41,984 bases of DNA, taken from the IMG/VR virus record IMGVR_UViG_3300017716_002541, positions 1 through 41,984 of that record. The stretch is one strand, 5' to 3'. The stretch is from a virus. Lineage: Duplodnaviria > Caudoviricetes. Both the position numbers and the translations under genes were made by a program. Positions 1 to 41,984 of the stretch are shown here, one piece after another. The number at the start of each line of letters is the position of its first letter. The first letter of the stretch is position 1. The notes beneath the pieces are model-generated. The model had not been told where the DNA came from and searched no databases. It saw only the letters and a program-made list of their open reading frames with translations.

Positions 1-1
1 A

Positions 2-11
2 CGGCGGGGGC
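2..11. other. candidate cos (cohesive end) sequence CGGCGGGGGC, also at 41968-41977
   Basis: The same 10-mer is at both window ends, between the HNH gene and terS, where HK97-like phages carry cos. Confidence 0.45.
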
Positions 12-62
12 GTTCAAAACCAACGCAAACCGCACTTCCTCGCACACGCGCACGGAGCGACC

Positions 63-536
63 ATGACCCGACGCCAGCGCATCGACAGCGCGACCGGCGC
101 CGTGGCCGTTATGCTGAAGGCGGCGAAGCGCATCAATCCGCCGGCTCATGCTCCGCTGGACGATGACGCTTTGCCGTTCTGGAACGAGATCGTCGCGGCC
201 CGCGCGCATTCGGAGTGGAACGACCACGACCTGACCTGTGCGTCTGACCTGGCCAACGCGATGGCCCAACTGGTCGAGAACCGCCGGATGCTCCGGGCTG
301 AGGGCGAGGTGTTGGAGACCGAAAAGGGGTCGAAGTTCGCCAATCCGCGGGTCTCGGTCGTTCACGGTCTGCACGCCCAGATCAAGTCGGCCCGACAGTC
401 GCTCTACATCCATGGACGCACGGCCGGACGGGTCGAGGACGTGACGCGCCGCAGGGCTCAGGCCCGAGAGATTGAGGCGGGAAGCCCGCTGGCCGGTGAC
501 GACGAAGACCTGCTGGCGCGTCCGACAGTCCAGTGA
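63..536 (+). CDS. terS: terminase small subunit (P27-like)
   Basis: 157 aa, immediately upstream of and overlapping terL; 'G..FANP' motif typical of P27-family TerS. Confidence 0.8.
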   Translation: MTRRQRIDSATGAVAVMLKAAKRINPPAHAPLDDDALPFWNEIVAARAHSEWNDHDLTCASDLANAMAQLVENRRMLRAEGEVLETEKGSKFANPRVSVVHGLHAQIKSARQSLYIHGRTAGRVEDVTRRRAQAREIEAGSPLAGDDEDLLARPTVQ

Positions 537-2059
537 CGCGCGGCGAGCGGGTCGTCCGCTTCATCGAAACCTTCTGCCGTGTTCCTGAAGGGAAGCTGGT
601 CGGAAAGCCGATCCGGCTCGACGGGTGGCAGAAGCGGTTCATCCTCGAGGTCTACGACAACCCAGCCGGGACACGGATCGGCATCCTGTCGATCGCCCGC
701 AAGAACGGGAAGTCGGCGCTGATCGCGGCGATCATGCTGGCGCATCTGGTCGGACCCGAGGCGCGACAGAACAGCCAGATAGTCTCCGGCGCCCGGTCGC
801 GAAAACAGGCGGCGGTCGTCTTCAACCTTGCTGCCAAGATGGTTCAGCTATCCGACCGGCTGCGCCCCATCGTTCGGATCGTGCCGTCCGGGAAGACGCT
901 GCACGGCCTAACGATGCACACCGAGTATCAGGCGCTCGCGGCGGAGGCCGGCACGGCCCACGGGCTTTCTCCGGTCCTCGCTATTCACGACGAGATGGGC
1001 CAGGTCCGGGGCGAGCTCGACGCGTTTATCGAGGCCATCGAGACCGCTCAGGGCGCCTACGACGACGCGCTGCAACTGATCATCTCCACCCAGGCACCCA
1101 ACGACGCCGATATGCTTTCGATCAGGATCGACGACGCGGAGCGGTCCGGCGACCCCACCATCGTCAGCCACGTCTACGCGGCGCCGGAAGATGCGGAACT
1201 GCTGGATCCCCGCGCGTGGAAGGCGGCGAATCCCGCGCTCGGATCGTTCCGGTCTGAGGTCGAGATCACGAACAAGGCGGCCGAAGCGGCGCGGATGCCC
1301 TCGGTCGAGAACAGCTTTCGGAACCTGTACCTAAATCAGCGGGTGACGCGGCACACGCCATTCGTCAGCCCGTCAGTCTGGAAGGCCTGCGCCGGGTCAG
1401 TCGATATGTCGGCCTTCTACGAGGGCCCGGTGTTCGGCGGGCTCGACCTGTCCCTGACGACCGACCTGACCGCGCTGGTCCTGATCGCCCAGAAGGGCGG
1501 GGTCTGGCACGTCCTGCCCGTGTTCTGGACCCCTGAGGCGACGCTCGCTGATCGGGCCAAGAAGGACCGGGCGCCGTACGATGCATGGGTCCGCGACGGC
1601 TTCATGAGGGCCACGCCGGGGCCGGCTGTTGAGTACGACTTCGTCGCCCGCGACATCGCGGAACTGACCGAGGGCATGGACGTCCGGCAAATCGGTTTCG
1701 ATCGCCACCGGATCAAGACGCTTCAGGCGGAGCTCGGACGGATCGACGTCGCCCTTCCGATGCTGGAGTTCGGCCAGGGCTTCGTCAGCATGGGTCCGGC
1801 GGTCGATCGCTGCGAGATTGAGTTCCTGCATCACCGGTTCCGCCACGGCGGTCACCCGGTGCTGACGATGTGCGCGGCGAACGCGATCATCGTTCAAGAC
1901 GCAGCGGGCAATCGCAAGATGGACAAGTCCAAATCGACCGGCCGCATCGACGGCATGGTCAGTCTGGCGATGGCGATCGGCGTCATGGCTTTGGACGCGA
2001 ACGAAGCCGAGGCGGCGTCTCCCTGGGACGACCCGAACTTCAGCCTGGAGGCGGCATGA
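533..2059 (+). CDS. terL: terminase large subunit
   Basis: Walker A IARKNGKS, Walker B AIHDE, nuclease motifs GGLDLS..TDLTA and RIDGMVSLAMA. Confidence 0.97.
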   Translation: MTRGERVVRFIETFCRVPEGKLVGKPIRLDGWQKRFILEVYDNPAGTRIGILSIARKNGKSALIAAIMLAHLVGPEARQNSQIVSGARSRKQAAVVFNLAAKMVQLSDRLRPIVRIVPSGKTLHGLTMHTEYQALAAEAGTAHGLSPVLAIHDEMGQVRGELDAFIEAIETAQGAYDDALQLIISTQAPNDADMLSIRIDDAERSGDPTIVSHVYAAPEDAELLDPRAWKAANPALGSFRSEVEITNKAAEAARMPSVENSFRNLYLNQRVTRHTPFVSPSVWKACAGSVDMSAFYEGPVFGGLDLSLTTDLTALVLIAQKGGVWHVLPVFWTPEATLADRAKKDRAPYDAWVRDGFMRATPGPAVEYDFVARDIAELTEGMDVRQIGFDRHRIKTLQAELGRIDVALPMLEFGQGFVSMGPAVDRCEIEFLHHRFRHGGHPVLTMCAANAIIVQDAAGNRKMDKSKSTGRIDGMVSLAMAIGVMALDANEAEAASPWDDPNFSLEAA

Positions 2060-3327
2060 GCTTTTTCGACCGCTTCCGCAGGGCGCCCGTAGAGGCGCGC
2101 TCGCTGGAGAACCCGTTGGTTCCGATCAGCAACACCGCGGCGCTGATGGCGCTGTTCGGCATTTCTGGCGGCAACCTGCCTACGGTGACCCCGGACAGTG
2201 CACTGACGGTGCCAGCGTGGGCCTGTGCAGTTGGTTTCCTGTCGCGGTCGCTTGGAAATCTCCCGCTTCACGCCTTCGCCGACAAGGGCGAGGCTGGTTC
2301 GGAGCGGGTCACCGGGAAACTGCAAAGGGTCCTGAACGAGGCTCCGAACCCGGAGTGGACCTCGTTCGGCCTGCGGACCTATTTCTGGTCGCAGGTCTTC
2401 GGCTCTTCGGCGGGCCGGGGCCTGCTCTATATCGAGCGCGTCGGCCGCAACGCGGACAGCCTCTGGCCGATGGATGCGACCCAGACAACGGTTCGCCGGG
2501 TCGCGGGGAAGAAGGTCTACACGTTCGCCGGCAAGGACTACGCAGCAGCCGACGTGATCGACGTGCCCTTTCTGCTGAAGGCTGATCAGCTCGGGTCGCA
2601 TGCTCCCCTGACCATGGCGGGCAAGGCGCTGGAGCTGGCGCTGGCCATGGGCGACTACGCCTCCGGGTTCTTCGCCAATGGCGGCGTTCCTCCGCTGGCC
2701 CTGTCAGGACCCATGCCCGCCGGCGCCGACGCGCTGAAGCGGGCGCAGAACGACGTGAAGCGCGCCATCGACGGGGCCAAGTCCCGCGGTGAGGCGATCA
2801 TGCCGATCCCCTCCGGCTACGAACTGAAGCCGGTCGGGTTCGACCCTGAGAAGGGCCAGATGACGGAGGCCAGGCGACTCCAGATCGAAGAGATCGGCCG
2901 GGTGTTCAGCCTGCCGCCGGTGTTCGTCGGAGACCTCACCCACGGGACGTTCTCAAACACGGAGCAGCAAGACCTCCAACTCGTGAAGCACGTCATCGCC
3001 CATTGGGCCAAGGCGTTCGAGGAAGAGTGCAATCTCAAAATCTTCGGCGCGCAGAACAACCGTCGCTACGTCGAGCACTCGCTGGACGCCCTGATGCGCG
3101 GCGACTTCAAGTCGCGGATCGAAGGTCTGGCCCGAGGAATCCAGACGGCCCAGATCACGCCAGACGAAGCCCGCGCGCTGGAAAACCGCCAGCCCTACGC
3201 GAACGGCGTCGGCTCAACCCCGCTTATCCAGGGGGCGACCGTGCCCCTCGGCTCTCAACCCAAGGACGGAGCGACCCCGCCCGCCGACGACACCGGAGGC
3301 CAGAGTGCCGAACAAACCGCAGGGTGA
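2056..3327 (+). CDS. HK97-family portal protein
   Basis: ATG at 2056 overlaps terL stop (ATGA); PNP..T motif, FFANGG, TFSNTEQQ, TPDEARALEN. Confidence 0.95.
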   Translation: MSFFDRFRRAPVEARSLENPLVPISNTAALMALFGISGGNLPTVTPDSALTVPAWACAVGFLSRSLGNLPLHAFADKGEAGSERVTGKLQRVLNEAPNPEWTSFGLRTYFWSQVFGSSAGRGLLYIERVGRNADSLWPMDATQTTVRRVAGKKVYTFAGKDYAAADVIDVPFLLKADQLGSHAPLTMAGKALELALAMGDYASGFFANGGVPPLALSGPMPAGADALKRAQNDVKRAIDGAKSRGEAIMPIPSGYELKPVGFDPEKGQMTEARRLQIEEIGRVFSLPPVFVGDLTHGTFSNTEQQDLQLVKHVIAHWAKAFEEECNLKIFGAQNNRRYVEHSLDALMRGDFKSRIEGLARGIQTAQITPDEARALENRQPYANGVGSTPLIQGATVPLGSQPKDGATPPADDTGGQSAEQTAG

Positions 3328-3916
3328 GACCCGTTCGGTCTCGCAGCCCGTTGAGCAGCGCGCGGACGGAAAGACAATCGCGGGCTACGCCGCGGTCTTT
3401 CGCTCGCCGACCAACATCGGTGGATATTTCACAGAGATCATCGCGCCGGGCGCCTTCACGAAGGCCCTGCAGTCGACAGACGTGCGCGCCCTGTATGACC
3501 ACAAATGGGGCCGGGTTCTGGGTCGGACGAGCACCGGAACCCTGCGCCTGAAGGAAGACGACAAGGGGCTTTCGGCGGAGATCGACCTGCCCGATACGAC
3601 GGACGGCCGCGACGTGCGCGCCCTGATGGAGCGCGGGGATCTGGACGGGATGTCGTTCCAGTTCAGCGCCGTCCGGCAGGAGTGGGACGAGACCACGGAC
3701 CCGCCGACCCGGACTGTTCTGGAGGCCGAACTCTACGAGGTCTCAGTCGTGGCAGACCCCGCATACCTCGACGCGACCGTGGCGCTGCGAAGCCTCGACG
3801 AAGCCCGCAAGTCCGGAGCCGACGAACGCGCCGAGCACAACCGCCGGCAGGCGGAGGCGCGCATCGCGGAACGCCGCGCCGGCGCCGAACAGAAATTCCG
3901 CCGGATCAACGGCTGA
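3305..3916 (+). CDS. HK97-family prohead protease
   Basis: IAGYAAVF, ALYDH, GMSFQF, LYEVSVVADPAY motifs. Confidence 0.95.
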   Translation: MPNKPQGETRSVSQPVEQRADGKTIAGYAAVFRSPTNIGGYFTEIIAPGAFTKALQSTDVRALYDHKWGRVLGRTSTGTLRLKEDDKGLSAEIDLPDTTDGRDVRALMERGDLDGMSFQFSAVRQEWDETTDPPTRTVLEAELYEVSVVADPAYLDATVALRSLDEARKSGADERAEHNRRQAEARIAERRAGAEQKFRRING

Positions 3917-3970
3917 ACCCCTTCCCGCCTAACGGCGGAGCCCATCACCCGCCCTTGGGAAAGGCATCGA

Positions 3971-3996
3971 GGCTCGCCATCCCGGCGGGCCTTTTT
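3971..3996 (+). terminator. intrinsic terminator-like hairpin just upstream of the capsid gene
   Basis: GGCTCGCC-ATCCC-GGCGGGCC followed by TTTTT. Confidence 0.5.
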
Positions 3997-4012
3997 GCTG
4001 GAAAGGCACCCC

Positions 4013-5269
4013 ATGAAGACCCTGACCCAACTGCAAGAAGAGCGCGGCACTCTGGTCACCCAGGCCCGCGCCGCCCTCGACGAGATCAAGGGCAACACCG
4101 ACGAGTCGCGCGCGGCAGAACTGACCGACCGCCACGACAAGATCATGGCCGACTTCGACAAGATCGAGGGCCTGATCGAGCGTGAAGGCCGCGTCGCTGC
4201 TGCCGAAGCCCGCGCTGAAGAAGAGCGCGCCGCCCGCCGTCCGATCCCCGGCGACGGCGAATCCCGTCAGGAAGAAAAGGGCGACGACGACAAATATCGC
4301 TTGGCCTTCCGCGCGATGCTGCTTGCCGGCGGCAACGTCTCCGAACTGGCCGGTGAACACCGGGCCGCCCTGAGGGCGGGCGTGTCCGAGTTCCGCGCTC
4401 AGTCGGTCGGCACCACCACGGCCGGCGGCTTCACCGTGCCGGTGACCCTGGCCGACTTCATCGTCAAATCGATGGCCATGTGGGGCCCGATGTACGACGA
4501 GAACCTGTGCACCACGATCACCACGTCGTCGGGCGAGCAGATCAACATCCCCACCATCGACGACACCGCCACCGCTGTCGCCAAGCACACCGAGAACACC
4601 GCCCTGACTGATGACGGCGGCGTGGATGTCGTGGTCGGCCAGAAGGTGCTCAACGCCTTCATGTTCGACACTGAGTTCGTCCGCTGGTCGCTGGAACTGA
4701 CGCAGGACTCCAACTGGAGCTGGGAACAGCTCCTGGGCGAACTGCTGGGCGAACGACTCGGCCGCCGCGCCAACGTCGAACTGACGACCGGCGACGGCTC
4801 GGGCGATCCCAACGGCATCGTCACCGCCTCGAGCCTCGGCAAGACCGCCGCCGGCGCCTCGGCGATCACCTGCGACGAACTGATCGACCTGCAGCACTCG
4901 GTCGACCCGGCCTACCGCCAGTCGCCCAAGGCCCGGTTCATGTTCAGCGACTCGACGCTGGCGGCGATCCGCAAGCTGAAGGGCGGCGACGGTCAGTACA
5001 TCTGGCAGATGGGCGACATCCGCCAAGGCGTCCCGGGCGCCCTGCTCGGCTCGCCGTACTCGATCAATCAGGCGATGGCCTCGATCGCCACCGGCAACAA
5101 GTCGGTGATCTACGGCGACTTCGGCAAATACTTCGTCCGCAAGGTCGGAGCACCGGTGATCGGCGTGATGCGCGAGCGCTTCTGGCCCGATCTGGGCATC
5201 GCCGGCCTGATCCGTCTGGACGGCGAGCTGGGCGACACCGCCGCGGTCAAGCACCTGATCCAGGCCTGA
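4013..5269 (+). CDS. HK97-fold major capsid protein
   Basis: N-terminal coiled-coil delta domain, GGFTVP, GDGSGDPNGI, LLGSPY, YGDF, RLDG motifs; ATG at 4013 after GAAAGG. Confidence 0.96.
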   Translation: MKTLTQLQEERGTLVTQARAALDEIKGNTDESRAAELTDRHDKIMADFDKIEGLIEREGRVAAAEARAEEERAARRPIPGDGESRQEEKGDDDKYRLAFRAMLLAGGNVSELAGEHRAALRAGVSEFRAQSVGTTTAGGFTVPVTLADFIVKSMAMWGPMYDENLCTTITTSSGEQINIPTIDDTATAVAKHTENTALTDDGGVDVVVGQKVLNAFMFDTEFVRWSLELTQDSNWSWEQLLGELLGERLGRRANVELTTGDGSGDPNGIVTASSLGKTAAGASAITCDELIDLQHSVDPAYRQSPKARFMFSDSTLAAIRKLKGGDGQYIWQMGDIRQGVPGALLGSPYSINQAMASIATGNKSVIYGDFGKYFVRKVGAPVIGVMRERFWPDLGIAGLIRLDGELGDTAAVKHLIQA

Positions 5270-5277
5270 TCCCACTA

Positions 5278-5311
5278 GGGGCGGTCCATACCGGGCCGCC
5301 CCGCCCCTTTC
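5278..5311 (+). terminator. hairpin/terminator after the capsid gene
   Basis: GGGGCGGTCC-ATACC-GGGCCGCCCC, with TTTT a few bases later. Confidence 0.5.
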
Positions 5312-5323
5312 TGGAGATAGGCC

Positions 5324-5776
5324 ATGACCTACAACACAAAGGCCCGCCGCCTCATCGGCGGCGACGCCTACGAAATCGCCAGCGGCGGCCAACTGCTGAG
5401 CCGCGGGCAGGCGCTCTTCGCCCAAGCGGCTCCGGCTGCGAAAACCGTCACCGCCGCGATCACCGCTGCGGAACTGGCCGGGCAGTTGATCACCACCACG
5501 GGCGCGACCGCCCCGTCGATCCACCAGCTGCCGACCGGAACGCTTCTGGCTGCGCAGTTCCCGAACATCGCGGTCGGCGACTCATTCGACTTCACCGTGA
5601 TCAACACCGGAACCGGCGCCAGCGATGACGCCACGATCACGGTCAACACCGGCGTGACCATCGTCGGCAACCCGACCGTGGGCGCGCTGACCGATGCGAC
5701 GATCATCTCCGGGTCGGGCACCTTCCGCGCCCGGTACTCGGCCGCCAACACCTTCGTCGTCTATCGGATCGCCTGA
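5324..5776 (+). CDS. putative head decoration/capsid-associated protein
   Basis: 150 aa Thr/Gly/Ala-rich beta-type protein directly after the capsid gene; GGAG RBS. Confidence 0.55.
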   Translation: MTYNTKARRLIGGDAYEIASGGQLLSRGQALFAQAAPAAKTVTAAITAAELAGQLITTTGATAPSIHQLPTGTLLAAQFPNIAVGDSFDFTVINTGTGASDDATITVNTGVTIVGNPTVGALTDATIISGSGTFRARYSAANTFVVYRIA

Positions 5777-5778
5777 TC

Positions 5779-5958
5779 ATGCGTGTTCGGATGTTGGTCG
5801 GGCTCTCGGGTCCGGCCATCAACCTGACCCCAGGTCAGGAGCATGATTTTGCGGATGCGGAGGCCATCCGTCACATCGAGGCAGGCAACGCCGTGGCGGT
5901 GGCCAAGCCGAAGCTTGAGCGCGCCGTCAAGGCACGTCCTAAGGCGGAGAAGCGGTGA
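5779..5958 (+). CDS. small head-region protein (59 aa, not in ORF track)
   Basis: MRVRMLVGLSGPAINLTPGQEHDFADAEAIRHIEAGNAVAV...; fills the gap, and its stop overlaps the next ATG. Confidence 0.7.
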   Translation: MRVRMLVGLSGPAINLTPGQEHDFADAEAIRHIEAGNAVAVAKPKLERAVKARPKAEKR

Positions 5959-6533
5959 TGTGGCGTCCTGTCGTCGTCACCGTTGCGCCTGCTGCTGAAC
6001 CGCTGACCACGGCGGACGCGAAGGCGCAGGTGCGCGAGGATTCGAGCGACTATGACACCCTGATCGCCTCCTTTGTCGCTGCTGCCCGCGCCCATGTTGA
6101 GGCCCGGACGGCAACGCGGCTCTACACGCAGACCGTCAGTTTCAAGACGGACGATTGGGCCGATCTGGCGCACCTGCCGATCTGTCCGGTCCAGTCGATT
6201 TCGAGCATCTCCTACACGGACACGGCGGGCGACGTGATCTCGCTCTCGACGGACATTTACGAGACGCGGCTGGAGCTTCTGGAGCCTGCCGTCGTCCTGA
6301 AATACAACCAGTCTTGGCCCACCATTCGCACCGGCTCGCTGATCACCGTGACGGCGGTTGTCGGGTACGGCGTGGCTGGCGCGCAACCGCCTGAAGTCAT
6401 CCATGCGATGCGGCTTCTGGTTGGTGACTGGTACGACAACCGCGCGACGGTGGATGACTCGCCCAAGGTTGCGGTTCCAATGGCGGCGGCGGTTGACGCC
6501 CTGCTGGCCAATCACACGCGGTTCCTCATCTGA
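5958..6533 (+). CDS. head-tail connector (gp6/phiE125 gp8-like)
   Basis: EPLTTADAKAQVR, LLVGDWYDNR motifs; position. Confidence 0.88.
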   Translation: MWRPVVVTVAPAAEPLTTADAKAQVREDSSDYDTLIASFVAAARAHVEARTATRLYTQTVSFKTDDWADLAHLPICPVQSISSISYTDTAGDVISLSTDIYETRLELLEPAVVLKYNQSWPTIRTGSLITVTAVVGYGVAGAQPPEVIHAMRLLVGDWYDNRATVDDSPKVAVPMAAAVDALLANHTRFLI

Positions 6534-6868
6534 TGGCCCTGTCCGCCGGAAAGCTGGACCGCAAGATCATCCTGCAGCGGTTCACTGAGACCCGCGACGA
6601 GTTCAACGAGCCGGTGAAGTCGTGGGCGACGCTGGCGACCCGCTCGGCCTCCTATGAGCCGCTGTCGGACGGCGAGAAGTTCCGGGCGTCCGAGACGGCG
6701 GCTGATGCCTCGGCCCGGTTCGTCATCCGCTGGTCGACTGCCACGGCGACGCTCAACCCGAAGGACCGCCTGACCTTTGAGGGCGGTGCCTGGGAGATCG
6801 TCCGCGTGAAGGAGATCGGCCGGCGCGAGGGGCTGGAGATCACCGTCGGGAAGCGAGCCGATGGCTAA
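6533..6868 (+). CDS. head closure / head-tail adaptor (SPP1 gp16-like)
   Basis: AGKLDRKIILQ...FVIRW...GRREGLEI. Confidence 0.9.
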   Translation: MALSAGKLDRKIILQRFTETRDEFNEPVKSWATLATRSASYEPLSDGEKFRASETAADASARFVIRWSTATATLNPKDRLTFEGGAWEIVRVKEIGRREGLEITVGKRADG

Positions 6869-7352
6869 GTATCGCAACGTGAACCTGACCAGGGTTTCGG
6901 TCGATGGCCTCAAGGATCTGGACGCGGCGCTCTCGCAACTTCAGCGGACGGTCGCCAAGACGGTTCTCCGGCGCGTAGCGCGCAGGGCTTTGGAGCCCAT
7001 GCGCGCGGAGGCTCAGCGGCTGGCGCCGGACGATCCGAACACGCCGAACCCTGACCTTGAAAGCTCGATCATCATTTCGTCGCGCCAGAAAAGCGGGCGG
7101 CAAGGTCGGCGTAGTGCGGAGGAAAAGCGCTCTGTCGTTGTCTACATGGGGCCATCTCCTGAGGGCTATCCGCAGGCGGTCATGCAAGAGTTCGGAACGG
7201 TCCACCACCCTCCGCAGCCCTACATGCGACCGGCCTTTGATAGCGAGAAAGACGGAGCCCTTGAGATCATCAAGGCCGACCTTGGCAGTGAGATTCAAAA
7301 GACCGTCCAGCGGCAGGCCCGCAAGGCGGCCCGACTGGCTGCGAAGGGGTAG
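6861..7352 (+). CDS. HK97 gp10-family neck/tail component
   Basis: EFGTVHHPPQPYMRPAFD motif. Confidence 0.9.
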   Translation: MAKYRNVNLTRVSVDGLKDLDAALSQLQRTVAKTVLRRVARRALEPMRAEAQRLAPDDPNTPNPDLESSIIISSRQKSGRQGRRSAEEKRSVVVYMGPSPEGYPQAVMQEFGTVHHPPQPYMRPAFDSEKDGALEIIKADLGSEIQKTVQRQARKAARLAAKG

Positions 7353-7355
7353 CCG

Positions 7356-7748
7356 ATGGAAAGTTCACTCATCGCCAAACTGCTGGCGACAGCGGGTGTG
7401 ACCGCCCTTGTCTCAACCCGCGTGAACTGGTCGCGCCGTCCGCAAGGGGAGCCCCTGCCGGCGGTCGTCCTGCACGTCATCGACCGGATCCCGGACGTAA
7501 CCCATGGCGGTCGCTCCGGCCTGCTGGTCAGCCGGGTCCAGTGTGACTGCTGGGGCGAGACATTCGGCTCGGCCAAAGCGGTCGCCCGGGCGGTCGAAGA
7601 AGCCCTGACCGCCCAGACCTTCACGCAGGGCGCCGTCCGGTTCGACGCCATCCTGATCGACTCCGAACGCAACGACACGTCCGACGAGACCACCCCGCTT
7701 TTCCGCACGTCCCTGGACCTGATGGTCCAGAGCGCCAACGCTTCCTGA
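7356..7748 (+). CDS. tail terminator (DUF3168-like)
   Basis: RVQCDCWG motif; sits just before the tail tube gene. Confidence 0.85.
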   Translation: MESSLIAKLLATAGVTALVSTRVNWSRRPQGEPLPAVVLHVIDRIPDVTHGGRSGLLVSRVQCDCWGETFGSAKAVARAVEEALTAQTFTQGAVRFDAILIDSERNDTSDETTPLFRTSLDLMVQSANAS

Positions 7749-7761
7749 AGGAGAACTACCC

Positions 7762-8181
7762 ATGGCTGCTTCCGCTGCTACGTCGGGCTTCGGCGCGACC
7801 TTCGCCTATCTCTCGACCGACCCGTCGACCTACACCTCGCTGGCCGAGGTGCTGTCGATCACGCCGCCCTCGATCTCGGTCGAGACCATCGAGTCCACGC
7901 ACATGGCCTCCGATGACGGGTTCCGCGAGTTCATCGCCAGCCTGAAGGACGGCGGCGAGTGCGTCGTGACCATGAACTACGTCGAGTCCAGCGCGACCCT
8001 GCTTCAGACGCTGGTTCTCGCCGGTCTGGAGACCTTCAAGATCACGCTGGCCGGCAGCTCGACCCTGATCTTCTCGGGCATTCCGACCGCCTTCGCGATC
8101 GACGACATCGTGATCGACGACAAGATGACCATGAGCCTGACCATCAAGGTCTCCGGCAAGCCCGTCTACGCGGCGGTCTAA
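7762..8181 (+). CDS. major tail tube protein
   Basis: REFIASLKDGG, C-terminal IKVSGKP; AAGGAG RBS. Confidence 0.9.
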   Translation: MAASAATSGFGATFAYLSTDPSTYTSLAEVLSITPPSISVETIESTHMASDDGFREFIASLKDGGECVVTMNYVESSATLLQTLVLAGLETFKITLAGSSTLIFSGIPTAFAIDDIVIDDKMTMSLTIKVSGKPVYAAV

Positions 8182-8182
8182 C

Positions 8183-8566
8183 ATGGCAAACCCTGTGAAG
8201 GGCGAGGCGGGGTTCGATGTCGAAGGCCAAGCGTATGTGCTGGCCTTCGACATCAACGCCATGTGCGAGGTTGAGTACGTCCTCAATCTCTCGACAGATC
8301 AGATCCTGAAAGCCCTCGCGTTCTCGCCGCCGCTTCATGTGGTACGGGCGCTACTCTGGGGCGGGCTTCGTCGCCACCACCCGGACATCGACCTGATCGG
8401 TGCGGGCGCTCTGATTGAAAGCGCGGGCGGCCCCGGTCTCGCGCTGGACAAGATCGGGCAGGCCCTGATCTCCGCCTTCCCGGAGGCGAAGGACGACCCT
8501 GAAAACCCTCGGAAGGGAGCGCCGGCTGGGACTGGCCGTCGCTCCTCACAGCGTGGGTCTCGATAG
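8183..8566 (+). CDS. tail assembly chaperone (G)
   Basis: Position between tail tube and tape measure; contains the slippery heptamer. Confidence 0.8.
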   Translation: MANPVKGEAGFDVEGQAYVLAFDINAMCEVEYVLNLSTDQILKALAFSPPLHVVRALLWGGLRRHHPDIDLIGAGALIESAGGPGLALDKIGQALISAFPEAKDDPENPRKGAPAGTGRRSSQRGSR

Positions 8567-8811
8567 GTCAACCCGAAGAACGGTTCTGGCAGGTTACGCC
8601 GCGCGTCATGGCGCTGGTGTTCGCCGGGGCAGCGGAGCGGTTGAAGCAAGAGCAGCAGGGCCGGGCATGGCTGGCTTGGCACACCGCCGCTCTTCCCCGG
8701 CTCAAGAAGTTCCCGACGCTCGAAAGCCTCACGGGTAGCAAGCGTCAGGCCCGCCGACAGACCGCTTCCGAGATGGACGCGATCTTCAAGGCGTGGGCAG
8801 CGAGAGGTTAG
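8503..8811 (+). CDS. tail assembly chaperone frameshift extension (GT), -1 frame
   Basis: Heptamer A AAC CCT (X XXY YYZ) at 8503-8509; the -1 frame is open from 8503 to 8811 and encodes WDWPSLL...RFWQVTPR. Confidence 0.75.
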   Translation, partial: KPSEGSAGWDWPSLLTAWVSIGQPEERFWQVTPRVMALVFAGAAERLKQEQQGRAWLAWHTAALPRLKKFPTLESLTGSKRQARRQTASEMDAIFKAWAARG

Positions 8812-8817
8812 CGATAC

Positions 8818-10746
8818 ATGGCAAGTTCGCTCATCGGCGCGATCCGCGTCCACCTCGGCCTTGACAGCGCGCAGTTCAGTGATGGTCTGAAAACAGCCCA
8901 GACCGGGCTTCAGCGGTTCGCAGGCATCGCCAAGGCTGGGGCGCTGGCTATCGGGACTGCAATGGTCGCGGCCGGCGGAGCCATGGCTGTGGCCATGCGC
9001 GGGGTGATCGACGACGCCGACGAGATGTCGAAGATGGCTCAGAAGATCGGGGTTCCAATCGAGGAACTGAGCCGCCTTCGCTATGCCGCCGAGCTGTCGG
9101 ATATCAGCTTGGAGGAGTTGGAGAAGTCGCTTCGGCGTCTGTCCGCCGGAATGCTTGACGCTGCCGAGGGTGGTGCGGGCCCGGCGGCCGAAGCGTTCGC
9201 GCTGCTTGGCATCAATGTCCGTGACGCGGCAGGCAACATCCGCTCTTCGACATCTGTGGTCGAGGACCTAGCGGCCCGGTTTGCCGCGATGCCGGATGGT
9301 GTCGAGAAGACCGCGCTGGCCATGCGGATCTTCGGCAAGTCCGGCGCGGACATGATCCCGCTGCTGAACTCGGGCGCGGAAGGCCTGCGCGAGATGTATG
9401 CCGAGGCCGAGCAGCTTGGCATCGTTCTGGACCGGGAAACGGGTCTGGCGGCCGAGCGGTTCAACGACAACCTGACCCGCCTCGGCAAGACCAAGGACGG
9501 GATCGTCACGAAGATCACGGCGGGGATGTTGCCGGCGCTGTCCAACCTGACGGACGCCCTGGCGAATACCGCGCGGAACACCGGCCTTCTGACTTCAATC
9601 GGCAGTGTCCTCGGCCGGGTGATGCAGGTGCAATACAGCGCCATCGCTGCTGTCGCCGGAGCGTTCAGCTTCTTGGCACGAAGCATCAACATGGCGACGG
9701 TCGCGGCCGGACGGCTTGTGCGGGGTGACTTTGCCGGCGCGACCGAGGCTCTGCGGACTGGCGCTCTGGACGTTGCCGGTTCGCTGGCCGCCACGGTCGC
9801 AACCATCCGAAACATCTGGAAGCCCCTCGAAAACGTCGCGCCCGTGGAAACGGCGGTGGCGGAAGTCGACAGCCGTAGCCGCTCGGCCACGGGTGCGGCC
9901 CGGGCGGTGCGCGGCCTGTCTGATGAGCAGCGCGAGCAACAGCGCCTAGCCTCTGAAATGGCCCGCGAGGCGCAGCAGGTTTACGACCAGACCCGCACCC
10001 CGGCCGAACAATACCGCGCCGAAGTCGAGCGTCTGACGCGGATGCTGAACGCCGCCGCGATCAGTCAGGACACCTTCAACCGGGCCATGCGTGACGCTGG
10101 CGTCCGCCGCGACTCTGAAGATCCGCTGTCACAGGCCGGCCAGCGCATTGCAGAAGAGAACCGCGTTGCCGCCGAGCGAGCGCGGGAGGATGCGGCGGAC
10201 TTCGCTGCTGACCACGAAGAGAACCTGCGCTCGGCCACCTATGACGGCGTTCGCGGCGGCCTCGAGGCGGCTGCAGACGGCAACCTGGGCCAGTACCTCG
10301 CGGGCCGAATCCGCGAGGCGCTGTTCGACAATCTGGCCACGTCGATCACCGACCTGTTGCGCGGCCCGAAAGGCTCCGGCGCGAATGGCGGGGCGATGGG
10401 CTGGCTTCGTACTGCCGGTTCGATGCTCAAGAGCTTCTCGGGCGGCATCCCCGGCTTCGCGACGGGCGGCTCGTTCAAGGTCGGCGGGCAGGCCGGGGTC
10501 GACAAGAACCTCGTTTCCTTCCGCGCAACCAAGGGCGAGATGGTCGACATCCGCCGTCCGGGTCAGGACGCGGGCTCAGGCGCCATGGCGGTGCACGTTG
10601 TCCCCTCGCCCTATTTCGATGTCCGGGTGGAGAAGGTCGCAACGCCAATTGCCGGCCGCTCCAGCATCCAGGCGTTCGGCGCGGCGCGGCAGCAAGTCCC
10701 CGCGGATGACGCCCGCCGCCGCCGCTTCAGCCTCACGGGGACCTAA
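8818..10746 (+). CDS. tape measure protein
   Basis: 642 aa Ala-rich helical protein; IGAIRVHLGLDSAQF N-terminus, PGFATGGSF C-terminal motif. Confidence 0.93.
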   Translation: MASSLIGAIRVHLGLDSAQFSDGLKTAQTGLQRFAGIAKAGALAIGTAMVAAGGAMAVAMRGVIDDADEMSKMAQKIGVPIEELSRLRYAAELSDISLEELEKSLRRLSAGMLDAAEGGAGPAAEAFALLGINVRDAAGNIRSSTSVVEDLAARFAAMPDGVEKTALAMRIFGKSGADMIPLLNSGAEGLREMYAEAEQLGIVLDRETGLAAERFNDNLTRLGKTKDGIVTKITAGMLPALSNLTDALANTARNTGLLTSIGSVLGRVMQVQYSAIAAVAGAFSFLARSINMATVAAGRLVRGDFAGATEALRTGALDVAGSLAATVATIRNIWKPLENVAPVETAVAEVDSRSRSATGAARAVRGLSDEQREQQRLASEMAREAQQVYDQTRTPAEQYRAEVERLTRMLNAAAISQDTFNRAMRDAGVRRDSEDPLSQAGQRIAEENRVAAERAREDAADFAADHEENLRSATYDGVRGGLEAAADGNLGQYLAGRIREALFDNLATSITDLLRGPKGSGANGGAMGWLRTAGSMLKSFSGGIPGFATGGSFKVGGQAGVDKNLVSFRATKGEMVDIRRPGQDAGSGAMAVHVVPSPYFDVRVEKVATPIAGRSSIQAFGAARQQVPADDARRRRFSLTGT

Positions 10747-11333
10747 TGGCTATCGCTCTGCCCGACTGGCCCTATCCGGCCGCGATGACGCCTCGCCTTG
10801 TTTCTGGCCGGGCTGAACTGCGGCCCGCATGGGGCGGGGACATCCAGCGCATCAACCGCGCCGGATCCCGGTTTGCCATGGACGTGACCCTGCCGGTGCT
10901 GACCTACATGGACGCGCAGGACTGGTCAGACATAAACGACGAGACGGCCACGGTGACGATGCAGATCGTCCAGCCGGGCCTTGATGTCGGAGCGCCGGGC
11001 GTGACCCTGGTGAAGGGCGCGGGCCAGTCGGGGACGACGCTCATCATCGACGGCTTCACGCCCTACTACGTTCTGCGAAAGAACCAGTGGATCAGCGTCT
11101 CGACCAGCGGTCGGCTATATGCCTACCGGGTCAAGACCGAGGTTGCGGCGGATGCGACGGGCGAGGCGAGTGTGGTGCTGACCACCATGCTGCGCGCGGT
11201 TCATGCCGACAATGACCCGGTGGAGATTGCCGAGCCTCGCATCGAAGGGTTCGCCACGGTTCCGGAGGATGCGTGGGCGACGAATACGGCAGGCCATGTG
11301 GCCCTGTCGTTTACGATTGAAGAGCGCGGCTAG
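10746..11333 (+). CDS. distal tail protein (putative)
   Basis: First gene after the tape measure; translationally coupled. Confidence 0.65.
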   Translation: MAIALPDWPYPAAMTPRLVSGRAELRPAWGGDIQRINRAGSRFAMDVTLPVLTYMDAQDWSDINDETATVTMQIVQPGLDVGAPGVTLVKGAGQSGTTLIIDGFTPYYVLRKNQWISVSTSGRLYAYRVKTEVAADATGEASVVLTTMLRAVHADNDPVEIAEPRIEGFATVPEDAWATNTAGHVALSFTIEERG

Positions 11334-11917
11334 TGGACGCCTCTCTGGTCACAGCCCTACAGGGCGCGGCTCCTACACTGGTGCATCTGGTGACGGTCAC
11401 GCTTTCGGGCGCGACTGTCCGCTGGCTTGACGCGGGTGGCTCCGGCTTCGTGGTCTGGGGTGCGAACACCTACAAGGCCGAGGACGCCACCTACGGCGCT
11501 CTGGGGGCGATTGGGGCCATAGAAGACGGCGCGGACGGACAGGCCACGGTCTGCGAGTTGACCATCCTGTGCGACGCGACCGCAATGGCGCTGTGGGTTG
11601 ACCTGACCGAGCAAGGCTCACTGGTCACGGTTCACCTCGGCGCGGTCACCCCCTCGACCGGCCTGCTGATCGGTGAGCCGGAACTGCTCTTCCGTGGCGA
11701 ACTCGACCAGCCCCGCATCGCATCGGGCCGGGGCCAGACCCTGACCTTCGACTGCATCACCGAAGAAGCCCGGATGCTGGAACCGAACGAAGAGCAGAGG
11801 CTCACGGACAGCTTCCATCAAGCGGTCTGGCCCGGTGACCTTGGCTGCGAACACATTGTGGATGTCGAGAAGAAGATTTACTGGCGCGCGGACGATCCGA
11901 ATGGGGCCATCACATGA
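11333..11917 (+). CDS. minor tail / baseplate hub protein
   Basis: Position; C-terminal H...WPGDLG...KIYW motif of tail-tip proteins. Confidence 0.65.
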   Translation: MDASLVTALQGAAPTLVHLVTVTLSGATVRWLDAGGSGFVVWGANTYKAEDATYGALGAIGAIEDGADGQATVCELTILCDATAMALWVDLTEQGSLVTVHLGAVTPSTGLLIGEPELLFRGELDQPRIASGRGQTLTFDCITEEARMLEPNEEQRLTDSFHQAVWPGDLGCEHIVDVEKKIYWRADDPNGAIT

Positions 11918-12327
11918 CGGCTCGGAAAGCGAAGGCGGCGCAGGCCTGCGTTGATCGGTTCAACGGCAAATCCTACGCGCCGGGAAAGCACGACTGCGCC
12001 CGTCTCGCGGTCCACCTTCTGCACCACCTCGGCCAGCCGGTCGCGATGATGAAGGGCCGCAAATACGCCAGCGAGGCGGCGGCACTAAAGACCCTGCGCG
12101 ATCTCGGGTTTGCCTCTCTGGTTGACGCCGTGGATTCGCTTGGCTTGGAGCGCATCGCCCCGGCCCGCGCGATGTCCGGCGACCTTGTGGCCTTGCCCTG
12201 TGACGATGAGCGGTGGGGCTGCGCTCTGACCGTAGCGGTCGGCAATGGGCGGGTGTTCGGGTTCCTTGATGGGGTCGGCCAGGCGGTCAAGCCGGTCGAC
12301 TTTGTCGCTGCGTGGCGGGTGGTCTGA
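11914..12327 (+). CDS. tail-associated NlpC/P60-like protein (DUF6950-like)
   Basis: PGKHDC motif and GDLV; position before the tail tip protein. Confidence 0.65.
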   Translation: MTARKAKAAQACVDRFNGKSYAPGKHDCARLAVHLLHHLGQPVAMMKGRKYASEAAALKTLRDLGFASLVDAVDSLGLERIAPARAMSGDLVALPCDDERWGCALTVAVGNGRVFGFLDGVGQAVKPVDFVAAWRVV

Positions 12328-12328
12328 G

Positions 12329-14206
12329 ATGCCGCAAATCGCTCAGGCTGCGGCAGTCGCCTTCAACTACATCCAGACCGCGTTTGCCGCCGTCGAGGCT
12401 GGCGGCGCGACTATTGCCCAGACCATCACCGTCACAGCCGTAAAGGCTGCTCAAACTATTGCCGCCGATGCGGCGTTATCTGCGCTTTCCGGCAAGCCTC
12501 GCACTGAGGGATCACAGACCGCTTTCCGCGCCGACACAGACGCTGGAATCCCCGTCGCCTATGGCCGCATCGGCTGCGGCGGGGTCATCAACTACCGCGT
12601 GGCCTATGACGCCACCAACCGATACCAGACCCTGTTCTGCACGGTCTCGGCTGGCCCGATCAAGTCGTTCGTCAGCTTCGCGGCGGACGACATTGTTACG
12701 ACCTTCGACGGGACGCTGAACAAGGCCATCGACGGCGACCACGCCGGGTTCATGTGGCTGAAGACCAGCCTCGGGACGCAGCCGCAAACGGCGTTGACCT
12801 CACCGACCGGAACAGGCGCGGGGATCGCCGCTCCGGATTGGGGTACCGATCACAAGCTGAACGGCCTCGCCTGCTACGCCCTGACGATGTTCGAGAACTC
12901 GAAGGGCGATGAGTTCCGGGGTGGGGTAGTCAAGCCCCTGCACGTCATTGAGGGCGTGTACGGCTGGGACCCCCGGCTGGACAGCACCTATCCGGGCGGG
13001 TCGGGTTCCTGCCGCCTGCTGACGCCTTCGACCTGGGTGTGGATTGATGAGGGTGCGATTGCAGCCCTCAACTGGTGCATTGGCCGATGGGCTGGTGACT
13101 CTGGCGGCGGAACCTATGGCGTCCCGTATGCCTGCTCGCTGATCGCCGGGATCGGTTCCTCGCTGGACGGGATTGACGTTGCATCCTTCGTGAACGCGGC
13201 CAACGTGGCGGACGCGAACGGCTGGAAGGTCGCGGCCTATCCGACGACGAAGGACGACAAGTACGCGGTCCTGACGAACCTGCTGCAAGCCTCGGGCGCG
13301 GTTCCGGCGCGCAAGGCAGGGCAGATCAGTTGCATCACGAACGGCGAAGATCAGGCGTCTGTGGTGACCATCACGGCGGCGGACACGGCGGGGCCTGTCG
13401 AGGTGTCGCTGGGTCAATCGCGGCTCGAGCGGATTAACACGGTCCTGCCCCGGTTCTGGTCGGAAGATCACCGCTGGGACATGGTGCAGATCGCGCCGGT
13501 CTCTAACTCAACCTGGGTCACAGAGGACGGCAGCAAGAAGCGGACACGGGGCATCGACTATCCCTATGTCCCCGCCGCCAATCAGGCCGCCCAGCTTGGC
13601 TATTACGACATCGCCAACGCCCGCGAGCCGGTGACCGGAACTGTGCCGTTCAAGCCGCACATGAGGCGGATTGAGCCGGGCGATTGTTTCACCTTCGATG
13701 AGCCGGGCTTCCTGCTGGACGGCATCAAGGTCAAATGTCTGCGCCGCGCCTATGACCCTATGACCGGCGGAGTGCGGATCACCTTCCGGCAGGAGACGGA
13801 CGCCAAACACGCGGCGGCTCAGGCTATGACGGGCACCGCGCCGGGTGACGCGGGAGCGGGTTCCCCTCCAGCCGCTCCGACCGCCCCGACCATCACAAGC
13901 GTCACGGCCAACTACGACACCAGCGGCCTGATCGTCACGGCCAGCCTCAGTGTCCTTGCCAACGGCCCGGCAGAGGATGGGCTGGACTGGTCGCTGCGCT
14001 GGCGTGTGGCCTCCGGGTCATGGGTTGAAAGCCTGCACACCGACCAGCTTACGGACCCGACGCTGCAAAGCGGCCTCGTCCCGCTGGGTGAGACCCTTGA
14101 TGTGCAGGTCGCCTATTTCGTGGGCGGCGTTCGGACGGCCTGGTCGGCCACCACCACGGTCGCGATCAACGAGTCCGACGTGATTATCGACGGAAATGAC
14201 CCATGA
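12329..14206 (+). CDS. tail tip / host-specificity protein (J-like)
   Basis: IPVAYGR, WDPRLDST motifs; C-terminal Fn3-like region. Confidence 0.8.
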   Translation: MPQIAQAAAVAFNYIQTAFAAVEAGGATIAQTITVTAVKAAQTIAADAALSALSGKPRTEGSQTAFRADTDAGIPVAYGRIGCGGVINYRVAYDATNRYQTLFCTVSAGPIKSFVSFAADDIVTTFDGTLNKAIDGDHAGFMWLKTSLGTQPQTALTSPTGTGAGIAAPDWGTDHKLNGLACYALTMFENSKGDEFRGGVVKPLHVIEGVYGWDPRLDSTYPGGSGSCRLLTPSTWVWIDEGAIAALNWCIGRWAGDSGGGTYGVPYACSLIAGIGSSLDGIDVASFVNAANVADANGWKVAAYPTTKDDKYAVLTNLLQASGAVPARKAGQISCITNGEDQASVVTITAADTAGPVEVSLGQSRLERINTVLPRFWSEDHRWDMVQIAPVSNSTWVTEDGSKKRTRGIDYPYVPAANQAAQLGYYDIANAREPVTGTVPFKPHMRRIEPGDCFTFDEPGFLLDGIKVKCLRRAYDPMTGGVRITFRQETDAKHAAAQAMTGTAPGDAGAGSPPAAPTAPTITSVTANYDTSGLIVTASLSVLANGPAEDGLDWSLRWRVASGSWVESLHTDQLTDPTLQSGLVPLGETLDVQVAYFVGGVRTAWSATTTVAINESDVIIDGNDP

Positions 14207-15171
14207 CGACGACGGTCAACATCCGCCTGAAGATGCGGGGACGGCTGGCGGCGGACTGGACCTCGGGCAATGAGGTGCTGCTGGCCCGCGAGATGGGCAT
14301 CGAGACCGATACCCGAAAGTTCAAATTCGGGGACGGGACGACCGCCTGGAACTCGCTGGCCTATGCGGGGCCAGCCTACGCGACAGGCGTCGTGGCGTTC
14401 CTTGAAACCCCGAGCTCGGCCAATCTTCGCGCCGCTTTGACGGACGAAACTGGCACGGGTGTCGCGGTCTTCGCGGACGCCCCGACCCTAAACGGTCAAG
14501 TCACCGTCAAGGGGACAGGCACCAGCACGGGCGTCGCTTTCCAGACGCAGGACAGCGCGGCAGTCGCGGGCGTGACCATCACCGATAACGGTCGGATGAT
14601 GGGCGGAACGACAACCTCGACCTTCCCCTATTATTTCGTCAGCAGCGGATCAAATACCCTTGTTGGTGAACGCAGCAGCAGCGCGACCAGCCTGACCTCT
14701 AGCGTCGTCTCGGGCGGGGCTTTCCGCAACCCGGACACCACGAACGGCAACTATTGCTCGCTCCAGTTCCTCGGCGTCACGACGACCGCTGCGGGCATTA
14801 CGGCGGGCCACATCGCCTGTGTGATGACGGATCATACCAACGGCTCGTTCGATAGCGATTTGGCCTTCGTCACCCGGAACGCCAACAACCTCCTAGTGGC
14901 CGGAAGGCTGACCAACGTGGGCGACTGGACGGTCACGGGGTCCATGCAGGCATTGTCCGCAACGGCCATTCCGGCAGGCGGGACAGCCGGGGCCGGGGTC
15001 AAGATTTTCTCGACCAGCAACTTCGGTGTGTTCGGCGGTTCCGGCGCTCCGACTTTGTCTGCCGCCAAGGGTTCGCTCTACCTGCGCTCGGACGGCTCCG
15101 GCACCGGTGACCGGGCCTACATCAACACCGACGGCGGGACCACTTGGACCGCCCTGACAACCGCCGCCTAA
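14203..15171 (+). CDS. tail fibre with Mtd_N-like N-terminal anchor
   Basis: RGRLAADWTSGNEVLLAREMGIETDTRKFKFGDGTTAWNSLAY matches the major-tropism-determinant N-terminal motif; C-terminal GAPT..KGSLYLRSDG. Confidence 0.8.
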   Translation: MTTTVNIRLKMRGRLAADWTSGNEVLLAREMGIETDTRKFKFGDGTTAWNSLAYAGPAYATGVVAFLETPSSANLRAALTDETGTGVAVFADAPTLNGQVTVKGTGTSTGVAFQTQDSAAVAGVTITDNGRMMGGTTTSTFPYYFVSSGSNTLVGERSSSATSLTSSVVSGGAFRNPDTTNGNYCSLQFLGVTTTAAGITAGHIACVMTDHTNGSFDSDLAFVTRNANNLLVAGRLTNVGDWTVTGSMQALSATAIPAGGTAGAGVKIFSTSNFGVFGGSGAPTLSAAKGSLYLRSDGSGTGDRAYINTDGGTTWTALTTAA

Positions 15172-15225
15172 CCCTCACCTTCCCGAAAACACGATGACCA
15201 ACACAGCCACGCGAGGGCCTGCTGA

Positions 15226-15624
15226 ATGACGCCTGGAACCTTGAACCTGACGGCCTATCGCAATGTCCCGTTCCTTGAGGCGATCCGCTTTGTCGGCTTC
15301 GACTTCACGGGCGGCACGTTCGCGCTTCAGGTTCGTCTCCTGCCGGGCACGGCGGGGTCGGCGCTGATCGGCCTGACGAACGCCACGGCCGGAACGCAAG
15401 GCCTGTCCGTCGCCGTGACCGAGGAGTCCAGCGTCGATGTTTCGACCCTGACCATCCAGATCGACGAAGCCACCATCGACGCTCTGCTGCCCGCCTCGAC
15501 CAATGGCCAGAAGGCCGGAACGGACGTGGTTCTCTATTACGACCTCATCATCACGGCGACCGGACTGGCGAAGTCCCGCTGGCTTGAGGGCACCTTCACT
15601 ATTGCAGAGGGAGTGACCGTCTGA
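15226..15624 (+). CDS. hypothetical tail/adaptor protein
   Basis: 132 aa beta-rich protein ending YYDL...WLEGTFTIAEGVT, typical of fibre adaptors. Confidence 0.6.
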   Translation: MTPGTLNLTAYRNVPFLEAIRFVGFDFTGGTFALQVRLLPGTAGSALIGLTNATAGTQGLSVAVTEESSVDVSTLTIQIDEATIDALLPASTNGQKAGTDVVLYYDLIITATGLAKSRWLEGTFTIAEGVTV

Positions 15625-17909
15625 TGGCCGTTGCTGAAGTCACCGTAGTCGACAACACGATCACCGTTGAAGTCGGCGGAACCTCCCTGCTAACCCCCCT
15701 GGTTGCCGCCGCCGCTGCATCCGCTGCCGCTGCCGCCGCAAGCGAAGTGCAGACCGGCGAGGACGCGGAGGCGACTGCCGCTGATGTGGTTACCGCGTCG
15801 GGCTTCGCCGCCGCCGCTACGGCAATGGCGAATCCCTATGCCAGCATCGCGGCGGGTCTGGCGGGAACTGCAGACAATGGCGTGTTCGCTGTTCTGCCGC
15901 AGACGGACGGGACAATCCCGATCTACCGCGACGTAGCGGGCACCGAAAGCCTGCTGGCGCGGATGTTCGGAACGCTGTCGGACCACAAGAGCCGCCAGAT
16001 CGTTCCGCCTGTCCTTCTCGGCCATCGCTCGCAGGGGCTGAAACTCCGCAAGGCCCTGTCCGACATTCGCGCCGGTACGCGGTCGGCGCTGAAGATCATG
16101 GCCATTGGGGACAGCCTCGTCGGCATCTCATGGCCTGACGTTCATATCCAGTTGATGAAGGAGCTGGAGGGCTGGATGACCTCCACGCCCGTCTATGCTC
16201 ATTCGTTGTCAGTCCTCGATTACGGTGCCTTCTCAGACTCTGCGGCTGCGACGGCAGGCTCGACTTCCACGACCGGAACTGTCCGCGAGAAGCTGGACTA
16301 TGACGCCGCATGGGACGGCACTCTTGTTTGGCATGATGCCGGGCAGGCGACCCGCTTTTCCATTGGTGGCCTCTCGCCGCAGGGCGATAAAATCTACATC
16401 CCAATCATTCGGGAGCCGGGCGCGGGCACGGTCAAGATCGAGATAGCGAATGCCACGGCGGCTCCCGCTTTGGGGGCTGGCACCTGGGTCAATCCGACCG
16501 TGGGGCAGATCACGTCCGGCCACGCCCTGACCGGGGTTGAACTGCTGGTCGATGCAAGCGGCACGTTTGGTGTCGAGATGGTCACCCTGTCGGTGGCCTT
16601 GGGTTCATGGTCGGTCAAGGTCACACAGACTGCTGGTGGCCGCGTCCGCGTTCGCTATCCGATGCACGAAGTCACCACGGCGGCGGCGTTCAACGTCTGG
16701 CGCGTCGGTTCGTCGTCCAACGACTTTACGACAGCGCAGACCTCGGCTGTAGCCATCGAGGCCGAACAAATCGCCGCCTATGACCCGGACATCATTGTCG
16801 TGGAGTCGGACGACCTTCTGGCATCATATCAAAACTTCCTGCCTAAACTGGAAACGGCAATCAGCACGGCGGGCCTGATGCATGACCCGCTGGTCCTTCT
16901 GGTCATCAATCCGTTTTACGACAACACCCCTTACGATGACACGGACATCATCGAGCGCGCCGACTATTGCCACAGCTTCGCAGCGACCCGGCTGGGCTGG
17001 GACGTGCTGGACGGCATGGCTATGTCGGGCGGTCTGGCCGAGGCCACGGCGGCAGGTTACGAGAACGACGGCATCCACTACAGCGGCGAGATCGCCCGCT
17101 GGATGACGCGGACGTGGCTGGCCTCGCGCGGCTACCTTCCGACACAGCCCCAAGGCGGCGGATATGCCTCTACGCTGCTCACTCTCCAAGGTCCGATCAC
17201 CAAGGCCACCGGCTCGCAACGACCGCTGATCGCCGCCAACATCCCCCCTCTGCTGCTGCAATCATCCTCGTTCGACACGACGACCTGTGCATGGACCGGA
17301 GCTGTCTCGGGAACAGGCTCCTACGCGCGAGGCAATGCGGGAGACATCACCATTGCCACCGGAGCCACGGCGTCGTCTGGCGCTTCGGCCTACATCAACC
17401 AGAACGGCACCCTGCTCGGCATCAACCAGGGCAACGTCCGCGCTGAAAGCCGGGGCTTCGCCGTCCGCGTCCGCACATCGACGGATTGGGACGCGCAGGC
17501 GCTGGCCTTCATCCTCCAGCGCACCGACGCGGTGGCATGGAACAGCGGCTACAACGGGACGCTGGCGGCGAACGGCTGGGGCTTCCGTATCAGCAACGAC
17601 GGGACCAACACCCTCATCCACGGCATCTGCTGGCTGAACGGCGCACTGGTGGTTTCGTCCGCCAGCGCGACCATCCCAACCGGCGCGTCGTCTAACGTCA
17701 AAGACCTTGCCGTCATCTTGCGCCCTGAGACTGTCAGCGCCTCACGCGGCGCACTGGAATGGTTCGCGGGCACGGTGTCGCTCGGCACGTCGAACTACGA
17801 CCACTCGGGCGTGTTCCTGAATATCCGTGCGGAGATCACAAACGGCTCCACGGCGACGAACCGGAACCTGCTGTTCATGCCGCCCAAGTTCCTGAGCGCC
17901 CCGCAGTAG
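15624..17909 (+). CDS. tailspike with SGNH/GDSL hydrolase domain
   Basis: IMAIGDSL (block I) and DGIHY (block V); Ala-rich N-terminal stalk. Confidence 0.72.
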   Translation: MAVAEVTVVDNTITVEVGGTSLLTPLVAAAAASAAAAAASEVQTGEDAEATAADVVTASGFAAAATAMANPYASIAAGLAGTADNGVFAVLPQTDGTIPIYRDVAGTESLLARMFGTLSDHKSRQIVPPVLLGHRSQGLKLRKALSDIRAGTRSALKIMAIGDSLVGISWPDVHIQLMKELEGWMTSTPVYAHSLSVLDYGAFSDSAAATAGSTSTTGTVREKLDYDAAWDGTLVWHDAGQATRFSIGGLSPQGDKIYIPIIREPGAGTVKIEIANATAAPALGAGTWVNPTVGQITSGHALTGVELLVDASGTFGVEMVTLSVALGSWSVKVTQTAGGRVRVRYPMHEVTTAAAFNVWRVGSSSNDFTTAQTSAVAIEAEQIAAYDPDIIVVESDDLLASYQNFLPKLETAISTAGLMHDPLVLLVINPFYDNTPYDDTDIIERADYCHSFAATRLGWDVLDGMAMSGGLAEATAAGYENDGIHYSGEIARWMTRTWLASRGYLPTQPQGGGYASTLLTLQGPITKATGSQRPLIAANIPPLLLQSSSFDTTTCAWTGAVSGTGSYARGNAGDITIATGATASSGASAYINQNGTLLGINQGNVRAESRGFAVRVRTSTDWDAQALAFILQRTDAVAWNSGYNGTLAANGWGFRISNDGTNTLIHGICWLNGALVVSSASATIPTGASSNVKDLAVILRPETVSASRGALEWFAGTVSLGTSNYDHSGVFLNIRAEITNGSTATNRNLLFMPPKFLSAPQ

Positions 17910-17952
17910 GGCCGGCGATCTCGCACTCTTTCCAGCCCGCAGGAGACAGCCC

Positions 17953-18201
17953 GTGACGGCACAAGATCATATTGACGCTATCGGCCCGGCCCAGATCGAA
18001 CTGGAAGAAAGTCTCGAGGAGCTCCTGGTCGCGTCTCGACTGGTCGAGAAACTGGCCGCCCGGGCCACTCGCAAGGCGATGCGCGTCCACGTCCTGCAGG
18101 ACGCCGCCCAGCGCGCGTTCAAGGAAGCGTATCCGGAAGACAATATCGTGCTGTTCTCGGGCGGCTCGAACAAGCCGGAGCCGCAGGAGCCGCAGCCGTG
18201 A
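17953..18201 (+). CDS. hypothetical protein
   Basis: AGGAG RBS, GTG start; stop overlaps next start. Confidence 0.65.
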   Translation: MTAQDHIDAIGPAQIELEESLEELLVASRLVEKLAARATRKAMRVHVLQDAAQRAFKEAYPEDNIVLFSGGSNKPEPQEPQP

Positions 18202-18686
18202 TCGCGATGCTGTTCGGGGTTGCAACCCTTCTTGTCTGGGCCGTCAGTCAGTGGGCCGCGCATGACGACCGTCGCCACGTCGACGCGCTCGGCGTCAGCC
18301 TGATGTTCTGCGTCAGCTACCTGCTGACCAACGTCCTCGCGGTCACCCTCGGTTGGCCGGACATGATCGCCTGGTTCCCGTTTCTGGATGGAGCCCTGTG
18401 CGCCATGATCTACTTCAACTGGCGGCGCCATCCGAAAGCCTGGAAAGCCGTCGTGATGGCCGCCCTGGTCGCGCAGCTGGTGCTGCATTTCGCCGCCACC
18501 GTGTTGTGGAAGACCGACCAGCTGACGTTCAACGGCGCGTACCTGTACGCCACCCTCATCAACGGCGCTTTCGCCATTCAGCTACTTGCGATCGGGAGCG
18601 TTGGGGTTGGTCATGGTCTGGGTCGCTTGCTCGCTGGTCGGCGTCCTCTTCGGCGGGTGGCTTCTGTCGCGGATGCTCGCCGATGA
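18198..18686 (+). CDS. multi-pass membrane protein
   Basis: About 5 hydrophobic segments; coupled to neighbours. Confidence 0.7.
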   Translation: MIAMLFGVATLLVWAVSQWAAHDDRRHVDALGVSLMFCVSYLLTNVLAVTLGWPDMIAWFPFLDGALCAMIYFNWRRHPKAWKAVVMAALVAQLVLHFAATVLWKTDQLTFNGAYLYATLINGAFAIQLLAIGSVGVGHGLGRLLAGRRPLRRVASVADARR

Positions 18687-18871
18687 CCGGGGTGACCTTA
18701 GACCGCCTCGACGAAAGGACCGAGGCCCACGGACTGGCGATTGAGGCCTTGAAGGTCGAGGTCAAGGGTCTGTGGCGCATCGTCTATTGGGGGAGCGGGG
18801 TGTGCTTCGGCTTTGGCGTGGTGGTCACCCTGCTGGTTCCGAAGATCTCCAAACTGCTGGGGCTGTCATGA
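18683..18871 (+). CDS. small membrane protein (XhlA/holin-like)
   Basis: MTGVTLDRLDERTE... coiled coil plus one C-terminal TM segment; ATGA overlaps on both sides. Confidence 0.6.
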   Translation: MTGVTLDRLDERTEAHGLAIEALKVEVKGLWRIVYWGSGVCFGFGVVVTLLVPKISKLLGLS

Positions 18872-19146
18872 ACGCTCCGAAGCGCGACTACCAAACCCTC
18901 GACGCCATCGTGGTTGTCGGCGCCATGCTGATTGTGGGCGGCGGCATTGCCGGCCTCATGTTCCTGACCGTGCCGGGTGAGAACCTGGCCGTCGTGGCGG
19001 GGCTTCTCGGCGGCCTCTCGGGCACTGTCGTCGGAGGCTACGTCGGGTTCCGGTTCGGTGCCTCCCTGCCCGGCAAGGACACCCAGCCGGTGAAGGTCGT
19101 CAACACCCCGGCCGACCCCGTGCAGGTCGAAGACACCAGGCCCTAA
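18868..19146 (+). CDS. putative holin
   Basis: Two TM segments, YVGFRFGAS motif, directly before the endolysin. Confidence 0.65.
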   Translation: MNAPKRDYQTLDAIVVVGAMLIVGGGIAGLMFLTVPGENLAVVAGLLGGLSGTVVGGYVGFRFGASLPGKDTQPVKVVNTPADPVQVEDTRP

Positions 19147-19175
19147 GGCCCACCCCGACAATCTGGAGAGATACC

Positions 19176-19601
19176 ATGCCTTACGCTCTTGGGCCGAAGT
19201 CGCGCGAGCGGCTGGCCGGCGTCCACCCCGATCTGGTCAAGGTGATCGAGCGGGCCATCCAACTGACGCAGCAGGACTTCATGGTGCTGGAGGGCGTCCG
19301 CACCCCGGCCCGACAGAATCAACTCTACGCCCAAGGCCGGACCGCCCCCGGCCCCAAGGTGACGTGGACGCTGAACAGTAACCACTTCATCAATCCGAAG
19401 ACCGGCTACGGCCACGCGGTCGATCTGGTCCCGTTCCCGGTCGACTGGTCACACGCCAAGCTGGACGTGGTGTCCAAGGCCATGTTCGCCGCCGCGAAGG
19501 AGCTCGGCGTCGCCATCCGGTGGGGCGCCGATTGGGACCGCGACGGCAAGCCGCGCGAGAAGGGCGAGACCGACTCGCCGCATTTCGAGCTCGCGTCATG
19601 A
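19176..19601 (+). CDS. endolysin, M15 family L-Ala-D-Glu peptidase (T5-like)
   Basis: EGVRT..RQ..LY, SNH, GHAVD, WGADW, DSPHFEL. Confidence 0.92.
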   Translation: MPYALGPKSRERLAGVHPDLVKVIERAIQLTQQDFMVLEGVRTPARQNQLYAQGRTAPGPKVTWTLNSNHFINPKTGYGHAVDLVPFPVDWSHAKLDVVSKAMFAAAKELGVAIRWGADWDRDGKPREKGETDSPHFELAS

Positions 19602-19927
19602 TCCCCCGCGGAATCCGGGCCGCCTTCTACATCGGCGCGATGATCGTCCTGCTGATCTTCATCGTGCTGGCCCTGTCCTATTGCAGCGAGCGGGACCGGG
19701 CGAAGCAGGCGGGCAACGCCGCCACCATGGCCGAGGGACGCACCACCTCCGCCGTCGAGGCCATCAATGAAACCGGCGAGCTCGCAGAGCGCGGGCAGGC
19801 CACAGACGCCACCGTGGAGGACTCCCAAGATGCAATCCGCCAAGCCGATCCTGCTGATCGCGACGCTGTCGCTCGCGCTCGCCTCTGCCGCCTGCAGCAC
19901 CGTCCCGATTGCGACCGGGTGCAGTGA
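19598..19927 (+). CDS. inner-membrane spanin (Rz-like)
   Basis: N-terminal TM followed by a helical periplasmic region with C-terminal Cys; follows the endolysin. Confidence 0.7.
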   Translation: MIPRGIRAAFYIGAMIVLLIFIVLALSYCSERDRAKQAGNAATMAEGRTTSAVEAINETGELAERGQATDATVEDSQDAIRQADPADRDAVARARLCRLQHRPDCDRVQ

Positions 19928-20156
19928 GCTCGCCCGGCCGATCCTGACCACGGACACGCCCCACGCCGACCTCGGGAACACGGGCGACCCGGCGCTGGAC
20001 TGGCAGCTCTACGGCGTCGGAGAGACGGGCCAACTGAACAAGGCCAATGACCGAGCCCGGACCGGGTTCGACATCATCAACGCCTGCGAGGTCCGGGACA
20101 ATACGATCAGGGCGCACATCGAGCGGCCCTGGTATCAGCGATTGCTGCCCGGCTAG
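19830..20156 (+). CDS. outer-membrane spanin lipoprotein (Rz1-like)
   Basis: MQSAKPILLIATLSLALASAAC signal peptide/lipobox; overlaps the Rz-like gene in another frame. Confidence 0.7.
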   Translation: MQSAKPILLIATLSLALASAACSTVPIATGCSELARPILTTDTPHADLGNTGDPALDWQLYGVGETGQLNKANDRARTGFDIINACEVRDNTIRAHIERPWYQRLLPG

Positions 20157-20160
20157 TCCA

Positions 20161-21468
20161 TTACCTTCCATTACGGTCCACTAGCGGCCGTTCACCGCGC
20201 CCCATCCTAGGCGTTCGAGGCCCTCGGTTCCTTCGGGAGCCGGGGGCCTTTCTGCTGTCCGGCGTTTTGAATCGCGCCCGCAACCGATTGAAATGACTAG
20301 AGCCGGTTTTGCCCGGTTTTGAAGTGAAGGCGCTGAAACCCTTAGAATAGGTCCAGCTTCCCAAGCTTTTCGTGCGGGTTCGATTCCCGCCGCCCGCTCC
20401 AATACTTAGCCGGACAAGGCCTCGCGGTTTTGCTTCCGGTTTTTCAGGTGATGTTCCCTCTCCCTTCCGGTTCAGCTTGCGAATCATGCCCTGTGCGATG
20501 GCCTTCCGGCCGACGTAGCGACGGATGATCTGGTCGACGCGGGCCTCTTCCCATCCCAGCAGTTCGGCAATTTCGCGGTTCGACAGGCCCGCCATGTGCG
20601 CTCGGGTGGCGAACGTGCCCCGGAGGTCGTGGAAGTGCAGGTCCCGGCCTGGCAGGGCTTCGGCTCTGGCCTCCCGGAAGCCTGACCCGTTGGGCCCGTC
20701 CTTCCATGGCCGCCCGCGCTCGTTGGTCAGGACCGTCGTGCTGCGCCGTGGGATGGATGCCAGGATCGCGCGAAGGTCATCATAGAGCGGCACGAACGCC
20801 GACTTTCCGCCGCGGCTCTTGCTGGTGGGAATGACGATCTCAAACTCGCCGACGTGCGACCATGACAGCCGGCGCAGGTCTTCGGCCCGGAAGCCGGTAT
20901 GGGCGGCGAGGTTGATCCCGGCCCAGACCTCGGGTGATGCCTGTTTGCGGATGGCCTCGAGGTCGTCGTCGGTCCAGATCACGTCCGAGCGGTCTACGGT
21001 GTAGAGGCCCTTGATCCCTTCGCAGGGGTTGGCGCGGATGCGGTCGAGCTCAACGGCATGGGCCAGAACCCGCGACAGGACCTGAATGGCGTAGTCGGCG
21101 CTGCGAGGCCGGTCAGCCCATGTGTCGCGCCAGCGTTTGATGTGGGGCCTTATCTTGTCCGGGTGGTCAAACAGCCCGACCCGGTAGTCGCCGAAGCGAT
21201 CGACAACCCGGTCTAGCCAGCGGGCCCAGATCCTTCGCGTCGTCTCAGCGAGGCCCGTAAAGGCCGGCGAGGCACGGTAGAGCGCGACCAGGCCCCGGAC
21301 CTTGCCGTCGTCGGACACCTTCCGGCTGGCCAGCGCCTCGGCATAGGCGGCCATGAACTCGGGCGACCCAGGATTGCCCGGAAGCCGAGGCCCGCCGCGC
21401 CACGCATAGTGATAGGTCCGGCCCCTGGCCTTGACCGTGAAGAGGCCCTTAAGAGCCACCCTGACCAT
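20161..21468 (-). CDS. int: tyrosine integrase; the ORF reads through attP
   Basis: Catalytic R (TGFRAEDL), K (TSKS), HDLR, Y (IIRRY); ATG at 21468 overlaps the upstream small gene. Confidence 0.93.
   Translation of the reverse strand: MVRVALKGLFTVKARGRTYHYAWRGGPRLPGNPGSPEFMAAYAEALASRKVSDDGKVRGLVALYRASPAFTGLAETTRRIWARWLDRVVDRFGDYRVGLFDHPDKIRPHIKRWRDTWADRPRSADYAIQVLSRVLAHAVELDRIRANPCEGIKGLYTVDRSDVIWTDDDLEAIRKQASPEVWAGINLAAHTGFRAEDLRRLSWSHVGEFEIVIPTSKSRGGKSAFVPLYDDLRAILASIPRRSTTVLTNERGRPWKDGPNGSGFREARAEALPGRDLHFHDLRGTFATRAHMAGLSNREIAELLGWEEARVDQIIRRYVGRKAIAQGMIRKLNRKGEGTSPEKPEAKPRGLVRLSIGAGGGNRTRTKSLGSWTYSKGFSAFTSKPGKTGSSHFNRLRARFKTPDSRKAPGSRRNRGPRTPRMGRGERPLVDRNGR
20219..20252 (+). terminator. 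late operon intrinsic terminator
   Basis: GGCCCTCGGTTCC-TTCG-GGAGCCGGGGGCC followed by TTTC. Confidence 0.75.
20303..20443. repeat. putative integrase arm-type sites (CGGTTTT tandem repeats)
   Basis: CCGGTTTTGCCCGGTTTT at 20303-20320 and GCGGTTTTGCTTCCGGTTTT at 20424-20443 flank the att core. Confidence 0.6.
20355..20401 (+). other. attP core: 3' part of tRNA-Gly(CCC)
   Basis: AGC-TTCCCAA-GCT anticodon arm, GCGGG-TTCGATT-CCCGC T-arm, CGCCCGC-T-CCA acceptor end; no 5' half present. Confidence 0.88.
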
Positions 21469-21661
21469 GACGCGCCTCCAGCAGCGCCAGCTCCCTGTCC
21501 AGCGCGTCGTCATTCGCCGCTATCGGATCTCCGAAGTCCAGCGCGAAGCCGCCGGCACCGTCGGAGCGCAGGCTGCGGACCTTGAGCCCGTGCTCGGCTG
21601 CGAAGGCGTAGGCGGTCTGCAGGTCGCGCTTCCGGAGTCCTTGGCGCCTGGCACTACTCAT
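21449..21661 (-). CDS. putative excisionase / recombination directionality factor
   Basis: Small protein with a basic N-terminus, immediately upstream of and overlapping int. Confidence 0.5.
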   Translation of the reverse strand: MSSARRQGLRKRDLQTAYAFAAEHGLKVRSLRSDGAGGFALDFGDPIAANDDALDRELALLEARHGQGGS

Positions 21662-21691
21662 CTCCCACCTCATTGGTACTGACGGGTGCGG

Positions 21692-22042
21692 TCACCACAG
21701 GTCCTCCGAGAACAGTGTCCCCTTCACGGTCATCTTGTCGGCGCTCGTCTGCCCGGCAGCAATGGCCACGACGCAGGCCCGCTTCCTGTCGGCGTATGTG
21801 CCGTCCGAGAGGATGAAGCCGCTGTTCCGCGTCGTCTGCTCGTCAGCGATCATGCCCCGCTCTTTCAGGTGAAATTCGAGGCCGCAGAGGTTGTGGTGCC
21901 GGGCGGGCGGCGGCGCGCTGATGATTGTCCGCACCGAGCGCGTATCGCCTAGAGATGGGACAATCTCGTAGGCCGCAGCGATCACCCGCAGTCCGCCCGT
22001 CTGCCAGCCACCGAGGGCCTGTTCGCGGTATGGGGTGGTCAT
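21692..22042 (-). CDS. conserved phage hypothetical protein
   Basis: RHH...GFILSDGTYADR..A..A..AGQ...LFSEDLW; AAGGA RBS. Confidence 0.75.
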   Translation of the reverse strand: MTTPYREQALGGWQTGGLRVIAAAYEIVPSLGDTRSVRTIISAPPPARHHNLCGLEFHLKERGMIADEQTTRNSGFILSDGTYADRKRACVVAIAAGQTSADKMTVKGTLFSEDLW

Positions 22043-22200
22043 GCTGGGGTGTCCTTTTGGTTCACTTCGGCTGACGCCTTCGTCCCTACCGAGCTTGCAG
22101 CGGTAGCTTTCGCCTTGCGGTCTTCGCGGACCCGCCACTCCTTCGGGAAATAGCAGCCTGAAGGGTCACCGGGTTTTCCGTAGTCAATGCGCTTGCTCAT
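22039..22200 (-). CDS. small hypothetical protein (53 aa, not in ORF track)
   Basis: MSKRIDYGKPGDPSGCYFPKEWRVRED...; ATGA overlaps at both ends; 3' part encoded by an R-type repeat. Confidence 0.6.
   Translation of the reverse strand: MSKRIDYGKPGDPSGCYFPKEWRVREDRKAKATAASSVGTKASAEVNQKDTPA
22055..22100 (-). repeat. R-type hairpin end, copy A
   Basis: Minus strand CTGCAAGCTCGGTAGGG-AC-GAA-GGC-GTCA-GCC-GAA-GT-GAACCAAAA. Confidence 0.8.
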
Positions 22201-22463
22201 GCTCCGCGCCCTCCACCGCGGTCGTCAATCGCGCCGCTGAACTGCTCGGTTCTGGCGATGAGTTCCGCAGACGAGATCGGCTTCCCATCCTCCTTATTCC
22301 CCGGTGCGGGGATGACGGCGAGGGCTTGGACGACGTTGGCGACGCGGCGAGCCTCTGCTGCTGTCAGGTCTTTCGGGAGGCGCAGATCAGCCCGAACGTC
22401 AGCCCGCAACTGTATCGGCACGATGAAATAGTCGCCGTGATCGCCGTCGCGGAAATAGCTCAC
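22197..22463 (-). CDS. hypothetical protein
   Basis: GTG start overlapping the upstream stop; LPKDLTAAEARRVANVVQALA. Confidence 0.65.
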   Translation of the reverse strand: MSYFRDGDHGDYFIVPIQLRADVRADLRLPKDLTAAEARRVANVVQALAVIPAPGNKEDGKPISSAELIARTEQFSGAIDDRGGGRGA

Positions 22464-22948
22464 TGTTCTCCCTCCCCGTGTTTTGTGCATTCCGACGCTT
22501 GCAGCGTCTCCATACCTGGCGAGACTGAGGCTGCGGGCGGGGGTGGCATAACCGCGTGGAGAGCCATCATCGCGCCGGTCAGGCTGACAAGAGCGCCCTG
22601 CGGATCTTTCGGAAGGCGATTGAGGGCGTCATTCCCCATGTTCCAGACGCCTTGAAGCCAGTCTTTCGGGACGACAACAGCCCCCTCCGCTGCACGGTGT
22701 GTATCGGCGTCAGCCGATGAACCATCACCACTTACCGGAGAGGCGAGGGCGCGGAGAGCTTCTTGAAGGTCTGTCAGCCGCACCTCCAAGGTTGCGTGCT
22801 CCCGAGCGGATTGCAGGTATTCCGCCTCATCACCGCGCTGCGATTTCCACTTGTGCCGCGCCTCATGCTGACAGCCCGCATCACGCTTCCGCGCCGCAGC
22901 CTTAAGTCGTTCCACCCCAGCTACAGGAGGGCTTGCGGTCTCGCTCAC
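22460..22948 (-). CDS. hypothetical chimeric protein containing an L and an R repeat
   Basis: Coupled ORF; GSSADADTHRAAEGAVV is encoded by the L repeat. Confidence 0.65.
   Translation of the reverse strand: MSETASPPVAGVERLKAAARKRDAGCQHEARHKWKSQRGDEAEYLQSAREHATLEVRLTDLQEALRALASPVSGDGSSADADTHRAAEGAVVVPKDWLQGVWNMGNDALNRLPKDPQGALVSLTGAMMALHAVMPPPPAASVSPGMETLQASECTKHGEGEQ
22480..22726 (-). mobile_element. putative hairpin-ended cassette 1 (L end 22672-22724, R end 22480-22525)
   Basis: L: TGGTTCAT-CGGC-TGAC-GCCG-ATAC-N22-GTTGT; R: AT-GGA-GACGCT-GCA-AGCGTC-GGA-AT-GCACAAAA. Confidence 0.55.
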
Positions 22949-23385
22949 GTCTTCTCTCCATCGTCAGAGGGTTGGGTCGCTGTGGCTTTCAGAATGGCGA
23001 TGCACAGGGCCAGCTCGGGGGCTTTTGCGGTCGCTTCGGTCGGCTGAAATGCCGCGCGGTCGGTATCCAGCGCGAGGGCATAGGCCCGCCAGTATTTGTG
23101 GTGGACGTTCTGGCCGACGCTCCACGACCAACACGGATAAACCCGCGATGCCAGCGCGAGGGCGGCGTCGAGACTGGTGGTGACGGGCGGTATCGGGCAG
23201 CAGCATTCTTCCGCGCCGATCTCGTACAGAAGGTCGCCTTCCCACTCTTCGTCCGTGCGGATGTTCTCGCCGCCCTCGCTGTTCAAGCCGCCGTACTGAA
23301 GCGCGATGCAGATTTCCGCGTCGATGGACTGCGACCCTTCGGAGGCCCCCTCCAGCCGGGCCAGTAGCTCGCTATGGGCGGTCAT
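22945..23385 (-). CDS. phage ABA-sandwich/BC1872-like hypothetical protein
   Basis: IDAEI...PPVTTSLDAALAL...PELALCIAILKA. Confidence 0.65.
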   Translation of the reverse strand: MTAHSELLARLEGASEGSQSIDAEICIALQYGGLNSEGGENIRTDEEWEGDLLYEIGAEECCCPIPPVTTSLDAALALASRVYPCWSWSVGQNVHHKYWRAYALALDTDRAAFQPTEATAKAPELALCIAILKATATQPSDDGEKT

Positions 23386-23606
23386 TGTTCCGGCCTCCAC
23401 GCGACCGGGTAGAAGCACTTGCTGCGCTCCCAGTTTCCGTTGCCCTCGATGATCGTCTCTCCTTCGCTCCAGTGGCGCACGTTTGGTAGCATCGGGTGCG
23501 TCACGCGCGACTGAATGCGGGCCTCTCTGCCGTCCTTGTCGATGCCGACAATCCACGTTCCGTCCGTTGGCGCAGAGGCCATATCGCGCGTATGTGCTGC
23601 GGTCAT
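23382..23606 (-). CDS. hypothetical protein (DUF551-like)
   Basis: DMASAPTDGTWIV...PVAWRP. Confidence 0.6.
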   Translation of the reverse strand: MTAAHTRDMASAPTDGTWIVGIDKDGREARIQSRVTHPMLPNVRHWSEGETIIEGNGNWERSKCFYPVAWRPEQ

Positions 23607-24340
23607 TCCGATTGTCCTTGTTCCTGGTTGGCGGGGGATTGTTTCACTTCGCCGGGAAGGCCCGGCTGCGTACCCGGCGAGGGACCTTCAACGGCAGTTC
23701 TGGCCTTGAAGCTGACGACCCAAACCCACGGGTTCAGGTCAGCAGCGCCAGTGCCGTTGATCTTGTCCCAAAGGTCGAAATAGGCATCGCGCGGAAACTC
23801 AGTGTGCCACGGCAGATCATCAGCCCCCCGATACGAAGGCATCCAGTCAGCATCTTTGACTTGCAAGCCCTCGGCTTTGGCGTCGCTCTCGCTGCAATCC
23901 AGCAGGCGCTCAATCCGAACGTCGGTGATTTCCAGCGTCAGCCGTGACGCATCGCGGGGCATATGGATTGAGACGACCACGTCCCGCTCCTTCCATGCCA
24001 AGTCGCGCCGTGCAGGCCAGCCGACCTCCGCACCGTCAGCGGCATAGGTCCAGAGGTGCGAGTCGCGCCGCAAGGTCTCGCGAACCCAGAGCGTGTCGCC
24101 CCGAGTGCCGTAGGGGCACAGGCTGTTCGCCGGGTCCGCGACGAAGGCCGGAACAAACCCCGACTCGTCCAGCCAACGCAGCGGCTCGCCCTTCACAACC
24201 CGGCGTGTCTGTGTCTTCCGCCCATCCAGCAAGGCGCGAACCATCGGACCCGAGAACAGGATCGGGCGCGATCGGCTGTCAGCTACAACTGGCCCGTCCG
24301 TCGCAGGCTGGGTATTTTGCGCAGCAAAATGGACCATCAC
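23603..24340 (-). CDS. ASCH/PUA-like conserved phage protein
   Basis: PILFSGPMVRALLDGRKTQTRR, CPYG..GD.LWVRET, SIHMPR.ASRLTLEITDVRIERL, NPWVWVVSF. Confidence 0.8.
   Translation of the reverse strand: MMVHFAAQNTQPATDGPVVADSRSRPILFSGPMVRALLDGRKTQTRRVVKGEPLRWLDESGFVPAFVADPANSLCPYGTRGDTLWVRETLRRDSHLWTYAADGAEVGWPARRDLAWKERDVVVSIHMPRDASRLTLEITDVRIERLLDCSESDAKAEGLQVKDADWMPSYRGADDLPWHTEFPRDAYFDLWDKINGTGAADLNPWVWVVSFKARTAVEGPSPGTQPGLPGEVKQSPANQEQGQSE
23638..24338 (-). mobile_element. putative hairpin-ended cassette 2 (L end 24278-24336, R end 23638-23685) carrying the ASCH-like domain
   Basis: L: TGGTCCAT-TTTG-CTGCG-CAAA-ATAC-N22-GTTGTAGCTGAC; R: AC-GCA-GCCGGG-CCTT-CCCGGC-GAA-GT-GAAACAAT. Confidence 0.6.
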
Positions 24341-24717
24341 CCCTCTCCACCCGGAGTAGGGACACCCGGTTCCTGCTTACGAGAGAGGGCGGCACGGGCG
24401 CGGTCAGCCCATTCAGTCGCAAGGCCATAGCGCGCAAGGCCCTCGTCAGCCTTCTGGCGGCGCAGGTCGCGCATGACCCCGGCACAGCAGCGAAGGCGAC
24501 CCTCGGCCAGTTCCAAAGCCTCCCTCAGCCTCTCCACTTCCACAGAGGGATTTTGTTCACTACGGCTCTGCGAGCCTTCGTCCCCACCGCGCTTGCAGTT
24601 CTCGACATTCTGACAGGGGCAATAGTCGTCAGACCCGCGACAGCCGCAGCGCGCTCCCTGTTCGATTTGCCATTTCGAGCGGGTCTCGGGCACCGGAGGA
24701 GAGGGCTTACGTCTCAT
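24337..24717 (-). CDS. hypothetical chimeric protein (Cys-rich N-terminus from cassette 3)
   Basis: CGCRGSDDYCPCQN, then R-repeat-encoded peptide, then PSVEVERLREAL. Confidence 0.65.
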   Translation of the reverse strand: MRRKPSPPVPETRSKWQIEQGARCGCRGSDDYCPCQNVENCKRGGDEGSQSRSEQNPSVEVERLREALELAEGRLRCCAGVMRDLRRQKADEGLARYGLATEWADRARAALSRKQEPGVPTPGGEG

Positions 24718-25015
24718 TGGTCGCCCCTTCGATGTAGCGGGCGATGCGATCCTCTAGCGCCTCGTCGTAAGGCCCTGTCATCCCGAGCGCGTCGCACAAC
24801 TCTTGCACTTGGCTGTGGCCACTGGCCATCGTGACCGTGCACCAGCAATGCGGGCGTCCGTCGTCGTCGTATTCGCCGTCCGTCTCAAACTCCCACTTCT
24901 TCGCGTCGGCCACCATGTTCAGGAAGGCTTCACGGGCATCCGAAAGGGGGTCAGCTACAACAGCCCCATCGGCGTCTCGGTGGGTATCCTCGCCCTTGAG
25001 CGAGGATGAACCAAA
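24550..25015 (-). mobile_element. putative hairpin-ended cassette 3 with a 15-bp flanking duplication
   Basis: CACTTCCACAGAGGG at 24535-24549 and 25016-25030; imperfect terminal inverted repeats TTTTGTTCAC / ATGAACCAAA; L end 24950-25013, R end 24550-24598. Confidence 0.72.
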
Positions 25016-25315
25016 CACTTCCACAGAGGGGGGAGGGGCGGCGTAGATGGGCGTTTCGGTGATCTCAAACTCGTTGGCGTCTTCGTCCGACACGCCTTGG
25101 CGCTTGGTGGAAAGGCGGTGCCGGGGTCCGTCCTTCCATTTGTTTTCGGTGTAGAGCCAAGCAACCGGCTCTCCCTCCCCTTCATGGAGGGGGGCGGCGG
25201 AAAGCATGGCTTCCCAGATCGCGCGAGGGTGGAACGGCTCGTTGGTCGCGTAAGCCGAACGCAGCATCGCCTCGGTCGGCTCTCTCGGCACATTCACCGT
25301 ATTCTCTCTGGTCAT
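24707..25315 (-). CDS. hypothetical chimeric protein (Ea22-like motifs)
   Basis: VPREPTEAML..WEAMLSAAP, PVAW, TPIYAAPP; AAGGA RBS before ATG 25315. Confidence 0.7.
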   Translation of the reverse strand: MTRENTVNVPREPTEAMLRSAYATNEPFHPRAIWEAMLSAAPLHEGEGEPVAWLYTENKWKDGPRHRLSTKRQGVSDEDANEFEITETPIYAAPPPSVEVFGSSSLKGEDTHRDADGAVVADPLSDAREAFLNMVADAKKWEFETDGEYDDDGRPHCWCTVTMASGHSQVQELCDALGMTGPYDEALEDRIARYIEGATNET

Positions 25316-25338
25316 TTGGTGTCCTTTTTGGTTGGGGG

Positions 25339-25428
25339 TCACGCCGGGTCCTTCCAGACGATGGCCAGCCAGATCAGGGCGAGGATCGAGAGCGGCCAGT
25401 CGATCAGGCGGGGCCGGCGCGGGGTCAT
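25339..25428 (-). CDS. small membrane peptide (29 aa)
   Basis: MTPRRPRLIDWPLSILALIWLAIVWKDPA; ATGA overlap with the methyltransferase stop. Confidence 0.45.
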   Translation of the reverse strand: MTPRRPRLIDWPLSILALIWLAIVWKDPA

Positions 25429-26117
25429 GCGACGCGATCCTGGTGGGTAGCCGAGATGTGCGCGATCAACTGGCGACCGAGGTGTTCGGTGTAGGCGGGA
25501 GGGATGGCCTCGCTCATTTCGGCGAGCGTTGCCCAGTCCATGCCCAGCGCCTCTGACGCGGCGGCCTTGTGACCACCCTTCCAAACATCACGGGTTCCGC
25601 GGCCTCCAGCCTTGGCCGCCCGCTTCCGGGCGTGACCGCCGTACACACCGACAACAGGGCGCGCGTCATGGTCGCAGGGCCGCGGCGCCGAGATCGCGAC
25701 GTTGCTCTCGAACAGGCGGTGGCGCTGAAGCCTGCACCCTTGCGATTGGAGCCCGAACATCGATCCGCAGAGCGTGACCGGATGGCGCATCGCCCAGCCG
25801 GCCTCCTCGACGTTCTCGATGATCCACGGCAGGCCGGACGCCTGCAGCATCGCCCGCGTCTGGTCTATCAGGAGCGGCGCGCCCTTAGCCCCCGGCGCGT
25901 GGCGCATGGCCGAGTATCCCTGACACGGCGGGCTCGCGTGAATGGCATCGAACGACCGAATGAACCGCTGGTCGAGCGCGAGCACGTCCGTCTGGATGAA
26001 CGCGAACGGATACCGGGGCTGCGGCGCAATATCGACGCCGACCACCTCGAACCCGGCGCGGCGATAACCCATGGCAGCGCCGCCGGCACAGCAGAACAGG
26101 TCAAGCAATCGCGGCAT
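25425..26117 (-). CDS. C5 cytosine DNA methyltransferase (compact)
   Basis: Motif I LDLFCCAGG, IV ASPPCQ, VI IENV, VIII RHRLFE, X EAIPPAY. Confidence 0.88.
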   Translation of the reverse strand: MPRLLDLFCCAGGAAMGYRRAGFEVVGVDIAPQPRYPFAFIQTDVLALDQRFIRSFDAIHASPPCQGYSAMRHAPGAKGAPLLIDQTRAMLQASGLPWIIENVEEAGWAMRHPVTLCGSMFGLQSQGCRLQRHRLFESNVAISAPRPCDHDARPVVGVYGGHARKRAAKAGGRGTRDVWKGGHKAAASEALGMDWATLAEMSEAIPPAYTEHLGRQLIAHISATHQDRVA

Positions 26118-26557
26118 CACGCCCCCGCCCGGTATCTGGCGAAGTGCGCGGCGGCGGTATCGTAGGCGTCCTTGCCAATCGACGCCCACCAGGCCCGCTC
26201 GTTGGTCCGGTGCTGACCATGGATGTGGTGGCCCTCGCAAATCGCGTTGGCGTGGCGGTCGTGATTTTTCCGCCCCATGCCGGGGTTCACGGACCCCTTG
26301 GCCACGTCGGAGAAGCGGATGTGCGCCGCCTGTATCGGGCCACTACAGCCGCCCATGTGCCGGGCGTCGCAGGGCTGGCGCCGGAGGTAGGCGAGGAAGC
26401 CGCTGTCGGTCTCCCTCGGCTGCCTCTGCCCCTCTCCTGACGGCCGGAACGCCCTATCCCGCTTGAACTGCGGCCCGATGCTGATCACCGGCTTCAGGGC
26501 GCGCTTCTGGGCCTTTAACGCCGCGATCTGGCGGTCGATGTCGGGGATGCTGCTCAT
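26117..26557 (-). CDS. DUF968/Ref-like HNH-type nuclease
   Basis: FLAYLRRQPC...AAHIR...GMGRK..D...ICEGHH..QH..NERAWW. Confidence 0.7.
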   Translation of the reverse strand: MSSIPDIDRQIAALKAQKRALKPVISIGPQFKRDRAFRPSGEGQRQPRETDSGFLAYLRRQPCDARHMGGCSGPIQAAHIRFSDVAKGSVNPGMGRKNHDRHANAICEGHHIHGQHRTNERAWWASIGKDAYDTAAAHFARYRAGA

Positions 26558-27021
26558 CGCGGCCCCTCCAGCAGCATCGGGGGCATCTGCCCGTCGCGGT
26601 AGGCCTGCTCGATGCGGGGCTGCATGCTCTCGCTGACGGTCGAACCGTCCGGCAGCATCGTGTGTGCCAGGAACTCGTCTTCGATCGTCGTGATGCCCGC
26701 GGTGACCGCCTCCAGCTTCGCCTTGATAACGAGCGCCAGAGCGCGCCACCGCTGGCGGCCGGCCTGCTCCCACGCCTTCTCGGCCTCGGCCGGTGACCGA
26801 AGCTGGCCCTTCGCGGAGGTGTGCGTGAACTCCCTCGCCTTCGGGTCCGGCATGGGCAGGACGAACTTGATCCGGCGCCCGGCGAGCTCGAAGAAGATCA
26901 TCGCGCCGGTCGGGTTGGTCGCGTACCCGAACGACGACGCCTTGTAGCGCCGAAGGATGGTCTCGATCTCGGCCCGGCTCTTCTCGACCGAGACGCTGGT
27001 TTCGGAGGCGTACCGGGTCAC
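26554..27021 (-). CDS. conserved phage hypothetical protein
   Basis: YASETSVSVEKSRAEIE...QRWRALALVIKAKLEAV. Confidence 0.75.
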   Translation of the reverse strand: MTRYASETSVSVEKSRAEIETILRRYKASSFGYATNPTGAMIFFELAGRRIKFVLPMPDPKAREFTHTSAKGQLRSPAEAEKAWEQAGRQRWRALALVIKAKLEAVTAGITTIEDEFLAHTMLPDGSTVSESMQPRIEQAYRDGQMPPMLLEGPR

Positions 27022-28058
27022 GACAGCTCCTTCCGGCGCCGGGTGATGGCCTTGTTCAGGTCCATCGCCAGCTGGGGCTGGTCGCGCTCCAGATCGCCGA
27101 ACATCTCCTGATCGGACGGGTTGGCCAGCAGGTGGTCCAACTGCTCCAGCGACAGGCCGTCCATGTCTTCGATCAGGCGGCGCTGCCACACGATGACCGG
27201 GTCTTCGGTCTTCACCACCTCGACAGCATCGCCCGGGAAGCCATCGGCCCCGACCGTCGCCGCGTCGTCGGCAGCAGTGGTCGGGGCCTCATCCGACGCC
27301 GGGGGAGCGGCGTCGAAGTCGGGAATGTGGTCTTCAGGGTCGAGGGCGTTGTGGACGGTGAAGCCCTCGGTTGGCTCTCCGGTCGGCGCGGCGAGGCGTT
27401 CGGCCAGGTTCGGAGCCTCGCGCTGCGTCACGTCACGGACGCCGAAGGCCTGCCCCTCGACCTCCTCGGCGGCATATTCGTTGCCGATCTCCTCCGGGAA
27501 GGCGCGGCGCAAGGCAGCGGCCTCGGCGCACTTCTCCAGCTGGCCGCGGGGGCGCTTGGCCCACATGGCGTTGGGCGCCTTCGTATCCCGTTTCTTCGTC
27601 GCGTAGGTCTCGATCCAGAAGGTCTTGGGACCGACGAAGGCGACCTTCTGGCCGGCCACCAGCCGATAGACGGTGCATTGCGCCCACTCGGGATAGCGGA
27701 TCACGGCGCCGCCGAGGTCTTCCTCGATCATCGGGCCGTATTCGGTGTCCTCGAACCCGGCGAACGAGCCGGTCCGCATGGCCGTTGTTCTCAGTTCCGC
27801 AATGCCAGGCCAGACGGTGTCGACCATCCCGCCGCGCTTGGAGTCGTAGATCGGGACGATCTGGACGGGCTTCTTGAAGATGTCGAGGTTGCGCGCCCGG
27901 CAGTACGCCAGCGCCATGACGATGCTGTCCGGCGAGGCGGCGGCGGGGAAGACGGCCTCAACGAGGACCTTCCAGCCGCTCTTGTCGATGCCGAAGCGCT
28001 CCTCAACGACCGGGTGGAACGGGAGGCGCGGGGCCTGAAATTGGACGACGGCGTTCAT
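27018..28058 (-). CDS. bet: Redbeta-family single-strand annealing protein
   Basis: YCRARNLDIFKKPVQIVP, GIAELRTTAMRTG, MWAKRPRGQLEKCAEAAALRRAFPEE. Confidence 0.9.
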   Translation of the reverse strand: MNAVVQFQAPRLPFHPVVEERFGIDKSGWKVLVEAVFPAAASPDSIVMALAYCRARNLDIFKKPVQIVPIYDSKRGGMVDTVWPGIAELRTTAMRTGSFAGFEDTEYGPMIEEDLGGAVIRYPEWAQCTVYRLVAGQKVAFVGPKTFWIETYATKKRDTKAPNAMWAKRPRGQLEKCAEAAALRRAFPEEIGNEYAAEEVEGQAFGVRDVTQREAPNLAERLAAPTGEPTEGFTVHNALDPEDHIPDFDAAPPASDEAPTTAADDAATVGADGFPGDAVEVVKTEDPVIVWQRRLIEDMDGLSLEQLDHLLANPSDQEMFGDLERDQPQLAMDLNKAITRRRKELS

Positions 28059-28060
28059 GT

Positions 28061-29011
28061 TTACGCGGCTTTCGGTTGACGGTTGTTATCGTTGGCCTCT
28101 GCCGCTTGCAGCTCGAGCTCGGTGTCGATGCGCTTGGCGGCGTAGGCAGGAAGGGAGAGGTAGCTGGCGTCAGCACCGCCCGGCCCCGGCCAGATGCCGG
28201 TGTCGATGCAGCGGGCCATGGTGCGGAGTGCGGCGCGGACCTGGAGCCTGCCCCTCTCAATGTCGTCGGGGGTCAGCTGGGTGACGCGGACGCAGAAGGG
28301 CTCGGCCTTCTCGACCCAGACCAGCGCGAAGGCTTCCATGGTCAGGCCGAGGACGGCTTCCAGCCCCATGCCGACGACGGCCGCTTGAACGTTGTAGCCA
28401 TAGCTGGCCAGCGACTTGGCGAGCGCATCGTCAGTCACCGACACCGTCGTCTTGAGGTCCGCGACCACGCCCGACCCGTTCGGGATCACGTCCGGGCGGC
28501 TCTTGATCCAGATGCCGGTCTCCGCGTCCTTCCAGATCAGGAACCGCTCAACCTTGCCGTCGAGGATGCCCGCCTTCACCAGCGGGTGACGGGCGAGGCT
28601 TTCGGCCATGCCGGTCACCGCGTCCAGATCGTCCTGGGTGATGACCGTGCGGCCGGCGAGCGTCTGTTCGTCACGCCAGACCTTGGCCTCCTTGGTGCGC
28701 CAGTCCGACCAGCAGTCCGGGCGGGTGACGAACTCCTTCTCCAGCCCATCCCGACCTTCCAGCAGCAGCCGGTGAGCGAGGCGGCCCAGCGAGAAGGCGG
28801 GGCTGTCCTCAGGCGGGGCTGCGGCCGGGTTGAGGCTCGACCGGGCATAGAAGTGAGCCGGGCTTTCGGCCCAGATCGTGCGGAGGCCGCTGGACGACAC
28901 CGAGGGGCCGTCCGTGATCTGGGTGTGATACCGATCAAGCGAGAGGTTCCAGACACCGGCCTCGGTGATCTTCTGGCCCTCGGGGAGGTGGCGGGGGTTG
29001 GCGAGGCTCAT
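28061..29011 (-). CDS. RecE/exonuclease VIII-like PD-(D/E)XK nuclease
   Basis: SVSSSGLR, LGRLAH, KSRPD, ADLKT, YNVQAA; adjacent to bet. Confidence 0.88.
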   Translation of the reverse strand: MSLANPRHLPEGQKITEAGVWNLSLDRYHTQITDGPSVSSSGLRTIWAESPAHFYARSSLNPAAAPPEDSPAFSLGRLAHRLLLEGRDGLEKEFVTRPDCWSDWRTKEAKVWRDEQTLAGRTVITQDDLDAVTGMAESLARHPLVKAGILDGKVERFLIWKDAETGIWIKSRPDVIPNGSGVVADLKTTVSVTDDALAKSLASYGYNVQAAVVGMGLEAVLGLTMEAFALVWVEKAEPFCVRVTQLTPDDIERGRLQVRAALRTMARCIDTGIWPGPGGADASYLSLPAYAAKRIDTELELQAAEANDNNRQPKAA

Positions 29012-29088
29012 GGCCGTCTCCGGAGTGGAATGTAGGCGATCACGCAGCAGCCGATCGCGATGGCGAGGAACGAGAGACCGAGGCCCAT
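29008..29088 (-). CDS. small membrane peptide (26 aa)
   Basis: MGLGLSFLAIAIGCCVIAYIPLRRRP; exactly fills the gap, with overlapping start and stop. Confidence 0.45.
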   Translation of the reverse strand: MGLGLSFLAIAIGCCVIAYIPLRRRP

Positions 29089-29306
29089 CAGGCGGGACAG
29101 GCGGGGATGGCGAAGGGGTCAGGACGAGCCACGCGGGGCCGGTATTCCCGGTGCGCGATGATCTCGACCCGCTCCAGGATCAGCCCGTCATGACGGCAGG
29201 CGTTGTCCCGGACCCAAGCCTTGCCGGCCTCACGGTCGCCGAAGGTGAAGAGGACCCGGCCAGTCCCGTTGACGGCCTGAAAATCAGTTCTCACGACGCG
29301 GGCCAT
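29088..29306 (-). CDS. hypothetical protein
   Basis: 72 aa, coupled by TGATG overlaps. Confidence 0.6.
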   Translation of the reverse strand: MARVVRTDFQAVNGTGRVLFTFGDREAGKAWVRDNACRHDGLILERVEIIAHREYRPRVARPDPFAIPACPA

Positions 29307-29512
29307 CAGGCGGCCCTCGGCCGGCCGCCGCCGTGGCTGGCTTCACCGCCCTTGCGTCCCGCTGAGGCCGCGAGGTCACGGTTCTGGCTGAAGGAACGCT
29401 TGTCGGCGGCAACGGAAGCCCCACCCTTGGCAGCGATCTCGCGGCGGCGTTCCAGCGAGAGGCTGGCGAACCCGCGCAGATGGACGCGGTTCGGTTTGAC
29501 GGTATCGGTCAT
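29306..29512 (-). CDS. KGG-repeat general stress protein (YciG/Con-10-like)
   Basis: RGFASLSLERRREIAAKGG...SFSQNRDLAASAGRKGG. Confidence 0.85.
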   Translation of the reverse strand: MTDTVKPNRVHLRGFASLSLERRREIAAKGGASVAADKRSFSQNRDLAASAGRKGGEASHGGGRPRAA

Positions 29513-29515
29513 GGG

Positions 29516-29596
29516 TCAGCTCCAGTTGATCAGCAGGAAGAGGGGCGGCCCGACGATCAGGGCTGCGGTGAGGTAGTGGCGGAGAAGCCGGGTCAT
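29516..29596 (-). CDS. small membrane peptide (26 aa)
   Basis: MTRLLRHYLTAALIVGPPLFLLINWS; ATGA overlap. Confidence 0.45.
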   Translation of the reverse strand: MTRLLRHYLTAALIVGPPLFLLINWS

Positions 29597-29919
29597 GCGG
29601 CCACCGCCACGGCGCACGGAGGAAGCGGGTCGTTCCGCTCGGCCTCCCGGATGGCACGAACAAGATCACACACCATCGCGAGGTCCGTCTCGACCAGCTC
29701 CTCGTGGGTCGTCGCGAGGACGCCCTCGATCTGGAACCGGAGGGCCTCACGGGCGAGGACGGGGTTCTGCCGGCGCCCGGTGTGGACCGAGACGATGGTC
29801 CGGCCCTCGACCCGATAGCGAGGCCCCCTGCCCTCTTCGTTGGCGGCGACCTGGCGGAGGACAGACGGCATGATCTTGGCGATGTGCTGCATGCCGGAAA
29901 GCGGGCTGGAGCCGTCCAT
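29593..29919 (-). CDS. hypothetical protein
   Basis: Coupled ORF in the leftward operon; ends AVAVAA. Confidence 0.6.
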   Translation of the reverse strand: MDGSSPLSGMQHIAKIMPSVLRQVAANEEGRGPRYRVEGRTIVSVHTGRRQNPVLAREALRFQIEGVLATTHEELVETDLAMVCDLVRAIREAERNDPLPPCAVAVAA

Positions 29920-30116
29920 CAGGCAGCCCTCTCGCGCACGATCTCGGACAGGGCGATCAGCGCATCCGCAGCGGCGGAGCGGGCGTTGTCCTTGGCGTCA
30001 CACGCGGCTTCCGGAGTGTCGTGTTCGGAGACCGTCTCGTAGTCGCCGTTCGGGTAGACGATGACCACGCGGTAGATGCGCTCAACGCCCGGCCAGATCA
30101 GCAGCTCGCCCATCAC
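29919..30116 (-). CDS. hypothetical protein
   Basis: 65 aa coupled ORF with GGAGG RBS. Confidence 0.6.
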   Translation of the reverse strand: MMGELLIWPGVERIYRVVIVYPNGDYETVSEHDTPEAACDAKDNARSAAADALIALSEIVRERAA

Positions 30117-30448
30117 GCCGCCTCCGCCAGAGCCGCCACCTGAGCGGTGCGGGTGCCGTCAGTGGCGAAGCCCCGCGCGGACAGCTCGGCCCAGATGCGA
30201 GCGTGAAGGTCCGACGCGCGTCCCGAGCAAGCGAATGTCTCAAGGTCTTTCAGGTCGCGGTCGGACAGAGCGGTCAGGTCGGCGGGCGCGGTCTCGATTG
30301 CGATGGCGGCGTAGTGCTCGCCCAGAAGCCCGCCGTCGAAGATGTAGGGACGACCGGCCAGCATTCGGACGCCCGGCTCATTCCCGGTGCGCGGGGCAAG
30401 GCGCGGGTTGGTCCAGATTGCGGCGGTGGCGTTGGTGGCGGTGGACAT
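30113..30448 (-). CDS. hypothetical protein, first gene of the PL operon
   Basis: GGAG RBS, directly downstream of the PL/operator region. Confidence 0.65.
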   Translation of the reverse strand: MSTATNATAAIWTNPRLAPRTGNEPGVRMLAGRPYIFDGGLLGEHYAAIAIETAPADLTALSDRDLKDLETFACSGRASDLHARIWAELSARGFATDGTRTAQVAALAEAA

Positions 30449-30471
30449 GGCGGGTCTCCGTGTGTGTGGAG

Positions 30472-30513
30472 ACTGTGCATTCCTGCACGGGCCGTGTCAA
30501 TGCACAAATGCAC
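30472..30513 (-). promoter_or_regulatory. PL promoter with two repressor operators
   Basis: GTGCATTCCTGCAC (30475-30488) and ATGCACAAATGCAC (30500-30513); minus-strand TTGACA at 30500-30495. Confidence 0.8.
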
Positions 30514-30563
30514 GGTCCACGGCGAACGGCTGGTGGTAGCCTGATCGCTGATCGGAGGGAGCG

Positions 30564-31340
30564 ATGACCCAGCTAGCGATGGACCACTTCGTTACGGCCC
30601 GAGCCGGGTTCCGGCGTCGGCTGTCCGCGTCGCGCGCCGAGCGCCTTGGTCGGCCAATCAAGGGCCACGAATTTGACGACCATGGAATGCTGATCGAGGT
30701 CGACGGACCACCCGCCCCTCCGATGGCTTTCCACCTCGTGTACTCGGACGCGCAGAACCAGTTGAGCGGCCGCTGCGTCACGCTCCAGTCCATCAAGGAA
30801 GAGATCGCCGACCTTCGACTCTGGGCATACTGTCACATGAGGTTGGCGGTCAGAGCGTTCATCGCGTCGCGCGTGGTCGAAGCGACCGACCTCTCAACGG
30901 GCGAGGTTCACGAGGACGGCCTGTCGTTCTTCCGAAACCACCCGATGCTCAGGCCGATGACAGCCGAGGGCATCGCGGCCATGTCGCCCGAGCTGATCGC
31001 ACTCCAGGAATGCCGGGACGAGATAATCGTCTTGAGCTTCGTCGGAGCGTCGGACGGGGATTTCGATGAGGAAGAGCAGGAGCAAATCGTCCGGCACGTC
31101 ATGATCCGCACCGACGAGCCCTTGAACGAGACGGTCATCCGGCAACGCGTTCGGTCGTGGGCACCTGACGAACGATCGTTTGAGCGCGCCCTAAACCGGC
31201 TCTGCGCCGGCGAGGGCAACGCCACCGAGCTCATGCGTTCGATTTGCCGTGTGATCGACGCTGACGGTGAGATTGACCCCGAGGAAGTCGCGTTCGCCAG
31301 CGAGGTTCAGGCTCGACTAGCGGCCGCTGGACGACTGTGA
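30564..31340 (+). CDS. WYL-like + TerB-like domain protein (moron)
   Basis: LVYSDAQNQLSGRCV...AYCHMRLAVRAFIASRV (WYL-like); ASDGDFDEEE and ADGEIDPEE (TerB-like); GGAGG RBS. Confidence 0.7.
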   Translation: MTQLAMDHFVTARAGFRRRLSASRAERLGRPIKGHEFDDHGMLIEVDGPPAPPMAFHLVYSDAQNQLSGRCVTLQSIKEEIADLRLWAYCHMRLAVRAFIASRVVEATDLSTGEVHEDGLSFFRNHPMLRPMTAEGIAAMSPELIALQECRDEIIVLSFVGASDGDFDEEEQEQIVRHVMIRTDEPLNETVIRQRVRSWAPDERSFERALNRLCAGEGNATELMRSICRVIDADGEIDPEEVAFASEVQARLAAAGRL

Positions 31341-31922
31341 GAGGTATCGGGCCAGAAACTCTGCATCGAGCTTCGCGAAGGCCTCCGTTCGCCACTGATT
31401 GATAGCGGCAGCAGTGCTCTGCCCGCGAGCGGCGTCTGTGGTCAGACCCCCATCGACACGGGTTGTGTGGCTGAGGACGTAGGACCGCTCGACCTGTCCG
31501 CCGCGCTCGACTTCGAGAAGCACGGATCCTGACGCGACGAACGTCCGAGTTCGCAAAGAGCCAGCGATGCCGCCCACGATAGGAAAGAGATCGCTCCCGC
31601 CGCGCTCGACGGTCACCTCTGCGTTCAGAACGGACGCCCGCACCGTAGGCTCGCCGCTTCCCGACAACCGTGCCGCGAGGTGAGCCTGCAGACCGTCTGC
31701 AATCGCCTCGCTGAATCGGGGCGAGTAGAGCTCAGATACATCGGCTGACACTGTGGTCGGTGATCTACGCGGCGTTTCGCCGGCGGTGTTCACCACGACG
31801 AACGAGCTCGCGATGATCGGGGCGGCCGTTGGCTGATATGTCGACACCGGAATTGCCCGAGGAGCGGCCGTCGCGCATCCGCTCAACGCCAGTAGCAATG
31901 CTGCAGCGATTGCCTTGTTCAT
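31317..31922 (-). CDS. lipoprotein translationally coupled to cI
   Basis: MNKAIAAALLLALSGC lipobox; TGATG overlap with the cI stop. Confidence 0.75.
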   Translation of the reverse strand: MNKAIAAALLLALSGCATAAPRAIPVSTYQPTAAPIIASSFVVVNTAGETPRRSPTTVSADVSELYSPRFSEAIADGLQAHLAARLSGSGEPTVRASVLNAEVTVERGGSDLFPIVGGIAGSLRTRTFVASGSVLLEVERGGQVERSYVLSHTTRVDGGLTTDAARGQSTAAAINQWRTEAFAKLDAEFLARYLSQSSSGR

Positions 31923-32602
31923 CAAAATCTCCTGATCGCCGCGAGCAACAGCCCTGTGATCTGGACCTCAACGTCTCCGCCCGCGCCATCGTCCAGCTGC
32001 ACGGCTTCTGCCCAGCGCGGGTTGGTAGAACGAGGCCAAAGGGTCAGGCCGCCGTCAGTGACCTCGACTTCCTTGAGTGTGATCTCCCGGAGTGCGCCGC
32101 CGTCCCGGTAGCGCGTCACCTCGACGATCATCCCGGTGTTCAGGTTTATGCCCGCCTCTCCCAGGTCAACGATGTGCGCCAGGTCGCCGGGGAATATCTG
32201 GCGCGCGTTCATCGAGTCGCCGCGGACTTCGCGGAGCCACTGGCGGGCGTGGGGGTATCGCCGGTCGAGCGCGGCGGTGAGGAAAGTAGGTTCGTCCTGC
32301 GCAGTATCGTCGATCAACAGCCATGCCCCCGCCTGAACGGGACCGATAAGGGGCAGCTCCGTCGTTTCTGGACGTAGGGCGGCCATGGTGGCCAGTGCTG
32401 TAGGGACGGCGACGCCGGCGGCCATGGCGATCTTCTGGAGCGTCGCGGCCTTGGGCGTGAAGGGGAATGTCGGGTCGTTGAGCGGGCGGGTGATCGTCGT
32501 CGGCGCCACGCCGGCTTTCTTGGCCAAGGCGTAGGGTTTCAGTCCCGAGACGCGAAGCGCCTCAGTCAAAAAAGCCCGCGCCAGATCTCCGGTTTCGACC
32601 AT
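31922..32602 (-). CDS. cI: CI-like repressor (HTH + S24 peptidase)
   Basis: ALAKKAGVAPTTITR HTH; VQAG cleavage site, VRGDSM serine, TLK lysine. Confidence 0.92.
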   Translation of the reverse strand: MVETGDLARAFLTEALRVSGLKPYALAKKAGVAPTTITRPLNDPTFPFTPKAATLQKIAMAAGVAVPTALATMAALRPETTELPLIGPVQAGAWLLIDDTAQDEPTFLTAALDRRYPHARQWLREVRGDSMNARQIFPGDLAHIVDLGEAGINLNTGMIVEVTRYRDGGALREITLKEVEVTDGGLTLWPRSTNPRWAEAVQLDDGAGGDVEVQITGLLLAAIRRF

Positions 32603-32686
32603 GGCCGGATAATGCACAGAAGCCTGATCAGCGGGTCGTGCATTTGCGCATTGACTAACCGTGCATTCCTGCACATTCTCTCGGCC
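32603..32686. promoter_or_regulatory. divergent PRM/PR switch with operators
   Basis: GTGCATTTGCGCAT (32638-32651) and GTGCATTCCTGCAC (32661-32674); PR TTGACT-N17-CATTCT; minus-strand CATTAT 6 nt before the cI ATG. Confidence 0.8.
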
Positions 32687-32911
32687 ATGCAACAGGTCGC
32701 CCCCGAAGTCATCGCCCTCGAAAAGGACGCCAACGACCACGGCGTCGTCATGGCCCATGTGCTGGCCGCTGCCGAGGTGGTTCCGTCGACGTGGTTCCGC
32801 TGGCGAAACAAGGGCATCGAGCCGCGCATGGCGACCTTCAGAAAGGTGCGTCATGAGCTCGACCGCCTGATCGCCGCCAACGACGCCATCGCCCAGGAGC
32901 GCGCGGCGTGA
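32687..32911 (+). CDS. cro: Cro-like HTH regulator
   Basis: Divergent from cI; VLAAAEVVPSTWFRWRNKGIEP HTH. Confidence 0.8.
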   Translation: MQQVAPEVIALEKDANDHGVVMAHVLAAAEVVPSTWFRWRNKGIEPRMATFRKVRHELDRLIAANDAIAQERAA

Positions 32912-33168
32912 CCGAGGCCGAGGTCCGCAGGATTGTCCGGGAAGAGATCGCCGCGTGGGACGGGCGGATCGGGAAAAGCGTGCTGGCTGCGGTCAGGAGC
33001 TCTGCCGATTTTCACGGACACATCGCTCAAGCAGGTCGAGCCGCGTTTGCCGAGCGTCAAGGTCGGCCGCAAATGGATGCTGAACCCTGCCCGACTCCAG
33101 CGCCTGAAACTCAAGCCGCACCTCGCGGAGCCTGTCTTCCAGCACGTCGGGGTCAATCCGATGAATAG
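32908..33168 (+). CDS. hypothetical protein
   Basis: GTGA overlap with cro; MTEAEVRRIVREEIA. Confidence 0.45.
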   Translation: MTEAEVRRIVREEIAAWDGRIGKSVLAAVRSSADFHGHIAQAGRAAFAERQGRPQMDAEPCPTPAPETQAAPRGACLPARRGQSDE

Positions 33169-33253
33169 CGGCGGCCAAGTCCGTGATGATGAGGTGCAGG
33201 GCTGCGATGTGATCGCCCGTGGCCTTGGCCGGCGCGGCCATGTGGTCGTCCAT
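32993..33253 (-). CDS. antisense hypothetical protein (possible moron)
   Basis: GGAG RBS; amphipathic helical 86 aa sequence. Confidence 0.5.
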   Translation of the reverse strand: MDDHMAAPAKATGDHIAALHLIITDLAAAIHRIDPDVLEDRLREVRLEFQALESGRVQHPFAADLDARQTRLDLLERCVRENRQSS

Positions 33254-33362
33254 TTCAGGTCTCCGGTGGGGTGTGACAGCCGCACCGTTGAGGCCACCGG
33301 CGGGGGCGTCAACCCTCCCCCTCGCGCCTCCGCCGGTGTGCCCCCTCTCACGGAGCCCGCCG

Positions 33363-33578
33363 ATGACTGACAAGTCTCAGGTGATCGCGACGGTCGGCGA
33401 CCTTCTCGCTGTCGGGGCCAAGGCGGGCGCGGCGCGAATCCTCTTCAACGCCTCCCTGATCGCCCAGCGAGAGGCCGCAGAGGGTTTCGACCCGCCGAAG
33501 CCCGTCGTCGGCAAGGCCGCTGAACATCTGAACCCCACGAACGACAACCACGGCCCCGGCCCCTCTTCCACCGCCTGA
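33363..33578 (+). CDS. hypothetical protein
   Basis: GGAG RBS; MTDKSQVIATVGDLL... Confidence 0.5.
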   Translation: MTDKSQVIATVGDLLAVGAKAGAARILFNASLIAQREAAEGFDPPKPVVGKAAEHLNPTNDNHGPGPSSTA

Positions 33579-33636
33579 AACTACGGCCCCGGCCACGGGG
33601 CGTCACCCAAACGATCAACCGGAACGGTTTGCGAAC

Positions 33637-34038
33637 ATGAGCGTCCCCGTCATCAAGGCCATTACCCGCCGCATCCGGCTCCGCATGGGGTCAACCGCCA
33701 ACGCAGCCATGGCGGCCGGCGTCTCACCGGGAGTGTTCTCGCACTATGAGAATGACGACCACCCCGACACCACCATCCCGCTTCACCGCTTCGTCATGGC
33801 GGCCAACGCTGAAGAGCGCGAGGCCCTGATCGAACTGCTGAAGGGGGATGGACTGGCCTCGCGAGCCGACATCGGGACCGAGGCCAGCGAGACGATCGAG
33901 AGCGCGGTCGATATGGGCCGGCTGATCCGCCTCGCCACCGCTGACGGCGTGGTCACCGAGACCGAAGCCCGCCCGATCCGGGCCAAGGCCCTCGAAACCA
34001 TCGCCCAGGCTGGCGACGTTCTGAAGGCGTTGGGCTGA
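33637..34038 (+). CDS. CII-like regulatory protein
   Basis: AAMAAGVSPGVFSHYEN HTH, ADGVVTETE C-terminal motif; position. Confidence 0.6.
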   Translation: MSVPVIKAITRRIRLRMGSTANAAMAAGVSPGVFSHYENDDHPDTTIPLHRFVMAANAEEREALIELLKGDGLASRADIGTEASETIESAVDMGRLIRLATADGVVTETEARPIRAKALETIAQAGDVLKALG

Positions 34039-34418
34039 TGCGCGCCGACTACATCCGCACATCACAGCGCGGCAGCCAGTACGAGCCGCACGAGGACACG
34101 CTGATCTGCCGAATGGTCGCCGGCCAGCGCGCGTTGCAGGACATCGCCGCGGCGTTAGAGCGGTCTGAAAAGAGCGTTCAGCAGCGCATCCACGTCCTTC
34201 GCAAGGCGGGCGACATCGCGGGCTACTCGCCCCGCCGGAAAGTTCTCGAGGTCGAGCAGTCGGTAAGCCTGACGCCGCCTCTCGAACTGCGGCTCGACGA
34301 TGATCTGGTCCGCACTGTGCGCCGCCTGGGCGGGTTCCCCCGCGCCGAAGTCGTCGGAGGCCGGACCTTCTGGCTGACCCACGACAATCGTCAATGGCAG
34401 TACGGGGTGGCGGCGTGA
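34038..34418 (+). CDS. HTH protein with GcrA-like N-terminal domain
   Basis: DIAAALERSEKSVQQRIHVLR. Confidence 0.5.
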   Translation: MRADYIRTSQRGSQYEPHEDTLICRMVAGQRALQDIAAALERSEKSVQQRIHVLRKAGDIAGYSPRRKVLEVEQSVSLTPPLELRLDDDLVRTVRRLGGFPRAEVVGGRTFWLTHDNRQWQYGVAA

Positions 34419-34423
34419 GTGAG

Positions 34424-34906
34424 ATGGCCCTGAACTTCTTCCAGCGCCACCGCGCGAAGATCGTTTTTGCCGGTCCTGACGACTGCTGGCTCTGGACGGC
34501 GGGCAAGTACAGGAACGGCTACGGACAACTCACGGTGGACAGCAAGAAGCGGCTTGCACACCGCGAGGCCTATGAGGATGCCAACGGCAAACACTCTGCC
34601 CATGGTCTCGTCGTTCGCCACAAGTGCGACGTGAAATCCTGCGTCAACCCTGCCCATCTGGAGCCCGGCACTGTCGCTGACAACAATCGCGACATGATTG
34701 AGCGCGGAGGCCACAGGTATGTGGCGCACCAAGGCGAGGCAAACGGCAGGGCCAAGATCACTGAAGACCACGTCCGCACCATCAGGGCAGCCTACGTTCG
34801 CGGCAGTAGCGAGTTCGGCCTGCGCGCGCTCGCAGAGCAGTTCGGCGTGACCCAAGTGCTCGTCAGCCGTGTCGTCCGCCGCAAGGCTTGGAGCCACGCT
34901 GTATGA
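34424..34906 (+). CDS. HNH homing-type endonuclease
   Basis: DCWLWT, GYG, AHR, VRHKCDVKSCVNPAHLEPGT..DN; C-terminal HTH. Confidence 0.9.
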   Translation: MALNFFQRHRAKIVFAGPDDCWLWTAGKYRNGYGQLTVDSKKRLAHREAYEDANGKHSAHGLVVRHKCDVKSCVNPAHLEPGTVADNNRDMIERGGHRYVAHQGEANGRAKITEDHVRTIRAAYVRGSSEFGLRALAEQFGVTQVLVSRVVRRKAWSHAV

Positions 34907-35244
34907 GCCGGAACGAAGATCACATCCTGTCCACCATTGACCGTCGCAGGGATAGAGGCACCGCCTCCGCGCGAACGATCCAAGTCCGCGCCTCTGCTGT
35001 CGAGGCTGTCAACGCCTTCGTTACCAGCCTCCCGGAAGAGGACCGCTGCGACGCGATGAACGCCGCCATCCGCCATCTGCGCACCCTTTACGGCTCCGGC
35101 GAGGGCGAGCGGGAAGCCGTTTCGCTGTTCGGCTCGCTGGCGTGGTCCGCGACCCTCCAGGCCCGCGCCGCCGTCGCCCGCGCAACCGCGGAACAGGCGA
35201 TGGCCAGACTGACCAACCACGCGAACGACGAGGATCCCCGATGA
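34903..35244 (+). CDS. hypothetical protein
   Basis: ATGA overlaps at both ends. Confidence 0.6.
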   Translation: MSRNEDHILSTIDRRRDRGTASARTIQVRASAVEAVNAFVTSLPEEDRCDAMNAAIRHLRTLYGSGEGEREAVSLFGSLAWSATLQARAAVARATAEQAMARLTNHANDEDPR

Positions 35245-35807
35245 CCGACACCATGACCGTGCAGCGCAGCTGCCCCACACCGCTGCAGCTGGCAGAAAGT
35301 CGCTGGCAGGGACGCGCCATGCGAGGAAGCCAGCCGGCCATGGTCGCGCTTTACGAAAGCGACCAACACCCGGGCTACTTCCATTGTGAAGTGACCATTG
35401 GCGGCGAGACCGTTGAAACCCGCCGACCAGTAAAAGCCTCGGGGGTTGCGCAAGTGCTTGGCTGGATGCTTAAGCCCGCCGGCTTTACCGTCGAGGATCT
35501 TTTCTGGGAGGCCGTGAGGGCGTGGAAGCCAGCGCCTCCGAAGCCCGCCGAGACCAGCGTGGTGTACTTCCTCGCCGCCGGCCCGTTCATCAAGATTGGC
35601 AAGGGCTCGGGAGACGCGACGAAACGCGCCTCTGAGCTTCAGACCGGCTGCCCATACCCGATCACGATCTTGGCTACGATGCCGGGCGGTGTCCGCGAAG
35701 AGAAGGCGCTTCACCGCAGGTTCGCCCGCATCAGGGCGCACGGCGAGTGGTTCCGCGCCGAGGACTTCCTGCTCAACTTCATCGCCAGCATCGTGGACGA
35801 AGCGTGA
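35241..35807 (+). CDS. GIY-YIG/T5orf172 (MUG113-like) domain protein
   Basis: VYFL...IKIG...R..ELQTGCP...EKALHRRF...GEWF. Confidence 0.82.
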   Translation: MTDTMTVQRSCPTPLQLAESRWQGRAMRGSQPAMVALYESDQHPGYFHCEVTIGGETVETRRPVKASGVAQVLGWMLKPAGFTVEDLFWEAVRAWKPAPPKPAETSVVYFLAAGPFIKIGKGSGDATKRASELQTGCPYPITILATMPGGVREEKALHRRFARIRAHGEWFRAEDFLLNFIASIVDEA

Positions 35808-36805
35808 TGGAAATGCTGTCTCGTGATGAAGTGCCATCGGACCTTTCCGGTGCCGAAACTTCCGGCCTTCTGACGCTGTCAGACGGACGATCCGTTCCCT
35901 ACGTCGTCCACCCTCTTGCCGCTCGCCTGCCGACGATGTCGGGGCCTGCCCTGGCTGCGTTCACCGAGGATGTTCGTCAGCATGGCGTGCGCAGGCCGAT
36001 TGTGTTGCTCGACGGCCAAGTGCTTGACGGCAGGCATCGTTATCATGCGGCCCGGGAAGTCGGCTGCGGATACGATGTCGTCGACTTTATCGGCGACGAC
36101 CCGGTTGCGTTCGTGCTGTCCGAGAATGTTCACCGTCGCCACCTGTCAGAAACGACCAGGGCGCTGATGGCGGCGGACTTCGCCAAGCTCGGAAGGGGTA
36201 ACCCCGCATTCAAATCCGCATCGGTGCGGAATAGCGAAACAACGGCAGAGGTCGCCAAACGGTTTGAGGTTTCACCGCGTCTCGTCGAGAGCGCGAAGGC
36301 CGTGGTGCGCGATGCTACGCCGACTCTGGTTGCCATGGTCGAGCGGAACGAAACGAGCCTCGCCGCCGCCGTCGCCGTCGCCAAGCTCCCCGAGGCCGAA
36401 CAGGTCGAGATCGTCGCCCAAGGGCCGGACGCCGTTCGTGCGGCTGCGAAGGAATCTCGCGCGCCGAAGGCTCCGGCGGACAAGCGCCCTGCCAACGGCC
36501 TCTCCGGCCTGACGCGCGAAGGCCTCGAAGACGCGGTGACCGGCCTCCGTACCGAAAACGCCGACCTTCGCTCGCAGCTCGCTACGGTGAAGACCGAACG
36601 CGACGACCTGAAAGCCCGCCTGAAGGAGGCCACGGCGGAAGATCAGGGCAAGGTCATCGGCGCCCTGCAGAAGCAGCTTCAGGCGGCCAAGTTTTCCCGC
36701 GACGAGGCGCTGGCCGCGACCAAGCGCATGGAGTTCAAGCTCAAGAAGGCTGAGGCTCGGGTGAAGGAGCTGGAGGAAACCCCGATCGACATGGGGCAGC
36801 CGTGA
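35807..36805 (+). CDS. ParB-like N-terminal domain protein with HTH and coiled coil
   Basis: HP.A...P, GVRRPI, VLDGRHRY, SENVHRRHL. Confidence 0.8.
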   Translation: MEMLSRDEVPSDLSGAETSGLLTLSDGRSVPYVVHPLAARLPTMSGPALAAFTEDVRQHGVRRPIVLLDGQVLDGRHRYHAAREVGCGYDVVDFIGDDPVAFVLSENVHRRHLSETTRALMAADFAKLGRGNPAFKSASVRNSETTAEVAKRFEVSPRLVESAKAVVRDATPTLVAMVERNETSLAAAVAVAKLPEAEQVEIVAQGPDAVRAAAKESRAPKAPADKRPANGLSGLTREGLEDAVTGLRTENADLRSQLATVKTERDDLKARLKEATAEDQGKVIGALQKQLQAAKFSRDEALAATKRMEFKLKKAEARVKELEETPIDMGQP

Positions 36806-37059
36806 GCATCCTCGCCCGGATCAGAGCGAACGGCGGAGACGTGGCCCGGCAGGAATGGCGGTTCACGCTCAAGCGCGGCCGGCTGACGACTGAGGCCCAA
36901 ACCTGGCTCAAGGCGGCAGGGCGCTGGCGGCTGGCCTGCTCAGAGGCGTGGCCGCTGTTCGACCTGTGGGAAGAGCGGGCTGCAATCCGTGAGTTCGACG
37001 GCGGCCAGACGCGGGTCGAGGCCGAGCGCGCCGCCTATGCGGAGGTCGCCGGATGCTGA
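36802..37059 (+). CDS. hypothetical replication-region protein
   Basis: EERAAIREFDGG..R.EAE motif common in phage replication modules. Confidence 0.65.
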   Translation: MSILARIRANGGDVARQEWRFTLKRGRLTTEAQTWLKAAGRWRLACSEAWPLFDLWEERAAIREFDGGQTRVEAERAAYAEVAGC

Positions 37060-38627
37060 ACCTCGTCGACACCCGCGAGATCGTCCTGCGCGATTATCAG
37101 GCCAACGCCATCGACGCGCTGCGAGAGAACATCCGCAAGGGCGTGAAGCGGCTGATCCTGTGCGCCGGCACCGGGGCCGGCAAGACGCTGACCTCCGCCG
37201 AACTGCTGAAGGCTGCGCACCGCAAGGGCAGCTATGCCCTGTTCATCGTCGATCGCGTCGCCCTGGTCGATCAGACCAGCGCGGTGTTCGACGAATACGG
37301 CATCCCGCACGGCATCGTTCAGGGGATCAACCCGCGCTGGGCGCCGCGCGAGCACATCCAGATTTGCTCGGCCCAGACGCTGGCCCGGCGCGTCCTGCCC
37401 CGGCAGCCCGACCTGATCGTGGTCGATGAGTGTCACTGCCAGTTCAAGGCGACGCAGGACTACATGGCCGCCAATCCAGACGCGGTGAAGATCGGCCTGA
37501 CCGCCACTCCGTTTACACCCGGCCTCGGCCAGCATTGGGACGGCATGGTCAACGTGATCCCGACCCGGGCACTCATCAACGAGGGCTATCTGGTCGAGCC
37601 GAAGATCTACGTGGCGAAGAGCCCGGATGATCGGGATTTCGGGCTCAACAGCTTCGGCGAGTTCTCCGACGAAGGCGCCGCGTCGGCCGGGATCAAGATC
37701 GTCGGCGACGTGGTCGAGGAATGGATCGGCAAGACGCAGGAGCATTTCGGCGGGCCGGCGAAGACCATCGTGTTCAGCCCGACCGTTGAGCATGGCCGCG
37801 AGCTCTGCGCCGCCTTCTCCGCCGCCGGGTTCAACTTCCAGCAGATCAGCTACCTCGACAAGGACGACGACGAGCGCGCGGCCAAGATCGCGGAGTTCCG
37901 GCGTCCGGACAGCCTGATCCATGGCCTGATCTCGTGCGGCGTCCTGACCAAGGGCTTCGACGTTCCCGACGTTCTGATCGGGGTCTCGTGCAAGCCCTAC
38001 CGCAAGAGCCTGTCGAGCCACATGCAGGAGATCGGCCGGATCATGCGGCCCATTCCAGGGCAGCAAAAGAAGGCCCTCTGGCTCGATCACAGCGGCAACA
38101 TCGAGCGGTTCGCGCTGGATATGTTCGATGTCTGGGAGAACGGCGCAGGCGAACTGTCGAAGGCGGAGAAGCGGGACTCGAAGCCTCGGGAGCGTAACGA
38201 ACAGGTCCGCGAGAAGGTCGTCTGCCCGGAATGCTCCGGCGCGATGCGGGGCAGCACCTGCATGGCCTGCGGCTGGGAGCGGCCAGCCCGGTCACACATA
38301 CACGCCGTCGAGGGTGAGCTGCGCGAGTTCGACGCTGCGGCCCTCGGGATCGAAGCACGGGCTGGGCTGCGGGCGGATTGCCTGAAGCATCCCCGCCGGG
38401 TTTGGGAAGCCGCGCTGACCGCCTGCGCAAGCCGGACGCGGAAGGGCGAGGACCATGCCCGCCGATGGGCCTATGGCATCTATCGCGGCGTCTATCCCGG
38501 GTCGAAGCTGCCCTTCGGCTGGTACGATATCCGCATCCCCTGTGATGTCGACACCGGCGCCCTGTCTCTGGTCGAGCGGGAAATCCTGCGCTTCCGGAAG
38601 AACAGCAACGCGAGGCAGGCGGCATGA
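37053..38627 (+). CDS. superfamily 2 DEAD/DEAH helicase with Zn ribbon
   Basis: LRDYQ, GTGAGKT, VDECH, GLTATP, KGFDVP, QEIGRIMR, CPEC..CMAC. Confidence 0.93.
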   Translation: MLNLVDTREIVLRDYQANAIDALRENIRKGVKRLILCAGTGAGKTLTSAELLKAAHRKGSYALFIVDRVALVDQTSAVFDEYGIPHGIVQGINPRWAPREHIQICSAQTLARRVLPRQPDLIVVDECHCQFKATQDYMAANPDAVKIGLTATPFTPGLGQHWDGMVNVIPTRALINEGYLVEPKIYVAKSPDDRDFGLNSFGEFSDEGAASAGIKIVGDVVEEWIGKTQEHFGGPAKTIVFSPTVEHGRELCAAFSAAGFNFQQISYLDKDDDERAAKIAEFRRPDSLIHGLISCGVLTKGFDVPDVLIGVSCKPYRKSLSSHMQEIGRIMRPIPGQQKKALWLDHSGNIERFALDMFDVWENGAGELSKAEKRDSKPRERNEQVREKVVCPECSGAMRGSTCMACGWERPARSHIHAVEGELREFDAAALGIEARAGLRADCLKHPRRVWEAALTACASRTRKGEDHARRWAYGIYRGVYPGSKLPFGWYDIRIPCDVDTGALSLVEREILRFRKNSNARQAA

Positions 38628-39211
38628 ACGCACCACTGCCTGCCGGTCCCTTCGGCTGCATTCTCGCTGACCCGCCTTGGGCCTTCCGCACCTACAGCGG
38701 CGAGGACGCAGTGCCGACGCTGGCGAACGATCCCTACCCGACCATGACTCTCGACCAGATGAAGGCGCTGCCTGTGGCCGACGCCGCCGGACCGGACTGC
38801 CTTCTCGTCATGTGGGTGATCTCGTCGCACATCCCGCAGGCACTGGAACTCGCCGAGGCGTGGGGGTTCACCTACCGCAGCCTTGGTCCGGTCTGGATCA
38901 AAGAACGGTCTCCGGACCAGACCGAGATGTTCGGCCATGGCCCGATCTGCGACCTCGGCATGGGGTACTGGTTTCGGCAGCAGGCGGAGATCGCCTTCGT
39001 GTTCGGTCGCGGATCACCGACCCGGCTCTCGGCGGGCGTCCGTCAGGTTATGGCGGAGCCGCGCCGGGAGCATAGCCGGAAGCCAGACCTGACCCACGAG
39101 CGCGTCGAGCGACTTGTCGCCGGGCCGTATCTGGAACTGTTTGCCCGCGCCCCGCGCGAAGGCTGGGCCGTCTGGGGCAACCAGACCGACAAGTTCGCGG
39201 TGGCGGCATGA
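38624..39211 (+). CDS. MT-A70 family N6-adenine methyltransferase
   Basis: ILADPPW, YPTM, EHSRKPD, LELFAR, WGNQ. Confidence 0.92.
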   Translation: MNAPLPAGPFGCILADPPWAFRTYSGEDAVPTLANDPYPTMTLDQMKALPVADAAGPDCLLVMWVISSHIPQALELAEAWGFTYRSLGPVWIKERSPDQTEMFGHGPICDLGMGYWFRQQAEIAFVFGRGSPTRLSAGVRQVMAEPRREHSRKPDLTHERVERLVAGPYLELFARAPREGWAVWGNQTDKFAVAA

Positions 39212-40143
39212 CCACCCTGTCCCTGACAGACGCGATGCGCGATGCCTGCGCAGCGGTCGGCATCGAGCCGCCGACGCGCCGCCTTGTGCCCGATGTCTGG
39301 ATCAGGACCGACACCAAGGGGAAGAACGGCAAGGGCGACGGCAGCGTGAAGCTCGATGTCGACCTCAAGGGCGGCACGGCCATGAACTACCAGACCGGAC
39401 TGCATCAGCGGTTCCGGCTGGGCGTGGCGTCAAACGACAACCGGCCCGTCGATCCCAAGATCGCGGAGCAGCGCCGGGAGCGAGAGCAACAGGTCGAGGC
39501 CGAGCGCCGGGAAGTCGAGCGCATCTGCGCCGCCATCGTGGCCGGCTGCCGAGAGGACCGACACGCCTATTTCGACAAGAAGGGCTTCCCCGACGAGGTG
39601 GGCCTGGTCTGTGATGAGCCTCGCGTCCACTTCCCCGCCAACCGCTTCGGCGAGGCTCTAGGGCGGGCCCTTCCCGATGGTCGAGGTCTTCCGCTCCTCG
39701 TGATCCCTGGCCGGATCGGCTCGAAGCTGGTCACGGTCCAGTTCATCACCACCACAGGCGAGAAGAAGAACATCCTGAAGGGCCAGATGGGCGGTGCCTT
39801 CCACAGGATCGCCACGGGCAGGGACACATGGGTCTGCGAGGGCATCGGCACGGCACTGACGGTTCGGGCCGCCCTGAAGGTCCTTGGGGCCAATGCGACG
39901 GTGTTGAGCGCCTTCTCGGCCTCCAACGTCGGCAAGGTCGCAGAGGGCATCGCTGGATCTCGGATAGCCGCCGACAACGACAAGCCGGTCGAGACGCTGG
40001 AGAACCGCGGCGCCGGCGAGTTCTACGCCCGCCGCTCGGGACGGAAGTGGGTGATGCCGCCCGACCTGGGCGACTTCAACGACTACCACGCCAAGCACGG
40101 ACTTCGGGCCACCGCCCTCCTCCTCCGGGAGGCGCTGGGATGA
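39208..40143 (+). CDS. DNA primase (Toprim domain)
   Basis: VQFI...GEK, VCEGIGT, AADND, GDFND. Confidence 0.85.
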   Translation: MTTLSLTDAMRDACAAVGIEPPTRRLVPDVWIRTDTKGKNGKGDGSVKLDVDLKGGTAMNYQTGLHQRFRLGVASNDNRPVDPKIAEQRREREQQVEAERREVERICAAIVAGCREDRHAYFDKKGFPDEVGLVCDEPRVHFPANRFGEALGRALPDGRGLPLLVIPGRIGSKLVTVQFITTTGEKKNILKGQMGGAFHRIATGRDTWVCEGIGTALTVRAALKVLGANATVLSAFSASNVGKVAEGIAGSRIAADNDKPVETLENRGAGEFYARRSGRKWVMPPDLGDFNDYHAKHGLRATALLLREALG

Positions 40144-40509
40144 CACCGAGAGCCCCCGCCATCTCCAACGGCGGGGTCTGGTCCGATCGGTCGGTTTCGA
40201 TGAGAGACGGCGGCGACGGAGCAGGAAGGCACACCGTGGGGCAGGAACCCGTGCAAGCGCAGTCCGAAAGAGAGAAGCGCGGTTCCCGGCATGTGAGGCA
40301 ATGCCGACATAGTAGCTCTCAACGACGCGGGGGAACTCACCTCACCGCATCGGCCCAAGGCGGCGGCCCGGCTCCGGCCAGCAAGACCACCAAGGGCATA
40401 TGGACTAGCCGCCGGTCACCTCTGTGGCCGGGGCTAGTCGTCCTATGCCCGGACAACAACCCTCTCCATCCAGCAAATCAGAATACTCAGGAAGAACAGG
40501 AGCCTCTCC

Positions 40510-41217
40510 ATGGCACGTAAGCGCAAAAACAAGCCCTCGAAGCCTCGCGTGATGGTTGCGGTGTCGCCAGCGAACGATGACGCCGCTGTGGCTCCGGCCG
40601 TCATTCGCGAGCGCCGTCAGGAGGCCGCTCGCCTCAAGGCCCAAGGTGCTGAGGTCAACGCGGACAAGCGCACGGGCGAGATAAGGGGCGCATGGCGCAA
40701 GGACGTGTTCGAGACCCTGCGGAACCGGAGAGGCAAGCCAGAGGTGAAGGGCCAGCTTGGCCGTCCCGCCCTTCCGCAGCGGTCTTACGAGGCGTTCCGA
40801 TCCCATGAGCGCGACATCCACATGGCTGAAGGTGCAGGCAACCCCGACCGGCGCCCCGACTTCATCCGATCGACATCCGGGGGAGCACCAGGCCAGAACG
40901 TCACGGCCGAAATGCTCGACGCGGCCGAGCGGGTCAGAAAGACCATGCGGGCAATGTCACCCCCCGATGCCCGGCTCGTCAGCGTCCTTCTCACCGGAGA
41001 GAACGCTCTGGCGAAGAACTGGCGGGCTGTCGTGGAGAAGGAAACCGGCGAGCATCAGGACGAGGCCCAAGCCGCCCGCATCCGCGCCCTTGGGGAGAAC
41101 CTGTACTACGCCCGGTCGGTCGCCAACACGGAGCCCGCGAGCGCAGCGAACGACACGGGGGAGCGCAAGCCGAAGGAGAAGCCGGTCACATGGTTTAGGG
41201 GTCACGACTTCGGCTGA
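40510..41217 (+). CDS. hypothetical protein in the Q (late regulator) position
   Basis: AGGAG RBS; last early gene, followed by a promoter-like sequence and terminator. Confidence 0.55.
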   Translation: MARKRKNKPSKPRVMVAVSPANDDAAVAPAVIRERRQEAARLKAQGAEVNADKRTGEIRGAWRKDVFETLRNRRGKPEVKGQLGRPALPQRSYEAFRSHERDIHMAEGAGNPDRRPDFIRSTSGGAPGQNVTAEMLDAAERVRKTMRAMSPPDARLVSVLLTGENALAKNWRAVVEKETGEHQDEAQAARIRALGENLYYARSVANTEPASAANDTGERKPKEKPVTWFRGHDFG

Positions 41218-41286
41218 CCACCACCCCTTGATCAACCGGCCGAACTGTGGGTACATCAGGCACGGTCGCTTCGCGCGTCCAGACAT

Positions 41287-41318
41287 CGGCCCCGCCCTCA
41301 CCCGGCGCGGGCCGTTTT
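41287..41318 (+). terminator. tR'-like terminator
   Basis: CGGCCC-CGCC...GGCG-C-GGGCCG followed by TTTT. Confidence 0.6.
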
Positions 41319-41402
41319 CGTTTCAGACCCCTGACCACGTCATAGCTACGGCGACGGGCTGGCTCAGGGGAGTGAGGCGAGACCAACACACAGGAGGCGA
41401 GG

Positions 41403-41576
41403 ATGCTGTACTGGCTCTTCCTCTTGGCCAACACGATTCTGCAGCCTTGGGGCTGGACCTTGGGTCTTTCTCGGACGCCGGTCTTTGCCGGCGAGGACGC
41501 CGGATGGGCGGTCTATCGCCCCGGCCCGGTGCGCCTTGGCCTGTATCGGTTTCCGAGACCATCGCGCCCCGCCTGA
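41403..41576 (+). CDS. small hypothetical protein (57 aa, not in ORF track)
   Basis: AGGAGG RBS; MLYWLFLLANTILQPWGW... Confidence 0.45.
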   Translation: MLYWLFLLANTILQPWGWTLGLSRTPVFAGEDAGWAVYRPGPVRLGLYRFPRPSRPA

Positions 41577-41580
41577 CCGT

Positions 41581-41922
41581 ATGGCCAGAACAGGGCGGCG
41601 AGACGACCGGAGCGCAGAGGCTGAAGGATACCGCAGGCTCTACCGCACGAAGCGCTGGCTCCTGATCCGCAAGGCCCAGCTCGCAGCCTACCCATTGTGC
41701 CAGACCTGCTTGAGCCAGGGTCATGTCACCCCGGCCACCGTCTGCAACCACGCCGACAAGGATAGCAAGGCGACCGTCGAGGGGTTCTTCGGCGGCCCCT
41801 TCACCAGTGAGTGTAAGCCCTGCCACGACAGCGTCATCCAGAAGCAGGAGAAGCGCGGTCACCTGATCGGATGCGACGAGAGCGGAACACCGCTCGACCC
41901 AAACAGTCCGTGGCGCGCCTGA
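41581..41922 (+). CDS. packaging-associated HNH endonuclease (HK97 gp74-like)
   Basis: LY.TKRW...PLCQTC...ATVCNH...CKPCHDS; last gene before cos/terS. Confidence 0.85.
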   Translation: MARTGRRDDRSAEAEGYRRLYRTKRWLLIRKAQLAAYPLCQTCLSQGHVTPATVCNHADKDSKATVEGFFGGPFTSECKPCHDSVIQKQEKRGHLIGCDESGTPLDPNSPWRA

Positions 41923-41984
41923 CCCCACGGGGGGAGGGTAAAAGTCCAGACCAACCGCCTTACGGACCGGCGGGGGCTCCCTCC

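Follow-up and report, generated by a model that had tools for sequence, protein, structure and literature searches.

The window analysed here is the whole 41,984-nt phage record IMGVR_UViG_3300017716_002541, and it holds seven copies of a hairpin-bearing repeat, three designated L and four R, all of them inside open reading frames (ORFs). Along the minus strand the copies follow one another as L, R, L, R, L, R, R and delimit cassette units of 466, 701 and 246 bp, in agreement with the places, order and unit sizes given in the original prediction. The window holds no further copies: the motif-plus-hairpin scores are 33-64, against a single match of 15.3 in ten resampled windows, and a covariance model that included the seven copies gave 32-59 bits for each and 9 bits for the next-best site in the window. 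The repeat copies and the genes around them are as follows.

28061..29011, minus strand: exonuclease VIII (RecE-like), partner of RecT
27018..28058, minus strand: RecT single-strand annealing protein, a candidate for the joining step
24707..25342, minus strand: chimeric ORF into which L1 brings a C-terminal domain; likely start at 25315
25016..25030, minus strand: 15-bp direct repeat that flanks cassette 1, left copy
24550..25015, minus strand: cassette 1, 466 bp, with L1, the end of one ORF, the start of the next and R1
24954..25015, minus strand: L1, in gene-sense orientation, with box A, a hairpin (inner stem of 6 bp), box B, 11 nt and box C; the stable-loop strand is plus
24551..24605, minus strand: R1, the inverted element, with a GAA/GTA internal loop and a GCA triloop; the stable-loop strand is minus
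24535..24549, minus strand: 15-bp direct repeat that flanks cassette 1, right copy
24337..24717, minus strand: 126-aa chimeric ORF, in which a cargo-derived N-terminus is followed by R1 and by the original C-terminus of the target gene
23603..24340, minus strand: 245-aa ORF that stays in frame across the whole of cassette 2 (701 bp), made up of L2, a phrog_874 domain and R2
24282..24338, minus strand: L2, beginning at the 245-aa gene's start codon
23638..23704, minus strand: R2, with a full box C, close to the end of the 245-aa gene
22460..22948, minus strand: 162-aa chimeric ORF that holds cassette 3 (246 bp) in frame
22671..22726, minus strand: L3, within the 162-aa ORF
22481..22545, minus strand: R3, without box C, at the end of the 162-aa ORF
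22056..22107, minus strand: R4, at the end of a 53-aa ORF, unpaired in the window

L and R had been regarded as two repeat families whose outer ends are imperfect inverted repeats. The inversion is real but not confined to the ends: R is the reverse complement of L over its whole length, and the two are one element of about 60 bp in two orientations. It is built of box A, a variable hairpin, box B and an optional box C. The spacer, first described as exactly 22 nt, is 22 or 23 nt in relatives, and box C is often absent. Across phage records and Brevundimonas prophages we collected 181 distinct cores and 124 hairpins (final counts exclude L213, a duplicate of the window, and L121-L123), the cores being closed by AT/AT (99), AC/GT (76), AA/TT (4) or a wobble pair (2). 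When box A-box B matches were taken without a hairpin filter, 132 of 162 passed the stem test and 370 kb of resampled sequence gave no match; on inspection, 18 of the 30 failures were minimal GC-GNA-GC hairpins, the other 12 being longer stems that contain additional mismatches.

As predicted, the stem sequence varies while pairing is kept, with 33 double changes in 78 aligned copies, a number reached in none of 500 shuffles. Boxes A and B are translated in differing frames, and this use of several reading frames rules out conservation at the protein level in favour of the nucleotide level. The loops on one strand (n = 105) include 41 GNA, 13 GNNA and 20 CTTG, the opposite strand has no GNA loop (background 15/404), and tandem G.A pairs lie on the same single strand as the stable mini-loops (GNA, GNNA). 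Mini-loops of this kind are described as far more stable in DNA than in RNA (PMC13037366). Given that compensatory changes keep the fold, and that the stable mini-loops and G.A pairs occupy one strand only, the data point to a single-stranded DNA signal rather than a protein or RNA one. Partner-specific pairing between the arms of L and R was rejected, as no part of L is closer to its own R than to other R copies (30 pairs).

Many other phage records contain the element, as do Brevundimonas prophages, and the phages that carry it likely infect Brevundimonas. Their genomes are siphophage-like, podophage-like and P22-like, within one host group. Positive bacterial genomes have 1-4 copies each, inside ORFs, in prophage-like DNA or on one plasmid-like contig. 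Among 151 genomes of the family the model found real copies in 2, and 9 weaker matches in 8 others were chance on inspection. A narrow mini-hairpin pattern was absent from 401 genomes of the class, a weak negative since the same pattern also missed a genome with the element (G001). When 50,697 annotated phages were searched with the region by BLASTN, coding parts alone matched, in 28 records; single-element searches of phages and plasmids gave chance matches only, and none of 44 phrog_874-domain loci in other phages has the element.

Neighbouring copies alternate between L and R more often than expected (57 of 73, versus 43.7; p = 0.0002), with a median gap of 351 bp for L-R and 538 bp for R-L, and the frame is open throughout in 41 of 59 pairs. 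R4, initially counted as one extra R, is indeed unpaired in the window, but its counterparts in two relatives (L293 and L304) are each paired with an L. That such pairs are the ends of mobile cassettes holds best at site 1 (L1-R1), flanked by a direct repeat that the original prediction had missed. Here a duplication of 15-16 bp is flush with the element ends, which are near-perfect inverted repeats of 9-10 bp; the cargo differs in four phages, with other cargo in L135, L144 and L304; and a precise empty site exists as DNA in one record and at the protein level in P0011, P0013 and P0019. Because of the flanking duplication, the different cargo and the precise empty site, L1-R1 is a true insertion. 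Across all pairs the picture is more restricted. Direct repeats of at least 13 bp flank 6 of 56 pairs, against 0.49 expected (none of 5000 permutations was as high), but these six represent three sites only and 50 pairs have no duplication. L510 has two of these sites, with repeats of 15 and 13 bp lying 8/8 and 11/4 bases from box A and not flush, and flush target duplications are therefore not a general feature of the cassette ends. The available contigs showed no junction of a circularised cassette.

Chimeric proteins and diverse cargo, also part of the prediction, were supported. Relatives of cassette 3 retain L3 and R3 with the cargo replaced, and 15 of 25 multi-member flank classes have more than one hairpin. 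Flank, hairpin and cargo reassort at boxes A, B and C, i.e. swaps also occur within the element. Breakpoints concentrate at motif edges, a pattern that a plain homologous crossover would produce too. Copies with the same hairpin share just 7-11 bases outward at 33 of 48 distinct breakpoints. Many hairpin-free linkers nearby, identical over 20-70 bp, also join unrelated gene pieces and are shuffled; in P0012 such a linker is duplicated around a domain and the element is absent.

The lack of a named family, as originally proposed, stands with respect to Rfam (positions 21500-25600 gave two matches, with E-values of 1.9 and 4.6, far below cut-offs), but the build of the element resembles known REP palindromes. 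The nearest systems are REPs of the CGTC/Ssn and GTAG/RAYT types; the element does not match the definition of either, nor that of attC sites. CGTC-tagged REPs (Di Nocera et al., 2013, PMC3733652) and the Ssn nuclease/SRM system (Chenal et al., 2025, PMC11893778) share with it a layout of tag, AT-closed hairpin and CCA-containing tail, and an arrangement as inverted pairs that enclose a gene or spacer, the tags lying on the outer sides. Closure by AT..AT or AC..GT and an ACCCA tail, found in the majority of copies, agree with the stem and tail definition of CGTC REPs, and six mini-hairpin cores are identical in CGTC REPs of Brevundimonas, where three GIY-YIG genes are REP-flanked. However, the tag is GGTTC instead of CGTC, and the SRM/CGTC (HGTC) consensus matched none of 167 element copies at up to one mismatch on either strand, while 9 of 40 host REPs match it exactly. 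Unlike CGTC REPs, the element has its stable loops on the strand opposite the tag, is intragenic and in frame, occurs in phage-like DNA only and carries varied domains rather than a nuclease. SsnA cuts about 3 bases before its tag, and site 1 shows the same offset; outer breakpoints, however, fall most often at the tag edge itself.

The stable-loop strand reads GTRG (114/158; 44 cores deviate), an extra GT (139/158), a stem-loop and a GAA tail (135/158), with CT just 5' of the head in 78 of 165. Compared by text description, GTAG-1/GTAG-2 REPs and REPINs of the RAYT (TnpA-REP) HUH nuclease system (PMC3733652, PMC2817692, PMC8266576) have the same head, stem-loop and tail layout and inverted pairs, but the element is neither extragenic nor high-copy in chromosomes. 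IS200/IS605 elements are described as lacking long target duplications (PMC2817692). PeSL cassettes of T4-like phages likewise shuffle accessory genes through a repeated stem-loop (Arbiol et al., 2010, PMC2839356); these cassettes lie between genes, consist of promoter and terminator and transfer entire genes, whereas our element is intragenic, inverted-paired and moves domains.

Consistent with the prediction of no encoded transposase, no copy of the element was found flanking a transposase in phage, plasmid or genome searches, and no gene is common to all element-bearing records. A Y1 transposase (RAYT) was found in none of 14 phage records, and GIY-YIG in 3 of 20, none adjoining an element. 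Among the 117 element-adjacent frames scanned, of 188, the nuclease matches were three HNH and one MmcB-like. PF01797 (RAYT-like) occurs in 5 of 121 Brevundimonas genomes, where no element lies near the gene; a host RAYT link was rejected, as the palindromes there are unrelated or absent. The REPs on either side of Brevundimonas Ssn genes are of the ordinary CGTC type.

How, then, are the cassettes exchanged? We give a probability of roughly one half to the reading that the hairpin element marks cut-and-join points for chimeric early proteins in these phages. The element would act as folded single-stranded DNA, cut by a nuclease from the host or another element, possibly Ssn- or RAYT-like by analogy, and joining would proceed by RecT/Erf-type annealing or through a small circle integrating at the linker. 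A more specific version, a domain-level cassette system in which paired translated hairpins are cut by a single-strand hairpin nuclease, either dedicated or hijacked, and in-frame domains move between unrelated phages of one host, we put forward only tentatively. A serious though rather unlikely competitor is that the element is a passive shared linker, at which annealing proteins recombine as at any short homology, the fold being kept for another single-stranded DNA task (a priming signal, nuclease-resistant cap or decoy). The hairpin-free linkers and the breakpoints at motif edges speak for it, as do the adjoining RecT and exonuclease VIII, the Erf-like genes in G278 and G286, and a report of nuclease-resistant GNA mini-hairpins functioning at primase and N4 promoter sites (PMC13037366). 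Relaxed recombination by Rad52-like phage recombinases also lets temperate phages swap small gene fragments at short shared sequences, but it requires neither a conserved strand-specific hairpin nor an L-then-R order, and the shared bases at the breakpoints fall short of the 23-27 bp given there for Red-beta (De Paepe et al., 2014, PMC3945230). Alone, a passive linker leaves that order and the flanking duplications unexplained, and scans of 17 large ORFs of G279 and 13 of G283, part of each proteome, gave no annealing-protein match.

That cassettes are non-autonomous DDE mini-transposons with captured coding DNA and a long target duplication is improbable: L and R, as reverse complements, form terminal inverted repeats as in a DDE MITE, and site 1 has flush ends and an empty site, but few pairs have a duplication and at two of the three sites it is not flush, the phage, plasmid and genome searches yielded no copy next to a transposase, and the variation in hairpin length, like the bias of the loops to one strand, speaks for a folded single strand. 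It is more doubtful still that the element is an RNA regulatory structure of the early transcript. By a rough pattern test, 43 of 105 L copies do coincide with a start codon and 43 of 66 R copies have a gene junction no more than 45 bases away, but the triloops are of DNA type and Rfam offers no better than the match noted above; moreover, both orientations are used in one operon, and therefore the transcript has the well-folding form only at R. Integron-type attC hairpins served by a tyrosine recombinase have the boxes RYYYAAC...GTTRRRY. This pair occurs in none of 167 contexts, the sites are inverted rather than direct, and the ORF scans of G279 and G283 mentioned above gave no integrase match; this reading is largely refuted, even if attC is likewise a folded single-strand site with a bulge, the window encodes an integrase and a published study places attC clusters in phages (PMC9892861).

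We regard the element as an undescribed REP-like, in-frame cassette boundary. Exact, frame-keeping joints between unrelated gene pieces are usually ascribed in tailed phages to chance joining and selection, and their origin is an open question. With a defined, structure-conserved site at such joints, for which filled and empty alleles are in hand, this question becomes directly testable, and pursuing it might uncover a new enzyme of single-strand DNA. Even as a passive linker, the element would be an undescribed strand-specific DNA signal within coding sequence; if it serves a cassette system, that system would be a prokaryotic equivalent of exon shuffling, equipped with a recognition site of its own.

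We confirmed all seven predicted copies of the element in the window (three L and four R) and found no others there. They had been read as two repeat families; in fact, R is L reversed. In L orientation the element comprises box A (GGTTCAY), a variable hairpin, box B (RTACCYACCG) and, 11-12 bases further on, the optional box C (GGCTGTTSTAG). It is real, resembles the known REP palindromes in kind and is undescribed in the full texts searched, which included few subscription journals. At two loci, L278:8636-8697 and L022:4929-5010, mini-ORFs of ~25-30 codons consist almost entirely of an R element and linker.

The window is a complete virus record. Its genes for terminase, portal, capsid, repressor, RecT, exonuclease VIII and integrase mark it as a temperate tailed phage. 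The array occupies the stretch of small genes that separates a cytosine methylase from the integrase, and no reverse transcriptase occurs among the 36 window proteins scanned. Because prophage-like regions of Brevundimonas carry the same element, the host is probably Brevundimonas or kin. Features of the window are:

24550..25015, minus strand: cassette 1, the L1-R1 unit, 466 bp
24334-24402, and other junctions in 21900-25320: linkers without a hairpin
14203-15171: tail protein with an Mtd_N domain
30564-31340, 25425-26117, 38624-39211 (listed jointly): TerB-domain gene adjoining the repressor; a C5-type and an MT-A70-type DNA methylase

Viral contigs, metagenomes and genomes, scanned with sequence patterns, yielded 181 distinct cores, 124 hairpins and 169 overlapping loci, which do not equal genomes, many contigs being related. 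Carriers include integrase/RecT (the window), polymerase-primase-helicase (G279, G283) and Erf-type phages (G278, G286), as well as Brevundimonas-genus genomes (G001, G051, G057, G086, G203, G219, G227). A loose pattern matched 40 of 276 genomes, the majority hairpin-less and with a control pattern often matching too. A single copy (L323:9908-9969) sits on an 85-kb plasmid-like contig also bearing apparent resistance genes, and element-bearing phage G279 has a queuine tRNA-ribosyltransferase-like gene (L284:742-1512).

Conservation concerns the fold and is seen on one strand. In 179/181 cores the closing pair is Watson-Crick, both sides changing together; none of 500 shuffles had as many double changes, and although kinship of sequences can beat such a control, pairing is much poorer in slid registers. 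Every one of the 162 box A-box B matches found without a hairpin filter has a hairpin core: 132 passed the stem test of the script and 30 were judged by eye. The same search of resampled sequence returned no match. Of 105 loops on the R-forward strand, 74 belong to the GNA, GNNA or CTTG types (background 15/404); the opposite strand has no GNA loop in these 105 hairpins. Mismatches inside the stem take the form GA/GA or GNA/GNA. In DNA, both the CTTG loop and the GNA/GNA zipper are stable. GNA mini-hairpins are much stabler in DNA than in RNA, according to the part of PMC13037366 available. Boxes A and B are read in different frames, which places conservation at the nucleotide and not the protein level, as the original prediction required, and hairpin plus spacer length holds one frame class in 38/51 L copies. 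Since the fold is conserved on one strand, the loops are DNA-type and the box frames differ, we infer a single-stranded DNA signal under selection, which the protein tolerates. Two rival readings, an RNA element and attC, are very improbable, attC the least probable of all.

On its L strand the element resembles CGTC REPs (PMC3733652, in the part available) in tag, AT-closed stem and CCA tail, and the genus Brevundimonas carries CGTC REPs sharing mini-hairpin cores with it. CGTC REPs also flank three Ssn-type GIY-YIG genes in the genus (L496:405-950, L497:409-1056, L498:395-973), the arrangement of the Ssn system (PMC11893778, likewise in part). However, the phage element matches the Ssn-related motif in 0/167 cases, and its favoured folding strand, relative to the tag, is opposite to that of CGTC REPs: 56 versus 8 of 105 favour the strand opposite the tag, whereas host REPs show a weaker bias (27 on the tag strand versus 16; 36 REPs). 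The R strand resembles GTAG-1/2 REPs, as far as the accessible parts of PMC2817692 and PMC8266576 describe them, but the data examined contained no cognate RAYT for the element. The element works like a REP pair and is a member of neither family. Parts of PMC2839356, PMC9892861, PMC6006769 and PMC3945230 also informed the comparison. The genus has Y1 (RAYT-like) genes (L461-L463) whose flanking palindrome family is GGAG-headed, CGCGGACC, and an HsdR N-terminal-domain gene between CGTC REP dimers on both sides (L500:291-1810), possibly REP-bounded cargo in the host chromosome.

Orientation alternates in 57/73 neighbour pairs (43.7 expected, p=0.0002), bearing out the proposed L...R pairing. A larger set has 59 L-R, 45 R-L and 27 same-orientation neighbours, with median gaps of 351, 538 and 973 bp. 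L-R units span 231-1227 bp, and 41/59 are open end to end; the cassette 2 domain occurs without the element in 44/44 other phage loci. A 15-bp repeat stands on both sides of cassette 1, and at loci L135, L144 and L304 (16 bp in the last) it surrounds other cargo and mostly other hairpins, the cargo diversity anticipated. An empty site was found as well: a run X12 contig joins the left flank directly to the right, and proteins P0011, P0013 and P0019 are the empty form of the protein, the filled protein P0008 sharing one domain with P0011 and one with P0013. Deletion between repeats could produce this site too. P0012 has two copies of the cassette 1 linker, one on each side of a domain, and no element lies between them; in P0016 a related domain is L-R cargo. 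Locus L510 has two further repeat-flanked sites (15 and 13 bp, offset 8/8 and 11/4 bases from box A). The claim that L and R end mobile cassettes thus stands in part: cassette 1 has an insertion-type repeat and an empty site, but flanking repeats, found at 6/56 pairs (0.49 expected), are absent at the other 50. DDE mini-transposon ends, which could leave such repeats, are an improbable reading of L and R.

No mobilising enzyme was found. When the genes of 12 phage records and 7 genome stretches were compared all against all, none was universal to carriers; border-cut ORFs could escape such a comparison. GIY-YIG occurs in 3/20 phage records, never adjoining an element; the reported absence of a transposase held, with Y1 in 0/14 phage records and ordinary accessory domains in element-adjacent frames (117 scanned of 188).

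Flanks, hairpins and cargo occur in changing combinations: the 167 contexts comprise 119 flank classes, 105 hairpins and 150 cargo edges, with one flank-by-hairpin four-cycle. Identity between copies stops at the box A outer edge, the box B end or inside box C, end points that would fit site-specific cutting and short-homology crossover equally. Hairpin-free linkers of 20-70 bp are also common to phages and shuffled in the same region, with up to 100% identity between otherwise unrelated phages while joining different gene pieces; this, and the lack of covariation of L with its own R, counts against a special role. The strongest rival reading, less likely than the mechanism proposed below, makes the element a passive linker whose fold serves some other single-strand function. 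Many of the hairpin-free linkers are imperfect palindromes, C-rich then GGAG-rich, and could represent either another family of elements or the target class.

Cutting by a nuclease in trans, with annealing or small-circle joining at the linker, is the most likely mechanism, at a probability of about one half. In the single-stranded state each cassette end would fold on its own strand, and the nuclease would cut a few bases outside the hairpin; a dedicated cutting step at the element is itself somewhat less likely than not. The piece would enter a shared linker by annealing or small-circle integration, duplicating it, and subsequent crossovers within boxes A-C would exchange cargo and hairpins. 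In-frame bracketing of protein domains inside phage genes is a new use of a REP-like element.

What the first reader, a model, noticed from the sequence alone, without database searches (positions are those of the whole stretch)
24535..25030. Perfect 15-bp duplication flanks cassette 3; removing the cassette re-fuses two genes in frame
CACTTCCACAGAGGG occurs at 24535-24549 and 25016-25030, immediately outside the R and L ends. Both copies are read in the same frame as PSVEV, in ORFs 24707-25315 and 24337-24717. Deleting the cassette plus one copy gives ...ETPIYAAPPPSVEV-ERLREALELAEG..., a plausible single ancestral protein. The insertion therefore supplied a new C-terminus to the upstream half and a new Cys-rich N-terminus to the downstream half, turning one gene into two intact chimeras. 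This is the strongest evidence of a recent insertion event, and 15 bp is long for a DDE target duplication.
Basis: partly seen in the sequence, partly recalled or inferred. Interest (0 to 1): 0.85.

Follow-up and report, generated by a model that had tools for sequence, protein, structure and literature searches.

The report
Hairpin-capped swappable slots in phage genes
The 15-base repeat is real and marks an insertion slot inside a patchwork phage gene: relatives carry the slot empty or filled with different cargo between similar hairpin-capped ends, so it is likely an old landing site for swapping protein pieces rather than a recent jump.

Summary
Observation confirmed: an exact 15-bp repeat (24535, 25016) abuts two inverted ends, and the predicted empty allele exists (L093, a contig of run X3, six proteins). 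'Recent insertion' is not supported. Three other phages carry the same repeat around unrelated cargo, some in one reading frame, and the window's right half sits at another site in G030. The ends belong to a family I could not find described (8 paper searches): 212 copies in 56 phage records, 0 in controls, translated inside early accessory genes. Each has fixed words around a hypervariable hairpin (128 variants in 192 ends). Its DNA-type G..A loops always lie on the strand whose 3' end points outward. Only 5 of 62 inward pairs (3 sites) keep a duplication, of 13-16 bp with ragged spacing, which does not fit a fixed DDE footprint. No Y1 or IS4-type transposase was found in the phages. Best reading (0.55): an old insertion, then short-homology recombination swapping cargo, hairpins and flanking modules. 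Main rival (0.25): a trans-acting ssDNA enzyme reads the REP-like hairpins. The scan noted similar linker shuffling on other DNA (e1-9599354, unchecked), but not this motif.

The parts
25016..25030 (-). 15-bp repeat, upstream copy (PSVEV linker), 2 nt outside the left end
24535..24549 (-). 15-bp repeat, downstream copy, 3 nt outside the right end
24550..25015 (-). 466-bp cassette allele; a mosaic of two halves joined near 24685/24686
24955..25015 (-). Left end: conserved word, 20-nt hairpin (25006-24987), conserved word, weakly conserved tail; translated as FGSSSLKGEDTH
   Evidence: fold z -3.3 and -4.3
24550..24600 (+). Right end (inverted copy): 5-bp stem with GCA loop and G/A mismatches on the minus strand; translated as GGDEGSQSRSEQN
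   Evidence: the fold is no better than shuffles under ViennaRNA DNA parameters (z 0.6-0.7)
24686..24954 (-). Cargo half 1 (about 75-aa module); the same module occurs in P0003 and P0004 with other N-termini, and in a contig of run X2 behind another upstream module
24601..24685 (-). Cargo half 2, Cys-rich motif; found with the right end at another flank in G030, and in P0024, P0027, P0030, P0032
24707..25315 (-). Upstream ORF, 202 aa, modular early gene; no Pfam hit, one weak PHROG hit to its N-terminal linker
24337..24717 (-). Downstream ORF, 126 aa; no Pfam or PHROG hit
24279..24338 (-). Further left end (core word starts at 24336)
23637..23700 (+). Further right end (core at 23640); no duplication with its partner
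22672..22726 (-). Further left end (core at 22724)
22480..22540 (+). Further right end (core at 22483)
22055..22110 (+). Further right end (core at 22058)
27018..29011 (-). RecT-like annealing protein (27018-28058) and exonuclease VIII-like gene (28061-29011): candidate, untested machinery

Best explanation
The 15-bp repeat flanks an insertion slot inside a modular phage early gene, and it is likely the footprint of one old insertion of a hairpin-capped DNA piece, whose ends and flanking linkers have since likely served as short-homology exchange points for swapping cargo between phages. Shown: empty and filled alleles exist; filled alleles share both junctions but differ in cargo and hairpins; the ends form a large family in many phages; flank, hairpin and cargo occur in mixed combinations; the G..A-loop hairpin always lies on the strand whose 3' end points out of the cassette, whatever the direction of the gene. 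Inferred step 1: a fragment with a stable DNA mini-hairpin near each 3' end survives as single-stranded tails and is joined into a C-rich linker by ragged, microhomology-guided annealing and fill-in, which copies 13-16 bp. Inferred step 2: afterwards annealing proteins (RecT here; Erf or Rad52-like in relatives; otherwise host functions) recombine co-infecting phages at the 8-45-bp shared words, replacing cargo, hairpin or flanking module and usually separating an end from its first partner. Inferred step 3: selection keeps products that stay in frame or give two intact genes.
For: Empty allele: L093, X3 contig, 6 of 34 proteins. Filled alleles with the same junctions and unrelated interiors: window, G001, G020, G037. 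Among the 34 proteins, 3 carry both junctions in one chain, 5 the left only and 7 the right only (these include the window's two ORFs and products of G020 and G037). A second site behaves alike: empty L220, filled L215 and L217 with different cargo, and L216 keeps the repeat and the left end but has no right end. Mixing among 203 ends: 21 of 28 repeated flanks have more than one hairpin and 24 of 28 more than one cargo; 11 of 16 repeated cargoes have more than one flank and 14 of 16 more than one hairpin. Repeats of 14-18 bp also flank modules with no hairpin ends. An annealing-protein family is found in 16 of 29 near-complete records. Rad52-like phage recombinases exchange short diverged sequences (PMC3945230, passages). 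DNA mini-hairpins resist 3'-5' exonuclease (PMC13037366, passages).
Against: Plain homology does not explain why 128 different hairpins keep one structure on one strand; that looks like selection by a protein. 13 of 29 records show none of the three annealing families tested, including G001 and G020, which carry this very site. Some swaps have homology arms of only about 8-10 nt (G003 versus G006). No excision or circle was seen, and only contigs were available. The end model was trained on the hits it then scored; its control is reversed sequence only. Several records look like near-identical phages, so counts are not independent events.
Confidence: 0.55

Rival explanations
1. A dedicated enzyme acting in trans on single-stranded DNA recognises the folded ends by structure and moves them. 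Candidates are a host HUH/RAYT-like transposase, a hairpin-binding nuclease, or a primase that copies the cassette inward from both ends. Two staggered one-ended transfers would give duplications of variable length.
For: On the outward strand each end reads GT(A/G)G tag, 2 nt, imperfect hairpin, CCA tail; the tag is GTGG or GTAG in 157 of 203 ends (inflated by my search patterns). This is the anatomy described for GTAG-1/2 REPs (PMC3733652, section 5 and passages). G..A loops: 56 of 111 on the outward strand, 0 on the other; 43 of 96 left and 45 of 102 right ends. There are 150 flank types among 203 ends. Mini-hairpins lie at primase and N4 polymerase sites (PMC13037366, passages). A Y1_Tnp match exists in the control genome Caulobacter vibrioides.
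Against: No Y1_Tnp in 52 of 52 phage records. No repeat family with this motif in 401 sampled genomes of the class of G040: 3 hits against 5 control hits. Junctions are not enriched for the CC/CT rule of TnpA-REP (3 of 12 against about 26% background; rule from PMC8266576). The host is unidentified.
Confidence: 0.25
2. The repeat is not an insertion footprint. It is a shared linker duplicated by unequal crossing-over or Campbell-type integration of a module circle; the ends lie beside it because they had earlier attached to copies of that linker.
For: Repeats of 14-18 bp flank modules that have no ends. L216 keeps its repeat without a right end. Sites 1 and 2 have similar linkers. PeSL mini-circles are a precedent (PMC2839356, abstract and Discussion).
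Against: It needs a left end directly after and a right end directly before the same 15-mer, both fixed in all 4 filled DNA alleles, and again at two other sites.
Confidence: 0.09
3. A cargo-carrying non-autonomous DDE transposon (MITE or Pack-like) inserted recently with a 15-bp target duplication.
For: Terminal inverted repeats, a duplication next to both ends, and an empty site. MITEs occur in phages (PMC11602168, passages).
Against: 57 of 62 unique inward pairs have no duplication; lengths and spacing differ among the three sites. The whole cassette was not found at a second site. Interiors differ at one site. DDE_Tnp_1 is in 0 of 29 records (only one DDE family tested).
Confidence: 0.07
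4. The hairpins are RNA-level or regulatory signals (terminator, antitermination or processing sites), and the shuffling is a by-product, as for PeSLs.
For: They cluster in the early region: 83 of 98 ends lie within one 6-kb stretch per genome, in 18 genomes.
Against: The G..A loop is on the antisense strand for left ends and the sense strand for right ends, equally often. Triloops dominate, and such hairpins are much more stable in DNA. The ends lie inside ORFs. No Rfam family matches them.
Confidence: 0.04

Closest known systems
PeSL cassettes of T4-type phages RB49/phi1 (Arbiol 2010, PMC2839356) and the Botstein-Campbell linker model as discussed there
   Same: Repeated short elements with stem-loops in the variable region act as exchange points for small genes; no dedicated recombinase is known.
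   Different: PeSLs are intergenic promoter-terminator units. These ends are translated inside genes, come as inverted pairs, show a strand-specific DNA hairpin, and swap parts of proteins.
GTAG-tagged REPs / REP dimers and TnpA-REP (RAYT) (PMC3733652, PMC8266576)
   Same: GT(A/G)G tag 5' of an imperfect hairpin, 2-nt gap, CCA tail, variable loops; inverted pairs with tags inside (the 'TT dimer' geometry).
   Different: Found in phages, not as a chromosomal repeat in 401 sampled genomes. Partners are 230-1900 bp apart and enclose coding cargo. No RAYT in the phages; the CC/CT junction rule was not shown.
MITEs and cargo-carrying non-autonomous transposons (PMC11602168; Pack-MULE analogy recalled, not from a call)
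   Same: Terminal inverted repeats around captured gene pieces; an empty site and a duplication.
   Different: No fixed duplication length, ragged ends, no identical copies at several sites, hypervariable hairpin inside each repeat.
Integron attC sites and phage CALINs (Qi 2023, PMC9892861)
   Same: Structure conserved while sequence varies; one strand favoured; cassettes of small ORFs in phages.
   Different: Two inverted ends per cassette instead of one site in direct order; no GTTRRRY box pair at the stem base; a duplication outside the ends; no integron integrase identified.

Membership tests
DDE MITE / IS-derived element | Terminal inverted repeats | tested here: met
   Imperfect inverted ends; among 127 neighbours within 1.5 kb, 61 inward, 43 outward, 23 same direction
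DDE MITE / IS-derived element | Fixed-length target duplication directly at the ends | tested here: not met
   5 of 62 unique inward pairs, 3 sites; 15-16, 13 and 15 bp; gaps 2/3, 10/3 and 7/7 nt
DDE MITE / IS-derived element | Near-identical whole copies at unrelated sites | tested here: not met
   Only halves recur, among G001-G038 and L093; no whole-cassette match in 50,697 phage records
DDE MITE / IS-derived element | Cognate transposase | tested here: inconclusive
   DDE_Tnp_1 in 0 of 29; none among 40 shared proteins scanned; other DDE families and the host were not searched
REP / RAYT system | GT(A/G)G tag 5' of a hairpin | tested here: met
   157 of 203 ends; the search patterns contained the tag, so the share is inflated
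REP / RAYT system | Strand-specific imperfect hairpin | tested here: met
REP / RAYT system | High copy number in a bacterial chromosome | tested here: not met
   3 of 401 sampled genomes, 5 control hits; one chance hit in the GTDB scan with a strict pattern; the true host may not be in the sample
REP / RAYT system | Associated Y1 transposase | tested here: inconclusive
   0 of 52 phage records; host unknown
REP / RAYT system | Junctions at CT (GTAG) or CC (GTGG) | tested here: inconclusive
   3 of 12 junctions CC, 0 CT, background about 26%
Integron attC / CALIN | One site per cassette in direct orientation | tested here: not met
   104 of 127 neighbouring ends are inverted
Integron attC / CALIN | Complementary R boxes (GTTRRRY) closing the stem | tested here: not met
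   Consensus words do not fit; box definition
Integron attC / CALIN | Recombination by IntI | not testable with these tools
   A tyrosine recombinase of any kind is found in 9 of 29 records
PeSL | Intergenic sigma70 promoter plus terminator stem-loop | tested here: not met
   The ends lie inside ORFs and on both strands; no promoter scan was run
PeSL | Repeated element at the borders of exchanged segments | tested here: met
PeSL | Mini-circles | not testable with these tools
   Only assembled contigs were available

The most novel reading that the evidence does not exclude
These phages share a dedicated protein-domain shuffling system. An enzyme supplied in trans reads the shape, not the sequence, of DNA mini-hairpins at both cassette ends and moves in-frame coding modules between unrelated phages: an inverted-end, inside-the-gene counterpart of integron cassettes with no cognate gene on the phage.
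Probability: 0.25. Interest if true: 0.87.

Novelty: new variant of a known kind. Interest (0 to 1): 0.64.

Why it matters
Whether phage mosaicism arises at dedicated linkers or by random joining plus selection is a long-standing question (stated in PMC3945230). Here one slot has an empty allele, several filled alleles, in-frame and split forms, and a recognisable end motif in over 50 phage records. Homology and hairpin structure can be changed separately, so the question becomes directly testable below the level of whole genes. If a protein reads the hairpins, it would be a new tool-like ssDNA recombination activity.

Tried and rejected
A first right-end pattern gave 4 hits that looked like chance by eye. 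The GTDB scan with a strict pattern gave one chance hit inside a sigma-factor-like gene (gene label from my reading). L091 is a chance match to the 18-mer. Isolate phage records: no match to the left end and only short module hits for the region. No duplication could be rebuilt by pairing ends across genomes, apart from site 1. The CC/CT junction test was inconclusive. The direct-repeat rate near ends was not higher than elsewhere in the records (28 repeats of 14 nt or more in 199 kb against 209 in 1,073 kb); I did not examine what inflates that control, so I use only for examples. Span between inward ends shows no frame bias (19/21/22 for remainders 0/1/2). No empty allele was found for site 3. 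The host was not identified: the integrase is closest to Mesorhizobium and Rhizobium phages; the Atlas and cluster look-ups gave no genus. No RNA holder listed. No tRNA gene. No structure prediction was run. Paper searches found no description of this motif; the library lacks most subscription papers. Figure 1 and the supplements of PMC3733652 with the REP consensus sequences were not seen and may bear on the REP comparison.

Full report
Setting. The window is a whole 41,984-nt virus record: an HK97-like terminase and capsid, tail genes, a tyrosine integrase, two DNA methyltransferases, RecT and exonuclease VIII-like genes and a repressor. The integrase is closest to Mesorhizobium and Rhizobium phages (55% and 47%), so the host is likely an alphaproteobacterium; the genus is not established. 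The best run holding the stretch is a freshwater metagenome and may be the source sample. The finding lies in the leftward row of small early genes between recT and int.

Observation. The 15-mer is exact at 24535 and 25016. A repeat of that length is not rare here (11 in the window, 2 within 600 bp; shuffles 2.5-3.1 and about 0.1). Its position is what counts: 2 and 3 nt outside two inverted end motifs, with a chance of about 5e-7 per pair even allowing 10-nt gaps. Both copies encode PSVEV.

Empty and filled alleles. A scan of JGI metagenome contigs with a 21-nt motif gave 3 loci: the window's own contig, a filled allele and L093, which has one copy of the repeat in a continuous ORF. A contig of run X3 shows the same junction, with only 11 nt on one side. 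Of 34 proteins from two searches, 6 are empty by a strict pattern, 3 carry both junctions in one chain, 5 the left junction only, 7 the right only, and 13 none. P0008 and P0013 share the upstream module and differ by the cassette. At DNA level G001, G020 and G037 have the same repeat around interiors unrelated to the window's (spans 442, 406 and 504 against 461 between end cores). There are three left and four right hairpin sequences among the four alleles. G001 and G020 read through in one frame; the window and G037 are split in two ORFs. The window's own cassette is a mosaic: its right 131 nt match G030 at 86%, where they end at another flank and follow another left end; its left 357 nt occur in run X2 with 2 differences behind another upstream module.

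The end family. A gapped pattern gave 82 stretches in IMG/VR. I kept 38 records by eye for having a hairpin and set the rest aside as chance, fetched those records in whole or part, and added 21 loci from two more scans. A weight-matrix plus hairpin score found 212 ends above 19 bits against 0 in reversed sequence; 57 of 61 sequences (56 records) carry at least one above 18 bits. The model was trained on its own hits, and some records are near duplicates. The window has seven ends. The carriers share few genes with the window and differ in their head and tail genes. In 18 genomes with three or more ends, 83 of 98 lie in one 6-kb stretch. Neighbours mostly alternate: 61 inward, 43 outward, 23 same direction. 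Each end has two fixed words around a hairpin that is the most variable part: 128 sequences in 192 ends. Of 111 with a perfect stem, 88 close with C-G and 56 have a G..A loop on the strand whose 3' end points out of the cassette; none has it on the other strand, and many stems carry tandem G/A mismatches. This holds for 43 of 96 left and 45 of 102 right ends, so it does not follow the mRNA strand. Such GNA and GNNA hairpins are far more stable in DNA than RNA and block 3'-5' exonucleases (PMC13037366, passages). ViennaRNA scores the window's left end well and its right end no better than shuffles. At site 1 the three left hairpins are 20, 17 and 14 nt, which keeps the frame.

Mixing. Among 203 ends there are 150 flank types and 141 hairpins; 21 of 28 repeated flanks carry more than one hairpin, 24 of 28 more than one cargo, and 11 of 16 repeated cargoes sit at more than one flank. 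G003 and G006 differ only in the hairpin. The same flank often occurs without an end in another phage, with identity breaking mostly 0-8 nt before the core word.

Is the repeat a target duplication? Of 62 unique adjacent inward pairs only 5 have a repeat, at three sites. Site 2 (13 bp, gaps 10 and 3) has an empty allele (L220), two filled alleles with different cargo (L215, L217) and an allele that keeps the repeat and left end but has no right end (L216). Site 3 (15 bp, gaps 7 and 7, L179) is in frame and has no empty allele in the scan. Repeats of 14-18 bp also flank modules without ends, for example in G001 and L093 just downstream of this slot. I read the repeat as an insertion footprint made by a ragged process, not by a DDE enzyme with fixed stagger. 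This is inference.

Enzymes. Y1_Tnp: 0 of 52 records. DDE_Tnp_1: 0 of 29. Tyrosine recombinase: 9 of 29. Erf 6, RecT 6 and Rad52-like 4, together 16 of 29, but none in G001 or G020. Shared clusters include SSB, NinB/Orf, RusA and HNH proteins (40 of the 110 most shared clusters and ORFs were scanned). A short end pattern found 3 of 401 genomes of the class of G040 against 5 control hits, so no chromosomal repeat family was seen in that sample.

Mechanism. Best reading (0.55): one old, ragged insertion of a hairpin-capped piece into a linker, then repeated exchange at the short shared words by annealing-type recombination, filtered for intact frames. Only the alleles, the mixing and the strand bias are shown; the steps are inferred. 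The weak point is that homology alone gives no reason to conserve a strand-specific fold; protection of 3' tails from exonucleases is my proposed reason and is untested. The main rival (0.25) is a trans-acting ssDNA enzyme: the tag, 2-nt gap, hairpin and CCA tail match the layout of GTAG-1/2 REPs (PMC3733652, section 5 and passages), but the junction rule of TnpA-REP (PMC8266576, passages) was not met in 12 junctions.

Comparison and novelty. It works like PeSL or linker-mediated shuffling (PMC2839356, abstract and Discussion) and looks like a REP dimer, but fails defining tests for PeSL, MITE and attC (PMC11602168 and PMC9892861, passages); REP membership is unresolved. Eight paper searches found no description of this motif. 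Look-ups in the scan's notes found nothing for this genome or sequence and only analogous systems by words. Verdict: new variant of a known kind, interest 0.64. The value lies in the end family and the allele series, not in the single repeat.

Noticed in passing
window 20345-20402: A tRNA-3'-like stretch beside the integrase end, probably attP (my reading). Rfam gives only a weak tmRNA hit at 20374-20390 (E 0.0013, below gathering); ARAGORN finds no gene. The integrase frame runs through it to 20161.
   Followed up: partly
G009:17365-17403 and L195:3587-3625: A right end and a left end back to back with nearly the same 37-nt spacer in two phages; it resembles an end-to-end junction with the module between them deleted.
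   Followed up: no
G001:14963-15164; L093:2525-2712: A module (WxEWxGGENP...IIAYRIV) flanked by a 14-16-bp direct repeat and no hairpin ends; the window has the single-copy form at 24341-24363.
   Followed up: partly
L216:900-1213: Allele of site 2 with the duplication and the left end but no right end, in frame.
   Followed up: partly
window 3479-3493 and 3611-3625; 23067-23079 and 23151-23163: Other exact repeats at spacings divisible by three (15 bp, 132 apart; 13 bp, 84 apart).
   Followed up: no
window 30564-31340 (+): TerB-domain gene on the strand opposite its neighbours, moron-like.
   Followed up: no
window 34394-34906 and 35142-35807: Free-standing HNH_3 and MUG113 nuclease genes; G020 has an HNH-like gene inside the modular region (L090:6206-6895). 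Possible initiators of gene conversion, untested.
   Followed up: no
window 24601-24685: A short Cys-rich motif (CxCxGSDDxCxCQN) travels among unrelated small proteins; likely metal-binding, no family hit.
   Followed up: partly
outer flanks of 94 end types: Flanks are C-rich far from and G-rich close to the end, often forming a loose CCCTCC...GGAGGG dyad; possibly a second class of linker or a target preference.
   Followed up: partly
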